A stretch of 64,000 nt of DNA from contig OZ243938.1 of the NCBI GenBank assembly GCA_965214095.1, forward strand, positions 3,808,001 through 3,872,000, read 5' to 3'. How positions within the stretch are numbered: the stretch's first letter is position 1; each line of letters begins with the position of its first letter. This stretch comes from Candidatus Poribacteria bacterium. GTDB taxonomy: Bacteria > Poribacteria > WGA-4E > WGA-3G. A model generated the notes under the pieces. That model saw only the letters and a list, made by a program, of their open reading frames with translations, did not search any database and was not told where the DNA came from. The position numbers and the translations under genes are program-made. This document shows, piece by piece, positions 1-64,000 of the stretch.

Positions 1-748
1 TCCGTGGGTAGCACTCGGATATTTTGGCATCTATTTGGTATTATGTATTGGTATGACACGCATGCGTGCTGAACTTGGTCCCCCTACACATGAACTTCAC
101 GGTGTACATCCTGACCGCATCATGCTACTGTTTTTTGGCAGTCGTCCTTTGGGAGCGCAGAATCTGACGAACACAACATTGTTATCGTGGCTTGCCTACG
201 GTTATCGGTGTCATCCGATGCCACATCAATTAGAGGCATTTAAAATTGGTCGGCAGTTCCGGCTTCGAGAGAATAGGATTGTAATTGCGTTGATAGTTGC
301 GTCGATTGTAGGTGCAGTTATTTCCATAGTTGGTCACGTTGCCCTCTACTATGAATTTCGGTTTGCTCGGTGGGGTGTCGGTGAATTTAACCGCCTTCAA
401 AACTGGATTACTTCACCGCGTGCGCCGAATCTAATTGCAATCCAACACATTGGCTTTGGTTTCTTATTTACTGGTGTATTGACAGTCCTCAAACGGCAGT
501 TTTTATGGTGGCCGTTTTATCCAGTAGGATATGCTGTGGGTAACGGTTGGGCGATTGGATGGATGTGGTTCTCCATATTCTTGGGGTGGTTATTCAAAAG
601 GATACTTTTCACGGGTGGTGGCGTGCGTGCCTACCGTAATGCGTTACCACTATTCTTAGGACTTATCTTTGGTCAATTCCTTGCGGGTAGTCTTTGGAGT
701 TTGTTAGGTGTGTTGTTTAACAAGAACATGTATACCCTCTTTCCGTAA
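1..748 (+). CDS. Polytopic membrane protein, DUF6785/DUF6784-like (5' truncated by window edge)
   Basis: Frame is open from position 2; motifs RMRAELG, WWPFYPVGY, WFSIFLGW..K....GG..YR..P.FLGLI.G. Confidence 0.65.
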   Translation, partial: PWVALGYFGIYLVLCIGMTRMRAELGPPTHELHGVHPDRIMLLFFGSRPLGAQNLTNTTLLSWLAYGYRCHPMPHQLEAFKIGRQFRLRENRIVIALIVASIVGAVISIVGHVALYYEFRFARWGVGEFNRLQNWITSPRAPNLIAIQHIGFGFLFTGVLTVLKRQFLWWPFYPVGYAVGNGWAIGWMWFSIFLGWLFKRILFTGGGVRAYRNALPLFLGLIFGQFLAGSLWSLLGVLFNKNMYTLFP

Positions 749-750
749 CC

Positions 751-1122
751 TTAGAAATCTTCCAATGCCTCTTCTTCCGAAGCATATACACCTATGCTTT
801 GTGTGAGACCAATAGTATTAAAAATAGTTCGTACCTGCATTGCCGGATGTGCAATTCGCAATTCTTGTCCTTTATCCCTTGTCTTCCATAGTAATTTTAT
901 TATAGTCCCAAAACCACTACTTGTGATGAAACTTTGCCTATCAAAGTTGAGTAATAGTTTTGTTGAGTCCTGTACTCCATTGTCTGCATAAGCGTCATTA
1001 ATTGCTTCTTCAGATTCGTTGGTTAGGTAACCGGTAATGTCAAAAATTGCGATGTCTCCCTCATGGCGAATAGAGATCTGTGGTTGTGCTCTCACGTTGT
1101 CCTCCAAAAGATTAGAATCCAT
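751..1122 (-). CDS. STAS-domain anti-sigma factor antagonist
   Basis: FITSSGFGTII phospho-Ser motif, C-terminal EEEALE; start could be 1140 (TTG). Confidence 0.85.
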   Translation of the reverse strand: MDSNLLEDNVRAQPQISIRHEGDIAIFDITGYLTNESEEAINDAYADNGVQDSTKLLLNFDRQSFITSSGFGTIIKLLWKTRDKGQELRIAHPAMQVRTIFNTIGLTQSIGVYASEEEALEDF

Positions 1123-1226
1123 AGTGTATAATATTCCCAAAAATCCTATATTGTTGAATTGTAGTTTTGAACAATATCCATCAAATATGTCTACTCAAGA
1201 ACGACTCAAAACAATAAAATGAAATG

Positions 1227-2171
1227 TTAATCATTAGTGAAAGTGCGTTGTAATGGTGTATGGGGTGGTTGATCTTGTACTATGGTTCCATCGTTAAGAT
1301 GGAGCCAGGTCTCAAATTGACGTTCACCTTCAATTAATTCAATCACTCGTCCGCCGCGTGGAAACCCATCTTTACCATAGGTGCTGAAACCAGAAGCTCT
1401 CCCATAACATAGACGAATCCCGTGCAAATCTCCCCAGAAGTCGTTGATATGATCATGTCCAACGAATGTGCCTATAACATCGCCAGCTTCGTGTAGGGCA
1501 GCAAAGAATCCAGTGTTAATTCTGGGCGCACATATATCTTCATATTTTGCACCATAACAGGTGTGAAAATCCCATACTTCGTGGTATTCAGGAATGGGTA
1601 TATGAAAGAAAGCGAGTGCCGGTAGCGGGTGTTCAAATGTACCGTTGTGTCTTGCAGATTCACTGAGAAACCACTCAATTTGAGCACGTTTGATCCAGTC
1701 ATAGCCACCTATATCTGTAGGTGCATAACTTCCTGAATCAATAAAATATAGTAGTGCTGCAGGCGACGATTCATCAACGCTTTGAACAGTTAGAGCAAAA
1801 TTACCAACTCCTGGAACATCATCCGGACCTGGTTCCACAATGGAAAGATTACTTTCCTGCATGACAGCCATAAGTTCTTGACGGTTAGCAGTGCCTTCGT
1901 CATCATGATTACCGAAAACTGCCGTCCAAGGAGTACCGTTTCTTTCGGTAACCTCTATTACTTGACGAAGAGACTCAATAGCATCATCACATCCGCCTCC
2001 CGATAATATATCACCTGTCAGAACGATTAAGTCAGGCGCAACTGCTTTAGTAATACTCTCCATCAAAGCTGCAGATTTCTGGTCGGCGGGATCACCGTTT
2101 TGCCAATGAATATCAGTGAATTGGATAATCTTAAATCTTTTATTTTCTTGGAACTTTAATACATTCTTCAT
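1227..2171 (-). CDS. Metallophosphoesterase (Dcr2-like calcineurin-like family)
   Basis: FTDIH, TGD, FGNHD, FFHIP, GHDH.ND motifs. Confidence 0.9.
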   Translation of the reverse strand: MKNVLKFQENKRFKIIQFTDIHWQNGDPADQKSAALMESITKAVAPDLIVLTGDILSGGGCDDAIESLRQVIEVTERNGTPWTAVFGNHDDEGTANRQELMAVMQESNLSIVEPGPDDVPGVGNFALTVQSVDESSPAALLYFIDSGSYAPTDIGGYDWIKRAQIEWFLSESARHNGTFEHPLPALAFFHIPIPEYHEVWDFHTCYGAKYEDICAPRINTGFFAALHEAGDVIGTFVGHDHINDFWGDLHGIRLCYGRASGFSTYGKDGFPRGGRVIELIEGERQFETWLHLNDGTIVQDQPPHTPLQRTFTND

Positions 2172-2283
2172 ACGTAATTATACCCCCGTATAACTATAAA
2201 CATAATTCAAAAATAATGCAAGTAAAATTAATTCGGAGCAGGATATTTATGGTAAATTATTGAATTAATTCTACACAATGATC

Positions 2284-2309
2284 AGGTGAGGTTAGGAAAC
2301 CTCGCCTAC
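2284..2309 (-). repeat. GTAG-type REP-like palindrome (GGTTTCCTAACC core)
   Basis: Minus strand GTAGGCGAGGTTTCCTAACCTCACC; relatives at 48460 and 48503. Confidence 0.7.
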
Positions 2310-2350
2310 CGTTGATAGAAAGTGTAGATATAATTTATATGCTTCACCAT

Positions 2351-2471
2351 AATACCATTTCTAAAAAATAACATGCCCTTTAAAAATTTAGATGGTTCGT
2401 AGTCGCGTAATTCATTGCGGTTCGGACATTCTAATTAAAAAATGGAAATTCATTAATAGAATTTGGTATAA
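2351..2471. repeat. MITE-like repeat carrying a GTAGTCG..AATTCATTGCG REP
   Basis: Right part is similar to the reverse complement of 4931-5009; ends ATACCATTTC / GAATTTGGTAT. Confidence 0.5.
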
Positions 2472-2538
2472 ATAACCCTGGTGCACAATCTGCACAATCG
2501 GGTGTGTAAAGTTCTTGGCAAAATGGACACAGATATCC

Positions 2539-2586
2539 TATAGGAGGATCTCCGAATCGCGAACTGTCGGGAATCGGAGATCCCTC
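2539..2586. repeat. Inverted REP-like pair (GAGG(G)AWCTCCGAWTC(C/G)CGA family)
   Basis: TAGGAGGATCTCCGAATCGCGA facing TCGGGAATCGGAGATCCCTC; related copy at 32178. Confidence 0.6.
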
Positions 2587-2912
2587 GGACTTGGTCAGAA
2601 AACAGCAATTATTCAACGATTGAATACCTCTGCGTATGCCATGAATGTTTGCATTAATTGCATTAATTTCTATTATAATTTGGATTTATTTATGAAAAAA
2701 CCTTCGCGAAAAAATAGAGTTAGATTCAGTCATAATAAGAGATTATCAATGAGCTGGGTGTACTTCTGAGACTGAAAGAATGCGGTGCACGGAGACTCCG
2801 CAAGACAATGGTTGGTGAGAACTTAGTGCCAAAAACTTTACACACCCTGCACAATCTTAATCAGTTGACAAAATGGGTGATTCATGTGAAAATGATAGTG
2901 GAGGATTTATAT

Positions 2913-3662
2913 ATGAAACTTGCTCGATATGAATTAAATGAAGAAATTGGCTATGGTATTATTGATGGAAATAATTTAAAAACATTAGATGCGTGTCCTT
3001 TTACTGATTTTAATGAAACCGGTGAATCTGTTGCATTAGAAGAAGTGAAAATACTCGCTCCGACGAGACCCTCTAAAGTGTTAGCAGTGGGATTGAATTA
3101 CCGGAGTCATTTGGGAGATGCACCTGAACCACAAAATCCAGAAATCTTTATCAAAACACCATCATGTATTAACGATCCGGGTGGTGATATTGTCCTGCCA
3201 TCAGGTGATGATGAAGTTCATGCTGAAGGTGAATTGGTTGTAATAATGAAGGAACTAACAAGTAAAGCGACTCCCGAAGAAGCGGCAGCAAACATCTTAG
3301 GGGTAACTTGTGGGAATGATGTGAGTGCTCGCACATGGCAATCGAATGATATGCAATGGTGGCGTGCGAAAGCATCAGATACATTTGGACCTATGGGACC
3401 TTTCATTGCGACTGATGTTGACTATGGTGATTTACAATTAGAGACCCGGATTAACGGTGACGTTGTGCAGTCTCAAACTACGGGAGATCTTATTTTTCCT
3501 GTACCTGTGATTGTTAGTTTTATTTCTCAAGCGATAACATTAAATCCAGGTGATGCGGTTTATACTGGCACCCCCGGTACCACAACTGCATTGAAAGCAG
3601 GAGATGTGGTTGAGGTAGAGATTGAAGGAATCGGGGTTCTAAGTAATCCTGTTGTAGATTGA
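2913..3662 (+). CDS. Fumarylacetoacetate hydrolase family protein
   Basis: AVGLNY, EGEL, GNDVSAR..Q, KASDTF.PMGP, TGTP motifs; GGAGG RBS before ATG 2913. Confidence 0.92.
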   Translation: MKLARYELNEEIGYGIIDGNNLKTLDACPFTDFNETGESVALEEVKILAPTRPSKVLAVGLNYRSHLGDAPEPQNPEIFIKTPSCINDPGGDIVLPSGDDEVHAEGELVVIMKELTSKATPEEAAANILGVTCGNDVSARTWQSNDMQWWRAKASDTFGPMGPFIATDVDYGDLQLETRINGDVVQSQTTGDLIFPVPVIVSFISQAITLNPGDAVYTGTPGTTTALKAGDVVEVEIEGIGVLSNPVVD

Positions 3663-3677
3663 GGTTAGAGGTGGAAG

Positions 3678-4094
3678 ATGGCTAAGATTAAGCTGTTTAA
3701 AGGTTACGAAGGAGAGCCTCCAATTCCGAAACCTAAGGGACAAGTGCGCGCTAATGTTGTCACTGTTCAAGATGGTGTACCAGTGAAGTATCCGGGTTGT
3801 GATGGGATTGGTGTGCGTGTTGTACATCCTGCGAACCCGAAAGCACCTGCTGAAAATTTAGGGATGGTGATGTTTTTTGTGCCTCCGCATGTTGTTTTGG
3901 AACCGGGGAGTCATCATACTGAGGAGTGTTATGTTATCATGCGTGGTGAAGGACTCATGACGATTGCTGATGAAAAAGTGCCTGTGCAAGCAGGTACGTT
4001 TATACATCTTCCACCGTGGTGTGAACACGGCATTGAGAATACAGGTGATGAGACTTTGGAGGTACTCATCTGTACTTCACCACCAAATCCATAG
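3678..4094 (+). CDS. Cupin domain protein
   Basis: H.TEE.Y....GEG and P....H...NTG cupin motifs. Confidence 0.85.
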   Translation: MAKIKLFKGYEGEPPIPKPKGQVRANVVTVQDGVPVKYPGCDGIGVRVVHPANPKAPAENLGMVMFFVPPHVVLEPGSHHTEECYVIMRGEGLMTIADEKVPVQAGTFIHLPPWCEHGIENTGDETLEVLICTSPPNP

Positions 4095-4118
4095 TGTATG
4101 ATGGTTATTGTATTGCTC

Positions 4119-4913
4119 TTACCAGTCTCGCGTGTATCCTGCAGTCCAACCGCCATCAACCGTAAGGATAGCACCGTTGATATAACTTGCCTCTGGTGCG
4201 ACTAAAAATAGCACGGCTGCAGCAATCTCTTCAACTTTTCCTGGTCGTCCGAGTGGGATGTGCGATAGGAGACTTTCAGCGTTTTCTGTGTATGCTCCAT
4301 CCGGTTCATAGAAGAGTGCTTTTGTGCCGCGGGTTAATGTTGAACCCGGTGCTACTGCGTTGACGAGTATTCCTTGCGGTCCGAGTTCCAACGCCATTGA
4401 CCGTGTAAGATTTGCGACACCCGCTTTTGCTGCGACGAACGCACTCTGAAGACGCAGCGGCACTAATCCTGCTATAGAACTAATATTGACAATACGTCCG
4501 GGAGTTTTTTCAAGCATGTGAGGGATTACGGCACGGCTAACGACAAAAACACCTGTTAGGTCGACTTGAAGGATGCGATGCCAATCATCTAAAGTGTATT
4601 GATGGATTGGTACACGTTCGCTTCTTGTGTTGATACCTGCATTGTTTATGAGTATTTGTATTCCACCGAGTTGCGTAGCGATATTTTTGGCAGCTGCTTC
4701 CATCTGTTCTGGGTTGCTAACATCAGCTTCAACGAAAATACAAGTGCTGCCGTCTTTCTGAATTTCTTGTGCAGTTTGAGTGCCTGCTTGTGTGTCAATA
4801 TCTATTATTGCGACCTGTGCACCATTTTCTATGAGTGCGTGTACAATTGCCTTGCCGATTCCGTTTGCTCCACCAGTAACAATCGCTCTGTGTCCTTCAA
4901 GTGTGACCTTCAT
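4119..4913 (-). CDS. SDR family oxidoreductase
   Basis: TGGANGIG, NNAG, NISS, VNAVAPG, VDGG; catalytic YxxxK reads FVAAK. Confidence 0.9.
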   Translation of the reverse strand: MKVTLEGHRAIVTGGANGIGKAIVHALIENGAQVAIIDIDTQAGTQTAQEIQKDGSTCIFVEADVSNPEQMEAAAKNIATQLGGIQILINNAGINTRSERVPIHQYTLDDWHRILQVDLTGVFVVSRAVIPHMLEKTPGRIVNISSIAGLVPLRLQSAFVAAKAGVANLTRSMALELGPQGILVNAVAPGSTLTRGTKALFYEPDGAYTENAESLLSHIPLGRPGKVEEIAAAVLFLVAPEASYINGAILTVDGGWTAGYTRDW

Positions 4914-4930
4914 AAATAATCCATGAGTTA

Positions 4931-5131
4931 TAATACCAATTCAAAAAAATAAAATTCACTTTTGAATTAGAATGTAAAATGTAAGAGGCGCAATGAATTG
5001 CACGACTACTGGAGTGTCCATTCGGACATTGTAGGTCGGGTAGAGGCATGACTTTATTGATGATAAATGGCTGCCTGTCGGGTTTTGTGCCTCTACCCGA
5101 CCTACAAGATTAGTATAGACACTCCAGTAGT
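4931..5131. repeat. Composite palindromic repeat element (nested inverted repeats)
   Basis: 20-bp perfect IR 5029-5048/5088-5107 inside 14-bp IR 5005-5018/5118-5131; adjoining REP/MITE-like segment. Confidence 0.8.
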
Positions 5132-5239
5132 ATAGACAGAACACTACAAGCACTTTTTTGTTAGTGTAAAGTGTATTGTAATTTTAGATTTCACTATAAT
5201 CTGACAAACAAACACGTCTATAATATTCGTAGGACCAGT

Positions 5240-6061
5240 TTAAGAAGTTTTCTGTGCAGTGAACTTCATCTCTGTTTTTCCGTTTAGTCCTGCCACGACA
5301 GGGAATGTGCGTTCTCCTGTTCCATCTTTGGTAACATATCTGACATCCGGAGAGAAATATGCGTACAGAGCAGTGTTTCTCGGATTAGGAGTAGTGTTGG
5401 GACCTGAACCGTGTACCATCAAACTGTGGAAGAAGAGTGCACTGCCAGCGGTAAGCGGTACATCCATCTGTTGTTCGGCAACTTCCTTACGGTCTGTGAG
5501 TTCTGCGTCCTGTTGTCGTGCTATTCCGCCCCATTCTTGAACACCCCATAAATGGCTGCGTGGTACTACTTTGAAACATCCATTTTCTGGTGTTGCATCG
5601 TTTAGGGAAATGCTTACCGTTACTAATCTCGGTGGTTCCATTGGCCAATATGCCGAATCCTGATGTAATCCATGAGATGATCCGTGGAAAGCAGGCTTAA
5701 ACATTAAGGTGCTTCTAAAGAGCAATAGGTCTTCTCCGAGAAGGTTTTGAAGGACTGCTACAAGGTTGGGATGTTGCGCTAAATTCTTAAACACCTCAGA
5801 ATACTGACGTGTATTTTCTGCTTTTCTTAGGACAGGTAATTCATCTCCTTGCGTTTTATCTTGCGCGAAAGGTTCTCGTTGGACGTGTCTGCGTGCGACA
5901 TCAGCACATTCCTTTTGTTCCTCAGATTCCTGTCCAGCAGCAAATTCATGTATCAGTTGTATTTCTGCTTGACATTCTTCTAACTCTGTAGGTGATAATA
6001 GGTTTTCAACAACAAGGTAACCTTCTTTCTCAAAAAAGGTTTTCTGTGTTTTCTTATCCAT
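5240..6061 (-). CDS. Phytanoyl-CoA dioxygenase (PhyH) family 2OG-Fe(II) oxygenase
   Basis: HQDSAYW, ENGC...P.SH, HGSGPN....R. Confidence 0.92.
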   Translation of the reverse strand: MDKKTQKTFFEKEGYLVVENLLSPTELEECQAEIQLIHEFAAGQESEEQKECADVARRHVQREPFAQDKTQGDELPVLRKAENTRQYSEVFKNLAQHPNLVAVLQNLLGEDLLLFRSTLMFKPAFHGSSHGLHQDSAYWPMEPPRLVTVSISLNDATPENGCFKVVPRSHLWGVQEWGGIARQQDAELTDRKEVAEQQMDVPLTAGSALFFHSLMVHGSGPNTTPNPRNTALYAYFSPDVRYVTKDGTGERTFPVVAGLNGKTEMKFTAQKTS

Positions 6062-6197
6062 TTTTATCCTCCGATAAGTCGATTAATTTCCCAGATTAGA
6101 CTTGATATAGCAAAGCCGATATATACAGCGGATGCAATCAACATCATAATAGTTGAAATTGCTTTAGGTTTAGCAAAACTCGGTAAATAACGACGGT

Positions 6198-9134
6198 TCA
6201 TTTTTTCTTTTGTGCAATCGATTCACTTATTACTTCGATTGGATGTTTTGGTAGGATGCCAGTACCGTGTTCAAGTTGGTGTCGACAAGAAAATCCTGAT
6301 GCTGTTAGTGTGAATTCCCCAGATTTTTCACGGATAGTTGGAAAAAGCCGGAGTTCTCCTATTTTCATGGAGACTTCGTAATGTGATTTTTCATATCCGA
6401 ATGAACCTGCCATGCCACAACAACTGGAATCAATGACAGTAACGTTATGTGTTGATGGTAATTCAAGCATTTGCTGAACTGGTTGAATTCCATCAAGTGC
6501 TCTCTGATGGCAATGTCCGTGCAATAATATTTCACGCGGTTCAGACTCATAAGTGAGTGTGAGGTCGTTGTTTTCATGAGCCTGTATCAAGAATGCTTCA
6601 AGTGAATAAGTATTCTCTGCAACCCGTTTTGCTTTAGGTGTGTTAATGAGTTCAATATAATCGTCGGTCAAGGCAGAGGTGCAACTCGGTTCACATCCCA
6701 CTATTGGTATGCCTTCCTCAACGTAAGGGTGGAGTTGTTCAATATTGTAATTTCCGTATTCAATGGCTTTGTCAAGCATGCCTTCAGAAATGAGTGGTCT
6801 GCCACAACACTGTTTCTTTGGTAATATAATTTCATATCCAGCGGCTTCTAATACATGGACTGCTGCTTTACCGATATTGGGTTCACTGTAGTTCATGAAA
6901 GTATCATGAAAGAGCACGACTTTTTTATCTGATGTCTGTGGTGTGTGTCGTTTTCTGAACCATTTTTCAAAAGTGTTGTGAACAAAGGTGGGCATATCTC
7001 TGCGGCGATCAATACCAATAATTTTTTCGGCTATGAACTTAGATAACGGGTTATTTGTTGCCCAATTTGAGATGGGTGCAAATGCTGAACCGAAAACAGC
7101 GAGGGAACCGATTTCACCGAAAAGACGATTACGTAATGGTAGTCCGTTTGCTTTGCGATAGTGCGCGAGCATCTCATATTTTATTTTCGCCATATCTACG
7201 TTGGATGGACATTCTGCCTTGCATGCTTTGCAACCGAGACATAGATCAAGGACATCATAGAGTCTTTCACTTGTGAAATCAGTGTGTGGTAGAGCACCAG
7301 AGATAACGGAACGGAGTGCGTTTGCGCGACCTCTGGTAGAATGTTCCTCTTCTCGTGTTGCGATAAAAGATGGACACATTGTTCCAGTTAATGTCTTTCG
7401 GCATGCCCCTACCCCGTTACACATTTCAATGGCTCTACCGAACCCATCTTGTGATGAAAAATCGAAATAAGTATCAATTTTGATTGTGTTGTATTTCGGA
7501 CCGAACCTGAGATTTTCAGTCATCGAGGGAGGATCAATGATTTTACCGGGGTTCATAATACCGTCTGGATCGAAAGCGTTTTTTACCTCTCGAAGTGCTT
7601 GGTATATTTGTTGACCGAACATGCTCTCAATCCATTCACTGCGTACAAGTCCATCTCCATGTTCCCCACTCATTGCGCCGTCAAGGTCCAGAAGCAGGTC
7701 GCGCACTTCACCTGCGATACTGTGCATTTTTTGTATGTCTGACTCAGATTTTAGATTGATTATTGGTCGGTTGTGGAGTAAACCGACACTGGCGTGTGCG
7801 TAATAAGATGCAGTGGTATCGTGACTCGTGACGATTTCATCAAATCTACGGACATATTCAGGTAGGTTTTCAATAGGAACAGCAGCATCTTCAACAAATC
7901 CAATCGGTTTTGCATCACCTTTCATGCCCATAAGTAGACCGAGACCTGCTTTCCTTGTTTCCCAGACTTGTGCTTTTTCTTCTGTAGTAAAACATCGGAC
8001 ATAAGCATACCCAAATTCAACACTTTGTAATGTATTCTCAAGATGGTCCATCTGTTGGTGTAGTTCAGTGTCTGTTTCACCGTAAAATTCCACTGCGAGG
8101 AGTGCTTCCGGTTCACCTTGTATGAAACTGGTCAGTCGTGAAAATTCTATGGAACCTTGTGCCATACCGAGTATTGTTTTGTCAATAAGTTCAACTGCTG
8201 TGGGGTTGCAAGCTAATATAGGTTGCATCGCTTCCATAGCATCAATGATCGACTTAAAATGTACGACGCACAGAGATGTCATTTTTGGAACAGGAACGAG
8301 ATTGACTTTCGCTTCAACGATAGTTGCAAGTGTACCTTCGGACCCGACAACGATTTTGGCGAGACTGAATGGTCGGTGTGCATCGCATCCATCACGACGG
8401 TAGGGAGTTACCTCTTTTGTGCCAGCATCAGACACATATTCATCAAGGTTGTATCCTGCGACTCTTCGTAGTATACGTGGATAACGTTTACGGATTTCAT
8501 CCGTATTTTCAGCACAGATTCTACATAGTTCGCGATATATGTTTGCCTCTAAGGAATTTCCTTCCTTTTTAGATGCGACTTCTGTGAATGAGAGCGGATC
8601 GGCGGTAATTTCATCACCGTTGGCGAGCACAAGGTCTAAGGACATTACATGGTCAATCGTTTTCCCGTAGATGAGTGAGTGTGAACCTGCAGAATTATTT
8701 CCGATGGTGCCACCGACATTTGCCCGACTACTTGTTGCGACATCTGGTGCATACATGAGTCCGTGCGGTTTTAGAAGTTGGTTTAACTCATCAAGAATAA
8801 TACCTGGTTGGACACGTGCCCAATGTTCATCAACATTAACTTCAATCAGTTGATTCATGTATTTGGACATGTCAATGACGATTGCTTCACCAACACTTTG
8901 TCCAGCGAGACTTGTTCCGCCACCACGTGGGAGAATTGGTGTTTTTCTTTCAGCTGCTAACTGTATAGTCTTAATGACATCTTGTTTGTGTTTGGGAATA
9001 ACAACGCCTATTGGCTCAATTTGGTAAAGGCTTGCATCTGTGCTATAAAGTGCTTTTGAGTAAGTGTCAAAACGTACTTCTCCCTCAAGTGTATTGGTGA
9101 GAAGTTGTTCTAATGCTGGTTCAGAATTTTGCAT
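6198..9134 (-). CDS. FAD-linked oxidase/(Fe-S)-binding fusion (GlcD-GlcF / YdiJ-like 2-hydroxyacid dehydrogenase)
   Basis: PRGGGTSLAGQ, GSEGTL, GEHGDG, two Cys-rich ferredoxin motifs, CCG domains. Confidence 0.92.
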   Translation of the reverse strand: MQNSEPALEQLLTNTLEGEVRFDTYSKALYSTDASLYQIEPIGVVIPKHKQDVIKTIQLAAERKTPILPRGGGTSLAGQSVGEAIVIDMSKYMNQLIEVNVDEHWARVQPGIILDELNQLLKPHGLMYAPDVATSSRANVGGTIGNNSAGSHSLIYGKTIDHVMSLDLVLANGDEITADPLSFTEVASKKEGNSLEANIYRELCRICAENTDEIRKRYPRILRRVAGYNLDEYVSDAGTKEVTPYRRDGCDAHRPFSLAKIVVGSEGTLATIVEAKVNLVPVPKMTSLCVVHFKSIIDAMEAMQPILACNPTAVELIDKTILGMAQGSIEFSRLTSFIQGEPEALLAVEFYGETDTELHQQMDHLENTLQSVEFGYAYVRCFTTEEKAQVWETRKAGLGLLMGMKGDAKPIGFVEDAAVPIENLPEYVRRFDEIVTSHDTTASYYAHASVGLLHNRPIINLKSESDIQKMHSIAGEVRDLLLDLDGAMSGEHGDGLVRSEWIESMFGQQIYQALREVKNAFDPDGIMNPGKIIDPPSMTENLRFGPKYNTIKIDTYFDFSSQDGFGRAIEMCNGVGACRKTLTGTMCPSFIATREEEHSTRGRANALRSVISGALPHTDFTSERLYDVLDLCLGCKACKAECPSNVDMAKIKYEMLAHYRKANGLPLRNRLFGEIGSLAVFGSAFAPISNWATNNPLSKFIAEKIIGIDRRRDMPTFVHNTFEKWFRKRHTPQTSDKKVVLFHDTFMNYSEPNIGKAAVHVLEAAGYEIILPKKQCCGRPLISEGMLDKAIEYGNYNIEQLHPYVEEGIPIVGCEPSCTSALTDDYIELINTPKAKRVAENTYSLEAFLIQAHENNDLTLTYESEPREILLHGHCHQRALDGIQPVQQMLELPSTHNVTVIDSSCCGMAGSFGYEKSHYEVSMKIGELRLFPTIREKSGEFTLTASGFSCRHQLEHGTGILPKHPIEVISESIAQKKK

Positions 9135-9498
9135 TCGTATCCGATTCCTATTCGTTTGATCCTAAGGGATGTAGGTATGTTAGACGATTGTATGTCAAAA
9201 AAGGTATAAGACTGACATTTTTCAAGTAGCCACGACCATTTAAACTATCATCATCATAACCAAAATAATGATTATCCAAATTCAATTTGAAGGCAAGCCA
9301 TTCTATAAGCGTCGGAGCATAGCGTTATAATCTTTCTTCAAGATGTGACTGGTTGAAATGTCGGCACCGAGGTTGAACTTTTCTTGTGCCCATCCGCCTG
9401 CTAAAAATATAAGAACACATCTAAGTATTCCTAACAAGATTTTATATCGTTTTTTTATTGCGATTCTCCTTTGAAACGTATCAGATAACGGTGTGCGG

Positions 9499-9831
9499 TT
9501 ATGACACATTGGCATTCACGTGGATGACTTTTCCGGGCTGCACGTCTCTGATCACTTGATTCACTTCCAGCATAATAGGTTGAACGTCCTGTAGTTTATT
9601 GCTTCTAGCAGAGATGATAATGACACCGATAGCGTATTCGCTGATGTTCTGTTGATATTCAAAGCCCTTATCCATTGTCACCAGCACATCAAACGTCTCT
9701 GCTGCTTGCTCAAGGAGTTCACCGTTTCGCTTTCCTTTCCACCCTTGTTGATCTACAGTTGTCACGTAGCAATCGGGATCAAAATCTCGGACTAATTGCT
9801 AGTTTAAGTTTTCGTCAAGTAGAACGCGCAT
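9499..9831 (-). pseudogene. DUF5615 PIN-like toxin with in-frame TAG at codon 11
   Basis: Reads MRVLLDENLN*QLVRDF...GW.G..NGELL...FDVLVTMDKG..YQQN; TAG at 9799-9801. Confidence 0.8.
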
Positions 9832-9832
9832 G

Positions 9833-10405
9833 TCACTTTGATTTCCTACCTTGTTGTGCGTATGTTTCAATTGCCGTTGTCAATGCGAATTCTAAAAATG
9901 CAATTGCTTGCTCTCGCGACACAGAAGGGAATCCGTCAAGAAAGTCATCAAGACTCTCTCCTGCTCCCAAATGGTGAATTAGCGACTGTATCGGTACACG
10001 AGTCCCGATAAACACTGTTGCTCCATGGTGAATGTTGGGGTCTTGGTTTATCATTGTTTTGTATAAACGAAACGCAGTCCACTCGGTATCTACATTTTGT
10101 CTATAACTTTCATCACCGCTTTTGTAAAACCTTTTTGGGGGACACACTGTTGACATAAACTGGATCTGTGTCGCTTGAGATAATTTATCACATATATCTT
10201 CAATAACCCTTCCGTCACGTTTTGTCCGCTCCATTCTGGGTATTACTCGGATATATAGGACATCATTACTCACTTGCTCCAAAAAATTTTCTGACAATTT
10301 TTTGGACATGTGGTCACTATATTCCAAGAATGGATAATCGTCCTTTAGAATACGTTCCAGTTCATGGACAACAAATGGGTTTTCGTGTAGTTTTTCCATC
10401 ATCAT
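9833..10405 (-). CDS. DUF433 antitoxin with ~115-aa unknown N-terminal extension
   Basis: C-terminal DP.I.HG..VF.GTRVP......L.AGESLDDFL..FPSVSREQA. Confidence 0.75.
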   Translation of the reverse strand: MMMEKLHENPFVVHELERILKDDYPFLEYSDHMSKKLSENFLEQVSNDVLYIRVIPRMERTKRDGRVIEDICDKLSQATQIQFMSTVCPPKRFYKSGDESYRQNVDTEWTAFRLYKTMINQDPNIHHGATVFIGTRVPIQSLIHHLGAGESLDDFLDGFPSVSREQAIAFLEFALTTAIETYAQQGRKSK

Positions 10406-10661
10406 ACCTTCTGATATTTTGCTGTGTCAGAATAGCAAAAGAGTGGATAAAATTGGATAGAGTTTGATAAGTAATTATCAGCCCCTAAACACAATTAGAG
10501 AATAACACCAATACACCAAAAAGTCAAGTAAGTAACAACATTTGGTAATTCTAAAAAGCTCTCAAAAGCCAATGTCTATCAACAATTTCTTACTCTCAAT
10601 TTGAAGTTATGAAAATGCTAATTGACATATCCAAATTAAGTGTAGGATTTCTGCAATTAAT

Positions 10662-10690
10662 TTGACTTTCTGCCTGTTGGGAAGTATAAT
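10662..10690 (+). promoter_or_regulatory. Sigma70-type promoter of tRNA-Leu
   Basis: TTGACT-17 nt-TATAAT. Confidence 0.75.
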
Positions 10691-10698
10691 AATTAAAT

Positions 10699-10781
10699 GC
10701 CTCTGTGGTGGAATTGGTATACACGGCAGGTTGAGGGCCTGTGCCTTAATTGGCGTGCTGGTTCGAGTCCAGTCGGAGGCA
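10699..10781 (+). tRNA. tRNA-Leu(GAG)
   Basis: Cloverleaf with long variable arm, GAG anticodon, GGTTCGAGTCC; CCA not encoded. Confidence 0.93.
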
Positions 10782-10828
10782 TCTTCCCAGTTCTTCAACT
10801 CCATTTCTGTTAGTCTACATAATTGGCA

Positions 10829-11959
10829 CTATTCAGTTAAGAGTTGTTGATAAACTTCATAAGTGCGTTCTGCAATTGTCTCCCATGTAAAGTTTTGTAC
10901 CCTCACTAACCCGCGTTCTTGCAGAGATTGATATAGCGAGAGATTGTTTGCAATCTGTGTAATTTTTTCTGCTAAGACTTTAGTATCTCCTTCAGGAAAA
11001 ACCAAACCAGCGTCCCCGATAACTTGTGGAATTTCACCTGAATCTGATCCAATGACAGGTACTTCACACGCCATTCCTTCAATGAGGACTCTACCAAAAA
11101 ATTCTACCCAATCTGGAGTTGTGCGGGAAGGCAGGACTAATGTATCCATACAGTTGATATAGTTGGGTACTTCTTCTGGGGGAACGGCATCAATCCAAAC
11201 AATTTTATCTGTAATATTATGTTGGGTAGCTAATTCTTGAAACTTTGATTTATCCTCACCACTTCCGAGTAATAGTAGTTTGAATGGGAATTCAAGTTCT
11301 GCTGCTGCTTCAATGAGTGTATCAACACCCTTCATTTGAAGAAGTCGTCCGACATAACCGATTACAAAAGAATCTGAAAGTCCGAGAGTTTGTTTCAGTT
11401 GACGCGTATCGTGTTTCTGAAAAAGTGAAACATCAACTCCATTTGGAAACGGAATTTGCTTGCCTTGATAACCCCTCTGTTTTAGTATTTTACCTGCGTT
11501 CTCGCTGAGTGGAAAAGCAATGTCGGTTTCTCGGAAAACCTGTTTTTCGATCCAAATGGGCAAAGGACCAAAACGTTGTTTTGATGGAATACTGAGTGAG
11601 GTGCGGAAAATGAATCTGCTATCTGGACAGAACTTGCGTTTCAGCCGCGCTGTCTGCAAAGCATTAAGACTCCACGCCTCCTCTTCAAGATGAATGATAT
11701 CGGGTTTGAAGTCCTTGAAGTGTTGGGAGACACCTCTTCTGTAAAAAAATCTACTACCATAACCAGAAAACCGTATTGGACAAGGGACCTCTTCACAGTG
11801 GATGTCGGGTTCAAGTTCGAAATTAATCTTCTGAAAACTTTCGTACCATCGGTTAGGTGTGATGACACGCATAGTGACATCCGGTTTGGCTGCGATAAGA
11901 TCAAACTTTCTCCGATACGGTTTCATTATATAGGAGTGTGAAAGGACTAAAACACGCAC
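10829..11959 (-). CDS. Glycosyltransferase family 4
   Basis: YVGRL...KG, EFFGRVLIEGMACEVPVIGSDSG. Confidence 0.92.
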   Translation of the reverse strand: MRVLVLSHSYIMKPYRRKFDLIAAKPDVTMRVITPNRWYESFQKINFELEPDIHCEEVPCPIRFSGYGSRFFYRRGVSQHFKDFKPDIIHLEEEAWSLNALQTARLKRKFCPDSRFIFRTSLSIPSKQRFGPLPIWIEKQVFRETDIAFPLSENAGKILKQRGYQGKQIPFPNGVDVSLFQKHDTRQLKQTLGLSDSFVIGYVGRLLQMKGVDTLIEAAAELEFPFKLLLLGSGEDKSKFQELATQHNITDKIVWIDAVPPEEVPNYINCMDTLVLPSRTTPDWVEFFGRVLIEGMACEVPVIGSDSGEIPQVIGDAGLVFPEGDTKVLAEKITQIANNLSLYQSLQERGLVRVQNFTWETIAERTYEVYQQLLTE

Positions 11960-11978
11960 AAGATTTGTTTCAAGGTCT

Positions 11979-12341
11979 TTACTCTATATTATTTGCCTTA
12001 AATGTTAATTCATTTTCATCATTTTCTTCTGAATCATCATCATTTTCTGATGTTTCATCGGTTTCAGCTAGACCAGCCATGAGACCTTCAAGCTGTCTTC
12101 GGATACCGGCACGTTCCTCTTCAGTAGCTGATCGTGCGAGTTCCGATGCCTCACGCATTTCATCGTTGAGATTTTCCAACTCTTGGATCCTTGCATCTCT
12201 TTGTATCACATCGCTGTTGAGTCGTGCGATTTCAGCTTCAAGTGCAAGTTTTTCATCTCTTAATCTTTTTACAGTAGAGATAGCAAGGTCTACATGTTCT
12301 TCTAAAAGAAAAACTACATTTTCACCTGTTGTTTCAGACAT
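11979..12341 (-). CDS. ZapB-like coiled-coil cell division protein
   Basis: LEE.V..AI..V..LR.E...L coiled coil ending in IR.QLEGL; acidic tail. Confidence 0.6.
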   Translation of the reverse strand: MSETTGENVVFLLEEHVDLAISTVKRLRDEKLALEAEIARLNSDVIQRDARIQELENLNDEMREASELARSATEEERAGIRRQLEGLMAGLAETDETSENDDDSEENDENELTFKANNIE

Positions 12342-12443
12342 TGAATCCTCCTAATCTAAAATACAAAGCGATTAATCTATGATCGATATCACAAATTTCA
12401 AGATACGATAGAGTAGATTTACCAATCAAAAACAAGGAATATA

Positions 12444-13340
12444 TCAGATTTTTCTTTTTTTATTACTTAATGCAAGATGTTCAACGTCGTCCCAATTAGG
12501 TTGGTTTTGTGCATAATGAAATAGATATTGTTGTGCGTAGCCAACATATTCTCCAAAATATTGTCTGGCAAAATCTTGTATTTCTGTTGCTTTTGCTGTT
12601 TTACGGAGATATACGCGTTCAAAAATCCGTTTTATCCACACATCAATAGGCAATGCTGTGAGGTGTCCAAGAGAAAAGAGACAGATACAATCTGCGACCT
12701 TTTCTCCAACTCCCTGCAATTTCATCAGTTCATGTTTTGCATCAACGTAATCCAATTGTTTGAGCGTTTCTAACACTAATATGCCGTTGACGACGTTGTT
12801 GGCAGCATTCCAAAGATAACTCGCTCTGTATCCTGTTCCACATTCAAAAATTTTGTCAATACCGGCGTTGGCAAGTGTGTTGGGTGTTGGAAAAGTGTAA
12901 TCCACATATCCATCATATTCCACTTTCTGTCCAAACTGTTCAGAAAGCGTTCGGATGATTTTTCGGATACGCACTATATTGTTATTCTGTGATAATATGA
13001 ACGATGCTATGGTTTCCCAAATTTCCTGGTTTAGCAGTCGCATCCCTCTAAACTTATCTATTGCCCTATCAATATAGGCATCAACATTCACCGCATCCAG
13101 TATAAAAGCTAAATCCCTATTTAGATCAAGATAATGTGACATGTGCGATGTAAAAGTGATTTCATCTTCATCACGCGAACTATCTATAATTAAGGTATCA
13201 TTCTCTTGACAGATTTTGAGTATTCGTCCTTCAACGACACCGTAATAGGCATTATCTATCCTATTCCATCGAAATGATTGTCCAGATTCTAAGGTGTATT
13301 CCAAGTTAAAATCTGTGATATTATTTATATGCATAGGCAC
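12444..13340 (-). CDS. ogg: 8-oxoguanine DNA glycosylase (OGG1-type)
   Basis: TLESGQSFRW, SQNNNI.RI, GYRA, HhH-GPD GVGEKVADCICLF...PIDVW. Confidence 0.9.
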   Translation of the reverse strand: MPMHINNITDFNLEYTLESGQSFRWNRIDNAYYGVVEGRILKICQENDTLIIDSSRDEDEITFTSHMSHYLDLNRDLAFILDAVNVDAYIDRAIDKFRGMRLLNQEIWETIASFILSQNNNIVRIRKIIRTLSEQFGQKVEYDGYVDYTFPTPNTLANAGIDKIFECGTGYRASYLWNAANNVVNGILVLETLKQLDYVDAKHELMKLQGVGEKVADCICLFSLGHLTALPIDVWIKRIFERVYLRKTAKATEIQDFARQYFGEYVGYAQQYLFHYAQNQPNWDDVEHLALSNKKRKI

Positions 13341-13468
13341 TTTTATGGAATTATATGATAAATCAGAACAAAATGCAAGTGTTAAACGAAAAAATAATTG
13401 AAATATTCATCATAATTGGGTATCATTAACTGAAGTCAAATAAGAGAATTAGGAGAAAACAGAACGTT

Positions 13469-15445
13469 ATGATGATCTTTCTGCGTGAGAAATTCATTGC
13501 CCAAATTTTTATGTGGGTGATTGCTGTTATTTTTGTGCTTGTCTCAGTAATGGTTGGGCCACAGTTGTTTAGTGGTTCAAGTGGTCAACGGGGCGAAGGT
13601 GCTCAGGGAGAAGTCGTGCTCAAAATAGATGCATTAGAAGTGACAAGAGGACATTTTGAGGATTTAGTCTCGCAGCAAATGCGGTCACAGCAAAACAATA
13701 GATTTGGTGGAGTTACTGATCGAAAAGAGATGGAAAAACAGATAATTGATAGTTTGATTAGTCGGGCAATTGAAGGTAGTGCCAATATAAGCGAGGCTGA
13801 AGTTGAGTACTATATCCGAAGTGATGAAAATAGAGTTCGACAGTATAATCAATTTGGACCTGATGTAGCCCAACTTTATAAACAGAATGTGCGCCTCTTT
13901 CTTAGTTCTACAGCATTACGCGAAGGCATTCAAACGCTTGAATTGGTTACGGATACAGAAGCCGAACAATCTTTTCACCTTGAGGCAGAAAAGGCAAAGG
14001 TAAAATATATTGAGTTTCGACATAGTGATTATATTTCAACAGTAAACGTTGATGATGCAGAAGCGGAAGCTTATTTTGAAGAAAACAGAGATGATTATAG
14101 AACAGAAGAACAGGTGAATGTGAAGTTCATCAAAATTAATCCTGTGGATTTTGTTACACAACATGATATTGTCACATATTATACAGAAAATGAGAGCGAA
14201 TTTAAGACAGAAGATTTAGTTAGAGCACGTCACATATTAAAGAAGTTCCCAGAGAATGCGACAGACGAACAGAAAGCAGAAACTAAAACGGCAGCAGAAG
14301 AATTACTAAAAACTGTTAAGTCAGGTTTAGCTGCGGGAACATCTTTTGCTGACTTGGCGAAGGAACATTCAGAAGGACCCTCTGGCGCGGATGGCGGGGC
14401 ATTAGGCACTCCCAATCCGGATCTTCCACCTGGCAAATATTTTGGTCGTGGTCAAATGGTCAAACCGTTTGAAGAAGCGTGTTTTGATACTTTAAAACCT
14501 AGTGAAGTGAGTGAGTTGGTTGAAACTCGGTTCGGATATCATATAATTACCTTGGAAGAAAAATTTACATCAACTCTCAAACCCTTCGCTGAAGTGGAAG
14601 GTGAAATTCGTGATAAACTTGTTCAGATCAATGGAGTGGATGGTGCCAAAGAGGTAGCTGAAAATCTACTCTTTAACATTGAAATTGGGGACTATGAGTC
14701 AGCAATTTTGGATGATATGTATAAAAATCTTTCACTATCTGTGGGTGAAACTGACTTTTTCCCAAAAGATGCATTGAGTATTCCAGATATCGGATCTTTG
14801 TTTACTTACGGTGGATTGGTTAAGGAACTTTTTGATATGGAAGTGGGTGTGACAAATACAATTGAAACAAAGAGCTACAGTGGTGATGTGTCTGCATATT
14901 TTGTTGCGACAGTTCTTGGAAAGAAACCACCAACAATTCCGCAATTTGAGGAAGTGAAAGATGATGTAATCACTGGGTCTGACGGTTTGCGTAATAGAAA
15001 GGCAAAAGCGAGTGCATTCGCAGCTGCACAAGAACTATTTAGTATGTACACTGACAATGAATCGTTGGATGACCTTATCAAGAAGTATAAAGCACCTGAA
15101 GACTCAAATACCTCAGAAAAGTCTGTTCAAGAAAGCAGCCTCTTTAATCTGAATAAAGGCAGTTCTTATGTATCTGGCATGGGAAACTCTAAGCATGTGA
15201 TGTTCGCTGCGTTTAATATGTCAGTAGGTGATGTGCGGGGTCCATTCCAAGGAGATTCAGCTGCTTATATAATTGAATTAGTTGAGCGGGTAGAACCAGA
15301 CTTGGAAGCGTACCAAACTGATCCGAGTCTGAAAACGAAACGTTACCAAAGTTTGCTACAACAGAAGAAACAAGATGCTTATGCCAATTGGTTAGCTGCA
15401 AGGAAAAAGGCAGCAAATATTTGGATCCATGAGGACTATCGTTAA
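13469..15445 (+). CDS. PpiD/SurA-type membrane-anchored peptidyl-prolyl isomerase
   Basis: N-terminal TM, ARHIL, FADLAKEHS, MVKPFEEA.F, TRFGYHII parvulin motifs. Confidence 0.85.
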   Translation: MMIFLREKFIAQIFMWVIAVIFVLVSVMVGPQLFSGSSGQRGEGAQGEVVLKIDALEVTRGHFEDLVSQQMRSQQNNRFGGVTDRKEMEKQIIDSLISRAIEGSANISEAEVEYYIRSDENRVRQYNQFGPDVAQLYKQNVRLFLSSTALREGIQTLELVTDTEAEQSFHLEAEKAKVKYIEFRHSDYISTVNVDDAEAEAYFEENRDDYRTEEQVNVKFIKINPVDFVTQHDIVTYYTENESEFKTEDLVRARHILKKFPENATDEQKAETKTAAEELLKTVKSGLAAGTSFADLAKEHSEGPSGADGGALGTPNPDLPPGKYFGRGQMVKPFEEACFDTLKPSEVSELVETRFGYHIITLEEKFTSTLKPFAEVEGEIRDKLVQINGVDGAKEVAENLLFNIEIGDYESAILDDMYKNLSLSVGETDFFPKDALSIPDIGSLFTYGGLVKELFDMEVGVTNTIETKSYSGDVSAYFVATVLGKKPPTIPQFEEVKDDVITGSDGLRNRKAKASAFAAAQELFSMYTDNESLDDLIKKYKAPEDSNTSEKSVQESSLFNLNKGSSYVSGMGNSKHVMFAAFNMSVGDVRGPFQGDSAAYIIELVERVEPDLEAYQTDPSLKTKRYQSLLQQKKQDAYANWLAARKKAANIWIHEDYR

Positions 15446-16509
15446 TTGAGAATCTCGTAGAAGAAGTTTCTACGTTTTGGGACAAATCCTAATTCAGATA
15501 TGGTACGTTCAATTTCCTCTATTGGCATGCAATAGACAGTTCCTGCTTTACTAACGACGTTTTCTTCTATCATCGTTCCACCCATATCGTTTGCCCCAAA
15601 CTTCAGTGAAAGTTGTCCGATTTTGGGACCTTGCGTTACCCAGGAAGATTGGAAGTTTTCAATATTGTCCAGAACTAAGCGTGAAATAGCCAGAGTTTTG
15701 AGATATTCGAAACTGCCTGCAGGTGGAATGTGTGCGAGTTCAGTATTACTTGGTTGAAATGACCAACAGATAAATGCGGTGAATCCACCGGTTTCATCTT
15801 GTAGTTCGCGTAACCGCATGAGATGTTCAACGCGTTCAGCGTAACTTTCAACGTGTCCATACATCATAGTCGCACTGGATTTTAGTCCGACCATGTGTCC
15901 CTGCCGCATTACTTCAAGCCATTCGTCTGCGGTACACTTTTTCGGACTGATGATGTTTCGTGCATGGTCAGTTAATATTTCGGCACCGCCGCCAGGAATA
16001 GAGTCAAGTCCAGCATCCCGTAGTCGAATAAGCATTTCTCTTAGCGACATCCGATTTATTTTTGCGAACCAATCAAGTTCGGGTGGAGAAAATCCGTGTA
16101 TATGAATTTTGTAGTTTGCCTTGATCCAACGGAGTAAATCTTCATACCATTCTAATTTGAGTTTTGGGTGGAGACCACCCTGCATCAAAATAAGTTCTCC
16201 GCCTAAATCAAGTGTTTCTTGTATTTTTTGTCCGAGTTCATCACGTTCCATGACATAAGCATCTGGGTCTTTCCTATGTCGGTAGAATGCACAGAAATCG
16301 CAATCCACATAACACCAGTTGGTATAATTAATATTCCTATCCACAATATATGTGATGTAACCTTCAGGGTGTTTTCGTTGTCGGATAACATCTGCTGCGT
16401 GTCCAAGTGGAAGCAGGTCATGACTTTTGAAGAGCGTTAGTGCATCATCAAAGTCTAAACGTTCACCAGCGAGTGCTTTTTCTAAAATAAGTTGTACTGT
16501 TGGAACCAT
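15442..16509 (-). CDS. mqnC: Cyclic dehypoxanthinyl futalosine synthase (radical SAM)
   Basis: RNINYTN.C...C.FCAF, PGGGAEIL, SWVTQG, GANDMGGTMIEENVV. Confidence 0.9.
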   Translation of the reverse strand: MVPTVQLILEKALAGERLDFDDALTLFKSHDLLPLGHAADVIRQRKHPEGYITYIVDRNINYTNWCYVDCDFCAFYRHRKDPDAYVMERDELGQKIQETLDLGGELILMQGGLHPKLKLEWYEDLLRWIKANYKIHIHGFSPPELDWFAKINRMSLREMLIRLRDAGLDSIPGGGAEILTDHARNIISPKKCTADEWLEVMRQGHMVGLKSSATMMYGHVESYAERVEHLMRLRELQDETGGFTAFICWSFQPSNTELAHIPPAGSFEYLKTLAISRLVLDNIENFQSSWVTQGPKIGQLSLKFGANDMGGTMIEENVVSKAGTVYCMPIEEIERTISELGFVPKRRNFFYEILN

Positions 16510-16590
16510 GTGTATTTGTTTCCTTCTGAAATTGTGTCAAGTTTATGATAGTATTTTACCACTTTTCCTAAGTATATGTCAAAAATTAAT

Positions 16591-16619
16591 TTGACTTCAC
16601 TTGAGAATATTGGTATAAT
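16591..16619 (+). promoter_or_regulatory. Sigma70-type promoter of rpoZ
   Basis: TTGACT-17 nt-TATAAT. Confidence 0.7.
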
Positions 16620-16654
16620 TATAAGTTGAGTCTTGTATTCACGGAGATGATAAA

Positions 16655-17044
16655 ATGGCAATAGTTTATCTTGAGGAATTGGCTGAAAAAGTGCCAAACA
16701 AATACCTTGCAGTTAATGTAATTGCAAAACGTGCGCGTTCAATAAATGATGAACTTTTGGGAGCTGGTTTGTCTCAAAAACAGAAACCTGTTTCAGAAGC
16801 AACTGATGACTTGGCTTCGGGTAAATTATCGTACCAGAAGCTTGATTCTGATACTCCAGAATCTGAGAGTCAGCCTATTTTCACATTAGAATCTGAGGAG
16901 CATGAAGAAGCGGAGGAAGAAAATCCTTTAGCTGACATCTATGGAGAAAATGCCTCTGATGCAGATGAAATAGAACCCACAGAAGTGGAAGTTGATAAGA
17001 CACAGGAAGAAACCGAAGTTGGATTAGACGAGAGTTCTGAGTAA
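16655..17044 (+). CDS. rpoZ: RNA polymerase omega subunit with acidic C-terminal tail
   Basis: KVPNKYLAVNVIAKRAR.I...KPV..A. Confidence 0.85.
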   Translation: MAIVYLEELAEKVPNKYLAVNVIAKRARSINDELLGAGLSQKQKPVSEATDDLASGKLSYQKLDSDTPESESQPIFTLESEEHEEAEEENPLADIYGENASDADEIEPTEVEVDKTQEETEVGLDESSE

Positions 17045-17066
17045 TCCGCTGAAGACCAAGATTTTT

Positions 17067-17095
17067 TTGACAAATACATCTAAAGTTTGTATACT
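17067..17095 (+). promoter_or_regulatory. Sigma70-type promoter of the tRNA/secE cluster
   Basis: TTGACA-17 nt-TATACT. Confidence 0.75.
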
Positions 17096-17177
17096 TAAAA
17101 GGTGGAATAACCAAGGACTCTAACAATAGTCTGAAATGCACACATTTCATGTAAAGTGAAGAGATAAATGTTTGTGT

Positions 17178-17249
17178 GCTGACGTGGCTCAATGGTAGAG
17201 CAAGTGATTTGTAATCACTAGGTTGGAGGTTCGATTCCTCTCGTCAGCT
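17178..17249 (+). tRNA. tRNA-Thr(TGT)
   Basis: Cloverleaf, anticodon stem GTGAT/ATCAC around TGT. Confidence 0.95.
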
Positions 17250-17256
17250 TCATTTT

Positions 17257-17338
17257 GGGGGTGTGCTTGAGCGGTCAAAAAGGGCAGACTGTAAATCTGT
17301 TGGCTATGCCTACGGCGGTTCGAATCCGTCCGCCCCCA
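17257..17338 (+). tRNA. tRNA-Tyr(GTA)
   Basis: GCAGACTGTAAATCTGT anticodon arm, long variable arm. Confidence 0.95.
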
Positions 17339-17349
17339 TTCGTTCTTGT

Positions 17350-17422
17350 GCGGGAGTAGCTCAGCTGGTAGAGCATTGGCCTTCCAAGCCATGCGTCGCG
17401 GGTTCGAATCCCGTCTCCCGCT
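17350..17422 (+). tRNA. tRNA-Gly(TCC)
   Basis: GCGGGAG/CTCCCGC acceptor stem, TCC anticodon. Confidence 0.95.
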
Positions 17423-17440
17423 TGTGATACCTACTGAATT

Positions 17441-17516
<76 letters not shown>

Positions 17517-17544
17517 CATCAATAAAAACGAAGGTTGGTAAATT

Positions 17545-17697
17545 ATGCCAAGAGACATCGTAACTTTAGCATGTGATACATGCAAACAACGAAATTATAT
17601 AACAACCCGTAATAGACGGACTCAGCAGGATCGGTATGAACGCAAGAAATATTGTCGTTTCTGCCGTAAACATACACTCCATAAGGAGATACGATAA
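17545..17697 (+). CDS. rpmG: 50S ribosomal protein L33 (zinc-binding type)
   Basis: Not in the ORF track; [18 protein letters not shown]...[17 protein letters not shown]. Confidence 0.95.
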
Positions 17698-17709
17698 CAT
17701 TCATCGTAC

Positions 17710-17783
17710 AGGCCAGTAGCTCGAACTGGTAGAGCGCCGGTCTCCAAAACCGGATGTTGGGGGTTCGAATCCCTCCTGGCCTG
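17710..17783 (+). tRNA. tRNA-Trp(CCA)
   Basis: CCGGTCTCCAAAACCGG anticodon arm; position before secE. Confidence 0.95.
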
Positions 17784-17792
17784 CCTTGTATC

Positions 17793-18173
17793 ATGATAGC
17801 AAGAATAAAAAATTACATACAGAATATTATATTGGAATGGCAAAAGGTTTCTAAACCGGACGCGGAACAGGTTCGTGGTAGTACGATTGTAGTATTGGTT
17901 GCGTCTGGATTGTTAGGACTTTTCCTGTGGTTGGTTGATGGCAGTTCTGGTAGACCTATTTGGACATGGCCCATGAATCTGCTACTGATAATAATTCCTA
18001 TTTCGGTATTTGTTCTTGGTAAAGGTTTAGAAAACCGTCGGATACACATAACAATCATCGCTTGTATACCTCTAATCGTAGTTCTTGCTAGCACCTATGT
18101 TCTGGGACTTGATGAGCCACTTAGAGGATTTGGGATGTCCTTTTTAAGAGAGTTATTTTTGAGTGGGAATTAA
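17793..18173 (+). CDS. secE: Preprotein translocase SecE with extra TM segments
   Basis: E..KVS.P....V..ST.VVLV motif; lies between tRNA-Trp and nusG. Confidence 0.85.
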   Translation: MIARIKNYIQNIILEWQKVSKPDAEQVRGSTIVVLVASGLLGLFLWLVDGSSGRPIWTWPMNLLLIIIPISVFVLGKGLENRRIHITIIACIPLIVVLASTYVLGLDEPLRGFGMSFLRELFLSGN

Positions 18174-18175
18174 TC

Positions 18176-18748
18176 ATGAATGGCAATTGGTATATCGTAC
18201 AGGTCTATACTGGACACGAAAAGAAAATACAGTCTATCCTTGAGAGACGGCTTCTGTCTGATACCGATACTGACAAGGGACTTCGTGATGAAATTTTACA
18301 GATAAATGTTCCTATGTCTACCACTGTAAGGAATGTTGATGGAAACCGGAAGGTAAGAAGCGGTCCAACGTATCCGGGATATGTTCTTGTCAACACCATG
18401 CATGCAATTGGTCCTCATGCTGAAAATTCACTTGGACAGAAAGCATGGTCATTTGTGCAAGAAACACCTGGCGTGATGAATTTTCTCGGTAATGCCAACC
18501 CGATTCCATTGAGTACTGAAGATGTAGAACGAATGCTTGAAAGTTCAACCGTAGAAGAAGACGTGCCTGTTCCAGAGATGGTATATAATGTTGGTGATAA
18601 AGTTCGCGTGATTGAGGGACCTTTCAGTTCTTTTACTGCTGAGATTCTTGGAATTGATATGCAACGTCAACGCTTAAGTCTTTCAATTACAATCTTTGGA
18701 CGTTCAACTCCACTTGAATTAGGGTTCATGGGTGTTGAAAGGTTATAA
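18176..18748 (+). CDS. nusG: Transcription antitermination factor NusG
   Basis: WY.VQ.YTG.E, YPGYVLV, TPGV..F.G, KOW EGPF..F, IFGRSTP. Confidence 0.97.
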   Translation: MNGNWYIVQVYTGHEKKIQSILERRLLSDTDTDKGLRDEILQINVPMSTTVRNVDGNRKVRSGPTYPGYVLVNTMHAIGPHAENSLGQKAWSFVQETPGVMNFLGNANPIPLSTEDVERMLESSTVEEDVPVPEMVYNVGDKVRVIEGPFSSFTAEILGIDMQRQRLSLSITIFGRSTPLELGFMGVERL

Positions 18749-18777
18749 TTGTTAGGAAGATATGGAGAAGAATATAA

Positions 18778-19200
18778 ATGGCAAAAAAAGTAGCAGGTGA
18801 AGTCAAACTTCAATTAGTGTCTGGACAAGCAACACCACAACCACCGGTTGGTCCGAGTCTGGCACCTTATGCGATTAATCTGCAGGAATTTATCAAAACC
18901 TTTAATGCCCAGACGCAGCAGCAAAGTGGTATGATTGTTACCACTATTATAACGTGTTATAGTGATCGTTCCTTTACTTTTGTAGTAAAATCTCCTCCGG
19001 CTGCAGTTCTCTTAAAAACTGCCGCGAAAATTGTTAAAGGGTCCGGAGAACCGAATCGGAATAAGGTTGCCAATGTTACCAGTGACCAGATTCGTGAGAT
19101 TGCACAAACGAAATTACCGGATTTAAATACTACAGATATTGAAGCTGCAGTTCGTATGGTTGAAGGAACAGCACGAAGTATGGGATTGAACATAACCTAA
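18778..19200 (+). CDS. rplK: 50S ribosomal protein L11
   Basis: ATP.PPVGP.L, GTARSMG. Confidence 0.98.
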
Positions 19201-19228
19201 CATTGAATAAGCAATTTTGGAGAGAACT

Positions 19229-19927
19229 ATGGCGAAAAGAGGAAAACGTTATCGCGATTTTGAACAGCATGTTGAAAAAGAGAATTTATACACAGTAAAC
19301 GAAGCAGTATCACTTGTAAAGCAGTCAGGCTCCGCGAAGTTTGATGAAACTATTGATTTGGCTTCCCGTCTTGGTGTAAATCCTGCAGTTGCTGAGCAGA
19401 ATATTCGTGGCACTGTCTCACTTCCACATGGTACAGGGAAATCTATTCGTGTTGTTGTGTTCGCTGAAGGCGACAAGGCGCGTGAAGCTGAGGAAGCAGG
19501 GGCAGATTTTGTTGGAACTGATGAGTTAGTTGATAAAATCGTTGATGGTTGGTTGGATTTTGATGCGACTGTTGCTACACCTGACCTGATGCGGAGTATC
19601 ATGCCGAAGTTAGGGAGAGTCCTTGGACCGCGTGGGTTAATGCCTAACCCGAAAGCCGGTACTGTTACAATGGATGTTGCAGAAACACTTCAGAACATCA
19701 AGGCAGGACAAATAGAATATCGTGTTGAACGGACATCGGGTATTGTTCATGTGCCAATTGGAAAAGTCTCATTTGAAGAAAATCAGATCAAGGATAACCT
19801 TACGACAGTAATGGATGCACTTGTGAAGGCACGTCCTTCTGGAACATCTGGAAGGTATATTAGGAGCATTGCGATTTCAGCGACGATGGGTGCTGGTATC
19901 CGAATAGATCCCCAAGAATTTGTGTGA
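19229..19927 (+). CDS. rplA: 50S ribosomal protein L1
   Basis: KFDET, LPHGTGK, LGPRGLMPNPK.GTVT. Confidence 0.98.
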   Translation: MAKRGKRYRDFEQHVEKENLYTVNEAVSLVKQSGSAKFDETIDLASRLGVNPAVAEQNIRGTVSLPHGTGKSIRVVVFAEGDKAREAEEAGADFVGTDELVDKIVDGWLDFDATVATPDLMRSIMPKLGRVLGPRGLMPNPKAGTVTMDVAETLQNIKAGQIEYRVERTSGIVHVPIGKVSFEENQIKDNLTTVMDALVKARPSGTSGRYIRSIAISATMGAGIRIDPQEFV

Positions 19928-19989
19928 TTAATACTACATAATTTTAGTGAATAAATAATAAAGGACAGACGACAACTTCGTAAAGCAGA

Positions 19990-20132
19990 ATAGAGTTGAA
20001 GAAAGTAGGGGCTCTGGCTTAATTACCTACCGAGACTCGGTAATAGTTGAAGATGTTTCGTGTGAAAATACCGAAACAAGTTTAACAACCGTAGTTAGGT
20101 CAAGCCTCCAGTGTTCTGGAGGCTTTTTATTT
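19990..20132 (+). promoter_or_regulatory. L10 leader (rplJ autoregulation) ending in an attenuator-like terminator
   Basis: AAGA.AGTAGG...TAA..ACCTAC.GAG core; hairpin AAGCCTCCAG/CTGGAGGCTT plus U-tract upstream of rplJ. Confidence 0.7.
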
Positions 20133-20169
20133 GCTTATGGAGTAGTCACAATGTGAAAGGAGCTAACCT

Positions 20170-20730
20170 ATGCCGAATGAAGCAAATGTTCAGCAGGTTG
20201 GACAGATACGTGAGTTATTTGAAAACTCAGACGTGATTCTATTGACAGATTTTAAAGGACTGACTGTTGCAGAGGTGAATGATCTGCGACAACAGTTACG
20301 TGAAGCAAATGTCCAATATAAAGTCTGCAAGAATACGTTAATTAATGTTGTTGCGGAAGAGAAAGAGATTGAAGGGCTTGCCCCATATTTAATAGGTAAC
20401 ACCGCACTTGCGGCGTGTGATGACCCCGCGGCTACGAGCAAAATCCTCTTTAATTTTATTGAGGAACATGAAAGTCTCAAAATTAAAGGTGGTATCCTTG
20501 GAAAACAGGTGATTGACGCGAATGGCGTTAAAGCCCTTCAAGATATGCCTTCAAGAGAGGAATTAATTGCACAGGCTATCGGTGGAATTGGTGCACCGCT
20601 CTATGGACTTGTTAATGTGTTGAATAACGGATCACCTATGCAGGGATTTGTTAATGTGCTTAGTAATACAATTGGTCAGGTTTCATCTGTGTTAACGCAG
20701 ATCGCCGAACAGAAAAAAGCAGCCGAATAG
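20170..20730 (+). CDS. rplJ: 50S ribosomal protein L10
   Basis: GLTV.....[15 protein letters not shown]. Confidence 0.97.
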
Positions 20731-20767
20731 GCATAACTATAATTTAGATTTAGAAAGGATTATAAAA

Positions 20768-21166
20768 ATGGCAGATATAGAAAAATTGATAGACGAAATT
20801 AGCGAGATGACTGTTTTGGAACTCTCCGAATTAGTAACAGCACTTGAAGAAAAATTTGGTGTGAGTGCTTCTGCTATGCCAGCAATGGCAGTTGCGGGTG
20901 CAGTCCCGGCGGCAGGTGGTGCAGCTGAAGCTGCCGAAGAGGAAGCTGCTGAAAAAACCGAGTTTGATGTCCAACTCAAAGAAATCGGTGGACAGAAGAT
21001 ACCTGTGATTAAAGAAGTCCGCTCCATTACTGGACTCGGTTTAAAGGAAGCAAAAGAGAAGGTTGAATCTGCACCGGTTGTCATTCAAGAGGGTGTCAGC
21101 AAAGAAGACGCAGAAAAAACCAAAGAGCAGCTTGAAGCCATCGGCGCAGTCGTCGAAATTCAATAA
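20768..21166 (+). CDS. rplL: 50S ribosomal protein L7/L12
   Basis: [29 protein letters not shown]. Confidence 0.98.
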
Positions 21167-21219
21167 ATTCAGTTTATACCTTCAATATATGTTGGTATAT
21201 TTACTAAATTGATTTACCG

Positions 21220-21257
21220 AACCCCATTATGGTTGCATACTATAATGGGGTTTTCTT
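21220..21257 (+). terminator. Intrinsic terminator after rplL
   Basis: AACCCCATTAT...ATAATGGGGTT followed by TTCTT. Confidence 0.65.
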
Positions 21258-21265
21258 ACAAGTAG

Positions 21266-22126
21266 ATGCCAGATAACACAGAAGTCTTCAGTCTCGCAGA
21301 GATCTTTTATCTTGTTTTCAGTCAACTCGCTGTAGGTGGGTTTGCAGCGATGCTACTCATACCGAAAGGTGTAGTGAATGCCAATTTTTATCGGTTGATG
21401 GGTGGGATCTATCTACTGGTAGGTGTTTTGGCGCGTTGTGCCAATCTTTACCTTAATAAAATACCTGTTACTTTTATGAGTTTCTTAGGTAAATTGCCGA
21501 ATTATGAATCTATTCTGGTTTTCTGTTTTGTCTTAATTGTCTTATGCTATACATGGAGTTGGTGGTTAAAATCGTCTGTTCTAACGGATGTATTATTTTA
21601 TGTAGGGATTCTTTGCGGGTGTATCTGGATAATTCTCAGTGCTACCGAATACTTTGAAGTTGTTCAATTTTCTGGTGGAAAATATATTCTAACATTTCAG
21701 TTCTTGGTTTCTGCATTACTTCTTGGAATAGTACATACGGGGATGTGGTTTGGTCATTGGTATCTTGTGACACCGGATTTGCCTGTGTCGTATCTGAGAA
21801 GATTTAACACTGTTTTGCTGTGGACACTTGTTGTATCTGTTGTTCTATTTTCTGTGAATATGTTTGTTAGATCGCAAGCACAAGATGTTGTGTCGTTTAA
21901 CTTTCATTTTCAACTCATCCTTTGGATGCGGGTAGGTATTGGTTTTGCTGGCACACTAATTTTGTATTTTATTACTTGGGACTGTTTGCGTCCGAAATCT
22001 GTTGCGAAGGATGAACTTGGTGCGACGCGTGCTGCTACGGGTTTTCTTTTCATTGCTATAATTACCGTCTTTTTGGGAGAGTTTTGTAGTTGGTATCTGT
22101 TTTTGTCTATGCAGTTTTTGTTTTGA
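21266..22126 (+). CDS. Uncharacterised polytopic membrane protein (GHWYL motif)
   Basis: About 8 hydrophobic segments; GMWFGHWYLV and ATGFLFIA motifs. Confidence 0.6.
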   Translation: MPDNTEVFSLAEIFYLVFSQLAVGGFAAMLLIPKGVVNANFYRLMGGIYLLVGVLARCANLYLNKIPVTFMSFLGKLPNYESILVFCFVLIVLCYTWSWWLKSSVLTDVLFYVGILCGCIWIILSATEYFEVVQFSGGKYILTFQFLVSALLLGIVHTGMWFGHWYLVTPDLPVSYLRRFNTVLLWTLVVSVVLFSVNMFVRSQAQDVVSFNFHFQLILWMRVGIGFAGTLILYFITWDCLRPKSVAKDELGATRAATGFLFIAIITVFLGEFCSWYLFLSMQFLF

Positions 22127-22173
22127 ATGGAATAGAATCTATTGATAATAGAATTGCTATTTTGATTGGTAAC

Positions 22174-22202
22174 TTGACAAGAACATATTCGTGATATATT
22201 CT
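22174..22202 (+). promoter_or_regulatory. Sigma70-type promoter
   Basis: TTGACA-17 nt-TATTCT upstream of 22253. Confidence 0.6.
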
Positions 22203-22252
22203 GATTGTAACAATATCTAAATCAAAATAAATCTATGAGAGGGTAAAATTAA

Positions 22253-25200
22253 ATGAACTTTAAGCATCAGGTTAAAATACTCAGTGTTCTATTGATATTC
22301 ATTTTTATTACAAGTGTCAATGCGCAACAGAATCTCGCACAACAAGCTTATGCGATTTTTGAGCAGTCCTGTCTGATATGCCACGGGGAAAACGGTTCTT
22401 ATACAGAGGCACTGATCGTTGAACATACGGCTCTCATTGATGATGGAAAAGTCGTTCCTGGTGATCCAGACGGTTCCGTATTCTATCAACGACTCACTGA
22501 AACGGATATTGCAAAACGGATGCCTCTTGGACAACCCGCGCTTGAACCTACAGCGATTGAGACGATACGGCAATGGATATTAGCAGGTGCACCTGATTGG
22601 GACGCTATTCCCACACTAAAACCCAATTTCATTTCTACTGATGTAATGCTTGAAGCGATTGGAAACCACGTTAATTCTCTTTCAATGCGTGATAAATCGT
22701 TTGCCCGTTATTTTACATTAACACATCTCTATAATGCAGGCGAGACGACTGAAACATTAAATGCATATCGGCGTGCACTCTCAAAACTGATAAATAGCCT
22801 CTCTTGGGGGCGTGAAATAGTCAAACCGCAACCAATAGATATTCAACAAACTGTTTACTACATTGACCTACGTAAATATGAATGGGATGTTAGAAATGAA
22901 GCATGGACGCAGATTGAACAGGTATATCCATACCAAATGACGTTTGACGCACCAACACAAACGAATCTTAAAGAGAAACTAACGCTACTACAGCAGGAGA
23001 CGAACAGTGAAGTGCCGTTTGTTCAGGTGGATTGGTTTCTCGCGACCGCATCGTTGCCACCGCTCTATTACGATATCTTGCAGCTGCCACTAACAGAACG
23101 AGTACTTGAAGTATTGCTTGGGGTATCAGTTAAAGAAAATATTCTGAACACTCCTGGAAAACATGTCTGGCGCGCGGGTTTCAACGACTCTGGTGTCTCA
23201 AATCACAACAGAGTTGTTGAACGGCACACTTTCGAACACGGCGCATACTGGAAAAGCTACGACTTCGCCGGAAGTGTTGGCACACAGAACATTTTCACGC
23301 ATCCAATTTCTTTTGAACACGACGGCAGCGAAATTATTTTTAACCTGCCGAATGGACTGCAGGCATACTATCTTGTAAATGCGGAGGGCAACCGACTGAA
23401 TGTAGCACCGACAGATATCGTTTCAAATCCTGCTTCGAGTGATCCTGCTGTACGTAATGGACTTTCCTGTATCGGATGCCACACAGAAGGAATGAAGACG
23501 TTTGAAGACGAAGTGCGTGCTACCGTTGAACAGGCAGATAACCCACCCTTTAACAAAGAACAGGTGTTAACACTCTATGTAGAAAAAAACGAGATGGATG
23601 CACTTATCACCCAAGATACGCAACGTTACAGGGAAGCACTTGAGGCAACTGGCGGTGTGTTTGGTGGCATTGAACCCGTTCAGCGATCCCATGAAGCGTT
23701 TCAAGCACCGCTTGATGCAGCACACGCCGCCGCTTCTCTCGGTTTGCAGACCCCGAGCCTCCTTGAAAAAATTCAACAAAATGTTGATCTACAAAACTTA
23801 GGATTGCTGGTACTAGAGAACGGCACCATCAAACGGGATACATGGACACAACAGTGGACCGACATTGTTCACGCATTGAATTTCCCACAAGAAAGCATAG
23901 TAACACCCGTTGAACCGATCCCCGAACACATTCTTGGGACTATTGTAAACATCCGCGACCCTGCACTGCGTCAAGTTATTGTATCTATCCTTGATAATGC
24001 ACGTTGGTCGCAAGCGTCATTTGATAATAAAAAGAATTTCCAATGGACAGAAGATCCTTTTGATTACCAAATTACAGTGGAGGAGATGGAAGCACTTACG
24101 ACAATTTCTGTGTTTGGTACTGTTCAAGATTTAGAAGGTCTCCAATTCGCAACGGGGTTAATAAGCCTTTATATCCGTAGTGCCATAAACATCTCTGACA
24201 TTTCACCCCTTGCAGAACTAACGAGTTTAGAGCATCTGGAGATCATTGGAGACAACAACATCTCAGATATTTCACCTCTCGCCGGACTTACAAACTTAGA
24301 GCACTTGGAGATCGCTGGGAAAGAAATTGTTCGTTTTTCATCCGGCAGCATATCAGAAAGATTGAGATACTTTGGTAGATCGGGGAACGAAATCTCAGAT
24401 ATTTCACCCCTCGTCGGACTTACGAACTTAGAAACGTTATCTCTCTACGATAGCAACATATCGGATCTATTACCACTTGGGGGACTCACTGCGCTAAAAT
24501 CTCTGAATCTCAATAATAACAACATATCCGATGTATTGGCACTTGGAGGTCTAACTAATTTGGAGTCTTTGTCTCTGGGGGATTATAGCACATCTGAAGC
24601 TGGGGGCACCTATAGTTCATATAATAACATCTTTGATATTTCACCACTTGCGGGACTCCACTCGCTGGACTCATTGCGTTGAGAAAACTGCATCTCAGCT
24701 ATAATAACATATCAGACATATCGCCTCTGAAGGCGTTTTTCGTGCCTCGGAATGGTGATTTGCGTGATAGAATAAAGGTAGTACTAGGGAATCATGATGC
24801 TTGGGGGCAAGGATGGAAACCGATGGCAAATGCAAGTGACGGTGCCGTAACAGAAGCAGACATCGCAGCTACTGGTGCGATAGAGGGTGCCTCAGTTGGT
24901 GCAAATGTGTGGGAACTACACGAATGGTACGGGAACAAGCTCGGTGAACAGCTGGAAACTTTAGGGATAGAAAAACTAAGTACGCAGACTATTGTTTATG
25001 GGTGTACCTTTCTGGATTCACCACGGGATCAGGAAACAACGCTATACATTCCTGGTGGATATTTTGTAAAAGCCTGGCTAAATGGAAATCTTTTACACAG
25101 TGAATGGGGACGACTCCAAGTTGTCCCTGTTACGTTGAAAAAAGGGAAAAATATCCTGTTATTCGGTGTGAGTGGTGAGAGAATGTTGCATAACAGCTTC

Positions 25201-26274
25201 GCATTTCCAGACAGCACAGAATTCACCGTATCTATACCAGGTGTGGCGTGGACCCTCTCTCATTCTCCAATCAATGCTGGAGATACGTTCACCCTCGATT
25301 TCAGCGCAAGAAATGTCATTGATTTCGCGGAATGGCAATTTGATATTTCTTTTGATCCAACCGCACTTGAAGTGCTTGAAGTCAACGAAGGGGATTTCAT
25401 GACACAGAATGGAGGTGCCTTCTTTCAGAAAGGAACAATTGATAACACTGCTGGCAAAATCGAAGGATTCAGTTCAGCGACATTGACTACAAACGGAGTC
25501 AAGGGCACAGGAGTGTTACTCTCTGTGACTTTCAAAGCAAAAACTGAAGGTGAAAAACAAGTAGCCCTACATAACTTCCAATTCTTAACTATATCAGGAA
25601 AGACAATCCCTGCCGGACCACATGAGTTTATCTTCACGATAAAGGAACAACTCATCGGGGATGTGAACAGGGACGGACGTGTTAGCATCCAAGATATGAT
25701 TCTTGTTTCCCGTGTCTTTGGAAAGGATGCATCCGACTACCCCTTTGCAGATATAAATCAAGATGGGAAGATCAACATCCAAGACCTTATCATTGTCGCA
25801 CAACACATAGGTGAGACAACAGATTCCGCGGCAGCTCCAATTGTTGTCATAGACAGCAATGAACTAACACCAGCAATTGTCCAAGCATGGATAAAGCAGG
25901 CACAAATTGAAGATGATGGATCACTTGCTTTCCGACAAGGAATAGATAATCTCAAGGAACTATTAGCATCGTTACTTCCTGAAAAAACTGCTTTGCTCGC
26001 GAACTATCCAAATCCGTTTAATCCTGAGACTTGGATACCGTATCAACTTGCGAAACCTGCGGATGTTACTTTGACAATCTATGCTGCTAATGGTGCTGTT
26101 GTTCGGACATTGACGTTAGGACATCAAGCTGCAGGTATCTATCAGAGTCCTAATCGTGCAATACACTGGGATGGTAAAAACGATGTTGGGGAGGAAGTTG
26201 CAAGCGGAATCTATTTTTACACTTTAATTGCAGATGATTTCACATCAACTCGGAAATTGTTGATACGGAAGTAA
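22253..26274 (+). pseudogene. Frameshifted secreted protein: cytochrome c + LRR + cohesin + dockerin + FlgD/T9SS-like CTD (ORFs 22253-24682 and 24679-26274)
   Basis: Signal peptide, CLICH and CIGCH, ISDISPLAGL LRRs continuing across a frame change at ~24658, cohesin WQFDI.FDP..L, dockerin GDVNRDG/DINQDG, NYPNPFNPETWIPY...WDG.N..GE.VASG.YFY. Confidence 0.8.
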
Positions 26275-26403
26275 TCTATTCTATGTTGGTCTTCATACCG
26301 ATAACTATATGTTTAGAACTCTAACGAGGAAATTATTTTAATTGTAAATTCAACATTAGTACGCTAAACTAAAATCATACATTTATTGTTTAGGAGGAAC
26401 ATA

Positions 26404-27474
26404 ATGCAATCGCAAATATTCTATGAACCAGAATCAATGGAACTTGAAGATCGTCCAGTGCCTGAAGCTGGAGATAATGATCTATTAGTTCAAGTGCGGT
26501 CAGTCGGAATCTGTGGGTCGGATGTAGCATATTATTTCGGATATAGTTCACTTGAAACAGATGACGGAAAAGGACCGCTCATCCTTGGACACGAATTTAC
26601 AGGTGAAGTCGTTGAAGTTGGGAATGAGGCAGGTAAAACTGGTGGATTCAAAGTTGGGGATCGAGTTGTTGTTAATCCTGTTCAATCCAACCCAAATTCT
26701 TTTTGGAGCAAAAAGGGATTGTCAAACCTATGTCCAGAAAAACGTATTTTGGGTGTAGGTGTTGATGGAGGATTCGCTGAATACGCTGTTTCAGATTATC
26801 GTTGGACTGTGAAACTACCTGAGAATGTTACTTATGATCAAGGGGCACTGACAGAACCGCTGGCATGTGGATTGTATGCTATCAACAATCTCAATGCTGA
26901 AGAAGGACAAACTGCTGTTGTTTTTGGTCCTGGTCCTATCGGTTTGATGATGGTACAAGTGCTGAAAAGTCGTGGTTTGAAGAACGTGCTGCTTGTTGGG
27001 ACCCGTGATTATCGCTTGGATTGTGGTAAGGAACTTGGTGCGGATGTTGTTGTTAACGTTAGCGATAAAGATTCCCCGCACTACGTTGAAGACCTCGGTG
27101 CAACAATTCAGGATCTCAACAATGGTGAATTGGCAGACCGAGCCATTACTGCGACAAGTTCACTTGATGCTATTCATTCTGCGCTTGAAGTTACAGGTAG
27201 ACATGCAACCGTTGTAATCTTTGGACTTCCCGGGGACAAAGATGTGATGCAGGTTCCGATACTTGATACCATTCTCATGGATAAAACCATCAGGTTCTCC
27301 TGGTTAGCACCTGACACATGGGAAGAAGCCGTTCAACTCATATCCAGTGGTGATGTCAATATGGACAAAATCATCAGTCATGAATTTTCGCTTGATACAC
27401 TTGTTGAAGGGATTACGAAAGTCCGAAATCGCGAAGATAAATGCACAAAAGGATTGATAAAAGTTTCTTCTTAA
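26404..27474 (+). CDS. Zinc-binding (MDR) dehydrogenase, sorbitol/threonine DH-like
   Basis: GICGSD, ILGHE, GGFAEY, GPGPIG; AGGAGG RBS. Confidence 0.9.
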   Translation: MQSQIFYEPESMELEDRPVPEAGDNDLLVQVRSVGICGSDVAYYFGYSSLETDDGKGPLILGHEFTGEVVEVGNEAGKTGGFKVGDRVVVNPVQSNPNSFWSKKGLSNLCPEKRILGVGVDGGFAEYAVSDYRWTVKLPENVTYDQGALTEPLACGLYAINNLNAEEGQTAVVFGPGPIGLMMVQVLKSRGLKNVLLVGTRDYRLDCGKELGADVVVNVSDKDSPHYVEDLGATIQDLNNGELADRAITATSSLDAIHSALEVTGRHATVVIFGLPGDKDVMQVPILDTILMDKTIRFSWLAPDTWEEAVQLISSGDVNMDKIISHEFSLDTLVEGITKVRNREDKCTKGLIKVSS

Positions 27475-27487
27475 GTCTGAGTAGAAC

Positions 27488-27835
27488 ATGGGTATTCCAT
27501 TTTTCATCGTTTTTGCATTATCCATAGTCTTTTTGTCTCTTGGCATCACAGGATGGGGTGACTTTGTATCAATAGAGTGGCCTGAACAGAGTGCGCCTGA
27601 TGTAGAAGTTGAAGATGTGGAAGTCACCCCATACCTAAATATTAAAGGAAATTACCGCGCAATTGTCCAATGCATATCTGGATTCTTACTATTTTTGCTA
27701 AGTCTCTATGTAATGGGATTCTTGTTATATCTTGAGGAACGTGAAAGTGGTAGAATAATGAAAAATGTCAAGAGTTTTGTCAAGTTAAGACAATTTTTGG
27801 AACGTCGTAAAAAAAGAAGAGATATCTCACAATGA
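27488..27835 (+). CDS. Small hypothetical membrane protein
   Basis: Two hydrophobic segments; follows the dehydrogenase. Confidence 0.55.
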   Translation: MGIPFFIVFALSIVFLSLGITGWGDFVSIEWPEQSAPDVEVEDVEVTPYLNIKGNYRAIVQCISGFLLFLLSLYVMGFLLYLEERESGRIMKNVKSFVKLRQFLERRKKRRDISQ

Positions 27836-27933
27836 AATGTATCGTAAAAAATGGGACCAAATTGATCTACACCTAAGTTCAAAATTCATGATACATTCAC
27901 GTTAATCCTAACTTTGCGGAAAGGAGAGACACC

Positions 27934-28677
27934 GTGGACACCTATCCAAACGTGCACAAGACACCTTACGCACCGACAGAAACTGCAGACTTCTATCCTG
28001 AATCGGATGGTAAACCTATGGCAGATACGGATCTCCACATAAAGTGGATACTTTGGACGCGTCAAGTACTTGAGTGGCGTTTTGCTCAAAGATCCGATGT
28101 CTATATCTCTGGTAATATCATGATGTACGACATTGAGGGACCTCTCCGAACCGCAGTGTCTCCTGATATTCTCGTCTCTTTTGGTATCGGAAGGAAGGAG
28201 CATCGGACCTATAAGGTATGGGAAGTAGGTAAACCACCCGATTTTGTCATGGAGTTTTCAAGCAAGCGCACATATAAAAATGACTTAGAGTGGAAAGTTG
28301 AACACTATGCTTCCATGGGTATTCCTGAGTATTTCTTATATGATGTTGATAGACGTTATTTACCCGCACCGCTGATGGGTTATCGGCTTGTTGAGGATAC
28401 CTACAATGAAGTTGCCACAGTGGGAGATGATGTCCTGTATTCAGAAGTATTAAACCTGAATTTTCATTTGCTTGATGATGGGTTGGGTCTTTACGATCCA
28501 GATACGAAGGAATGGTTGCAAACATCTGCTGAGGCAGCGACAGACCGTGCAGAACAAGCTGAAGTCCGCGCAGAACAAGCTGAAGTTCGTGTGCAAGAAG
28601 AATCTGAAGCAAGGGAAAAAGCCGAAGCGGAAGTCTTACGACTCCAAGAGGAAATTGCACGTTTGAAAGCACGTTAA
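27934..28677 (+). CDS. Uma2 family (PD-(D/E)XK) endonuclease-like protein with coiled-coil tail
   Basis: YPESDGKPMA, SPD, PDFVME.SS..T...D, GIPEYFLYD; 21-bp tandem repeat 28546-28587. Confidence 0.9.
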   Translation: MDTYPNVHKTPYAPTETADFYPESDGKPMADTDLHIKWILWTRQVLEWRFAQRSDVYISGNIMMYDIEGPLRTAVSPDILVSFGIGRKEHRTYKVWEVGKPPDFVMEFSSKRTYKNDLEWKVEHYASMGIPEYFLYDVDRRYLPAPLMGYRLVEDTYNEVATVGDDVLYSEVLNLNFHLLDDGLGLYDPDTKEWLQTSAEAATDRAEQAEVRAEQAEVRVQEESEAREKAEAEVLRLQEEIARLKAR

Positions 28678-28682
28678 CGAAA

Positions 28683-29762
28683 GTGACACAACAATTGAAA
28701 AACGATTTAATTCTTCGCGCTGCGAGATGTTTACCTGTGGAACGTGTGCCTGTGTGGTTGATGCGGCAGGCAGGGAGATCAGACCCTCTCTATCGGCGAA
28801 TCCGAGAAGAACTTAACCTACCGTTGGAACGTCTGTTCCGAACTTGTCCCTTCCCAATATCAGACACTGATGTTGAATCTGCAGTAAAAATATCATTGCT
28901 GCCCAAACGGATCGGTGTAGATGCAATTATTGTTTATAAGGATATACTTACACCACTTGCTCCGATGGGAGCACAATTCAGATTCTCACCCGGACCTGTT
29001 TTAGACCGTCCAATACGTACACAATCACAAGTAGATGCACTCAGTCCATTGGACGATCCTTATGTACAATTGGAGTTCACTGGACAGGTGATACACACAC
29101 TTCGGAAAAGATTGAATGGTGAATTGCCACTCATCGGTTTTGCAGGAGCACCTTTGACACTTGCCTTTTTCCTCATTGCGGGGCAAAGTCCGATGAAAAA
29201 AGGTGAAGGAATGTCTGAAGCTGCGACCCCAGTATTTGAGATGATGGAAGATACGCCGGAAATCATGCACAAACTATTAAATAAATTGACTGAAATGACT
29301 ATTAACTATCTGAATTATCAAATCAGTCAAGGTGTTCAAGTTGTGCAGCTTTTTGAATCCATCGCTGATGTCCTATCACAGGATTTATATGAACGTTTTG
29401 CATTTCCCTACCATCAACGAATTTTTGCCGAAATTAATTCAGATGTTCCGGGAATACTGTTTGCAAAAGAGTGTCCATACATTAATCTAATGCACCAGAG
29501 TGGGGCAGGTGTCCTAAGTATTGGAAAATGTGTTGACCTTGAAAAGGCAAAATCCGAGACAGATGGTTCAGTTGCATTTCAAGGAAACGTTGATAATGAT
29601 TTACTCCGAGATGGCACTATTTCTCAGATTACGGATGCAGTCAAAGAATGTATTGAAAAAGGAAAAAAGACAGGACATATTCTAAACCTAAGCCATGGTC
29701 TCCACAGAGACACACCTTTTGAGAATGTCCAACATTTCGTAAAGATAGCAAAGACTTTTTAG
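28683..29762 (+). CDS. hemE: Uroporphyrinogen decarboxylase
   Basis: PVWLMRQAGR, LIGFAGAP.TLA, QGN.D, NL.HG. Confidence 0.93.
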   Translation: MTQQLKNDLILRAARCLPVERVPVWLMRQAGRSDPLYRRIREELNLPLERLFRTCPFPISDTDVESAVKISLLPKRIGVDAIIVYKDILTPLAPMGAQFRFSPGPVLDRPIRTQSQVDALSPLDDPYVQLEFTGQVIHTLRKRLNGELPLIGFAGAPLTLAFFLIAGQSPMKKGEGMSEAATPVFEMMEDTPEIMHKLLNKLTEMTINYLNYQISQGVQVVQLFESIADVLSQDLYERFAFPYHQRIFAEINSDVPGILFAKECPYINLMHQSGAGVLSIGKCVDLEKAKSETDGSVAFQGNVDNDLLRDGTISQITDAVKECIEKGKKTGHILNLSHGLHRDTPFENVQHFVKIAKTF

Positions 29763-29770
29763 GAATATTA

Positions 29771-31228
29771 ATGAGAAGCATACAAGAAAACCCATTTGCT
29801 CCACGACAATACGGAGAACTAATTAAGGTAACAGATCGTGTTTATCTATTTCGTAATATCGTCAACTCCTCAATAATTTTGGGGGAAAATGGTGTTGCTG
29901 TTATAGATACCCAAGTAAATCAGATGATGGGTAAAAGGCTGTTAAAGGCTATTCGCTCAATCACTAATAAACCGATACTATATGCGATAAATACACATTA
30001 TCATTGGGATCATACCAATGGGAACATTATTTTTCGGGAAGAAGGTGCGACGGTTGTTGCACGCGAAATGACCAAAGATTTTATGGTGAATAGAGCACCG
30101 CGACAAGAGGATTTTTTGCGTTCACGTGGTTTCACACTTGGGGATCCACCGTTTCTGCCGCAGCAGACATTTACTCACGAAACGGAACTTGATTTAGGAA
30201 ATCAACCCTTGCATCTCGTACATTTGGGTAAAGCAGAAACAGATGACGCATCTGCAATCAGAATTCCAGCAGAGGGATGTATTGTGTCTGGTGATACCGT
30301 TATGACCGGTAGTTTCCCTATTTTTGGACAACCTGTTATGAATGAAGGCCTCATGGCGAACCATGATTGGATTAACACTATTCAGGAATTGCGAACATAC
30401 AACCCTGAACATGTGCTACCGGGACACGGTCCTTTAGCACACGATGCAGAGATTGACTTGTTGCTGAAAATTGAGTCTTATTTCTTAACTGAAGTTCGTA
30501 AACGAGTTGAACAAGGTATGTCTTTAGCAGAATTGCTGTCGGATATGGAGGCTAACATGCCGAATTGGATTCGTGACATCGCGGAAGTATGGGGAACACC
30601 TCGTTATGCTATTCTTCGGGTATATCGCGGATTGATTGACGACCCGGAACCTGGATGGCAGCACTTCAAACCATCTGCTATTCCATCAGCAGATGTAAAT
30701 GAATTATGTCAACGAACACAAGAACTGACAGAATTTGTGTCGTATAAAGAGACAGCAGATGAGGTTGCAGAAGGGGATGATTTGGGATTAGCAATCGCTA
30801 TTTTGAAAGCAGCTACAGATAAATATGCGAATCTTCCAGAGGCCTGGACTGAATATGCTAATCTGTTGACTCAGGCATCTCGCACGGTGTCAAGTGTTCT
30901 TGAGAAAGGTGATTTCTTCTTTGAGGCGAAAAACGCACTTAACACCGCACTTGAAATAGATTCGGATTATGCCCCTGCACACCTATTACTCGGTTCAAGT
31001 TACATTTTTTCTGCATTTAGAAATGGTGATGATCCCACACCCGGTATGGAGTCAATATATAAAGCCTTAGTCAACGGCATTGAAGGCACAGAACTTGCGC
31101 AAGCGTATTTTTCAATAGGACTTGCACATCGGACAAATGGAGATGAGAAACTTGCCCGGGAAGCATTTGCACAAGCGGTTGCTGTTGACCCCAGTTTCAT
31201 GCCAGCACAATTGGCAAATATGGCATAG
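29771..31228 (+). CDS. MBL-fold metallo-hydrolase with C-terminal TPR region
   Basis: NTHYHWDH, GD, PGHG; TPR-like helices at C-terminus. Confidence 0.85.
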   Translation: MRSIQENPFAPRQYGELIKVTDRVYLFRNIVNSSIILGENGVAVIDTQVNQMMGKRLLKAIRSITNKPILYAINTHYHWDHTNGNIIFREEGATVVAREMTKDFMVNRAPRQEDFLRSRGFTLGDPPFLPQQTFTHETELDLGNQPLHLVHLGKAETDDASAIRIPAEGCIVSGDTVMTGSFPIFGQPVMNEGLMANHDWINTIQELRTYNPEHVLPGHGPLAHDAEIDLLLKIESYFLTEVRKRVEQGMSLAELLSDMEANMPNWIRDIAEVWGTPRYAILRVYRGLIDDPEPGWQHFKPSAIPSADVNELCQRTQELTEFVSYKETADEVAEGDDLGLAIAILKAATDKYANLPEAWTEYANLLTQASRTVSSVLEKGDFFFEAKNALNTALEIDSDYAPAHLLLGSSYIFSAFRNGDDPTPGMESIYKALVNGIEGTELAQAYFSIGLAHRTNGDEKLAREAFAQAVAVDPSFMPAQLANMA

Positions 31229-31236
31229 GAGAATAT

Positions 31237-32181
31237 ATGAAATACGATAGCGTTTTACTCATCGCATTTGGTGGACCGACCTCTGGATGCTGCAAAAAAT
31301 ACGATACCGAAAATTGTCCTGGTGAGGCGTACTGTTTTGTTGAAGGTATTGCCGGTGATGCCGAATCTCAGAAGGACCGTGTGAAAGACATCTCATCCCA
31401 TTACGTACAATTAGGTGGTTTCTCACCATTCAACAAATTGACGTACAAACAAGCTGAAGCATTAGAAAACGCATTAAGAGAACGGAACTTACCACTGACC
31501 GTTTTTGCAGGATTTAGACATTGGTCACCCTATTTAAAGGAAGTTATTGCTGAAATGGCACAAAAAGGACATCGCAAAATCCTTGGTATTATTATGGCAC
31601 CCCACCAATCCAAAGTGAGTTGGGAATGGTATCAACTGGCTGTCCAGAAGGGGATTGATGCTGTTGAAGGTGAAAAGCCAACTATAGACTATCTTGAACC
31701 TTGGTATACTCACGAAGGATATGTTGGTGCGATCGCTGAGATTATCAAATCTGCCAGTGGTGACAAATTAGATCGTGCTGAACTGGTTTTCACAGCACAC
31801 TCAATTCCACAAGCAGCAGCAGATATTTCACCTTACTCCCAACAATTTGAAAAAACAGGTGAAGCAGTCGCGCATGAACTTGGAAAAACACGGTTCGATT
31901 TTGCCTACCAAAGTGAAGTGGAAACAAGCACTGTTCCCTGGACGCAACCTGATATCAACGATTGGCTTGTTGCTAAGGAAAAAGAAGGTGTTGAGACTGT
32001 TGTTGCATCTCCGATAGGATTCCTGTGTGACCACGTTGAAGTGTTATATGACCTTGACATTGAAGCGAAAGAGATAGCAGATACGTGCGGCATAGAATTT
32101 ATTCGTGCTGGAACAGTAGGCGACCATCCAAAATTCATACACATGCTTGCGGATTTTGTTTGTGAAAGAGTTGAGATGTAG
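31237..32181 (+). CDS. hemH: Ferrochelatase (coproporphyrin-type likely)
   Basis: GG.SP, RHWSPY, FTAHSIP, YQS, PIGF.CDHVEVLYDLD. Confidence 0.93.
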   Translation: MKYDSVLLIAFGGPTSGCCKKYDTENCPGEAYCFVEGIAGDAESQKDRVKDISSHYVQLGGFSPFNKLTYKQAEALENALRERNLPLTVFAGFRHWSPYLKEVIAEMAQKGHRKILGIIMAPHQSKVSWEWYQLAVQKGIDAVEGEKPTIDYLEPWYTHEGYVGAIAEIIKSASGDKLDRAELVFTAHSIPQAAADISPYSQQFEKTGEAVAHELGKTRFDFAYQSEVETSTVPWTQPDINDWLVAKEKEGVETVVASPIGFLCDHVEVLYDLDIEAKEIADTCGIEFIRAGTVGDHPKFIHMLADFVCERVEM

Positions 32182-32202
32182 GAGGGAACTCCGATTCCCG
32201 AT
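32178..32202 (+). repeat. GTAG REP-like repeat overlapping the hemH stop codon
   Basis: GTAGGAGGGAACTCCGATTCCCGA, related to 2539-2586. Confidence 0.6.
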
Positions 32203-32255
32203 TATTACTGAGTTAACTCGTACTTGACGACCTCAATATATGAGAGGGTATTTTG

Positions 32256-33680
32256 ATGTCACAAGAACAGATAAGTGCAATTGTTATCGGTGGTGGCATC
32301 ACTGGTTTGAGTGCAGCCTATCGCTTAAGACAGGAAGCAGAAGAAAGAGATATTCCTCTTAAAATCACTTTGCTTGAAGCATCCAATAACGTTGGCGGTG
32401 TAATTCAAACTGAACACCGAGATGGGTTTATCGTAGAACACGGTCCGGATGCCTTCATTACGACAAAACCGTGGGGAAAAGCGTTATGTGATGAACTCTG
32501 TATCTCTGATAAACTGATTGGCACAAATCCAAAGGTCAGACGAAGCTTCGTTGTAAGAGAAGGTAAGTTGCTTCCAGTGCCAGAAGGTTTTTATATGATG
32601 GCACCAGGTTCGTTTGGTCCTTTTATCAAGAGTCCTATCTTTAGTCTATGGGGTAAATTTCGTATTGCGCTTGATCTATTTATCCCCCGGCGCAGCGAAA
32701 TAGATGATGAGTCAGTTGCAAATTTTGTTAGACGTAGACTTGGAAAGCAGGCTTTTGAACGGATGGCACAACCGATGATAGGTGGTATCTACACCTCAGA
32801 TGCCGAAGACTTAAGTCTAAATGCTACGTTTCCAAGATTTCTGGATATGGAACGAGAACACGGAAGCATCATCAAAGCACTCTTGGCACAAAAACGGAAA
32901 GCAGCCCAAACAAGCCGTGACACAAGTGGACCGCGTTATAGTCTGTTTCAATCATTTACAGCAGGTATGCAGACATTAACTGATACTCTTGCGGAAAGAC
33001 TATCCGATTGTATTCGTTTACAGAAGAGAGTGAACACAATTCAGCAAGGCGAGAGTGACGTAGGTTGGATTGTGTGTCTTGATGACGGTGAAAAGTTTGA
33101 AGCAGATCTGATTTGTATCGCCTTACCTACCCACCATACCGCCAAACTAATATCTCCTTTTTCATCTTCTCTTGCGGGAAAACTTTCTGCAATTCCGTAT
33201 AAATCGTCTATCACAGTGAATCTTGCTTTTCGTCGTGAAGATGTGTTGCATCCTCTGAATGGAATGGGGTTTGTTGTTCCAATAACAGAAGGATTGCATA
33301 TAGTCGGGTGTTCGTTTAGTAGTGTAAAATTTGAAAACCGTGCTCCAACGGATCATGTTTTATTGCGTGCATTTGTTGGTGAAAACGCATATATAATTGA
33401 CGAAGGAACGGACACCGATAAATTGGTTGCTACTGTACTTAAAGAGGTGACGGAATTACTTGGAATTAGAAATGACCCTATTTTTTCAGTCGTAAGCGAA
33501 CATTCAGCAGCTATGGCACAATATCTCGTCGGACACAAAAAAGTGATTAGTGAGATAGAGAACTTAGTTGAGAACTTTTCTGGACTCGCTTTAGCAGGAA
33601 ATGCTTATCACGGAATCGGAATTCCTGATTGTATCAATAGTGGACAACAAGCAGCATTGAAGTTACTCAATGCATTGTAG
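32256..33680 (+). CDS. hemY: HemY-type (copro/proto)porphyrinogen oxidase
   Basis: IGGGITGL.AA, E.GPD.F, GFVVP, G.GIPDCI. Confidence 0.93.
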   Translation: MSQEQISAIVIGGGITGLSAAYRLRQEAEERDIPLKITLLEASNNVGGVIQTEHRDGFIVEHGPDAFITTKPWGKALCDELCISDKLIGTNPKVRRSFVVREGKLLPVPEGFYMMAPGSFGPFIKSPIFSLWGKFRIALDLFIPRRSEIDDESVANFVRRRLGKQAFERMAQPMIGGIYTSDAEDLSLNATFPRFLDMEREHGSIIKALLAQKRKAAQTSRDTSGPRYSLFQSFTAGMQTLTDTLAERLSDCIRLQKRVNTIQQGESDVGWIVCLDDGEKFEADLICIALPTHHTAKLISPFSSSLAGKLSAIPYKSSITVNLAFRREDVLHPLNGMGFVVPITEGLHIVGCSFSSVKFENRAPTDHVLLRAFVGENAYIIDEGTDTDKLVATVLKEVTELLGIRNDPIFSVVSEHSAAMAQYLVGHKKVISEIENLVENFSGLALAGNAYHGIGIPDCINSGQQAALKLLNAL

Positions 33681-33687
33681 AAGAACG

Positions 33688-34704
33688 ATGATGCGTTTTA
33701 TAGTTATTTCACGCACTGGTATTGTTAGTATATTTTTGTGTCTTTCGGGGATGTGTATTTTCTCACTCTTTTTGTCCTTTGTATCTGATGTGCGTAGCAA
33801 TGACGATAAGTATCACGACATGTTTCGCGGATTTGAAGAGGGTAAGTGTAAGAGTTGTCATCCAGCCATTTGGCGAGAATGGGAAAAATCTATGCATGCT
33901 CAAGCATGGACAGATGAAGTCTATCAAGCAGCTGCAGCACAGATAAAGGATAGAGAAAATAGTTGTGACCCGTGTCATGCACCAGAACCGATACTTGTGA
34001 CGGGTATTGGGAAAATGCCAAAATTGCGTAACGAACAACGTGACTCAGGCGTTTCATGTCTAATATGTCATCTGGATACGGATGGCGCAATGCATGGACC
34101 TCCTGCAAGTGCTGAAACAAATTTCCATGCAAATGTAACCGATCCTATCTATACGTCACCAACAAAACTCTGTGCTACGTGTCATGGTCAGAAAAGTGTC
34201 CCCGAACACGATCAGGTATCAAGTTTTCTTGACAGTAGATATGCGGAAGAAAAGAAGAGTTGTGCTACATGCCACATGCCTATTGTCAATCGGATGCAGA
34301 GCACAGCAAGTTACGAAAGCATCAAAGGGAGGAAACATACATGGCGTGGTAGTCGTAGTGTTGCTCAACTTAAGAGTGCTGCGACGGTCAAGATAGAGTT
34401 TGAAGGTAAGAAGGCAACAGTGATTCTACAAAACAAAGCCGGACATCTTATGCCGGGTGGAACGTTACGGACTATCATTCTTGATGTGACACACCTTTCA
34501 CCTGATGGCATTCAGCAACAGGAAAAACAGGTTTTAATTTCAGAAAAAACGGCAAATCGTCTAAAACCAGATGAGAAACGCACTTTTGTTTTTGCCGTGA
34601 ACGTGGGTGACAATCTTACAGCTCGTTTAAGGTATCAACTCACGCCAGAAACACCTGAAGATAAGTGGGTGCTTATGGCAGAAGTGATTATGGTTGTGCC
34701 GTAA
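33688..34704 (+). CDS. Exported multiheme c-type cytochrome (c554-like, 5 CXXCH)
   Basis: CKSCH, CDPCH, CLICH, CATCH, CATCH; W..SMHA; N-terminal hydrophobic segment. Confidence 0.85.
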   Translation: MMRFIVISRTGIVSIFLCLSGMCIFSLFLSFVSDVRSNDDKYHDMFRGFEEGKCKSCHPAIWREWEKSMHAQAWTDEVYQAAAAQIKDRENSCDPCHAPEPILVTGIGKMPKLRNEQRDSGVSCLICHLDTDGAMHGPPASAETNFHANVTDPIYTSPTKLCATCHGQKSVPEHDQVSSFLDSRYAEEKKSCATCHMPIVNRMQSTASYESIKGRKHTWRGSRSVAQLKSAATVKIEFEGKKATVILQNKAGHLMPGGTLRTIILDVTHLSPDGIQQQEKQVLISEKTANRLKPDEKRTFVFAVNVGDNLTARLRYQLTPETPEDKWVLMAEVIMVVP

Positions 34705-34760
34705 TTTATGTTGGTACTGTTAATGAAACATAAACTCTATACATCCCAAGAGAATCTTTG

Positions 34761-35008
34761 TTGACAAATTAATCGTTTTTTAGTACTATGTCAAATAGAT
34801 TATTTTTTAATTGTTTATGTATGTAGAATATTTTGGTAAAAATTCAGAATTTTCATTTGACATAATTTATTAATTATGGTATTATATTATACATTGATTG
34901 CAATTTAATCGTAAAATACAAATAGGCGGGGAAATTTACCGAATTTCTAACATAAAACGCCACATCCCGATTAAAATGCTTGCTTTATCTTGTTACTTTT
35001 GTTAAAAT
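34761..35008 (+). promoter_or_regulatory. Three tandem sigma70-type promoters
   Basis: TTGACA-17-TACTAT (34761), TTGACA-17-TATATT (34857), TTGCTT-17-TAAAAT (34980). Confidence 0.6.
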
Positions 35009-35355
35009 AACAGACGTTCTTATATTATGATCACAATTTTTTAAGTTAAATACATTATGTTACGTAATCATTTGAATCTGTTATGTGAACCTTCCATAAA
35101 GATTCCCGCTGGTCAAATACAAAACTTCGGTGCCACATTTTGCTCGCTTTTGACCTTACAAAACGGATACGTTGACACTATCCGCGGGTTGATTTACGTA
35201 CTAAAGGAAAGAAATTAAATGCTTGGTAGTAGGATGTTTATTTTGGATGGGCAGACACCTACCTCCGGTCGTTTTATAGTGTTTCCCGCTTGCCCATCTA
35301 AAAACTTCAGTATTTAGTCTCGTATTTGCGTAGACTTAACGAGGAGGAAGAGTTA

Positions 35356-38300
35356 ATGAAAAAACGAACACTTGTTTGTTTTTTGATTTTTTTATTGTGT
35401 GTTTTTCACAGTTCAATTCCAGACACAGTGTTTGGGCAAGATGCGGATCAAACTCCAGAACAACTTGCTAAACAGGTGTTTGACGAACACAATCAGGTAC
35501 TTCGACGTGCAAGTGTAAAACAGTACCTGCCAGAGATTATTGAAGGACTTAAATCTACAGATGCGGACATCGTTTCTCTAATTAATTTAGCTATCACTTT
35601 GGTAGGGAGCGACCCCTCTGGGACAGGTTTAAAGGCTGCTGCTGAATCTCAAGGAGTCACACTAACAGATGACCATATTGCAATTATTGCTGACTCAGAT
35701 GTTCAAAAAGTACTTCAAGATGACACCACTGTGGCATTATTGAGTCTTACTGGTGATGACCTTGCGGCAGGACTTGATGAGCTTTTGAGGTTGATCAATG
35801 AGTCTGAGGCAATTACGGATCCAGGAGATTCAACTCCACCAGATCCAGCACCACCGACGATATCTATTACAACCCCGAGTCCGACAACTGCTCAAAGTGG
35901 TTCGTTTAATGTCGCTTTTACTACTGCTGATGCTAACCAAGACCCGGTTACTGTGACAGCATCTATTTCGGTAGATCCAGCTGAGGCAGCGGGATATTAC
36001 AGCAGTACGGTCATTGGCAACAGTGTCCGGGTTACGCAGACTGCTCCCACCACGGCAATGTCTACCATTCCTGGCGCGGCTGTCACGTTGACTCTGACAG
36101 CTAACGATGGGACAGCGGATTCAACCCCTGCAACTATTGTGATTACATTTGGTGCAGCGGAGTTACCGCCAGAGAAACCTCCAGAACCACCGGATAAGCC
36201 AGAACCTCCGACAGGTGATGAATTACCGCCAATTGGCGAAATTACTTCAAACTTGAACGGAACGTCACGAGTTGGTGGTTTATCCCTTAACCGGGTGCAT
36301 GGTAGAGCGTTTATCCGTGGTCTTATTGTTGAGGCTGCTGGACAAGCTACTCTTGATGCTTTTAATCAGAATCCTGACGCACTTGTTGAACCCGTTGTTG
36401 ATTTTATTTTGAATCAAGTGCCAGCAGGTTTTCTCCCAAAGAAACAGATTAGGCAAATGTTAACTGCAACACAACCTTCCTCTATTTTTGCTGAGGAAGC
36501 GGATTCGCAGTTGGATTTTGAGAACTTTGGGAATGCAATTGCACCAGCCCTTAATGAAATCATCTATACCAATGTAGATAATACTACGAAATACCTTGCA
36601 AGTGATAATCTGAATGTGTATGTCCGAGTTCCAGATACACTTCTTGGTGGTAACGTTGAAGTTGGTCTAAATGGTTATAAAGTTGCAAATGCAACGCGTA
36701 TCACTCCGTTAGTATTCCAACAGGATACGATTCCATATACATTCAGTTTGGATGAAACGCTTGCTGCGATGAACTTACCAGCATGGCCGAATGCAAATTT
36801 TGATAACCAACTATTCTCAGGTGTTGTCCTGCGTTATTCACAAACTGGTATTGATGGTGAATATATTGCTGTTGATATGGATCCAGTGCAGAGTGAGAAA
36901 GGTGTGGTTTGGGAAAGTGAAATAGGTATTCCGCCGCCAAAAGAAGAAAGAGACCCTGCAGCGAATATCTACTACTATTTTGAAGTCACATTGGCTGAAC
37001 CAGTGATGCTTGAACTTATCAACCCAGAAGCACTTAGTGAAGCGGTCAATTCAGTAGATGGAACACATACGCTTGAAGCAACTAGGACTTATGAGATCAA
37101 CAGTTGGGCAATGCCTGATCCGCGTAACATTCAATTGGATGATCGTGGTATATTGGAAGCGTTGTTCACAGATGATGTAAGAAATCAAATCATCCAAATT
37201 GTTGCACCTTTAGTTAATGAGATATTGGCTGGCAACGCATCAGAGATTAGAGTTCCTGGTAATCAAATTCGAGGACTCCAAAATGCATTGCTAAATAGTG
37301 CCAATGACTTATTCACACACTTTGAGACAACATTTGATCCGATGCTGGTTTCTGTATTCAGTTTGCCTTATGTTGACATAGCGACAGAGTCTCTCTGGTA
37401 TGCAAATATAGACCCAATTGCTGATGGACCTGTGAACTTTGAGGCACGTGTTGTTAATGCTGATGGTGATGTTGTAGATCATATTGTTGAAGAAATTACA
37501 GCTGATGATTCTGCACCTGAAGCAACCATCACTGAAATGGATGAAAACATCGTTCCTGCTGGAAATGCAACAGGTTACTGGAACCGAGATGGTGTTTTTG
37601 TTTCTACTGCAACTCCCGCAGATACGCCTGCTTTGATTAACATTACAAGCACTGTTACAAAAGGCACTGTAGGAGAAGGTGAAGGTTATCTCGTTTACCA
37701 GATTATCAAATTGGATGAGCATGGAAGACCTTTGAGCACTTGGTTGCCATTGACAGTTCTGAATTCTATGGTATCCTCTGATCTTTGGGATCTTGTTGTT
37801 GAAAATTTACCAGATGATCTGACAGAATTTGCTGTTCCAGGTACTGATACCACACTTAATATCAGTGATTTTCCATTAGAATTCATAATTAGTGCGCTAC
37901 AAGGTGATGTGCCTATTCCAGGTGTTGATATAGACACAATCATTATTGATGCTATAGAAGATTTCGTTGGAATAAGGATAAGTGAAGATCAATATGCGTT
38001 ACTCGCAGAGCTATTAGGCGCAGTTGTTGATGACATAAACTTATTTCCAATCACCTCTGACCCATCACGCATGATGACAATACCTATTCAAGGTGCAAAT
38101 ATGCCACTTATGCTTGGTAATTACGGCATTCGTGCGATGGGTATTGATACACTCTTTAATGTTGGTTCTCATGTGGCTCCAACACGTTTGAGAGTCGTTG
38201 TCCCTGAATGGGATAGAACCAGTGTCACTATGGCAAGTTTAGGAGATCTCAATGGTGATGGTGATGCGGATGAAGCGTATGAAAGTGGAACTATCTATAG

Positions 38301-41300
38301 TAATGCTACAGATGTTACGTTAACAGTCGTGGTTGATGAGCGCACGGTGCATCCAGGAACAGTAATGGTTCAATATTTGGATGCTGAAGGAACTTGGCAG
38401 ACCATCGATGAACTTGAATTAGCCGAAGCCGGTGTTCCAGCAGGAACAGCACTCACACTTCCATGGAGCGTAACCGATTTTGATGATTTAGTCATGGCGG
38501 GTGATACCGTTGAACTTCGGACAGTTACTACGAACGGTCTGAAACTTACTGATGAATCAGAAACGTTTAGCATTAATCTTGATGCTGATGTTCATCCAGT
38601 TGATCCGAAAGTCCTGAATGTTGATTTTGATGAAACATCTGTCATGATGACAAATCCTGATAGTGGTGCCCCACAAGGCACAATCCAACTGATTGCACAT
38701 ACGCCACGCAGAACCGTACCTGAAACTACATCACTTCTTGTTGAAGTAAAACGCGCAAGTGATGAAAAATGGTCAATGGTTGGTACTGTTGAAATGGGTG
38801 ATGCAAACGGTATGAGTGGTGTAGATGCCGCCGCAATTATGTTTAAAGGTAAAACATTAGGCGAAATCTATCCTTCAGATGCTTCAATGATTCACATTAA
38901 TGAAACCAGCAGTTACCTAATGTGGACTATAACTGTAGATACAACACTCTTAGAAGATAGTATTACAGTGGATAACCCGGGTGCTCGTGATGCATCAATG
39001 GATGACAACCAATATATGGTTCGTGCTACACCTGTTGTTGATGGTAGTCTACCAGATAATCCTAATGAAAATCCGACAGCTGAAGGTGAGGAATATACGG
39101 AAATGTTCTCAGTTGACAACGATGATGATGTCGCACCGCTTGGTCCGACGAATGTTGTTGCAACAAGCATTGACGCGATGTATCATGTGTTTGAAGACAA
39201 TGGTGATGGAACATACACCGTTGGCGGTCTCGTTGATAAGTATGATCCAGAGATCAACTCTCCGACCGTTACTATTGCAATTACACCATCTGCTGATCGT
39301 CCTACATACCATTCAGTCAAGTTGCTAACGACACTGCCCGAAGGTGCTATTATCGGTGAAATCACTGAAACCGCTGAAGGTAGTGGTGTGTTTACTGTAA
39401 CAATTGATGTTGGCACACTTATGGATGCTGATGAGTTTGTTCACAATGACAGATACCTTGAGGACGCATATATAGATAATCCAAGCGAATTTATCTACAA
39501 TCCGAAAGGTGATGTCTTTACATTCCAACTTCATGCATTAGCGTATGATAAAGCAGAAGCGTATGATGATGCTACTGCTGCAGACGAAATGTTCATGGAA
39601 TATGGGAATGTCCAAGCTGACGATTATGATGGTGACGAAATCACGGTCAATGTGCAAAACACATACAGAAATGATCCTGGTGTGATAGCAATAACCGTTG
39701 AAAATTCAGATGGTATGGTAAATCCTGATAGTGGTGCACCACAAGGTGAACTTACTTTCAATGTATATACATACTATGTTACATCACCTCCAACCGAAGG
39801 AATTCGTGTTGAAGTGAAACGACCCGTTGATGATACATGGGAACGTATTACAGGTACTGCTGTAGAGCCCGTTGAAGTAGATGTTTCCGATGTGCCAGGT
39901 ATTGCCGATTTAGACGATATTACTGGCGGACTTATCGGAATTACACAAGCAGGAACTGAATCAGGTGGTGAATCTGTAGTCGCAATTCCCGGACGTTTCA
40001 TGAAATGGCAGTTTATCGTTGATACTCGCGAGTTAGCACTTGAAGATACCGTCACAGCAGAAGGTACCATCAAATTAGATGATACAATCAGTCGTGGCGA
40101 TGCATCTGAACGTGATGTATCTGTAGACGAAAACCAATATGAAGTGCGGGCGATTTCGCTCACACCAAAGAATATCGATCATCCTGAATACCCACAACGG
40201 GATGGTGTTGAAGCATCCTTCTCATTAGATAATGTTGATGATGTTCCACCACTAGGTCCCACAAATATCGTTGGTGTTTCTGATAGAGATGCCTATGGTG
40301 ATATGCAATCGATTGAAGCCAATGAAGATGGCAGCTACACGGTTGGTGGTATTGTTGATCAAGGTGTGAATTCACCCGCTGGAATATTCCATATTGAACC
40401 AACTGCTGAACCAATTACTTATGCTGGTGGTAGCCTTAAGCTTGTTCAAACTGCTCCTGATGGAACAGAAACAGAAGCTGCTGGAAGCCTTGATGATGGG
40501 TATATTGAAATAGATGTAGGTCTTCTTGAAAATGGAACTTACATGTATTATGCCCTCGTTGCTGATAAAGAAGGTAATGTTCAAGTACAAGGTGAAGCAG
40601 ATATGCCATCACCTATTGTAACTGTTCATGTCAATAACTTCCGTGTAAGTGATATTACAGATCTTACTGTAACTTCAGTTGATGGCGTAATGGTTGATGG
40701 AGAACTTCCTGAAAGGATTCCTCTCCGTGAGTCCATCGGCGTTAGTTTCAATGTTCCTAATGGCACATTGATGGTTGATGATCTTACTGCTGTTCATGTC
40801 AATGGCGAACAGGCTGCATTTGCTGCTGGTAGTGATGCTGAAAACGCATTCTCGCTGATGGCATCAGAACTATCAAAGATTGCAAGTGGTCACTATACTG
40901 TACGAGGTGAAGTAACCAAACGCAATGGTTCTGTAACCTTCCCAATGGCAATGGTCAACTTGGATAATACCGCACCTATGATTAGTTTCGTATCACCTGT
41001 TGAAGGTGAAGCGATAAATGATTTACCTACGCTTCATGCTATGTTTAATGATGGTGATCTCGGTGTTGGAATAAGTGTTGACACAGCAATGGTAGGCTTA
41101 GCACGGGTAAGACCTGACAGTGAAAGCCAAGAAGAAATTGCCATTGATGTAGACCAAGGCATGGTTGAACAAGACATCGACTCAGTTGTCTACACTCGTA
41201 TTGACAAACTTGCAGGCGGTGCCTATAAGTTTACAGTACAAGTTTCTGACAGCCTCGGTAACGTTGGTGAAGCATCAATAGCATTTGCTGTTGAAGGTAT

Positions 41301-44300
41301 CAATCCAACTGTTATGATTACTGCACCTGCTTCTGGACAGGCATTTGACGCAAGTCCAGCAAGTGTCACTGGTTTTTTTGCCGGTGGTGGTGAAGTAAAT
41401 ATCACAAGTTTTACCGTGAATGATGTTGATGTTTCAGAATCGGTAACAGTAGATGAAAGCAACTTCACTTATGTGCCTGATGAAGGTTTCAGTGAAGATG
41501 CATATACAGTCTCTGTTGAGGTAACAGATGGTAGCGGATTAACCGCACAAACATCATTAACCTTTACAGTTGAATATCCAGTTCCAACCGCAACTATTGA
41601 CACACCAACTGCTGGTCAAGTCTATAACCACGGTAAACCAATTATTACAGGCACATTCTCTGGAGCTGACCCCGTAATAGGAACACTCTCCATTGATGAT
41701 GGCGAAGGTGTGATGGTTGTTGATGGTAATGACTTCACTTATGAACCAACTGAAAACTTGGCTGATGGTGACCATACAGTCACTCTCGCCGTGATAGATG
41801 TCAATGGAAATACTGCAGAAGCAACGACCGAGTTCACAATAAATATCGCAGGTCCTTCCGTAGCAATCCATTCACCTACTGCAGGGCAGATGTATGACCA
41901 CGGTATGCCAAGTATTAGAGTTGAAGCTTCTGCCGACGACGAAGCACAACCCGTAACAGTTTCAGTTATGGTTAATAGTGAAGCTGCGACAATGAATGAT
42001 GATGGCACGTATTCACCTGCTGCTGAGTTAGGTGATGGTGAGCATACAGTAGTTGCTACGGCGACAGATGCCAATGGTAAGACTGCTGAGGCAACAGTTA
42101 TCTTCTCTGTCCTATTGCCTGTCCCGACAGCGTCCATAACAACACCCGCAGCAGGTCAAGTCTATGACCACGGCATGCCTATTATCACGGGTGAAGTTTC
42201 TGGTGCTACACCAATAGCAGGTGTACTCTCTGTTGACGGTAAAGAGGTAATGAAAGTAACTGATACTGAATTCTCTTATACACCAACAGATGCACTGAGT
42301 GATGGAGACCATACAGTCATGGTGTCAATCACTGATGCAAACGGTAGAACCGCGCAAGCATCTACAAGTTTCACAGTGAATATACCTGGTCCGTCAGTCA
42401 CACTTCATTCACCAGCCTCTGGACAGATGTATAGTTATGACGAACCAGTAATAACTTGGGAATCATCTGGCGTTGCAGAACCTATTTCTACATCCCTGAC
42501 AATTAATGGTGAGGAAGTAGAATTAGCAGACGGCGCAGATAGTTATACACCTGAAGAAGGTTTAGGTGAAGGTGAGCATACGGTTGTTGTAATGGTGACA
42601 GATGTAAATGGAAAAACTGCACAAGCAACTGCTGTCTTTACAGTAGAATTTCCAATGGCATCCGTAACACTTACATCACCAACTGCTGGACACACCTATA
42701 CCAACGGCTCACCGGTTATTAGCGGTGAATTCACAGGTGTTGGTGAAGTTGAAGTGAAAGTTACTGTTGCAGGTAAAGACGCAAAAGTTACCAAAGATGG
42801 AAACCAATTTACAGCTGAACACCCAAGTGTTTTGGGACATGGTATGCATAAGGTTGAAGTTGAAGTAACAGATGCTAACGGAGAATCAGCAATGACTTCT
42901 GCTGAATTCATGGTTGATCTACCAGCACCAACTGTTGAAATTCTTTCACCAGCTCCTGCACAAACTTATGGTAATGGTGAAGCAGTTGTTGTTAGAGTTG
43001 AATACGCTGGTATGGATGTAAGTGTATCATCATTTACTATCAACGGCGAAGATGTTGAGGTAGAACCCGAAGACAACATGTTCATGCATACACCAGAAGG
43101 ATTAACAACTGGCGAGTATGTTGTGAACGTTGAAGTTACGGATGCTGCCAATAATAAGACAGCAATGGATACTGTTGTATTCAATGTTAAGTTGGATTCA
43201 ACGCCACCTGTCATTTCTGAAGTTGCACCATCAGGAACTCTCAAGGACACATGGGTGAATGTCTCTGTTGTCGTTAGTGATGAGCAGTCTGATATAATAG
43301 GTGTTGACTTCTTCATTCGCAATGAAGCTGATACACATAAAGGATTCCTTCCTTTAGGTACTGTTATTGCAGGTGCTCAAAATAGTGCGACTACACAGCA
43401 AATTGCTGATGGCAATGTCCTGACGCAAGGAAGTTTCGCAAATGGAACACATACACTGAAAGTAGTTGCTACCAGTGAAGGTGGATCATCGTCTCATACA
43501 TGGTCATTCACAGTGGTTACAGACAACATCAAACCAACGATCACATCAATCACACCATCTGGTACACTTCATGCTGGACTTCCGACAATATCGGCAAGTG
43601 CACATGATGCATCAGGTGTGGCTGAGATTGTTATTACCGTGATGGATAGTAGTGGTGAAGTTGTTGAAGGTAACATGGAGAATGATGATGAGGATGGTTC
43701 TGAGGGGATCACCCGTTCTGACTTCATGCCTGAGATGCCTCTTGATGAAGGCACTTATGTGATTGAAGTTCGAGCGACCGATACACACGGCAATACATCT
43801 TCTGCAAAAGGTGGATTCTCTATTGACTTTGATACTGCTGCACCATTGATCACTTCTTCATCACCACAGAATGGTGCACGCTTGATGTATGCACATGATG
43901 ATGAGAAGAGACCAACTATTTCGGTCACCTATGGTGATGCAGAAACCGGTGTCAACGTTAAATCCATAAGGTTTGTCTTCAATGACGAGTTGATTAACCT
44001 CACAGATGATCAAAAGTCAGCAACACAGGTAATCTATATGCCTCCTGCTGACCTTGAACCTGGACAATATACGGTTAAGATAGAGGTGTCTGACAACGCG
44101 CAGAAACAAGGAAACGTCTCTGATGAAGCAGAAGGTGCTCGTGAAGCGAACACTGCTGTTTATGAGTTTAGTTTCTTTGTTGAGCATGGCGATGTGCCAA
44201 TTCTGAGGGCAGCACCATTTAACTATCCTAACCCATTCACGGATAAAACTCGGATTTCACTCGTACTTGCACGTCGTTCAAATGTTACTATCACAATATA

Positions 44301-44529
44301 TGACGTAACATTACGCCCCGTGCGCGTGCTTGTGGATAACGAAATAATGGAAGCTGGTTATTATACACCTGCAGCTGATTCAGATACAAATCCCTTCAGT
44401 TCAATCGGTTGGGATGGAAAATCAAGCAACGGTGAAGACTTAGCTCGCGGAATCTATTTCTGTGTAATAATGGTAACAGATGGTGTTGAACCTGAATACG
44501 CCATTCTTAAGCTCGCTCTGACGCGCTAA
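35356..44529 (+). CDS. Giant (~3057 aa) acidic secreted Ig-repeat protein with FlgD/T9SS-like CTD
   Basis: GAGGAGG RBS, signal peptide, repeated ~88-aa Ig-like units, C-terminal NYPNPF...IYD...WDG.SSNGE.LA.G.YF. Confidence 0.85.
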   Translation: MKKRTLVCFLIFLLCVFHSSIPDTVFGQDADQTPEQLAKQVFDEHNQVLRRASVKQYLPEIIEGLKSTDADIVSLINLAITLVGSDPSGTGLKAAAESQGVTLTDDHIAIIADSDVQKVLQDDTTVALLSLTGDDLAAGLDELLRLINESEAITDPGDSTPPDPAPPTISITTPSPTTAQSGSFNVAFTTADANQDPVTVTASISVDPAEAAGYYSSTVIGNSVRVTQTAPTTAMSTIPGAAVTLTLTANDGTADSTPATIVITFGAAELPPEKPPEPPDKPEPPTGDELPPIGEITSNLNGTSRVGGLSLNRVHGRAFIRGLIVEAAGQATLDAFNQNPDALVEPVVDFILNQVPAGFLPKKQIRQMLTATQPSSIFAEEADSQLDFENFGNAIAPALNEIIYTNVDNTTKYLASDNLNVYVRVPDTLLGGNVEVGLNGYKVANATRITPLVFQQDTIPYTFSLDETLAAMNLPAWPNANFDNQLFSGVVLRYSQTGIDGEYIAVDMDPVQSEKGVVWESEIGIPPPKEERDPAANIYYYFEVTLAEPVMLELINPEALSEAVNSVDGTHTLEATRTYEINSWAMPDPRNIQLDDRGILEALFTDDVRNQIIQIVAPLVNEILAGNASEIRVPGNQIRGLQNALLNSANDLFTHFETTFDPMLVSVFSLPYVDIATESLWYANIDPIADGPVNFEARVVNADGDVVDHIVEEITADDSAPEATITEMDENIVPAGNATGYWNRDGVFVSTATPADTPALINITSTVTKGTVGEGEGYLVYQIIKLDEHGRPLSTWLPLTVLNSMVSSDLWDLVVENLPDDLTEFAVPGTDTTLNISDFPLEFIISALQGDVPIPGVDIDTIIIDAIEDFVGIRISEDQYALLAELLGAVVDDINLFPITSDPSRMMTIPIQGANMPLMLGNYGIRAMGIDTLFNVGSHVAPTRLRVVVPEWDRTSVTMASLGDLNGDGDADEAYESGTIYSNATDVTLTVVVDERTVHPGTVMVQYLDAEGTWQTIDELELAEAGVPAGTALTLPWSVTDFDDLVMAGDTVELRTVTTNGLKLTDESETFSINLDADVHPVDPKVLNVDFDETSVMMTNPDSGAPQGTIQLIAHTPRRTVPETTSLLVEVKRASDEKWSMVGTVEMGDANGMSGVDAAAIMFKGKTLGEIYPSDASMIHINETSSYLMWTITVDTTLLEDSITVDNPGARDASMDDNQYMVRATPVVDGSLPDNPNENPTAEGEEYTEMFSVDNDDDVAPLGPTNVVATSIDAMYHVFEDNGDGTYTVGGLVDKYDPEINSPTVTIAITPSADRPTYHSVKLLTTLPEGAIIGEITETAEGSGVFTVTIDVGTLMDADEFVHNDRYLEDAYIDNPSEFIYNPKGDVFTFQLHALAYDKAEAYDDATAADEMFMEYGNVQADDYDGDEITVNVQNTYRNDPGVIAITVENSDGMVNPDSGAPQGELTFNVYTYYVTSPPTEGIRVEVKRPVDDTWERITGTAVEPVEVDVSDVPGIADLDDITGGLIGITQAGTESGGESVVAIPGRFMKWQFIVDTRELALEDTVTAEGTIKLDDTISRGDASERDVSVDENQYEVRAISLTPKNIDHPEYPQRDGVEASFSLDNVDDVPPLGPTNIVGVSDRDAYGDMQSIEANEDGSYTVGGIVDQGVNSPAGIFHIEPTAEPITYAGGSLKLVQTAPDGTETEAAGSLDDGYIEIDVGLLENGTYMYYALVADKEGNVQVQGEADMPSPIVTVHVNNFRVSDITDLTVTSVDGVMVDGELPERIPLRESIGVSFNVPNGTLMVDDLTAVHVNGEQAAFAAGSDAENAFSLMASELSKIASGHYTVRGEVTKRNGSVTFPMAMVNLDNTAPMISFVSPVEGEAINDLPTLHAMFNDGDLGVGISVDTAMVGLARVRPDSESQEEIAIDVDQGMVEQDIDSVVYTRIDKLAGGAYKFTVQVSDSLGNVGEASIAFAVEGINPTVMITAPASGQAFDASPASVTGFFAGGGEVNITSFTVNDVDVSESVTVDESNFTYVPDEGFSEDAYTVSVEVTDGSGLTAQTSLTFTVEYPVPTATIDTPTAGQVYNHGKPIITGTFSGADPVIGTLSIDDGEGVMVVDGNDFTYEPTENLADGDHTVTLAVIDVNGNTAEATTEFTINIAGPSVAIHSPTAGQMYDHGMPSIRVEASADDEAQPVTVSVMVNSEAATMNDDGTYSPAAELGDGEHTVVATATDANGKTAEATVIFSVLLPVPTASITTPAAGQVYDHGMPIITGEVSGATPIAGVLSVDGKEVMKVTDTEFSYTPTDALSDGDHTVMVSITDANGRTAQASTSFTVNIPGPSVTLHSPASGQMYSYDEPVITWESSGVAEPISTSLTINGEEVELADGADSYTPEEGLGEGEHTVVVMVTDVNGKTAQATAVFTVEFPMASVTLTSPTAGHTYTNGSPVISGEFTGVGEVEVKVTVAGKDAKVTKDGNQFTAEHPSVLGHGMHKVEVEVTDANGESAMTSAEFMVDLPAPTVEILSPAPAQTYGNGEAVVVRVEYAGMDVSVSSFTINGEDVEVEPEDNMFMHTPEGLTTGEYVVNVEVTDAANNKTAMDTVVFNVKLDSTPPVISEVAPSGTLKDTWVNVSVVVSDEQSDIIGVDFFIRNEADTHKGFLPLGTVIAGAQNSATTQQIADGNVLTQGSFANGTHTLKVVATSEGGSSSHTWSFTVVTDNIKPTITSITPSGTLHAGLPTISASAHDASGVAEIVITVMDSSGEVVEGNMENDDEDGSEGITRSDFMPEMPLDEGTYVIEVRATDTHGNTSSAKGGFSIDFDTAAPLITSSSPQNGARLMYAHDDEKRPTISVTYGDAETGVNVKSIRFVFNDELINLTDDQKSATQVIYMPPADLEPGQYTVKIEVSDNAQKQGNVSDEAEGAREANTAVYEFSFFVEHGDVPILRAAPFNYPNPFTDKTRISLVLARRSNVTITIYDVTLRPVRVLVDNEIMEAGYYTPAADSDTNPFSSIGWDGKSSNGEDLARGIYFCVIMVTDGVEPEYAILKLALTR

Positions 44530-44549
44530 GTAAACAGATAAGTCCACAT

Positions 44550-44580
44550 ATTGGAATTGGGATATGTTCCCAATTCCAAT
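44550..44580. other. Perfect 13-bp hairpin between the giant gene and porV-like gene
   Basis: ATTGGAATTGGGA-TATGT-TCCCAATTCCAAT, no U-tract. Confidence 0.7.
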
Positions 44581-44604
44581 GGTGAGACTTCAATGGAGGA
44601 TATA

Positions 44605-45579
44605 ATGTCTAACACAAAGCAAAAATTGCTATACGGTTTAATTACCGTTTCATTTCTTATCCTTGCTGTGTCACCTATCTGCTTTGCAGAGGGTGAGGTA
44701 AATTTAATGCCTCATCTACGTTTAGGGGCAGGTGCGCGTTCAATTGGTTTAGGCGGCGCATTCACAGCAATTGCAGAAGATGCCACTGCCACTGTCTGGA
44801 ATCCTGCCGGACTTGGTTCAGCGGCGGATCTTAGCCTCAATTTCTCTACTCAGAGACTATCACTTGATAGAAGTCATAATTTCATCGCAGTTACAAAAAC
44901 TCTCGGTAATGCTGGAGCTGTCGGTCTTGCTGCAACTAATTTTGGTGTATCGGATTATAGTTTATATGATGCATCAGGTGATTATGGTGGAAAAGCCGAT
45001 TACAGCACAAATGCCTATTCACTTTCCTACGGAATTGCATTCGGAAACTTCAATGTTGGTCTAACTGGCAGAATGCTTTCTGACAATTTCGGTGTAGACT
45101 CAGTTGAAAACCAGAGCGGTTTCGGTGGTGTTGATATCGGTTTGATGGGCCACGCATTACATATAGATGTTGAAGAAATGCAAGTTCCTACTTTCCATTA
45201 TGGAATTGTTGGTAAATATCTTGGCGCATCTGTTGGTGAAGGTACTGTCCCTATGGTGGTTAATGTTGGCGTTGCCTATGATCTTTATATGGGTAATGTT
45301 GTTACTTTCTCAGCTGATATTGAGCAAGAATTCGTCAATCTTGATGACAGCGCATTTAGCATGCGTGGTGGTGTAGAATATCGGTTGATGAATATCAGAT
45401 CAACAGAATTCGCACTACGGGCTGGCATGAGAGCATCCCGCGATGTTCAGAACCTCTACGGTGGATTCGGTGTGAATGTTGCTGGACTTCAAGTTGATTA
45501 TGCTATCCAAGATGGTATATCAAGTGGAATTAATAGTGATGGAAGCACACATTATGTTTCTGTTTCCTACACATATTAG
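44605..45579 (+). CDS. PorV/PorQ-like outer-membrane beta-barrel
   Basis: GAGARSIGLGGAF.A.A.DATA..WNPAGL; C-terminal H.VSVSY.Y beta-signal. Confidence 0.85.
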   Translation: MSNTKQKLLYGLITVSFLILAVSPICFAEGEVNLMPHLRLGAGARSIGLGGAFTAIAEDATATVWNPAGLGSAADLSLNFSTQRLSLDRSHNFIAVTKTLGNAGAVGLAATNFGVSDYSLYDASGDYGGKADYSTNAYSLSYGIAFGNFNVGLTGRMLSDNFGVDSVENQSGFGGVDIGLMGHALHIDVEEMQVPTFHYGIVGKYLGASVGEGTVPMVVNVGVAYDLYMGNVVTFSADIEQEFVNLDDSAFSMRGGVEYRLMNIRSTEFALRAGMRASRDVQNLYGGFGVNVAGLQVDYAIQDGISSGINSDGSTHYVSVSYTY

Positions 45580-45599
45580 GACTTAAGAGGAGAATACTA

Positions 45600-46463
45600 A
45601 TGAATATGATTAAATCCACACTAAAATTAACCTTGATTCTCTATCTCTGTGTAGCACTCAGTGGGGTGTATATCTTATCTGCTACAGCACGAATCACACC
45701 AAAAGAAGGTGGTGAGGATACTAAACTGATCACTATTGTAAAAGGTGATACACTTTGGGATCTCTGTCAAGAACATTTGAAGGATCCTTTGCGGTGGCGT
45801 GAGTTGAGTAAGTATAATGACTTCACAAATCCTGACCTTATTTATCCAGGCGAAAGCCTACGGATACCAGTCTCTATGATGAATGGTATTGTTGAGGAAG
45901 TTGGAAATAAGGTTGAAATTGATCAGGAGGAGTTGGAGAAATTACGTGCTGAACTTGAAGAATCTGAAGCAACTCGTGAGAAATTGTCAGGTGAAATAAA
46001 GAGTTTGAATGCAAGCATTGATAAGCTTGAAAAACAAATTAAAGCTCTTGAAACCAGCCAAAAATCACAGAAAGTTTTACTTGATGCAATTAAGAAAGCA
46101 AATAATGATGCCGCGACAGATGTCAAAAAAGTAGTGAGAAATAACAAAAATGCATTACAAAAGCAGTTAAACGAACTACAGGGACATCTTGATTCTTCTA
46201 ATGAGATGCTTGGATCACTTCAAAAAAATCTTAAGGCTACACAAGAACACATCGGAAATATACAAAGTGATGTGAAAACTGTGTTAGCACAGATTGAAGC
46301 AAATCAAAAGGGAATCAGCGAACTGAAAATGATGTTAAAAGATGCTGAAGGTGTGCATGAAGAGGTCTCTTCATCCAAACGCGCACTTGTCTTTGTTACG
46401 ACAGTTGCTGCTGGTATCGGTTGGTTTGTCCTAAATGCAATCGGCGGACGTAGTGGCGAATAA
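45600..46463 (+). CDS. LysM + coiled-coil protein with C-terminal membrane anchor
   Basis: VKGDTLWDL...L.DP.RW....N...NPDLIYPG..L.IP; heptad region; terminal TM. Confidence 0.85.
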   Translation: MNMIKSTLKLTLILYLCVALSGVYILSATARITPKEGGEDTKLITIVKGDTLWDLCQEHLKDPLRWRELSKYNDFTNPDLIYPGESLRIPVSMMNGIVEEVGNKVEIDQEELEKLRAELEESEATREKLSGEIKSLNASIDKLEKQIKALETSQKSQKVLLDAIKKANNDAATDVKKVVRNNKNALQKQLNELQGHLDSSNEMLGSLQKNLKATQEHIGNIQSDVKTVLAQIEANQKGISELKMMLKDAEGVHEEVSSSKRALVFVTTVAAGIGWFVLNAIGGRSGE

Positions 46464-46482
46464 GCATACTCGCTAGACTTTT

Positions 46483-46520
46483 AGCAGGGAAGGTGTGTAT
46501 AACACCTCCCTGCTTTTTTT
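46483..46520 (+). terminator. Intrinsic terminator ending the giant-porV-lysM operon
   Basis: AGCAGGGAAGGTGT/ACACCTCCCTGCT plus T-run. Confidence 0.8.
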
Positions 46521-46534
46521 ATATTATATTCATA

Positions 46535-47140
46535 ATGCATTCACTTAATTTTAATTATCAATTAAAGCCTTTTGATAAGACAATTCAACTATACGGCGAC
46601 AGAGCAGGCGGTCAGGGAAACTTTGACTTTGCAGGACTTGCAGAACTTCAAACCTTAAAGGTCGTCTTATTGAAAGGAAATCCTCATAGTCTTGAACAAC
46701 CAGCAGATTGGAGGCGGTTTCTACGACTGCTTGATCTTGCCCAACGTTTACATAAGCCTGTGATATTATGGAACCTTCCACTCACACAGAACACATCAAT
46801 AGAAAAACTAACGTCATTGGAATTGGGAACAGCAATTAAAGATGTTAGAATCAAACTGCTCAGATTACCGCAACCCATAATATCTGTTTATGATGATACT
46901 TTCGGTATAGACAATGAGAATTATATATTAAAGAGTGTGGATGGAACAATCGTAGTAGTCTCTGATGAGGAAAATGATAAGAGAGAACAGATAATAAAAC
47001 AGAACAATTTATCCTATGTTAACCAACTGTCAGATATATCAAAGAAGGTATCTGAATTGTTAGATGAGTTTTCAAGAGAAGAAGTCAGTGAATTATTTGC
47101 TATACGATTAGAAAGAGTTCAGGAAACAGAGAAAAGTTGA
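46535..47140 (+). CDS. Divergent AccA (carboxyltransferase alpha)-like protein lacking catalytic motifs
   Basis: LYGDR, RRFLRL.DLA.R...PVI, AI......L.LP.PIISV, ELF..R..R resemble AccA. Confidence 0.6.
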   Translation: MHSLNFNYQLKPFDKTIQLYGDRAGGQGNFDFAGLAELQTLKVVLLKGNPHSLEQPADWRRFLRLLDLAQRLHKPVILWNLPLTQNTSIEKLTSLELGTAIKDVRIKLLRLPQPIISVYDDTFGIDNENYILKSVDGTIVVVSDEENDKREQIIKQNNLSYVNQLSDISKKVSELLDEFSREEVSELFAIRLERVQETEKS

Positions 47141-47194
47141 GTTCATTTCATTCACATATATGAGTTAAGAAAGAGTCTAAGCCAATATTACCCT

Positions 47195-48028
47195 TTACGC
47201 AATCAACACATCGTGAACTGTATCCCATAGGAGTATTATTACATAAGCAATCACGGTGACCACTAATACCACTTTTATCCATTTGTCACCCATTTTTACT
47301 GCCAAATGACTTCCAATCCAGGCACCAGTTGCGTTACCAACCGCCAATGTAAAACCCAAAACCCAATTGACATGCCCCTTGCTAATAAAAATACCTAAAG
47401 CAATGATAGTATAAAAGAATATAATAAAGACTTTATGTGCATTAGTTATCACCAGATCGCTATCATCCAATATTCGCAAGGTAGCAATGACTAACAAACC
47501 AACCCCTGCCTGTATGAAGCCACCATATATACCAACAAAGAATAGAGCAATAAATGTGACAATTTGATATTGCATTCCACTCGGATTTATTTTTTTCTGT
47601 AACCATTCTGTTGGATTAAATAGTGTCAGAATTAGCATTGTAATCATTACAACAGCAAGAACAGGTTTAAATACGCTATAAGGTGTCAAGGTAGCAATGT
47701 ATGCTCCTATTCCTGCACCGATCACGGCAGGGATTGTTAAGTTTATAGCGTGTCGAAAATTTGATACTCCCTTACTGCGGAACCCCATAATTGCACTGAA
47801 GTTTTGACAGATAATCGCCACTCGATTCGTTCCGTTAGCAATGTTTGTTTCATCAGTTCCCGTAGGAAGGGATGAAACATCAATTGCAAAAGGTATAAGA
47901 TAAACAAGAGTGGGTAAAGTCAAGAGAGAACCACCAAATGCAATGGTGTTGAGAAACCCAGCAAACATACCAACTGTCATTAGTAGAATAATATACAAAA
48001 TATCAAGACCGAATAACTCAATTCCCAT
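47195..48028 (-). CDS. Sulfite exporter TauE/SafE family protein
   Basis: GFLNTIA.GGSLL.LP, ANGTNR, G.YGGFIQAGVG. Confidence 0.9.
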   Translation of the reverse strand: MGIELFGLDILYIILLMTVGMFAGFLNTIAFGGSLLTLPTLVYLIPFAIDVSSLPTGTDETNIANGTNRVAIICQNFSAIMGFRSKGVSNFRHAINLTIPAVIGAGIGAYIATLTPYSVFKPVLAVVMITMLILTLFNPTEWLQKKINPSGMQYQIVTFIALFFVGIYGGFIQAGVGLLVIATLRILDDSDLVITNAHKVFIIFFYTIIALGIFISKGHVNWVLGFTLAVGNATGAWIGSHLAVKMGDKWIKVVLVVTVIAYVIILLWDTVHDVLIA

Positions 48029-48311
48029 CAAAATCTCCTTCTCGTTGTGAAGTTTTTCTTGTTCCATGACGATATTTGACAAATCTTATCAAAAGAAATG
48101 CAACAAGATTACCTAAAACAAAAGCACTTATGATCCCAATTAGTAATGAAAATGCAATTGTTTGAAATAACCCGTATCCAAATGGACAATGCCAACCAAA
48201 TATCAGAATTCCAATTCCTGAGATAACTGCTCCGAACAGAAAACCGGTTATGCCAGCAATACCTGATATATTTTGATATTTTTTCAGTTGTGGTAGGTGT
48301 ATTTGAAACAT
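48018..48311 (-). CDS. Small hypothetical membrane protein
   Basis: Two TM segments; overlaps the tauE start. Confidence 0.5.
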   Translation of the reverse strand: MFQIHLPQLKKYQNISGIAGITGFLFGAVISGIGILIFGWHCPFGYGLFQTIAFSLLIGIISAFVLGNLVAFLLIRFVKYRHGTRKTSQREGDFDGN

Positions 48312-48426
48312 ACATCACCAAATAAAATATGTACAATTTGGAATAAACAAATGGTGGTGCGTTGTACAATGCACACACCACCGAGACTTGTTTTCATATT
48401 TGTTGATATGAACTCAATCTGTGATT

Positions 48427-48565
48427 TATAGTAAAAATCATAATTATTTACACACTACGGTAGGTTCGGTTTCCTAACCGAACCAGTGTTTGTCCAGTCT
48501 CATAGATGCGGTTAGGAAACCGCATCTACCGGTGAGTGTGCACGTGTTTTTACATTTCACTATAA
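48427..48565. repeat. REPIN-like inverted REP doublet with terminal IR
   Basis: GTAGGTTCGGTTTCCTAACCGAACC and inverted GTAGATGCGGTTTCCTAACCGCATC; ends TTATAGTAAAA/TTTCACTATAA. Confidence 0.75.
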
Positions 48566-48596
48566 TTATGGAGCAATTTGATGTCATCACAGTATG

Positions 48597-49610
48597 CTAA
48601 TCGATTCCTAAATACTTATTCCTTCCTTTGACAAGTGCTTCTATTTTCCGGTCAACGACTGACCTTTGTAGCATCCAAAACCCGCAGTCTGGATGTACCC
48701 AACCAATTCTTCCAGAACCTAATACCTGTTCTGCTTTTTCTATGCTGGTTGCAACTTCATCAGGAGTTTCAACTGGATTAACTTTCACATCAATGACACC
48801 GATACCGAGTTGTATTTGTGCGGAAACATCCTTGAGTGCATCAAGATCCGCATTCGGACGATGTTTCAACTCTAATACAAGATGGTCGCATCTTAGCATA
48901 TTCAGGAAGTCTATCAGTGCCTTCCAACTACCTTGTTGGATTACTTGACCACCATAATTGCCGAAACAAAAATGTACCGCCTTCTCGCCATCAAATGCAT
49001 CGAGAACAATATTGATTGCCTCAGCAGCACGAGGACCGTCTTGTGGATTACCGGGTATATTTGCCTCATCAACTTGAAGGCATCGGCATTTCAGATCTCG
49101 CACCTGAGCAGACATTGTCTCAGCCAAGGAGGTGAGTAACTTGTCAAAGTCACCGTAATGTTTGTCCAACAAAGTCCGGGCAAGCATGTATGGACTAGTG
49201 ACAGTAAATTTTAAGTTATTACCTGCAACATCCACCGCACGTTCACAATCAGATACAAGGTTTAATGTGCCCTCACCTAAAGTATCCTCAACAACACCCG
49301 CGGGTTTGGCACGGAATGCCATCGTTTGCATCTGTCTAAATTCAGCCCAATCTTGTCGTCCAACTTCTGATCTAATACCAGAAAGCGGCCTTATAAAATA
49401 ATCAATCATCCCATTGGTATCAGGATGATTGACATCAAATCTGTATAGTTCACCATCGGTGGGTAGGTCAATACCGTGTTGCCGTTGTATATCTACTACA
49501 ACTCGGGTCGCATCAATCAGTGCTTGTTCTGACGGCATTGCATGAAGCCAAGATGGCACTGGATACGAACCGACAGTTGTTGTCGATATCTGTGGAGTAT
49601 TTGTTATCAT
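48597..49610 (-). CDS. Cobalamin-independent methionine synthase II family (MetE C-terminal-like), 5' end interrupted by a mini-IS
   Basis: TTVGSYP, TDGE..R, LQVDE, HFCFGN, PDCG; probable native TTG start at 50058. Confidence 0.85.
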   Translation of the reverse strand: MITNTPQISTTTVGSYPVPSWLHAMPSEQALIDATRVVVDIQRQHGIDLPTDGELYRFDVNHPDTNGMIDYFIRPLSGIRSEVGRQDWAEFRQMQTMAFRAKPAGVVEDTLGEGTLNLVSDCERAVDVAGNNLKFTVTSPYMLARTLLDKHYGDFDKLLTSLAETMSAQVRDLKCRCLQVDEANIPGNPQDGPRAAEAINIVLDAFDGEKAVHFCFGNYGGQVIQQGSWKALIDFLNMLRCDHLVLELKHRPNADLDALKDVSAQIQLGIGVIDVKVNPVETPDEVATSIEKAEQVLGSGRIGWVHPDCGFWMLQRSVVDRKIEALVKGRNKYLGID

Positions 49611-50049
49611 ATCTTCGGTGTCAAGACCCCGTTGCTTTAGCACGGGGATGTAGACACCGCTCCTATTGTGTGTCAAGAAAAAACTTGCCTTTTAATCTAA
49701 AAACTAATATAATATCTTTAGCAATCGGCATTGGTTGTGATTGATGCTACGGCAGATAGCTAAGCAGTGAAACAATCACGTAAAAGCTTTGCTATTCAAT
49801 ACTGCTAAAGTTTTCAAAACATCTGTTGCGTGTTAGGGAAAGAAGTTTCAAAACTCATCCCGTTGATATTCACACGTGAAAATGTTTCTTAAGACCTCCT
49901 TTGGAGGTGCAGTTGGGACATCAACTGTTGGAGTAGGCTTTGTCACTGGAATGCCTGTTAGGTTTTCTAAACAAGGTCGTTGATACCACAATTGCTTGTG
50001 TGATTCTTTCAAAAGAATCACCGGAGTTTTAACTCGGTGAGTATGTCAA
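49608..50049 (+). mobile_element. Non-autonomous IS200/IS605-family mini-element (no tnpA/tnpB)
   Basis: LE hairpin 49616-49659 after TTAT; RE GAAT-hairpin-TCAA at 50015-50049; internal promoter TTGCCT-17-TATAAT. Confidence 0.8.
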
Positions 50050-50069
50050 ATTATTCAATATAGGAATCC
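49909..50069 (+). ncRNA. TnpB-type omegaRNA/reRNA-like scaffold plus flanking guide
   Basis: CAGTTG/CAACTG hairpin, RE hairpin, ends TCAA; guide would be ATTATTCAATATAGGAATCC. Confidence 0.55.
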
Positions 50070-50081
50070 TATGCTATGATA

Positions 50082-51092
50082 TTATTCATTAACAAGTTCA
50101 TAAGAGACAAGTTCAAATTCTGATTCTACCGGCACGCCGCCTCTGGTTTGCGTTTGCGTGAATTTAATGATACCGACATTCGGAGCCAACCACTTATTGA
50201 CAACTGTAATATCAAGGTCAAAATCAGGTCCCTGAAGTTCAAAAATCCAGTGAAATGATTCTTGGATTTGGAACACGTTTTCAAAAGTACCAGCAGGGAC
50301 AGTCACAGTTTCTTCAGAGAGAACTTCGAACTCATCTTTACCGTGGTCTAATGGAAAGAGTTCAGGTGCTAATTTTGCTTGAAAATTGACGTCCCATTTC
50401 CAACCGGGTATAAGCGGAAATTTATACAAAGGTAGAAATGGAACAAACATTATCGTATCTTCAGTGCCAGGGGTTATATTCTGTGCGTGTTGGAGAATGC
50501 CTATTATGTTCCCATTGTCGTCTAACTCAGGTCCAAGATAGGAGTAGTCCGCAACATTTTCCAAATCTTCAGCAGTGTTCGTCTTTTCAAGAACAAAACT
50601 CTCAACGGTTTTTCCATCTGCAAGTTGAATCTGTATAGTATCTATAATTTCAAAGATTATCTCTGTGCCTTCAGCATCACGGTATGTCCATTTATTTCCT
50701 ACTGCTAAAGGGTAATAGTTACCTTCTCGTCCACGCCATACTTGGATATCAATGGTGCTTGTCGTAGAGCTTTTGCCATCGCTTACAGTCACATGAATCG
50801 GATATTTTTTTTCATCTTCTGGCGCGATCCAGATTGCCCCGGATTCATCCCCAGATATTTCTCCATTTGCTGCAGACCATGTGTATGTTAAGATATCGTT
50901 ATTAAGATCATACACTTGGAGTCGAATGGATACTTCTGCTTCTGGTAGAACTATCTCCGAATCTGTTTCAAAGACAGAGATTACTGGGGCAAAATTCTTA
51001 TTTCTTGGGACATTCTCATCGATGCCACAACCAACGATAGCTACAATAAAGAGGATACTAAAAAATGTCCAAACGGAACTATTCTTTTTCAT
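50082..51092 (-). CDS. Lipoprotein with Ig/PKD-like domain and beta-rich C-terminal domain
   Basis: Lipobox IVAIVGC; YYPLAVGN.W.Y, E.VTVPAGTF, W.APNVG.IK. Confidence 0.75.
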   Translation of the reverse strand: MKKNSSVWTFFSILFIVAIVGCGIDENVPRNKNFAPVISVFETDSEIVLPEAEVSIRLQVYDLNNDILTYTWSAANGEISGDESGAIWIAPEDEKKYPIHVTVSDGKSSTTSTIDIQVWRGREGNYYPLAVGNKWTYRDAEGTEIIFEIIDTIQIQLADGKTVESFVLEKTNTAEDLENVADYSYLGPELDDNGNIIGILQHAQNITPGTEDTIMFVPFLPLYKFPLIPGWKWDVNFQAKLAPELFPLDHGKDEFEVLSEETVTVPAGTFENVFQIQESFHWIFELQGPDFDLDITVVNKWLAPNVGIIKFTQTQTRGGVPVESEFELVSYELVNE

Positions 51093-51832
51093 GAGTTCAT
51101 TTCCTTGCCACGTAGGACTTCACGTGATTGCGTTGTTCCATTACCTGTGACATTATATGCGAATGTATTCATTAGCCTGTCATTTTGCGAATTATTAGGT
51201 GCAGAGCCGTGTATGATAAGCGCATTGAAGAACACGGCATCTCCAGGATCCATTTCTACTGCAACAGCGTCTTCTCGTTCTTGATAGTGTCCGGGTAGAA
51301 ATACACCGAATGTTTGATGTTTACGTTCATGTTCTTGCAAACCCCAGTTATGACTTCCTGGCACAAACTGAATACATCCATTTTCAAGGTTCGCTTCGCT
51401 TATTGCAAGTTGACAATTTATCATAACTGGTTTGTTGTTGTCATTTTTCCAATAAGCGTAGTCTTGATGCCAAGGAATTGCTGTGCCATCACCACCTGCT
51501 TTCGGTAGAAGTTTGCTATGAAACAGTGATATGTCAGGACCCATCATGCCTTCCAGCGCATCCAGAACGGCATCGGAGCGGAGAAGTCTGTTTAGTGTTG
51601 GACTCACTACTTCACTGTGCATGAGTTGCTTAATTAGCGGTGGGTGATCAGGATCATCTTCGTAGACTTCCCACGAAATACCTATGCCTTGCGTTGGATT
51701 CTCTGCCATACGGTTGTGAATGTCGTCAACTTCTTCTAAAATACTTGTGATGTCTTCTGCGGAGACGAGTCCTTTTTTTAGAAGATAACCGTTGTCTTCA
51801 TAAAATTGTTTTTCTTTATCTGTGATTCCCAT
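51089..51832 (-). CDS. PhyH family 2OG-Fe(II) oxygenase
   Basis: PWHQDYAYW, ENGC....PGSH, HGS.PN.S...R. Confidence 0.92.
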   Translation of the reverse strand: MGITDKEKQFYEDNGYLLKKGLVSAEDITSILEEVDDIHNRMAENPTQGIGISWEVYEDDPDHPPLIKQLMHSEVVSPTLNRLLRSDAVLDALEGMMGPDISLFHSKLLPKAGGDGTAIPWHQDYAYWKNDNNKPVMINCQLAISEANLENGCIQFVPGSHNWGLQEHERKHQTFGVFLPGHYQEREDAVAVEMDPGDAVFFNALIIHGSAPNNSQNDRLMNTFAYNVTGNGTTQSREVLRGKEMNS

Positions 51833-51926
51833 TTATAGTTCCTTTTGACAATAAGATTTATAGTGAATTATAATGTAAATTTGCAGAAAAATCAAGGTTT
51901 TCCTAATTGAAAACCAAGGAACATCC

Positions 51927-52075
51927 AATTGTCAAGATTCAGTATTGTGATACTCACGACGACTAAAGTCGTGTGCTTCTTTAGCACACAACTCGCCTAT
52001 GTAATTCCTGCTTCCATCTCTCGTGCCTCCCTCCTGAGCTGCTTGAGGTCTTATATTGAATTGCACTCCAACTAA
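51927..52075 (-). ncRNA. Stand-alone TnpB-type omegaRNA-like locus
   Basis: Minus strand TGGAG..TAAGACCTC..GAGGCAC..GGAAGCAGGAA..GAAGCACACGACTTTAGTCGTCGTGAGTATCAC; promoter at 52109-52081. Confidence 0.6.
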
Positions 52076-52229
52076 CAGGTATAATGAATCGGGAAATCGT
52101 CTTTGTCAATGGTGTAATACTGCTTTTCATGAACCACTTTAATTAACGCATTGCATTGGAAAAGTGTTTACATCAGTTTTGAATACTGCTACAATACCGA
52201 CAGACATTAAGATGAAAACGGATGGTCTG

Positions 52230-52583
52230 ATGGATTACACGCTTGAAAACTGCCAAAAAATAGTTGACGAATGGATTAACTCAGTTGGTGTGCGATATTT
52301 TTCGGAACTGACAAATACTGCTATTCTCATGGAGGAGGTGGGTGAGTTAGCGAGAATAATGGCACGCAAGTTCGGTGATCAAAGTTTTAAGGACAATGAA
52401 GAAGATCTAAATCTTGCTGACGAGATAGCTGATATCCTTTTTGTTCTGATATGTTTGGCAAATCAAACAGGAGTCCACCTTGAAGATGCTTTCAAGCAGT
52501 CTATTCTAAAGAAAACAGGTCGTGATAGAGATCGTCATGCTAATAATCCTAAACTCTTTTCAGATAGTGGAGAAAAAGAATAA
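52230..52583 (+). CDS. MazG-like nucleotide pyrophosphohydrolase (YpjD-like)
   Basis: VD.WI....RYF.ELTN.A.L.EEVGELAR, DE.AD.LFVL.CLANQ. Confidence 0.9.
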   Translation: MDYTLENCQKIVDEWINSVGVRYFSELTNTAILMEEVGELARIMARKFGDQSFKDNEEDLNLADEIADILFVLICLANQTGVHLEDAFKQSILKKTGRDRDRHANNPKLFSDSGEKE

Positions 52584-55309
52584 TGACGCATAGAAGTTTA
52601 CCGTTTTTTCTGATTCTCCTACTGTTGACGATTTCTGGTTGTGTGTTTTACAAGAGTACCCAATCAAGTTCACAAGAGATCGTTGATCCGTTGATTGAAA
52701 GAAATCAGCAATGGCGTGACAATGTTGATGCGGGTAATGCAGCGATAAAACGGGGTCAATTACAGGATGCGCTTGCAGCATTCAACGCAGCCATAAAAAT
52801 CCATCCGAATTCAAGCCTACCCTATTATAAAATCGCTGAAATCTATCTACAACTTGATGAATATGAAAAAGCACGGGACGCATTTTACGCATTCTTAGAA
52901 CTTGAGCCAAATCATATCACTGCACTTAATTATGTTGGGTTTATTTTTGAGCAATTGAATGATTACAATAATGCAGCAAAGTATTATGAACGTGTGCTAA
53001 GTATTTCAGATGATGATCTCTACGCCCTAAACCATCTCGGTTTAGCCTACAAGCAGTTAAACCGACTTGATGAAGCAGAAGCTACACTTCTTAGGGTATT
53101 GACACTTGATCCGGAATGTGAGAGTCCGGCATCAGAAAATTTACATAATTATTTAGGATTAATATATCTGATGCGGGGTGAAGTCGGTGAAGCGATTGCG
53201 CAGCTACGAGCATCAATTCGCATTTTTCCTAATGATATCTGGGCAAGGCAGCGTTTGGCATCAGTTTTTGAAGACCACCAACGTTACTTTGAAGCACAAC
53301 TTCAATATCAGCAGCTTCTTGAAGTTGACTCCGATAACCTATATGCGAAGTCAAGATTGCAAGCACTTGCTCAACTTAGTCCTGTGGCGACTACCACAAT
53401 AAATGTCCCACCTGTCTCTATTATTGAAACAGATGTTAATAAAATCATTGCGGATGCTCCTACCTCAGAAGATTACCCTAATGCTGATGTCCTCATCCTG
53501 TTCAACCATTTTAGCCATGATGTCCTACCTACGGGACGGTCGCGTTATACTACGCATCAAGTTGTTAAAATACTCAACGAAAGAGGGATACAAAAATACG
53601 GTGATATTGCAATTCCATATCAACCGAATACCCAAAATATTGGCGTGAACATTGCCCGAACAATTGCACCAGATGGCACAGAACATATTCCGCCTGAAGA
53701 AGCATTCAATGATGTGACACCCCCAGGTTTGTTATCCTACAATTTGTATTCTGATATGATGTGGCGTGTGATTTCTATGGTAGGGTTGTCTCCAGGTGTA
53801 TGCATTGAATACCAAGTGACGCTTGAAGATAAATTAGAACAGGTAACCGGAAATAAAACCTGGATCACAGGTGGCTATAACTTTCAATCTTCAGAAGTTA
53901 CACTTGAAACGGTCTTTGCATTGAGATTCCCACAGGATTATCCTATCCAGTGGGAAACCGATAACTTTGAGATTAAACCAGAGATTTCTTACGATGACAA
54001 TGGGATTGTCTTGTATGTATGGCGGAATGGTGAAGTGCCAGCAATAAAGATAGAAGATAGAATGCCGCATATCAATGACATAGCAATGCGGTTGCGTTAT
54101 TCATCAATTGAATCTTGGCAGGACGTTTACAAGTGGTATAAAGATCTCGCGAAAGGTCGTTATGTTTCTGACGAGCATATACAGTATACTGTAGAACAAC
54201 TCATAGAAAACCTAAAAACCGACAACGATATTATTCGGGCAATATATCACTTTGTTTCCAAACAGATCCGTTACGTAGGAATTGAGCTTGGACAGAGTGC
54301 CTACCAACCATCTGCTGCAACGGAAGTGCTGCAAAAACAGTATGGAGATTGTAAGGATAAAACGACTTTGCTTATTTCAATGTTGGATCTCGTTGGTATC
54401 AAGGCGTATCCTGTAATGGTTAGCACGGCTCCTTATGAAAGAGTTAATATGACCTTGCCATCACTCAGTCAATTTAATCACATGATCGCAGCTGTTCCAA
54501 CGGGAAAACGGAAATATATCTGGATGGACCCTACATCTAATACTTGTGGTTACGGAGATTTACCTTATAAGAACCAAGGACGAGTGGGATTCCTTATTGG
54601 AGATAGAGATGGTACTTTTGTTGATATTCCCATATTTCCAGCAGAATCAAATAAATTGGTATCTAAAACGGAGTTATGGTTAAATGATGAAGGTAAGACA
54701 AGAGGTGAAATACAAATTCGTTTGACTGGACAATATAATCTAAGTACCCGTTGGAGTTATAAACAGATTCCACCATCAGAATGGAAGAACACTCTTGCTG
54801 CTGAACTCAATCCGCTTTTTCCAAATATCGTTATAGACGATGCCACAATCTCCGATTTATATGATTCGGATTCACCACTTAAAATAAAAGTAGACTTTCA
54901 CATTGAAAACAGTGTAACGGAACTCAATGATCAAGCTTTGCTTCAGATGCCGATAGATGAATTTTCTGACTATGCGGAAATTGTAGCCGCTGCAGAACGT
55001 TTTTATCCTCTTGACCTATACTATCCGATACAGATAGAGAAAACAATTCAGATTCACTTACCAGATGGTTGGTCAACTGTGTTGCCTGCTGACATTAAAA
55101 AGGAGACGAGTTTTGCTTCATTGCATAGGCAGTATAGACAACATGAGAATATAGTCCTTTATCAATTAGTTCTGACATTAAGGCAACAGTCAATTCCTGC
55201 TGTGGCATATACAGAAGCCAAACAATTCTTCAATCTACTTGCGGATGAGGATGGCAGTAGTCTCCTATTGAAGACAACCAACGATGATATATCTAACTTA
55301 AGAAATTAA
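52583..55309 (+). CDS. Lipoprotein: TPR + DUF3857 + transglutaminase-like domain
   Basis: Lipobox TISGC; TPRs; IRYV.IE.G, GDCKDK, FNH.I, W.DPT triad. Confidence 0.88.
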   Translation: MTHRSLPFFLILLLLTISGCVFYKSTQSSSQEIVDPLIERNQQWRDNVDAGNAAIKRGQLQDALAAFNAAIKIHPNSSLPYYKIAEIYLQLDEYEKARDAFYAFLELEPNHITALNYVGFIFEQLNDYNNAAKYYERVLSISDDDLYALNHLGLAYKQLNRLDEAEATLLRVLTLDPECESPASENLHNYLGLIYLMRGEVGEAIAQLRASIRIFPNDIWARQRLASVFEDHQRYFEAQLQYQQLLEVDSDNLYAKSRLQALAQLSPVATTTINVPPVSIIETDVNKIIADAPTSEDYPNADVLILFNHFSHDVLPTGRSRYTTHQVVKILNERGIQKYGDIAIPYQPNTQNIGVNIARTIAPDGTEHIPPEEAFNDVTPPGLLSYNLYSDMMWRVISMVGLSPGVCIEYQVTLEDKLEQVTGNKTWITGGYNFQSSEVTLETVFALRFPQDYPIQWETDNFEIKPEISYDDNGIVLYVWRNGEVPAIKIEDRMPHINDIAMRLRYSSIESWQDVYKWYKDLAKGRYVSDEHIQYTVEQLIENLKTDNDIIRAIYHFVSKQIRYVGIELGQSAYQPSAATEVLQKQYGDCKDKTTLLISMLDLVGIKAYPVMVSTAPYERVNMTLPSLSQFNHMIAAVPTGKRKYIWMDPTSNTCGYGDLPYKNQGRVGFLIGDRDGTFVDIPIFPAESNKLVSKTELWLNDEGKTRGEIQIRLTGQYNLSTRWSYKQIPPSEWKNTLAAELNPLFPNIVIDDATISDLYDSDSPLKIKVDFHIENSVTELNDQALLQMPIDEFSDYAEIVAAAERFYPLDLYYPIQIEKTIQIHLPDGWSTVLPADIKKETSFASLHRQYRQHENIVLYQLVLTLRQQSIPAVAYTEAKQFFNLLADEDGSSLLLKTTNDDISNLRN

Positions 55310-55430
55310 TGCTTTTTTATAGTTTAGAAATAACTTCATCCTTTTAATTTTTAATAAATTATTCTGATTCTATTTTTAACAATTTTGATTATGATCTTAT
55401 CCTACATATATTATAAGGGGAAGCAATTAT

Positions 55431-57035
55431 ATGAATGACAACAGAAAACCTAATATTGTTCTCATCCTAAACGATGATATGGGATTTTCAGATTTAGGGT
55501 GCTATGGTGGTGAAGTCAATACACCGAATTTGGATCGGCTCGCGGCAGGTGGACTTCGGTGGACGCAATTTTACAATACCGCACGATGCTGTCCGTCACG
55601 GGCATCAATGCTTACCGGTCTCCATCCACATCAAACCGGTGTAGGACACATGATGAGTGATGATGGATTAGAAGGGTATCGTGGAGACCTGAATGATCGT
55701 TGCATCACGATTGCGGATGCTGTCCGATCCGAAGGCTATGGCACGTATATGAGTGGAAAATGGCATATTTCCAGACATACTGGTCCAGATGGTCCTAAAC
55801 ATAGTTGGCCCTGCCAGCGGGGTTTTGATGAATATTACGGTATAATTACAGGGGCTGCTAACTTTTGGAAACCGAACACATTGACGCGGAATAATACGCG
55901 TCTTGATAGTGATGACCTGCCAGAAGGATATTTTTTTACAGATGCTGTAAGTGATGAAGCAGTGAATTTTATTCAGAATCACCATAATAAGAAAGGTGAT
56001 AGTCCGTTTTTCACTTATGTTGCCTACACCGCACCGCATTGGCCGCTACATGCACACGATGAAGACATAGCGGAATACAATGGAAGGTTTGCAGCAGGTT
56101 GGGATGAACTCCGAGAAGAACGTCTATCACGCATGCGTGAAATGAAGTTACTTGATGAATCATGGGGACTGACTGCTCGCGATCCATCACAACTTCCGTG
56201 GAGTGAAGCACAATATAAGGAATGGAACCAACGTCGGATGGAGGTCTATGCAGCACAGATAACACGCATGGATGCTGGTATAGGACGAATCATTGATTCA
56301 CTTGAAGAAACGGGACAATTAGAGAATACCCTTATCCTGTTTTTAGCAGATAACGGTGGGTGTGCCGAGGAACTCGGTGGTCCACCTGCAGTGCGTGATA
56401 GAGATACACATATTAGCACACAGTTGACCTCAGATGGAAAACCTGTTTATCGTGGTAACGATCCGAGTATTATGCCAGGACCCGAAACCACCTATCAGAG
56501 TTATGGTGTGCCGTGGGCAAATCTATCAAATACTCCGTTCCGTCTTTATAAACACTGGGTGCACGAAGGGGGAATTGCAACGCCATTGATAGCACATTGG
56601 CCAGATGCAATCAATTCGGCAGGTGAACTCCGTCATCAACCAGGGCAGCTTCCAGACATCATGGCAACTTGTCTTGAGGTATCTGGTGCTTCATATCCTG
56701 AAGAACATGAAGGCAACCCTATTTTACCTTTAGAAGGGACAAGTTTAGTTCCAATTTTTGATGATAAAGATAACGGTAAAGAAATCCTATTTTGGGAACA
56801 CGAAGGTAACTGTGCTATTCGTCAAGGGGATATGAAGCTTGTCTGTAGATTCCCTGGTGATTGGGAATTGTACGATCTCCAAGCGGAACGAACGGAAATC
56901 AACAATATCGCCGACAAGCATTCGGAAAAGGTGAAAGAATTAGATGGTTTGTACCAAGACTGGACGAACCGCTGCTTTATATACCCTTGGGATAAACTTC
57001 AGGAACACCGTAGACAACGTAGACAGAATAGATGA
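55431..57035 (+). CDS. Arylsulfatase
   Basis: DDMGFSD, RCCPSRASMLTG, GKWH, APHWPLHA. Confidence 0.93.
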   Translation: MNDNRKPNIVLILNDDMGFSDLGCYGGEVNTPNLDRLAAGGLRWTQFYNTARCCPSRASMLTGLHPHQTGVGHMMSDDGLEGYRGDLNDRCITIADAVRSEGYGTYMSGKWHISRHTGPDGPKHSWPCQRGFDEYYGIITGAANFWKPNTLTRNNTRLDSDDLPEGYFFTDAVSDEAVNFIQNHHNKKGDSPFFTYVAYTAPHWPLHAHDEDIAEYNGRFAAGWDELREERLSRMREMKLLDESWGLTARDPSQLPWSEAQYKEWNQRRMEVYAAQITRMDAGIGRIIDSLEETGQLENTLILFLADNGGCAEELGGPPAVRDRDTHISTQLTSDGKPVYRGNDPSIMPGPETTYQSYGVPWANLSNTPFRLYKHWVHEGGIATPLIAHWPDAINSAGELRHQPGQLPDIMATCLEVSGASYPEEHEGNPILPLEGTSLVPIFDDKDNGKEILFWEHEGNCAIRQGDMKLVCRFPGDWELYDLQAERTEINNIADKHSEKVKELDGLYQDWTNRCFIYPWDKLQEHRRQRRQNR

Positions 57036-57131
57036 TAGACGGAAAAACATTTTCGTCTAAAATGATTAGATAAGAATATGATTGCGTACCTAGAATTATG
57101 TTGTTGAATGTAAATAATAAGGAGAAAGAGA

Positions 57132-57638
57132 ATGGTTGAAATTGGAGGACAGACGTTCTCATCAGTTGCAGATGTGCGAAAGCATGTACATGATCTGTTA
57201 AGCAATTTCCCGATGGATGAACCGTTAACAGGGACAGATGGTGCAATAATCCAGGAACTTTTCTTATGCCATCCCGATGCCGAAGAGAAAATTGGGGACA
57301 AGGAAATACAGTTCTTTAAGGTTGGGAAACATCAGCAGGCAGGGGCACGCGCATTTTGTATTGTGCGGTCAGATGATTCTGAAGAGACATTCAGTATGAA
57401 AAAGTGTGTTTCTGCATGGACACAGACACAGAAAACAGATGCATCAGCAAAAACTGCTAAAAGTCAGAAACCGAAACCACAGCAAGTTGTCAATACATTA
57501 GATTTAGAGACTGGGACAGATGTAGAAGGATTAGCTGGACTCATAATTCGCTTTCAACGTGTTGTGGATCTTCATGCACAACTCGGTCTGGAGATTCAGC
57601 AGATACAAAAAATATTGGCGGAAGAATCAAAGCAGTAG
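57132..57638 (+). CDS. DCL/DUF3223-like domain protein
   Basis: HP.A.EKIG...I..F.V..H....R.F..VR.D...E.FS..KC. Confidence 0.75.
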   Translation: MVEIGGQTFSSVADVRKHVHDLLSNFPMDEPLTGTDGAIIQELFLCHPDAEEKIGDKEIQFFKVGKHQQAGARAFCIVRSDDSEETFSMKKCVSAWTQTQKTDASAKTAKSQKPKPQQVVNTLDLETGTDVEGLAGLIIRFQRVVDLHAQLGLEIQQIQKILAEESKQ

Positions 57639-57687
57639 GAACTAATGATGTATGTGGTTTTCCTGACATTAGACACACATCATGATT

Positions 57688-57713
57688 TAGGCGCGCTTAA
57701 AAAGCGCGCCTAC
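57688..57713. terminator. GTAG-type palindrome between convergent genes
   Basis: TAGGCGCGCT-TAAAA-AGCGCGCCTA. Confidence 0.65.
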
Positions 57714-57737
57714 TGCTTTGTGTAAGTTTACCTAATG

Positions 57738-58835
57738 TTATGCACTACATGCAAGCATTTTCAAACAAACTGGGTTCGGCACTTCAGTGACGTTTCCTGT
57801 ATCAGTGAGTTGACCAGTATCAGGATTGACTGCAAATGTAACTATATTACTGGTCTGTTGATTAGCAGCTAAAAGAAAGGTGCCTTCAGGATTCAATCCA
57901 AAGTTTCGTGGTGCTTGCCCTTGTGTAGATTCACAACCGGTATAATTTAACATACCAGTTTCTTGATCAATAGCGCAGATGACGATACTATCATGCCCGC
58001 GATTTGAACCGTAGAGGAATTTCCCAGATGGATGCACATGAACATCTGCGCAGTGACTTGTTCCATCAAAGTCATCGGGTAACGTAGAAATAGATTGGAT
58101 TTCAGTGAGTGAACCTGTGTTTGCATCATAGCGAAATGCAGTGAAGGTAGAATCCAATTCATTGATAACATACGCATATTTTCCATTTGGGTGAAAATCA
58201 AGGTGTCTTGGACCTGCTCCTGGATGTACCCGTGCCCATGGTTGTGTGTTCGCATTGAGTTTTCCGTTGTCTAAATCCAGTTGATAGATGAGTATTTTAT
58301 CTAGACCTAAGTCTGGGGCAAATGCATAACGGTTATCAGGATCGATCATAATGGCATGTGCGTGTGGTTCAGATTGCCGTCCGGGATTGATACTTGATCC
58401 TTGATGTTGTACAAAACTTGAAGCTTCAGCCAGCCTGCCATCTTTTCCGATGGGGAATGCAGCGACACTTCCGCCGCCGTAATTTGCAACAAGCAGGTAT
58501 TTGCCTGTTGCATCAACACTCACATGACAAGGGGCACCACCACCTGTAGCCTGTTGGTTTAGGAAGCTAATCTCTCCTGTGCTTCCATGAATGTAAAATG
58601 CTGTGACTGCGCCGCTTGCTTTGCCTTCAAATTCGCCAATTTCATTTACCGAGAAAAGGTAACGTCCACTGGGATGGATATCCAAAAATGATGGATTTAC
58701 CACACCCGTTATCTTACTGGAATATTCTAATGCACCTGTTTCTCCGTCCATGTGATAGACATATATTCCTTCGCTATCACCGTGTGTATATGTGCCAACG
58801 TAAACGTAATAATCTTGATTGTTTTCTTTTGCCAT
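57738..58835 (-). CDS. pgl: Lactonase family protein (6-phosphogluconolactonase-like beta-propeller)
   Basis: VGTYT, VANY.GG, PHAH, PDLG.D, GAGPRH, SNRGHDS, PRNF. Confidence 0.88.
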   Translation of the reverse strand: MAKENNQDYYVYVGTYTHGDSEGIYVYHMDGETGALEYSSKITGVVNPSFLDIHPSGRYLFSVNEIGEFEGKASGAVTAFYIHGSTGEISFLNQQATGGGAPCHVSVDATGKYLLVANYGGGSVAAFPIGKDGRLAEASSFVQHQGSSINPGRQSEPHAHAIMIDPDNRYAFAPDLGLDKILIYQLDLDNGKLNANTQPWARVHPGAGPRHLDFHPNGKYAYVINELDSTFTAFRYDANTGSLTEIQSISTLPDDFDGTSHCADVHVHPSGKFLYGSNRGHDSIVICAIDQETGMLNYTGCESTQGQAPRNFGLNPEGTFLLAANQQTSNIVTFAVNPDTGQLTDTGNVTEVPNPVCLKMLACSA

Positions 58836-58861
58836 TAAATGTTTCTCCTTGCTGAAATAAA

Positions 58862-60466
58862 CTAAATAAGCTTTACATGAAGGGAGTTCTCATCACTCTC
58901 TTTATAGCCAATCCGTATTGCTTTTGTGCGTATGGTGGTTTCACCTTTTGGTAAACGTAGTGGTTCTGTATACAGTATCCAATGTACATCCTCTCCCTGT
59001 TCCATAGTATAAGCGATTGATGCACCCTGTGTGGAACAGTGAAGTTGTAATAGCATTGGTGCTTCCCATTCTCCATTCTCCACAGCTGGTTGTCTGCCTG
59101 GATTTGAGGTGTTTATTGGGATGAAAATTGGGGACGCTGTTTGTGGTTGTTCTCCATTTGGATACCACTTCGCTTTCATCTGTTCTTCGGAAATATCTCC
59201 CATATCTCCGAATGTGGATTGCCATTCTGCTAATGTATTCCGCATCCGTTCAAGCACATCTGCATGTGAGGCATCCTCTGCTAAGTTGCTGAGTTCAAAT
59301 TTATCGTTTTCAACATCGTAGAGTTCCTCTGCGGGTCGGGGGTATTGGAACATGGTCAATTGATCACCCTCTAATTTGTCTTCAGCATAAAGTCGCCACA
59401 TTTCCTGCATCACAGGATGTCGGTTGCGGTAAGGAATCCAGAGGAGATAAGGTTTTTCTGGATAGTAATTTCTAATATATTTATATTTTTTATCGCGCAC
59501 AGCACGTATCATGTCATAAGATTCATCATATCTGTCGCGAGTTGCGAAGATGTAATCACGTTCAACTTTCTGTGGTCCGAGGAAGGGTTGTCCCTGTATG
59601 TGCTGCGGCACTTGTACACCACACAACGATAATACAGTGGGTCCAAGGTCAATTAAACTGACTAATTGATCACTTTCGCTGTTTGGTGTAATTTCCTCGT
59701 GCCAACGTACGATGAGTGGTATCCGTATTCCTGCGTCATAGGGCCACCGTTTACCACGTGGGAGTCCTTCTCCGTGGTCACTCCAGATAAAGACGATAGT
59801 GTTTTCAGCGAGTCCATCTTCCTCCAATTGGTCTAACAGTTCACCGACACGTGCATCTGAAGTAGCGAGATTATCGTATTGTCGTGCTAATGCTTCGCGT
59901 GCTTTCGGTGTATCTGGTAAATATGGAGGTAACTCCACATCATCAGGATTAGTGGTTATTGGTCTGTCGTCTCTGTCCCACATTCCGCTTTCGTGTGTGA
60001 CAGTGGGATTGAAAACTGAAAAGAAAGGTTGTCCTTCCTCACGATTTCGCCAGTGACCTTGGTTGCTGTTGTCATCCCAAGCAGTGATAGGTGGGGTGAA
60101 CTGATAGTCTGTTTTGTTGTTGTTTGTGCAGTAGTAACCAGCAGCTCGTAGATATTCAGTAAAGGTCTTAACATAGTGAGGAAGCACTGCAGAATAGGGG
60201 GTTGGCATGTTCGGTGTATTGCGGTTGGTATGTCCTGTCCGCATGTGGTGTGTGCCTATAGAGGTTTGATACATGCCTGTGATAATAGCGGAACGACTCG
60301 GTGCACAGACACCAGCTGTTGAAAACGCGTTTGGAAACCGACATCCGCTGGCAGCGAGTCGGTCGATGTTTGGTGTACGTGCGATTGGGTCACCATAGCA
60401 ACCGAACCGTGGTGTTGTGTCTTCTAAAGATATCCAAAGAATGTTAGGACGATCTGATATGTTCAT
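58862..60466 (-). CDS. Sulfatase with C-terminal Fn3-associated/CHB_HEX_C-like domain
   Basis: VCAPSRSAIITG, KTDYQF, SDHG; T.GASIAYT...W.LYT.P. Confidence 0.92.
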   Translation of the reverse strand: MNISDRPNILWISLEDTTPRFGCYGDPIARTPNIDRLAASGCRFPNAFSTAGVCAPSRSAIITGMYQTSIGTHHMRTGHTNRNTPNMPTPYSAVLPHYVKTFTEYLRAAGYYCTNNNKTDYQFTPPITAWDDNSNQGHWRNREEGQPFFSVFNPTVTHESGMWDRDDRPITTNPDDVELPPYLPDTPKAREALARQYDNLATSDARVGELLDQLEEDGLAENTIVFIWSDHGEGLPRGKRWPYDAGIRIPLIVRWHEEITPNSESDQLVSLIDLGPTVLSLCGVQVPQHIQGQPFLGPQKVERDYIFATRDRYDESYDMIRAVRDKKYKYIRNYYPEKPYLLWIPYRNRHPVMQEMWRLYAEDKLEGDQLTMFQYPRPAEELYDVENDKFELSNLAEDASHADVLERMRNTLAEWQSTFGDMGDISEEQMKAKWYPNGEQPQTASPIFIPINTSNPGRQPAVENGEWEAPMLLQLHCSTQGASIAYTMEQGEDVHWILYTEPLRLPKGETTIRTKAIRIGYKESDENSLHVKLI

Positions 60467-60571
60467 TCTGACTCCCTTTTTTACAAAGATTGTACCCTAA
60501 ACAGCGGTTTAAGTCAACATGGTTGTGAAGTTGTATGCGGGGTTATCGCGCCAAAGTACCGTTAAGTATAT

Positions 60572-61885
60572 TCAAGAATCCTCAGACATAACACAACGAA
60601 ACCCTATGCTATAGCACGTATATCTTGGTGTATTCCGAGAACGGTAAGCAACCCGTACATTCTGAGGTGTACTCACACAGGATCCTCCTCGCAATATCCG
60701 AGAAGACTTGATTTCCGTATAATTATTCACAGTACCATTTATACTTTCTCCTGAAATTGGGTTGTTCTCTGGTGAACGCGCGTAGAAATTTCTATCCCAT
60801 TTATCAAGACACCATTCATATACATTTCCCACTACATCATACAAGCCGTAGCCATTTGCAGGATATTGACCTACAGCTGTTGTCTTACCAATCCAAGCAT
60901 CATAGTTCACATAAGTGGTATCTATTGTGTCTCCCCACGGATATTTTTCTCCAGTGAGTCCTCCGCGTGCAGCCTTTTCCCATTCCGCCTCTGTTGGGAG
61001 TCTCTTACCTACCCAACGCGCATAAGCCATCGCAGCATACCAACTCACCCAAGTGACCGGATGGTCTTCCTCTCCTCTCGGAAAAATCCCAAAATTCCAA
61101 TTCTTCAAGTACTCACCATCGTGATATTTCCGTGGAATGCTTTCTATACCGCTTTTTCCCATTTCATACCATTTTGCTGGTTTGCACCATTCTGGATTAG
61201 CATCAACAAATTCCTTATATTGTGCGTTCGTCACAGGATATTTGTCAATATAGTAACCATCTAAATAGACAGAATGTACAGGTTTCTCATCGCTATATGC
61301 AATTATCTCTTCACTTCCCATTTGAAAACTACCAGATTGGATAAGTAGCATCCCTTCCTTTTCTGTCGGTGTCGGTATAGAGAGTTCTTCATGTTCAGAA
61401 GGAACAGTAAGCGTCTGTTCAGGAACTTCTTCTGTTTGATCTGATACAAATTCTATTGGTGATGTCTCATTACCTTGTAGAGAAGCAATATATAACTGTC
61501 GCTTTTCTGTATCTATGAGAACGTCACGCGCTTGATTTAAGAGTGTACGCCATTGTCCTTCTGTTCTACCATCAGCACGGGGACGACCACCCGCCTGCAA
61601 AGAAGCACTATACAATCTTTTATGTCCAGCCTCAACAAGATTCTGGATTTCTGCTTCATCTATGCTTCGGAACGCATCAGTAGAAAATCCTAATACATCA
61701 AAAAAACTTATATCTTCACCAACAACCAAACCGAGAGACACAAATATCTCTGTAGCCTCATCAACAGATAGACCATAGTTTTGCACTGCTTGGCGTATGA
61801 GACCCTTACGTTGATCGTTAGATATAGTTGGAGAAGCATCTCTCAGCGCACTAATTATTGTAATGAAGTCATCACGGTTTGCCAT
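60572..61885 (-). CDS. J-like N-terminal module + FGE-sulfatase (SUMF1/CLec-fold) domain
   Basis: [35 protein letters not shown]. Confidence 0.88.
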   Translation of the reverse strand: MANRDDFITIISALRDASPTISNDQRKGLIRQAVQNYGLSVDEATEIFVSLGLVVGEDISFFDVLGFSTDAFRSIDEAEIQNLVEAGHKRLYSASLQAGGRPRADGRTEGQWRTLLNQARDVLIDTEKRQLYIASLQGNETSPIEFVSDQTEEVPEQTLTVPSEHEELSIPTPTEKEGMLLIQSGSFQMGSEEIIAYSDEKPVHSVYLDGYYIDKYPVTNAQYKEFVDANPEWCKPAKWYEMGKSGIESIPRKYHDGEYLKNWNFGIFPRGEEDHPVTWVSWYAAMAYARWVGKRLPTEAEWEKAARGGLTGEKYPWGDTIDTTYVNYDAWIGKTTAVGQYPANGYGLYDVVGNVYEWCLDKWDRNFYARSPENNPISGESINGTVNNYTEIKSSRILRGGSCVSTPQNVRVAYRSRNTPRYTCYSIGFRCVMSEDS

Positions 61886-61897
61886 ACAATTATACCG

Positions 61898-63301
61898 TTA
61901 GAAATGATGCATAGGATTATCAGGTGCATCACGATCACGATTCAGGTCCCATAAACGTACATTCTTGTCCGTACTACCACTTGCAAGAATTTGTCCGTCA
62001 GGCGAATATGCAAGGGATTTTATTGTGGACTTATGTCCAGTGAGTGTAGAAAAAAATACATTTCTGGTAGTGTTCCAAAGACGTATCAAACCATAATAAC
62101 TACCACATGCAAGTGTTGAACCATTGGGTGAAAAAGATAAAGAATTAAACCAAGAGAGGTGTCCTGCCATAAAGTTCTGTCGTCCACCAGTTGCAGCATC
62201 CCACATAAAAATATTACCATTTAGGGTTGTGCTTGCAATAGTATTGCCATCAGGTGAATAAACCACTAAATGTACACTATTTTTGTGACCACTCAATGTG
62301 AATTTTTTGTAAAACATAACTACATCCCAAACACGAACAGTCCTATCATAACTACCACTTGCAATTGTCCTACCATCAGGTGAAAAGACGAGAGAACTTA
62401 CCCAATTGCTGTGGTCTTTGAGAATATATATTAGTTCACCTGTATTGGCTTCCCACAAGCGTACCGTTCTATCGTGACTACCACTCGCGAGTGTCTTGCC
62501 ATCAGGTGAATAGACGATTGAACTTACTGCCCCGTAATGGCCAGTGAGAGTATTTTTGAGTTCACCTGTGTCAGAATCCCATAAACGAACTGTCTTATCA
62601 TGGCTACCACTTGCAATTGTCTTACCATCGGGAGAATAAATGACCGAAGTTACTTCGTCTTGATGTCCAATAAATGTCCATTTCAGTGTTCCACTGAGTA
62701 CATTCCAGACCTTTGCTGTGCTATCTGAACTACCACTGACGAGTGTAGCACTATCCGGGGAAAATACAACAGAATTGACGGATCCTTTATGTTCTGAGAA
62801 AACTGTATCTTCTATTTTAATTTGCGGTTTTGTAATTGCATTTCTTGAAGATATAGGAACACTTTCAGGTGTATCATCGGTATTCTGGATATTTAGTTCC
62901 TCGGTGTATTCTTGCCGCCGTTGTGGGTTTGTAAGTATATCTCTTGCTTGATTTAAGACCGTACGCCATTCTGCTTCTGACTTTCCATCAGCACGAGGAC
63001 GACCACCTGCTTGCAGCGATTCAGCATATAATTTTTTATGTGCTGCTTCTACACGAGAGATAATATCAACTTTCGATAGGTTATCAATCGCAGACATTGA
63101 TAAACCCAACACCTCAAAATAGTTGATCTCCTCTCCTATTATTAATCCTGATGCATCTAAAATCTCAACCGCCTCATCAACCGAAACGTTGTACTGTTGA
63201 ACCGCCCGACGGAGTAAACCTTTACGTTGTTCATCCGATATTGTCGGAGAAATCAATTTCAACTCATTTATGAACGTAATATACTCGTCGCGTTTTGACA
63301 T
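61898..63301 (-). CDS. J-like N-terminal module + WD40 beta-propeller
   Basis: About 7 GH...V..V.FSPDG..LASGS.D.TVRLWD repeats. Confidence 0.9.
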   Translation of the reverse strand: MSKRDEYITFINELKLISPTISDEQRKGLLRRAVQQYNVSVDEAVEILDASGLIIGEEINYFEVLGLSMSAIDNLSKVDIISRVEAAHKKLYAESLQAGGRPRADGKSEAEWRTVLNQARDILTNPQRRQEYTEELNIQNTDDTPESVPISSRNAITKPQIKIEDTVFSEHKGSVNSVVFSPDSATLVSGSSDSTAKVWNVLSGTLKWTFIGHQDEVTSVIYSPDGKTIASGSHDKTVRLWDSDTGELKNTLTGHYGAVSSIVYSPDGKTLASGSHDRTVRLWEANTGELIYILKDHSNWVSSLVFSPDGRTIASGSYDRTVRVWDVVMFYKKFTLSGHKNSVHLVVYSPDGNTIASTTLNGNIFMWDAATGGRQNFMAGHLSWFNSLSFSPNGSTLACGSYYGLIRLWNTTRNVFFSTLTGHKSTIKSLAYSPDGQILASGSTDKNVRLWDLNRDRDAPDNPMHHF

Positions 63302-63488
63302 GTTAATTCTCTTTATATTAATACTGGAAAATTGTTATGGAAGCACTCTTGTAAGACGGCTTTGTAAGCACGATATAACAGAGAACACGTTTGAATTAAC
63401 GCAATTCATTGCGTCTCATTTTACATTTGGAAGCACTATTTTATTTTTTGCTTAGAAAACTTGACAATTGAAAGCCACATGTATAGTT

Positions 63489-64000
63489 TTAGGATTGACT
63501 CGGCATAACACAACGAAACCCGACATAACTCTTCGTTCTCCATGGAGCTAAAGTGCGACGAATTGAAACTCGTACATCTTGTTCTTCAGAATTCCATGAA
63601 CCACCTCTGATCACTCGATATTTCTTAGATGTCAAATAGGCATCCAAAATCTCTTCTATACTGCCACCTGAAACAGGATTGTCTTTTTCCGATAACTTGT
63701 AGAATTTGCTATTCCATTCATCAAGACACCATTCACTTACGTTGCCTATAATATCAAACACACCGTATCCGTTTGCAGGATAGTTACCTACGGGTGTCGT
63801 TTCTCCAACCCGATTATCATAGTTTGCGTATTCTCTAGAAATTGCATTGCCCCAAGGAAACTTGTATTCAACTAATCCCCCACGTGCTGCCTTCTCCCAT
63901 TCTGCTTCAGTCGGTAGGCGTTTACCAACCCATTTTGCATACGCCATCGCAGCATGCCAACTTACCCAATTCACTGGATGGTTCTCTTTCCCACTGGGAT
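63489..64000 (-). CDS. FGE-sulfatase domain protein (C-terminal part; runs off window)
   Basis: [32 protein letters not shown]. Confidence 0.88.

Follow-up and report, generated by a model that had tools for sequence, protein, structure and literature searches.

A protein-less PATE-like IS200/IS605 element, probably encoding a stand-alone guide RNA, in the start of a MetE-like gene of a Poribacteria genome

The 64,000-nucleotide stretch of Candidatus Poribacteria DNA analysed here (contig OZ243938.1 of assembly GCA_965214095.1; hereafter the window) comes from a sponge-symbiont-type bacterium and contains a 442-bp insertion that is very probably a non-autonomous, PATE-like member of the IS200/IS605 family, whose interior would encode a stand-alone guide RNA. 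The same reading, held as a whole with high confidence on sequence comparison, includes a recent insertion, 3′ of a TTAT tetranucleotide, that separates codon 3 of a MetE-like gene from codon 4, and a unit of promoter, structured domain X and guide-RNA scaffold whose transcription runs towards the right end of the element and beyond it. This kind of element is already known, and the new feature is its build, in which a conserved promoter and a pseudoknotted domain X are placed before the scaffold. The features, in window positions, are as follows.

48597-49610, - strand: body of the MetE-like gene, 337 codons from the ATG supplied by the element (PF01717 Meth_synt_2, E 8e-13)
49604-49607, + strand: TTAT target tetranucleotide, retained host sequence, left cleavage site and TAM for TnpB
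49608-50049, + strand: protein-less PATE-like IS200/IS605-type element, 442 bp, delimited by copies, unrelated flanks, empty sites and the contig of run X5
49608-49700, + strand: left end with AAGA guide and bulged hairpin, read from sequence and shared with tnpB-bearing elements D, E and F
49685-49713, + strand: sigma-70-type promoter-like site TTGCCT-17-TATAAT (-35 at 49685-49690, -10 at 49708-49713), 10/12 in the scan, firing towards the right end
49716-49882, + strand: domain X, ~170-nt structured RNA with pseudoknot, from covariation and matches of model R1
49894-50049, + strand: region of the omega-RNA scaffold, with homology to tnpB-element 3′ ends, that includes GAAT, the right hairpin and TCAA
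50050-50065, + strand: flank predicted to be transcribed as guide, a 16-mer unique in the genome
50058-50056, - strand: native TTG start of the MetE-like gene, which lies with codons 2-3 within the flank 50050-50065
50067-50070, - strand: Shine-Dalgarno AGGA native to the MetE-like gene, displaced by the insertion to 450 nt from its coding body
50082-51092, - strand: upstream lipoprotein-like gene with PKD domain, into whose 3′ end the element RNA would run antisense

The original prediction of a protein-free IS200/IS605 mini-element was borne out in all its sequence details by direct reading, and in its boundaries by the comparison of copies. The element opens with CATATC at 49608, and AAGA (49623-49626) adjoins the 5′ foot of a hairpin at 49627-49647 (CCCCGT-T-GC TTTA GC-ACGGGG). 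At the other end, GAAT (50015-50018) adjoins the 5′ foot of the hairpin at 50019-50039, which is followed by AGTATG-TCAA, with TCAA (50046-50049) as the cleavage site. Both subterminal hairpins have a stem-bulge-stem-TTTA form on the same strand, without terminal inverted repeats, and are preserved by compensatory changes among element copies; the spacings of 19 nt on the left (49608-49626) and 10 nt on the right (50040-50049) are of IS608-type geometry. Within the same genome, TTAT precedes all seven copies that bear a left end, and all five that bear a right end terminate at ...GTATGTCAA, beyond which their flanks are unrelated. Target-site duplication is absent and the empty sites are scarless, with the TTAT/TTAA-type sequence of relatives joining the right flank directly. 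The + strand of the element holds no open frame of at least 60 aa, and in relatives gaps of non-triplet length interrupt the single 65-codon frame of the - strand (alignment A1). A candidate gene for a small peptide on the + strand (49883-49987, 34 codons) was rejected, its ATG being lost in relatives and its gaps not being multiples of three, and a remnant of TnpB within the mini-element was dismissed, as tblastn gave no match.

Two further copies in the same genome, B and C, each differ by 2 bases from the present copy (A) over 442-451, and the three occupy unrelated TTAT sites. Such near-identity at unrelated sites indicates that movement was recent. The element combines a left hairpin of one sequence subtype (CCCCG...) with a right hairpin of another (CACCG...), and the three dispersed, near-identical copies argue that this hybrid-ended element did move. 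The same genome contains three tnpB-bearing elements (D, E and F) with 391-codon open frames carrying PF01385 and PF07282, whose left ends are 84-98% identical to that of the mini-element and whose last 71 nt are common to it at 94% identity. The ends thus match IS200/IS605 elements, as had been anticipated, both in these siblings and in an autonomous tnpA+tnpB element of relative G051, which likewise follows TTAT and shares the right end. A general bias of siting just upstream of diverging genes was considered and abandoned, being seen in 11 of 14 cases in this genome but in 18 of 38 in relatives.

The orthologous locus lacks the element in all 19 relatives examined, and the insertion is carried by this genome alone among 20. 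In the relatives, the stop of the lipoprotein gene is followed after ~30 nt by the start of the gene (TTG-AAT-AAT in the closest). A contig of public run X5, with a depth of 2.9, joins 49607 to 50050 and omits exactly 442 bases. The empty junction, TTAT joined to ATTATTC (expected here, in a wider string, as TTGTTAT joined to ATTATTCAAT), is found in the relatives and in this contig, so that the predicted empty allele exists; the parts of the stretch that are uncovered in runs X5, X6, X15 and X17 carry no evidential weight. Orthologues had been expected to begin in a manner like MNNITN, and the closest ones begin with TTG-AAT-AAT-TTA-ACA (MNNLTNTP), TTG-AAT-AAC-GCT (MNNATNTP) and TTG-AGC-AAT-ATA (MSNITHTP).

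Deleting 49608-50049 yields, on the - strand, AGGA, 8 nt and TTG-AAT-AAT, continued across the joint by ATA-ACA-AAT-ACT-CCA. The proposed split after codon 3, with the ribosome-binding site and start restored on excision, was upheld by the reading frame, by the AGGA-8 nt-TTG order in the sequence and by relatives, where an AGGA-spacer-TTG arrangement recurs; the 3′ end of the 16S rRNA, with which the native AGGA was compared, reads ...CACCTCCTTTCT. The coding body is intact, with 82-94% identity to orthologues, and its frame remains open upstream as far as a TTG at 49676. CAT at 49608-49610, the first 3 nt of the element, gives an ATG in the frame of the MetE-like gene when read from the - strand, in agreement with the in-frame start that the element had been suggested to supply with a weak ribosome-binding site. 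The insertion separates the gene from its native ribosome-binding site and TTG, leaves it with only the ATG of the element and a poor ribosome-binding site, and also places a convergent promoter in the operon; scarless excision would restore the native start. Most likely, the MetE-like gene is weakened rather than destroyed. An outward promoter in the left end (- strand, TTGACA-17-AATACT) was rejected: transcription from it would begin past the ATG, within the coding body, and copies B and C do not form such a site anew; the scan found no - strand intrinsic terminator within the element. Structured leaders are frequent in methionine-synthase genes, and the structured nature of the region could suggest that the MetE-like gene has a native cis-regulatory leader, such as a riboswitch or attenuator. 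We regard this as having a negligible chance of being right, given that the RNA lies on the opposite strand and that the region is missing from all 19 orthologous loci, recurs at unrelated sites and matches no riboswitch family.

Promoter-like sites in 49400-50300 number 6, against 2.4 ± 1.6 in shuffles, and the TTGCCT-17-TATAAT site, present where it had been predicted, is kept in position (at least 9/12) in 34 of 43 assessable family copies despite their differing spacers. The conserved sites have a 17-nt spacer except in L050 (18 nt), and their -10 boxes end 4-6 nt before the conserved RNA start. The RNA part of a sibling is covered by an RNA-library contig of 350-364 nt, which spans 49711-50049 with 11 differences and extends 5-19 nt beyond the right end into another flank, lengths that come from contigs only, whose ends may be assembly branch points rather than transcript ends. 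Word depth on this contig is ~34.5, compared with 0-2 on neighbouring genes, and the corresponding ratio is about 2-4 in DNA runs X5 and X6; runs X15 and X17 appear to be one data set filed twice.

The RNA profile of the mini-elements matches the last ~127 nt of D, E and F with E about 1e-17, the scaffold helices of mini-element and tnpB elements correspond helix by helix, and 22 of 74 predicted pairs show compensatory changes among 23 sequences. In the mechanism that we propose, the transcript would serve as a stand-alone guide RNA whose last 16-20 nt would be copied from the flank, and it would lead TnpB encoded by D, E or F to the empty site preceded by TTAT, the predicted target being TTAT followed by ATTATTCAATATAGGA. 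It is true, as first remarked, that the guide matches the restored allele, but this is uninformative, since it holds by construction for every such element. A pairing of ACAUCU in domain X with AGUAUGU of the right end, predicted by RNAalifold, was set aside as unsupported, since it does not vary in A1 and the sister genus does not preserve it. A match at 49959-50062 to the Rfam family HgcC (RF00062), which we take to be a TnpB-associated RNA, was also discarded, with 26 bits against a gathering threshold of 50 (E 4.6e-4). It is absent from tnpB elements D and G051 at E ≤1, and HgcC is not mentioned in PMC12558985. Otherwise, Rfam searches at E ≤10 gave only noise on the element (HEARO at E 1.3, a plastid UTR and a snoRNA), and a search over 48500-51200 gave no match at E ≤1.

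Movement of the element would require a Y1 TnpA in trans, and the matching enzyme is encoded by relative G051 but is missing from this assembly. In the assembly, which is 94.5% complete, nothing exceeds 49% identity to the G051-type TnpA, and the four resident tnpA genes (47-49% identical) belong to elements whose hairpins differ and whose flank is of the TTCAC type. Given this absence, current mobility of the element in this genome is conjectural, as is a reversible switch. If TnpA ever excises the element, homologous repair after TnpB cutting would restore it, in line with the TnpB-driven homing described in the main text of Meers et al. (bioRxiv 10.1101/2023.03.14.532601). By this analysis, homing would tend to retain the element, not to toggle the MetE-like gene. 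The original prediction of an RNA-only parasite of TnpA and TnpB in trans gains from the scaffold homology and from siblings D, E and F, and its reversible switch is conjecture.

The absence of the cognate TnpA, together with the break of copy C between its -35 and -10 boxes by a ~1-kb DDE-type insertion sequence, could also indicate a stranded relic that can neither excise nor move and whose RNA has no role, in other words, a fixed and slightly harmful mutation of the MetE-like operon. Such an outcome is possible but doubtful: the two-base differences among A, B and C point to recent movement, two genera have kept the position of the promoter and the structure of the RNA, with many compensatory changes, public data hold both empty and filled alleles, and the genome has three intact TnpB genes in elements whose right end is 94% identical. 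At the other extreme, insertion and scarless excision might toggle the MetE-like gene to the benefit of the host as an adaptive phase switch, for which the exact restoration of the native ribosome-binding site and TTG, the intact coding body and the occurrence of both alleles in public data could be cited. This is highly improbable, as the insertion occurs in 1 of 20 genomes examined, nothing seen favours re-insertion at the same TTAT among the many thousands in the genome, TnpB homing opposes loss, the cognate TnpA is absent here, and the empty alleles of X5 could be ones that the element never entered.

Domain X precedes the scaffold in the presumed guide-RNA transcript. Among 44 sequences, 90.5% of its cells are paired, against 77.6% in shuffles; both sides have changed in 28 of 39 pairs, and the covariation score of 0.428 (versus 0.194) is reached by 0 of 500 shuffles and becomes 0.04-0.10 when partners are slid. 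Model R1 gives five domain-X matches in the genome, all in protein-less elements, and the domain is seen only in such elements of Poribacteria-titled genomes. A second type of mini-element has a scaffold that matches a second, 40%-identical TnpB lineage; relative G049 has a mini-element, and the best TnpB found there with this query is only 41% identical. No counterpart of domain X was found in tnpB elements, and its concealment in tnpB coding 3′ ends was rejected by a covariance model with filters off (9 loci, 28,492 bases; best E 0.098, 12.6 bits). In the main-text passages of the PATE and IStron literature, no mention of a promoter plus X-type module was found.

Our results raise the possibility, offered tentatively, that domain X arose as an adaptation by which protein-less elements parasitise TnpB in trans, a pseudoknotted 5′ module that helps a promoter-driven stand-alone guide RNA to out-compete the guides from TnpB's own mRNA, exchanged as a cassette between scaffolds of different TnpB lineages. 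The module could stabilise the RNA, recruit TnpB or cut itself off to give the right 5′ end. The fusion of domain X to scaffolds of two TnpB lineages, its absence from every tnpB element tested, its invariant unpaired stretches and its fully covarying pseudoknot would also fit a different situation, in which X is the true cargo, an RNA with a regulatory or catalytic function of its own (antisense or protein-binding, for instance) that serves host or element, with the mini-elements as vehicles and the scaffold as the price of a functional right end. This appears unlikely, since X is never apart from scaffold and right end among the five matches in its own genome and the aligned relatives, no Rfam family matches it, and a third type of mini-element (N3-N6) has the same scaffold with another 5′ part, so that X is not obligatory.

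The locus provides a clean natural example, with both alleles available, of a guide-RNA-only IS200/IS605 derivative in a gene start and of what its scarless loss would give back. The protein-less elements of one phylum are not simple deletion products, as they share a promoter and a covarying domain X that are missing from tnpB elements. If domain X helps the RNA to capture TnpB in trans, it would bear on the separability of guide RNA and nuclease, a step towards CRISPR-type arrays, and could serve in the design of TnpB guide RNAs as an add-on of natural origin. If the parasitism in trans is real, these elements would be RNA-level hyperparasites of an RNA-guided nuclease, so far confined to Poribacteria-titled genomes, and if X does something else, it would represent a new structured RNA class with ~50 aligned examples.

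Among known systems, IS608 of Helicobacter pylori has GAAT as its right guide. The available passages of PMC3201880 make no mention of GAAT in this role, and place the left cleavage site 19 nt 5′ of the hairpin foot and the end of TCAA 10 nt 3′. As far as these passages go, the present element shares with IS608 insertion 3′ of a tetranucleotide, the 19/10 nt spacing, 4-base guides 5′ of the hairpins and the lack of target duplication, but differs in its target (TTAT instead of TTAC), its left guide (AAGA instead of AAAG) and the lack of its own tnpA and tnpB. With the IS1341-type, tnpB-only elements D, E and F it has the left end, the last 71 nt, the scaffold helices and the TTAT target in common, whereas in these elements the omega-RNA overlaps the 3′ end of the tnpB coding region and is without X, which in the mini-element replaces tnpB. 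IStrons and their ORF-less PATE derivatives are IS200/IS605 elements known, from the main text of Zedaveinyte et al. (bioRxiv 10.1101/2023.11.20.567912), to combine a large structured RNA with a guide-RNA region, a combination that recurs here. Unlike IStrons as described there, the element has an X of only ~170 nt, its own promoter and an orientation antisense to the interrupted gene, so that splicing out of the host mRNA is impossible; Rfam gave no group I intron match on it at E ≤10. Another parallel is provided by the PATEs (palindrome-associated transposable elements) of Geobacillus stearothermophilus, noted by Meers et al. 2023 (bioRxiv 10.1101/2023.03.14.532601), non-autonomous IS200/IS605 elements that often carry guide RNAs whose TnpB partner is encoded elsewhere. 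Judging from the main text of that study, the same protein-less build, ends with subterminal hairpins shared with tnpA/tnpB elements, guide-RNA region and, presumably, dependence on TnpA and TnpB in trans are found in the Poribacteria element, which differs in its dedicated sigma-70-type promoter and its extra ~170-nt pseudoknotted domain X.

A protein-less element of 442 bp (A) lies in the 470 nt that separate a MetE-like gene from a PKD-domain lipoprotein gene. Read directly from the window sequence, every motif that the original prediction had named for it was found in its place. The features of the locus, and related copies on the same contig (C1), are as follows:

48597-49610, - strand: MetE-like gene (PF01717, E 8e-13)
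49604-49607: TTAT, left flank
49608-50049, + strand: element A
49623-49626: AAGA, immediately 5' of the bulged left hairpin
49627-49647: bulged left hairpin
49685-49713: TTGCCT-17-TATAAT, promoter-like site (10/12 by promoter scan)
49716-49882: domain X, a structured RNA domain of ~170 nt
50015-50018: GAAT, immediately 5' of the right hairpin
50019-50039: right hairpin
ending at 50049: AGTATG-TCAA
50082-51092, - strand: PKD-domain lipoprotein gene
C1:1616554-1616995, - strand: B, second full copy
C1:4996829-4998273: C, third copy, split by a ~1-kb insertion
C1:4577784-4578260: H, second-type mini-element
C1:3131647-3132072: N1, second-type mini-element
three 1.43-kb elements: D, E and F, with only the ends in common with A

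In IS608, as published (PMC3201880), 19 nt separate the left cleavage site from the hairpin foot that follows it, the TCAA that follows the right hairpin ends 10 nt beyond its foot, and four-base guide sequences stand immediately 5' of each foot. The end geometry of A is equal to this, its 19 nt being 49608-49626 and its 10 nt 50040-50049. The left and right hairpins of A, D and E (in A, 49627-49647 and 50019-50039) are of different sequence subtypes (CCCCG.../CACCG...), the ends having been recombined between subfamilies; in an autonomous element of a relative (L116 in genome G051), both ends are of the CACCG type.

In the window's own genome (G000, 5.25 Mb), where the window spans C1:3808001-3872000, a search found further left or right ends of the A type besides the copies listed. 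Between A and B, 2 of the 442 positions differ; between A and C, 1/93 plus 1/358. Since TTAT precedes all seven copies with an A-type left end, and similarity stops at ...GTATGTCAA in all five with an A-type right end, the boundaries 49608-50049 originally drawn are correct; ten further bases of similarity between A and B beyond the boundary are due to chance. Copy C (L003, G000:C1:4996416-4999773) is broken between its -35 and -10 boxes by an insertion sequence (about C1:4996922-4997915), which is bounded by terminal inverted repeats (GAACTCATA...), shows an apparent duplication of 3 bp and carries two DDE-transposase frames (154 and 175 codons) that overlap. A second contig of the assembly (C2, 32,066 bases) has 64% G+C versus 41% for the 5.2-Mb main contig and is probably foreign to the genome or a bin contaminant.

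A 391-codon open frame is present in each of D, E and F, and their 386-aa protein is a TnpB, as its matches to PF01385 (OrfB_IS605, E 1.7e-24) and PF07282 (Cas12f1-like TNB, E 1.1e-18) indicate. In the mini-element itself, tblastn found no remnant of TnpB, and none of its open frames is conserved. G051, which holds the closest mini-elements (91% identity), also has the autonomous form L116, with TTAT, left hairpin, tnpA, tnpB and the same right end as A; its tnpA product (138 aa) matches PF01797 at E 9.7e-37, and its tnpB is 93-97% identical to that of D. The tnpB- or tnpA-bearing relatives with a TTAT target that had been envisaged therefore exist, and these, together with the IS608-like ends, support the IS200/IS605 identity of A. 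D-type TnpB relatives (E <= 1e-60) occur in 31/40 genomes of the genus, and in most genomes that have full mini-elements these are accompanied by a D-type TnpB of 59-97% identity; in G049, which has a mini-element, the best TnpB found with the D query is only 41% identical. The PF01797 search of the host assembly (94.5% complete) returned four full tnpA genes and one fragment, located in IS605-type elements whose hairpins are different and whose left flank is of the TTCAC type; as their products are just 47-49% identical to the TnpA of G051, the cognate transposase was not found in this assembly. In a further genome of the genus (G009), the PF01797 match of about nine tnpA copies is broken into two (positions 2-62 and 55-121), with one TAG in between at the same place (many sites, e.g. 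C1:783886-784240); this is either a shared disruption that spread or a read-through/frameshift arrangement.

The MetE-like gene was found in 23/24 of the same-genus genomes first drawn, and at all 19 relatives' loci whose 5' ends were compared among the matches listed, the element is absent: an AGGA-type site and the start codon, TTG in 15 and GTG in 4 (by eye), come within about 30 nt of the lipoprotein stop. The three closest relatives (90-94% protein identity) begin TTG AAT AAT TTA ACA AAT ACA CCA, TTG AAT AAC GCT ACA... and TTG AGC AAT ATA ACC..., bearing out the MNN(I)TNTP-type start predicted for the restored gene. Among public contigs aligned to 49200-50500, one from run X5, taken as DNA by a guess of data type, joins 49607 to 50050 and skips 442 bases (depth 2.9, its shorter side being 42 letters long), exactly the empty junction proposed; in a second contig, GT stands between 49605 and 50050, giving an allele that reads TTGT. 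Filled and empty alleles thus coexist in public data, but because excision is scarless, these empty alleles are indistinguishable from never-hit ones.

A lies between codons 3 and 4 of the MetE-like gene, so that translation from the native TTG (50058..50056) enters the element and stops after nine codons. Its own CAT, read as ATG, precedes the coding body, and the upstream GACACCGAAGAT pairs poorly with CCUCC of the 16S 3' end, consistent with the weak ribosome-binding site predicted; the frame is open further upstream, up to a TTG at 49676. Transcription of the gene must cross A against its convergent promoter. Given that a scan revealed no terminator-like site in A and that the MetE-like gene is intact, sharing 94% identity with the nearest orthologue, we infer from sequence that its expression is probably lowered, not abolished. 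The gene belongs to a co-directional - strand run (window 47195-51832: PhyH-family dioxygenase, PKD lipoprotein, MetE-like gene, small membrane protein frame, TauE/SafE exporter), the first two genes of which overlap by 4 nt (51089-51092); A is therefore inside a probable operon, and its insertion may be polar on the exporter.

The 900-nt region scanned for promoters (49400-50300) contains 6 promoter-like sites versus 2.4 +/- 1.6 in shuffles. For the interior of the element, 36 copies from ~20 genomes of the genus were aligned, followed by 15 copies of a sister genus. A sigma-70-type promoter with at least 9/12 matches stands at a fixed place in 34/43 assessable copies; its spacer, which varies freely in sequence, is 17 nt long in 33 of these and 18 nt in the remaining one, L050, and the -10 box ends 4-6 nt ahead of the conserved RNA start. 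For domain X, a structure of nine helix segments, a pseudoknot among them, was tested against 44 distinct sequences. Compared with shuffles, a test that kinship inflates and that used a structure partly derived from the tested sequences, 90.5% versus 77.6% of cells were paired, and the covariation score was 0.428 versus 0.194 (reached by 0/500 shuffles). More telling are the number of pair types and the slid control, in which the score drops to 0.04-0.10 with partners moved by 1-3 columns; both sides changed in 28/39 pairs, and the pseudoknot helix is 99.5% paired with five of its five pairs covarying.

By BLAST, domain X occurs in 48/176 genomes of the phylum and 2/31 genera (18/39 and 29/65 genomes per genus, the host genome left out). 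Its covariance model (R1) found five copies in the host genome (A, B, C, H and N1), all in protein-less elements, and gave no better than E 0.098 in nine tnpB/tnpA element loci (28,492 bases, filters off). Across all prokaryotes, with one genome taken for each species, a pattern scan yielded at least 80 loci; among the matches listed, R1 matches 36 of these 80, all titled Poribacteria, and none of the other 44. There is no Rfam family for the domain.

Over its last ~150 nt the mini-element is homologous to the 3'-terminal part of tnpB elements, which encodes their guide (omega) RNA; a profile of the mini-element RNA matches D, E and F over their last 127 nt (E about 1e-17). Side by side, helix GGTAGGGGCATCTACC corresponds to GCAGTTGGGACATCAACTGT and hairpin GACTTGCTTCGGCAAGC to GACTTTCTTCGAAAGC of the tnpB elements, while TTGGAGTAG, GTTGATACCACAAT and the right end are common to both. 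H and N1 have the same promoter and domain X as A, with a scaffold and right end (...CACTATGAC) from a second TnpB lineage, 40% identical to D; a third type (N3-N6) places this second scaffold behind a different 5' part, so that the parts are modular. Four near-identical protein-less elements of a third type, outside the window (G000:C1:959172-959579, 3279132-3279539, 781029-781436 and 5082162-5082568; promoter TTGACA-17-TAAAAT, right end ...GGGTACTATGAC), abut exactly the start codon of a diverging gene, with a left flank ...TT(T/C)TCAT, the complement of ATGA(A/G)AA, and thereby displace the native ribosome-binding site in 4/4 cases; a long T-rich target mirroring 'ATG-AAA' gene starts would explain this placement. 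A fourth protein-less type of ~570 bp (G000:C1:414086-414660 and 2836273-2836825) has a TTAT target, a similar left end, a right end ...GGGGGAGTATGTCAA and an unrelated interior; its left-end junction reaches word depths of 45-81 in RNA-library contigs.

An RNA-library contig of 350-364 nt (from X15 and X17, two runs that match in contigs and sizes and are probably duplicate filings of one data set) covers 49711-50049, aligned to the + strand, and continues for 5-19 nt beyond the right end, where the flank is a different one. Relative to A it shows 11 differences and one insertion, which assign it to a sibling copy. Its word depth is about 34.5, versus 0-2 on neighbouring genes, and the element-to-flank depth ratio in the DNA runs X5 and X6 is just about 2-4. 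Neither transcript ends nor strand can be read from contigs, which may stop where the assembly branches; this is a hint, no more, that the promoter-to-guide unit is transcribed.

A is a mobile unit of the IS200/IS605 type that inserted recently and that combines a promoter, domain X and a TnpB-scaffold RNA module. In this family, as described by Meers et al., TnpA excises scarlessly and TnpB with right-end RNA cuts the TAM plus rejoined site, whereby the element is copied back. The TnpB of D, E or F would then take up the mini-element RNA, which would guard the insertion of A; the 16-nt guide ATTATTCAATATAGGA is unique in the genome, and a role as a switch is conjecture. Protein-less PATE-like IS200/IS605 elements encoding guide RNAs, with TnpB in trans (Meers et al.), and ORF-less IStron derivatives (Zedaveinyte et al.) are already published, and A therefore belongs to a known kind. 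The literature searched on such elements, whose supplements may hold relevant element maps, yielded no description of a dedicated, positionally conserved promoter or of an extra domain, here X, common to the scaffolds of different TnpB lineages. The original observation is confirmed and its identity reading supported; the element is of a known kind and carries a new RNA module that deserves a bench test.

Follow-up and report, generated by a model that had tools for sequence, protein, structure and literature searches.

A 5'-truncated omegaRNA scaffold in a Candidatus Poribacteria intergenic spacer, probably a solo right end of an ISDra2-like tnpB family

Among the described systems closest to the locus considered here is ISDra2 of Deinococcus radiodurans, whose TnpB has been solved in several structures (PDB 8bf8, 8ex9, 8exa, 8h1j). 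In the study that describes its omegaRNA (PMC10097598), the loop of stem 1 pairs with positions -5 to -3, a UUUA tetraloop occupies positions -20 to -17, and a 116-nt core is kept in the trimmed versions that are active. Double mismatches within guide positions 1 to 12 are, by the same account, not tolerated by this TnpB. For the IS607-type TnpB of ISFba1, a review describes cleavage as abolished when the pseudoknot is disrupted (PMC13639567). The literature accepts that gene-less elements may supply omegaRNAs that act in trans (PMC10055086), and PATE-like mini-elements, as portrayed there, lack tnpB, keep the omegaRNA-encoding right end and need a TnpB in trans. With the guide RNAs of TldR, a nuclease-dead TnpB, the sequence discussed below has in common a scaffold standing apart from a transposon context and a -35-like TTGACA in the guide region. 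The remaining class is that of solo or partial ends of insertion sequences (IS remnants), and it is to this class that we assign our fragment. It shares with such remnants its make-up of a single end in an intergenic spacer, its restriction to one lineage and the company of family fragments scattered through the genome, and there is no difference of substance.

The window, by which we mean the whole stretch of 64,000 nucleotides that was analysed, contains a 378-nt spacer (51833-52210) between two divergent genes. On the minus strand lies a PhyH-family dioxygenase gene (51089-51832; PF05721, E 8.6e-37), the 3' neighbour of the fragment, and on the plus strand a gene for a MazG-like pyrophosphohydrolase (52212-52583; PF03819, E 2e-13). 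The original prediction had read part of this spacer as a stand-alone TnpB-type omegaRNA with its own promoter, possibly a domesticated guide RNA serving a TnpB or TldR encoded elsewhere. Its raw observations are present as described. On the minus strand, the promoter-like pair TTGACA-17-CATTAT (52109-52081) precedes a scaffold-like stretch of about 130 nt that closes in a hairpin, the sequence ending ...AAAGAAGCACACGAC-TTTA-GTCGTCGTGAGTATCAC with its final C at 51947. The flank that follows straight after this boundary, in the guide position (51946-51927, minus strand; AATACTGAATCTTGACAATT), contains the predicted -35 consensus, TTGACA. Homology to the transposon family described below covers 124 bases (51947-52070, minus strand), beginning 10 nt downstream of the promoter-like pair. 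Between profile-matched 52070 and position 52077, up to which the spacer is homologous to that of the relative G005, lies a 6-nt junction sequence, GTTAGT (52071-52076, minus strand).

When the spacer was searched against its own genome (5.25 Mb in 4 contigs), 51948-52054 found 6 more copies at 82-94% identity, plus one 33-nt partial match. The best of these (94%) is to 107 nt lying 3' of an intact tnpB. A genome-wide nhmmer search with a profile of the right-end family matched 51947-52070 at E 1.2e-32, which puts the scaffold-like stretch far above chance level. A search of Rfam 15 at E values up to 10 brought up nothing relevant, either with the window stretch or with a full-length scaffold. 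In the genome copies homology stops at the same ...GTGAGTATCA(C), with flanks that diverge beyond it. All 28 of the 28 copies aligned terminate at GAGTATCA(C/A) and then diverge, and the fragment in the window reaches this invariant right boundary, GTGAGTATCAC. Since its homologues lie 3' of intact tnpB genes, the fragment is right-end, omegaRNA-encoding DNA of a TnpB family with a cognate TnpB in the genome; the expectation that such a protein would be encoded elsewhere is borne out by two intact copies. The copies differ in coverage. Five in the genome span positions 2 or 4 to 154 or 155 of the 155-position profile, and that in the window spans 38-155 only, with a 6-nt insertion after profile position 48.

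Nothing else of the element lies nearby, as the original prediction had also observed. In the 360 nt upstream of the fragment no left end was found (best local alignment 14 versus a shuffle mean of 17.7); none of the 12 genome-wide matches to a left-end profile, and none of the 22 OrfB_IS605 matches in the genome, which represent several families, falls in the 64-kb window. The intact element can be seen at two other loci (L002 and L003), where the right-end copy lies 27 nt downstream of an intact 358-aa ORF with OrfB_IS605 (E 4.8e-29), Cas12f1-like TNB (1.9e-21) and HTH_OrfB_IS605 (3.4e-7) domains. This protein resembles the solved ISDra2 TnpB along almost all of its length (E 3.8e-47, residues 8-354), RuvC and zinc-finger motifs included. 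Both copies, identical at 342 of 359 positions, contain two CxxC pairs and the motifs GIDVGIR, IGIETLK and IDRDINAA, in which we take the RuvC D, E and D residues to sit. At the DNA level the two loci are 95.4% identical over 1382 aligned positions, which delimits a 1380-bp element with the left end ATGAAGGGAATT...CCAAGCAT-TT-ATGCTTGG. At 19 left-end junctions from this and related genomes the boundary is marked by (A)TGAAG. Judged from these junction sequences, (A)TGAAG is likely the target or TAM motif of the family, and it would differ from the TTGAT of ISDra2.

Other members of the family in the same genome range from nearly complete to fragmentary. At two loci (L006 and L007) the right end follows a shortened tnpB ORF. 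A further copy, L004, is gene-less and has a left end about 310 nt upstream of its right end, and is thus a mini-element. L005, which covers profile positions 31-155, resembles the window copy in that neither local alignment nor the left-end profile finds a left end. L008 (C1:3607997-3608106) is a mirror image of the window fragment, a right-end module truncated at the 3' side that covers positions 3-106 and lacks the boundary. Weak solo left-end matches of the same family also occur elsewhere in the genome. Y1_Tnp domains are matched 5 times, 4 of them beside a different tnpB family with a 421-aa ORF.

The RNA structure of the family was derived from right ends of two sources, 20 stretches in genomes of the genus and 80 loci that encode TnpB relatives of 36-87% protein identity; all but 3 of these 80 records are titled Candidatus Poribacteria MAGs. 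The RNAalifold consensus of 40 elements has 19 predicted pairs, 11 of which show compensatory changes. It begins with a 5' hairpin, stem 1, that spans the tnpB stop codon and contains three strongly covarying pairs; pair 8:14 is CG in 19 elements, GC in 11 and AU in 10, and pair 5:17 is GC in 17, CG in 13 and UA in 7. A long-range helix, C(C/U)UG : CA(G/A)G, has its 5' strand in columns 32-35 (pair 32:107 is CG in 22, UA in 14 and UG in 4), and is accompanied by an internal hairpin and by a stem near the guide that is closed by a UUUA loop (at pair 163:185, CG in 23 elements and AU in 16). A pseudoknot completes the architecture. In 67 of 68 distinct elements (76 of 78 with another de-duplication key), positions 2-5 of the stem 1 loop are complementary to the tetramer just ahead of the terminal A-N. 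Only pairs 3 and 4 are independently informative in this count, because loops were extracted with G as their first base and 3' tetramers as NNTC, and the three pair types (GAUA:UAUC, GGCA or GACA:UGUC, and GGCU:AGUC) stand for lineages and not for 68 independent events. At these informative positions, pair 3 is U:A in 42 elements versus C:G in 24, and pair 4 is A:U in 64 versus U:A in 4. When the register was slid to eight other positions, 0 of 68 elements paired fully at any of them; with the partners shuffled 1000 times, 47 elements did so on average and 54 at most. The topology is that described for the ISDra2 omegaRNA, with a stem 1 loop that here pairs with -6 to -3, a UUUA stem close to the guide and overlap between the scaffold and the tnpB stop codon; the scaffold from stem 1 to the boundary is longer, at about 134-164 nt versus the 116 nt given in that description.

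Against this background the window copy is conspicuously incomplete. It consists of the 3' 118 profile positions only and, starting at position 38, lacks stem 1 and with it the 5' strand of the pseudoknot, as well as the 5' strand of the long-range helix; it also differs from ISDra2 in having neither tnpB nor left end. The guide-proximal stem 4 (ACGAC-UUUA-GUCGU), the internal hairpin and the boundary are intact. Without stem 1, the pseudoknot or the helix 5' strand, an RNA copied from the fragment would, on the covariation model, be unable to adopt the family omegaRNA fold, and without a left end the fragment is immobile. The label of a stand-alone omegaRNA is therefore not one that we retain for a scaffold truncated in this way. 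Substitutes for the missing parts were sought in the adjoining DNA. No hairpin with a GAUA loop is present in 52071-52110. A CCTG at 52079-52076 was considered as a replacement for the helix strand and rejected: it belongs to the spacer, is shifted by 5 nt from the proper register and lies upstream of the start that the -10 (52086-52081) would set. Nor does the copy extend back to the ACCTGT at 52080, because ...TTATACCT is common to the relative G005 and hence belongs to the spacer. The minimum free energy fold of the window RNA alone is uninformative (z = -1.55, with 12 of 200 shuffles folding as well). The positions that are present are well preserved, at 94% identity to the nearest active copy, and as this divergence is no greater than that between the two intact elements (95.4%), decay is not demonstrable from the sequence.

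Complete gene-less mini-elements of the same family, which like PATE-like elements lack tnpB and keep a right end, offer a useful comparison. In L004, and in the copies of a related genome, G003, a left end is paired with a complete right-end module, stem 1 among its parts. Left end and stem 1 are both absent from the window copy, which could thus be neither mobilised nor folded as those are. The many G003 mini-elements (L022-L027 and L028-L033) come in two architectures, all with stem 1. In one a left end of about 105 nt is joined by a linker of about 27 nt to a right end of about 147 nt, and in the other a stretch of about 195 nt separates a left end of about 62 nt from a right end of about 148 nt. 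In three further relatives (L034, L035 and L036, in G013, G017 and G014 respectively), only the last 67 nt match the family right end (91-93%) and the upstream sequence is unrelated, giving these loci a chimeric look; at L039 in G016 the match runs over 530 nt and is not chimeric. These four loci have a nearly identical flank, AATACTTGG(A/C)AT..., and on that ground are probably one orthologous site.

The history of the spacer can be followed in related genomes. PhyH and MazG-like genes stand side by side in most of the 18 same-genus genomes searched, and spacers were aligned from 7 relatives. In five of these (G017, G013, G014, G012 and G002) no right end is present and the spacer is shorter by about 130 nt. 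The other two, G010 and G006, hold unrelated inserts. Outside this set, the spacer of G001 is occupied by an IS with a gene for a 384-aa DDE transposase (PF13808, PF01609), and that of G005 by about 1.25 kb made up mostly of other repeats; homology of the window to G005 and G001 resumes at about 51902-51910. The right-end repeat itself is common, being found in 23 of 39 other same-genus genomes, where matches span only 61-203 of the 271-nt query, that is, the repeat and at most 16-19 nt more. Neither junction of the fragment is shared by any of these 39 genomes, which is not the conservation across MAGs that a domesticated guide RNA would suggest. With no shared junctions, and with spacers that are empty or otherwise filled, the fragment is best seen as a lineage-specific arrival in a spacer that mobile DNA has remodelled repeatedly. 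As a separate observation, the four different inserts in G001, G005, G006 and G010 (L010, L011, L019 and L020) mark the PhyH-MazG spacer as a recurrent landing or rearrangement site.

Taken together, these data make it very probable that the fragment is a 5'-truncated, lineage-specific solo right end, ordinary IS200/IS605 debris of an ISDra2-like tnpB family. Most likely, an element, either full-length or a gene-less mini-element, once inserted in the variable spacer between the PhyH and MazG-like genes, and a later deletion or imprecise repair would have taken away the left end, any tnpB there was, and positions 1-37 of the right-end module. We infer this order of insertion followed by deletion, and with it the loss of guide-RNA function. 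The genome offers parallels for such debris in its other same-family fragments (positions 31-155, positions 3-106 and the weak solo left ends). As the front part needed for guide RNA folding is missing, transposon debris is the most likely identity of the fragment, in preference to a domesticated guide RNA, and a residual trans-acting role is unlikely.

The alternative closest to the original prediction is a functional stand-alone omegaRNA gene, transcribed from TTGACA-17-CATTAT, ending at a hairpin at 51915-51896, loading TnpB and carrying the fixed guide AATACTGAATCTTGAC. The layout has some appeal. The promoter-like motif and a terminator-like hairpin downstream would frame an RNA of about 180 nt, as expected of a stand-alone RNA gene, the guide-proximal scaffold and boundary are intact, two intact cognate TnpB genes could in principle bind a related RNA, and gene-less elements supplying omegaRNAs in trans are, as noted above (PMC10055086), an accepted idea. 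The frame is less secure than it looks. Although TTGACA-17-CATTAT matches a promoter at 10 of 12 positions, and is found in exactly this form twice in the 64-kb window, where 0.01 would be expected, the AT-rich spacer region of 650 nt has 7 promoter-like sites versus 1.9 expected from shuffles, and given this excess the motif alone says little. Nor can it be called the element's own promoter: the alignment of G005 to the window starts on the MazG side and extends as far as 52077, running through the motif, with TTTATA and CGTTAT in place of the hexamers, so that the motif belongs to older spacer DNA and was not brought by the element. The hairpin (51896-51915, minus strand; GGTTTTC-AATTAG-GAAAACC, then TTGATTTTTC) is only weakly terminator-like, begins 32 nt past the right-end boundary, and overlaps the conserved phyH -35 region with its 3' half and T-run. 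Of four metatranscriptome runs, in each of which 13-17% of the words sampled from a 3-kb stretch occur, three (X2-X4) have contigs that touch the fragment at 51946-51982 only and the fourth (X1) gave none; these contigs continue into unlike sequence on both sides, thus derive from other copies or other organisms, and are uninformative for this locus either way. The guide is no more persuasive. The 20 nt past the boundary are simply local flank, as at any IS200/IS605 right end, and the guide 16-mer has no other exact copy in the genome. Among 19,122 TGAAG sites just one has at most 3 mismatches to the 16-nt guide; this best site, C1:1083624, has its 3 mismatches at guide positions 3, 5 and 7, all within the first 7, and was set aside as chance. 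A second candidate, C1:180243 (a 16-mer with 1 mismatch, or a 22-mer with 2), is preceded by GGCAC and not by the TAM, lies in apparently coding DNA and was likewise attributed to chance. The 21-mer of TAM and guide has 0 exact matches in the viral contig collection. Relatedness of the flank to other flanks was also rejected, since at least 49 of 300 shuffles reach the score obtained with the L004 flank (CTTGACAAT) and with four relatives' copies starting AATACT, and 9 of 300 do so in the best case, L028. A TldR variant of this idea fares no better, in spite of the TTGACA in the guide region: both cognate TnpB copies keep their RuvC and zinc-finger motifs and so are not TldR, the locus is not conserved, and no genomic target was found. 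Given a scaffold without stem 1, the pseudoknot partner or one strand of a covarying helix, and junctions seen in 0 of 39 congeners, we regard a functional gene as decidedly unlikely. A weaker form of the idea, in which the truncated scaffold would be transcribed from the fortuitous spacer promoter as far as the hairpin at 51915-51896 and the pseudoknot-less RNA of about 180 nt would enter the two intact TnpB proteins as a chromosomally fixed, non-mobile guide or as a competitor that damps their activity, has a very slim chance of being right. If such RNA did enter TnpB, a transposon end would have been caught at an early stage of becoming a host-owned RNA, and if it were both made and bound, a rare snapshot of guide-RNA domestication in progress.

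Two further explanations concern the fragment as DNA. Insertion-sequence ends can create hybrid promoters, and the fragment could have been co-opted as cis-regulatory DNA, either by giving PhyH a long leader from the 52109 promoter or by supplying the -35 of a hybrid promoter for the MazG-like gene. A plus-strand TTGAAT-18-TATAAT (52056-52085), also matching at 10 of 12 positions, does span the junction and points at the MazG-like gene, its -35 (52056-52061) lying inside the fragment's 6-nt insertion region and its -10 (52080-52085) in old spacer. Both genes, however, have nearer promoter-like sites, TTGATT-17-TATAAT before PhyH (51895-51867, minus strand) and TTTACA-17-TACAAT before the MazG-like start (52167-52195), in DNA that is alignable in 7 of 7 relatives, and the relatives do without the fragment, which leaves co-option highly improbable. 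The fragment might instead be the scar of aborted TnpB-triggered homing, in which an empty TAM site was cut, copying from the right flank of a sister copy stopped within the right end, and end joining followed. Such a process would give a precise 3' boundary and a variable 5' truncation, and three fragments do combine an exact 3' boundary with differing 5' ends (positions 38 and 31, and a 71-nt piece of another family); the six unassigned nucleotides at the left junction would also fit. On the other hand, the 3'-truncated fragment (3-106) and the solo left-end matches are what undirected deletion would be expected to leave, the left junction has no TGAAG, and the sample of fragments is far too small for the pattern to weigh much. 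We consider aborted homing extremely improbable, and insertion followed by loss of the front part stays our preferred account of the solo right end.

As it stands, the fragment itself matters little, other than as a reminder that scaffold-like motifs may be nothing more than transposon debris even with a pair of promoter-like hexamers beside them. Two questions make a quick test for candidates of this kind: whether the copy reaches stem 1 and the pseudoknot partner, and whether its junction is common to relatives. Of more lasting use, the omegaRNA architecture of a mostly Poribacteria tnpB family is now defined with covariation support for stem 1, a 4-bp pseudoknot, a long-range helix and stem 4, and relatives are shown to carry complete mini-elements of the family that have no gene.

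Some neighbouring features deserve mention. A second solo 5'-truncated right end, 71 nt long (49979-50049, plus strand), lies 1.9 kb from the fragment in the spacer after a PKD-domain gene. It terminates GAGTATGTCAA / ...GGTGAGTATGTCAA, a UGUC-type boundary, and is 93-94% identical to the 3' flank of another tnpB family with 391-aa ORFs (C1:490797 and C1:1008377), in agreement with the prediction that the two pieces belong to separate families. The window also holds, at 2502-2585, a member of a short repeat family of about 60-125 nt that is unrelated to the tnpB element and recurs at no fewer than 15 further genomic sites; one copy directly precedes the L002 element, and a related repeat fills part of the G001 spacer. 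Finally, contig C2 of the genome (32,066 bp) has a G+C content of 64% versus 41% for the main contig, and may be foreign or mis-binned.
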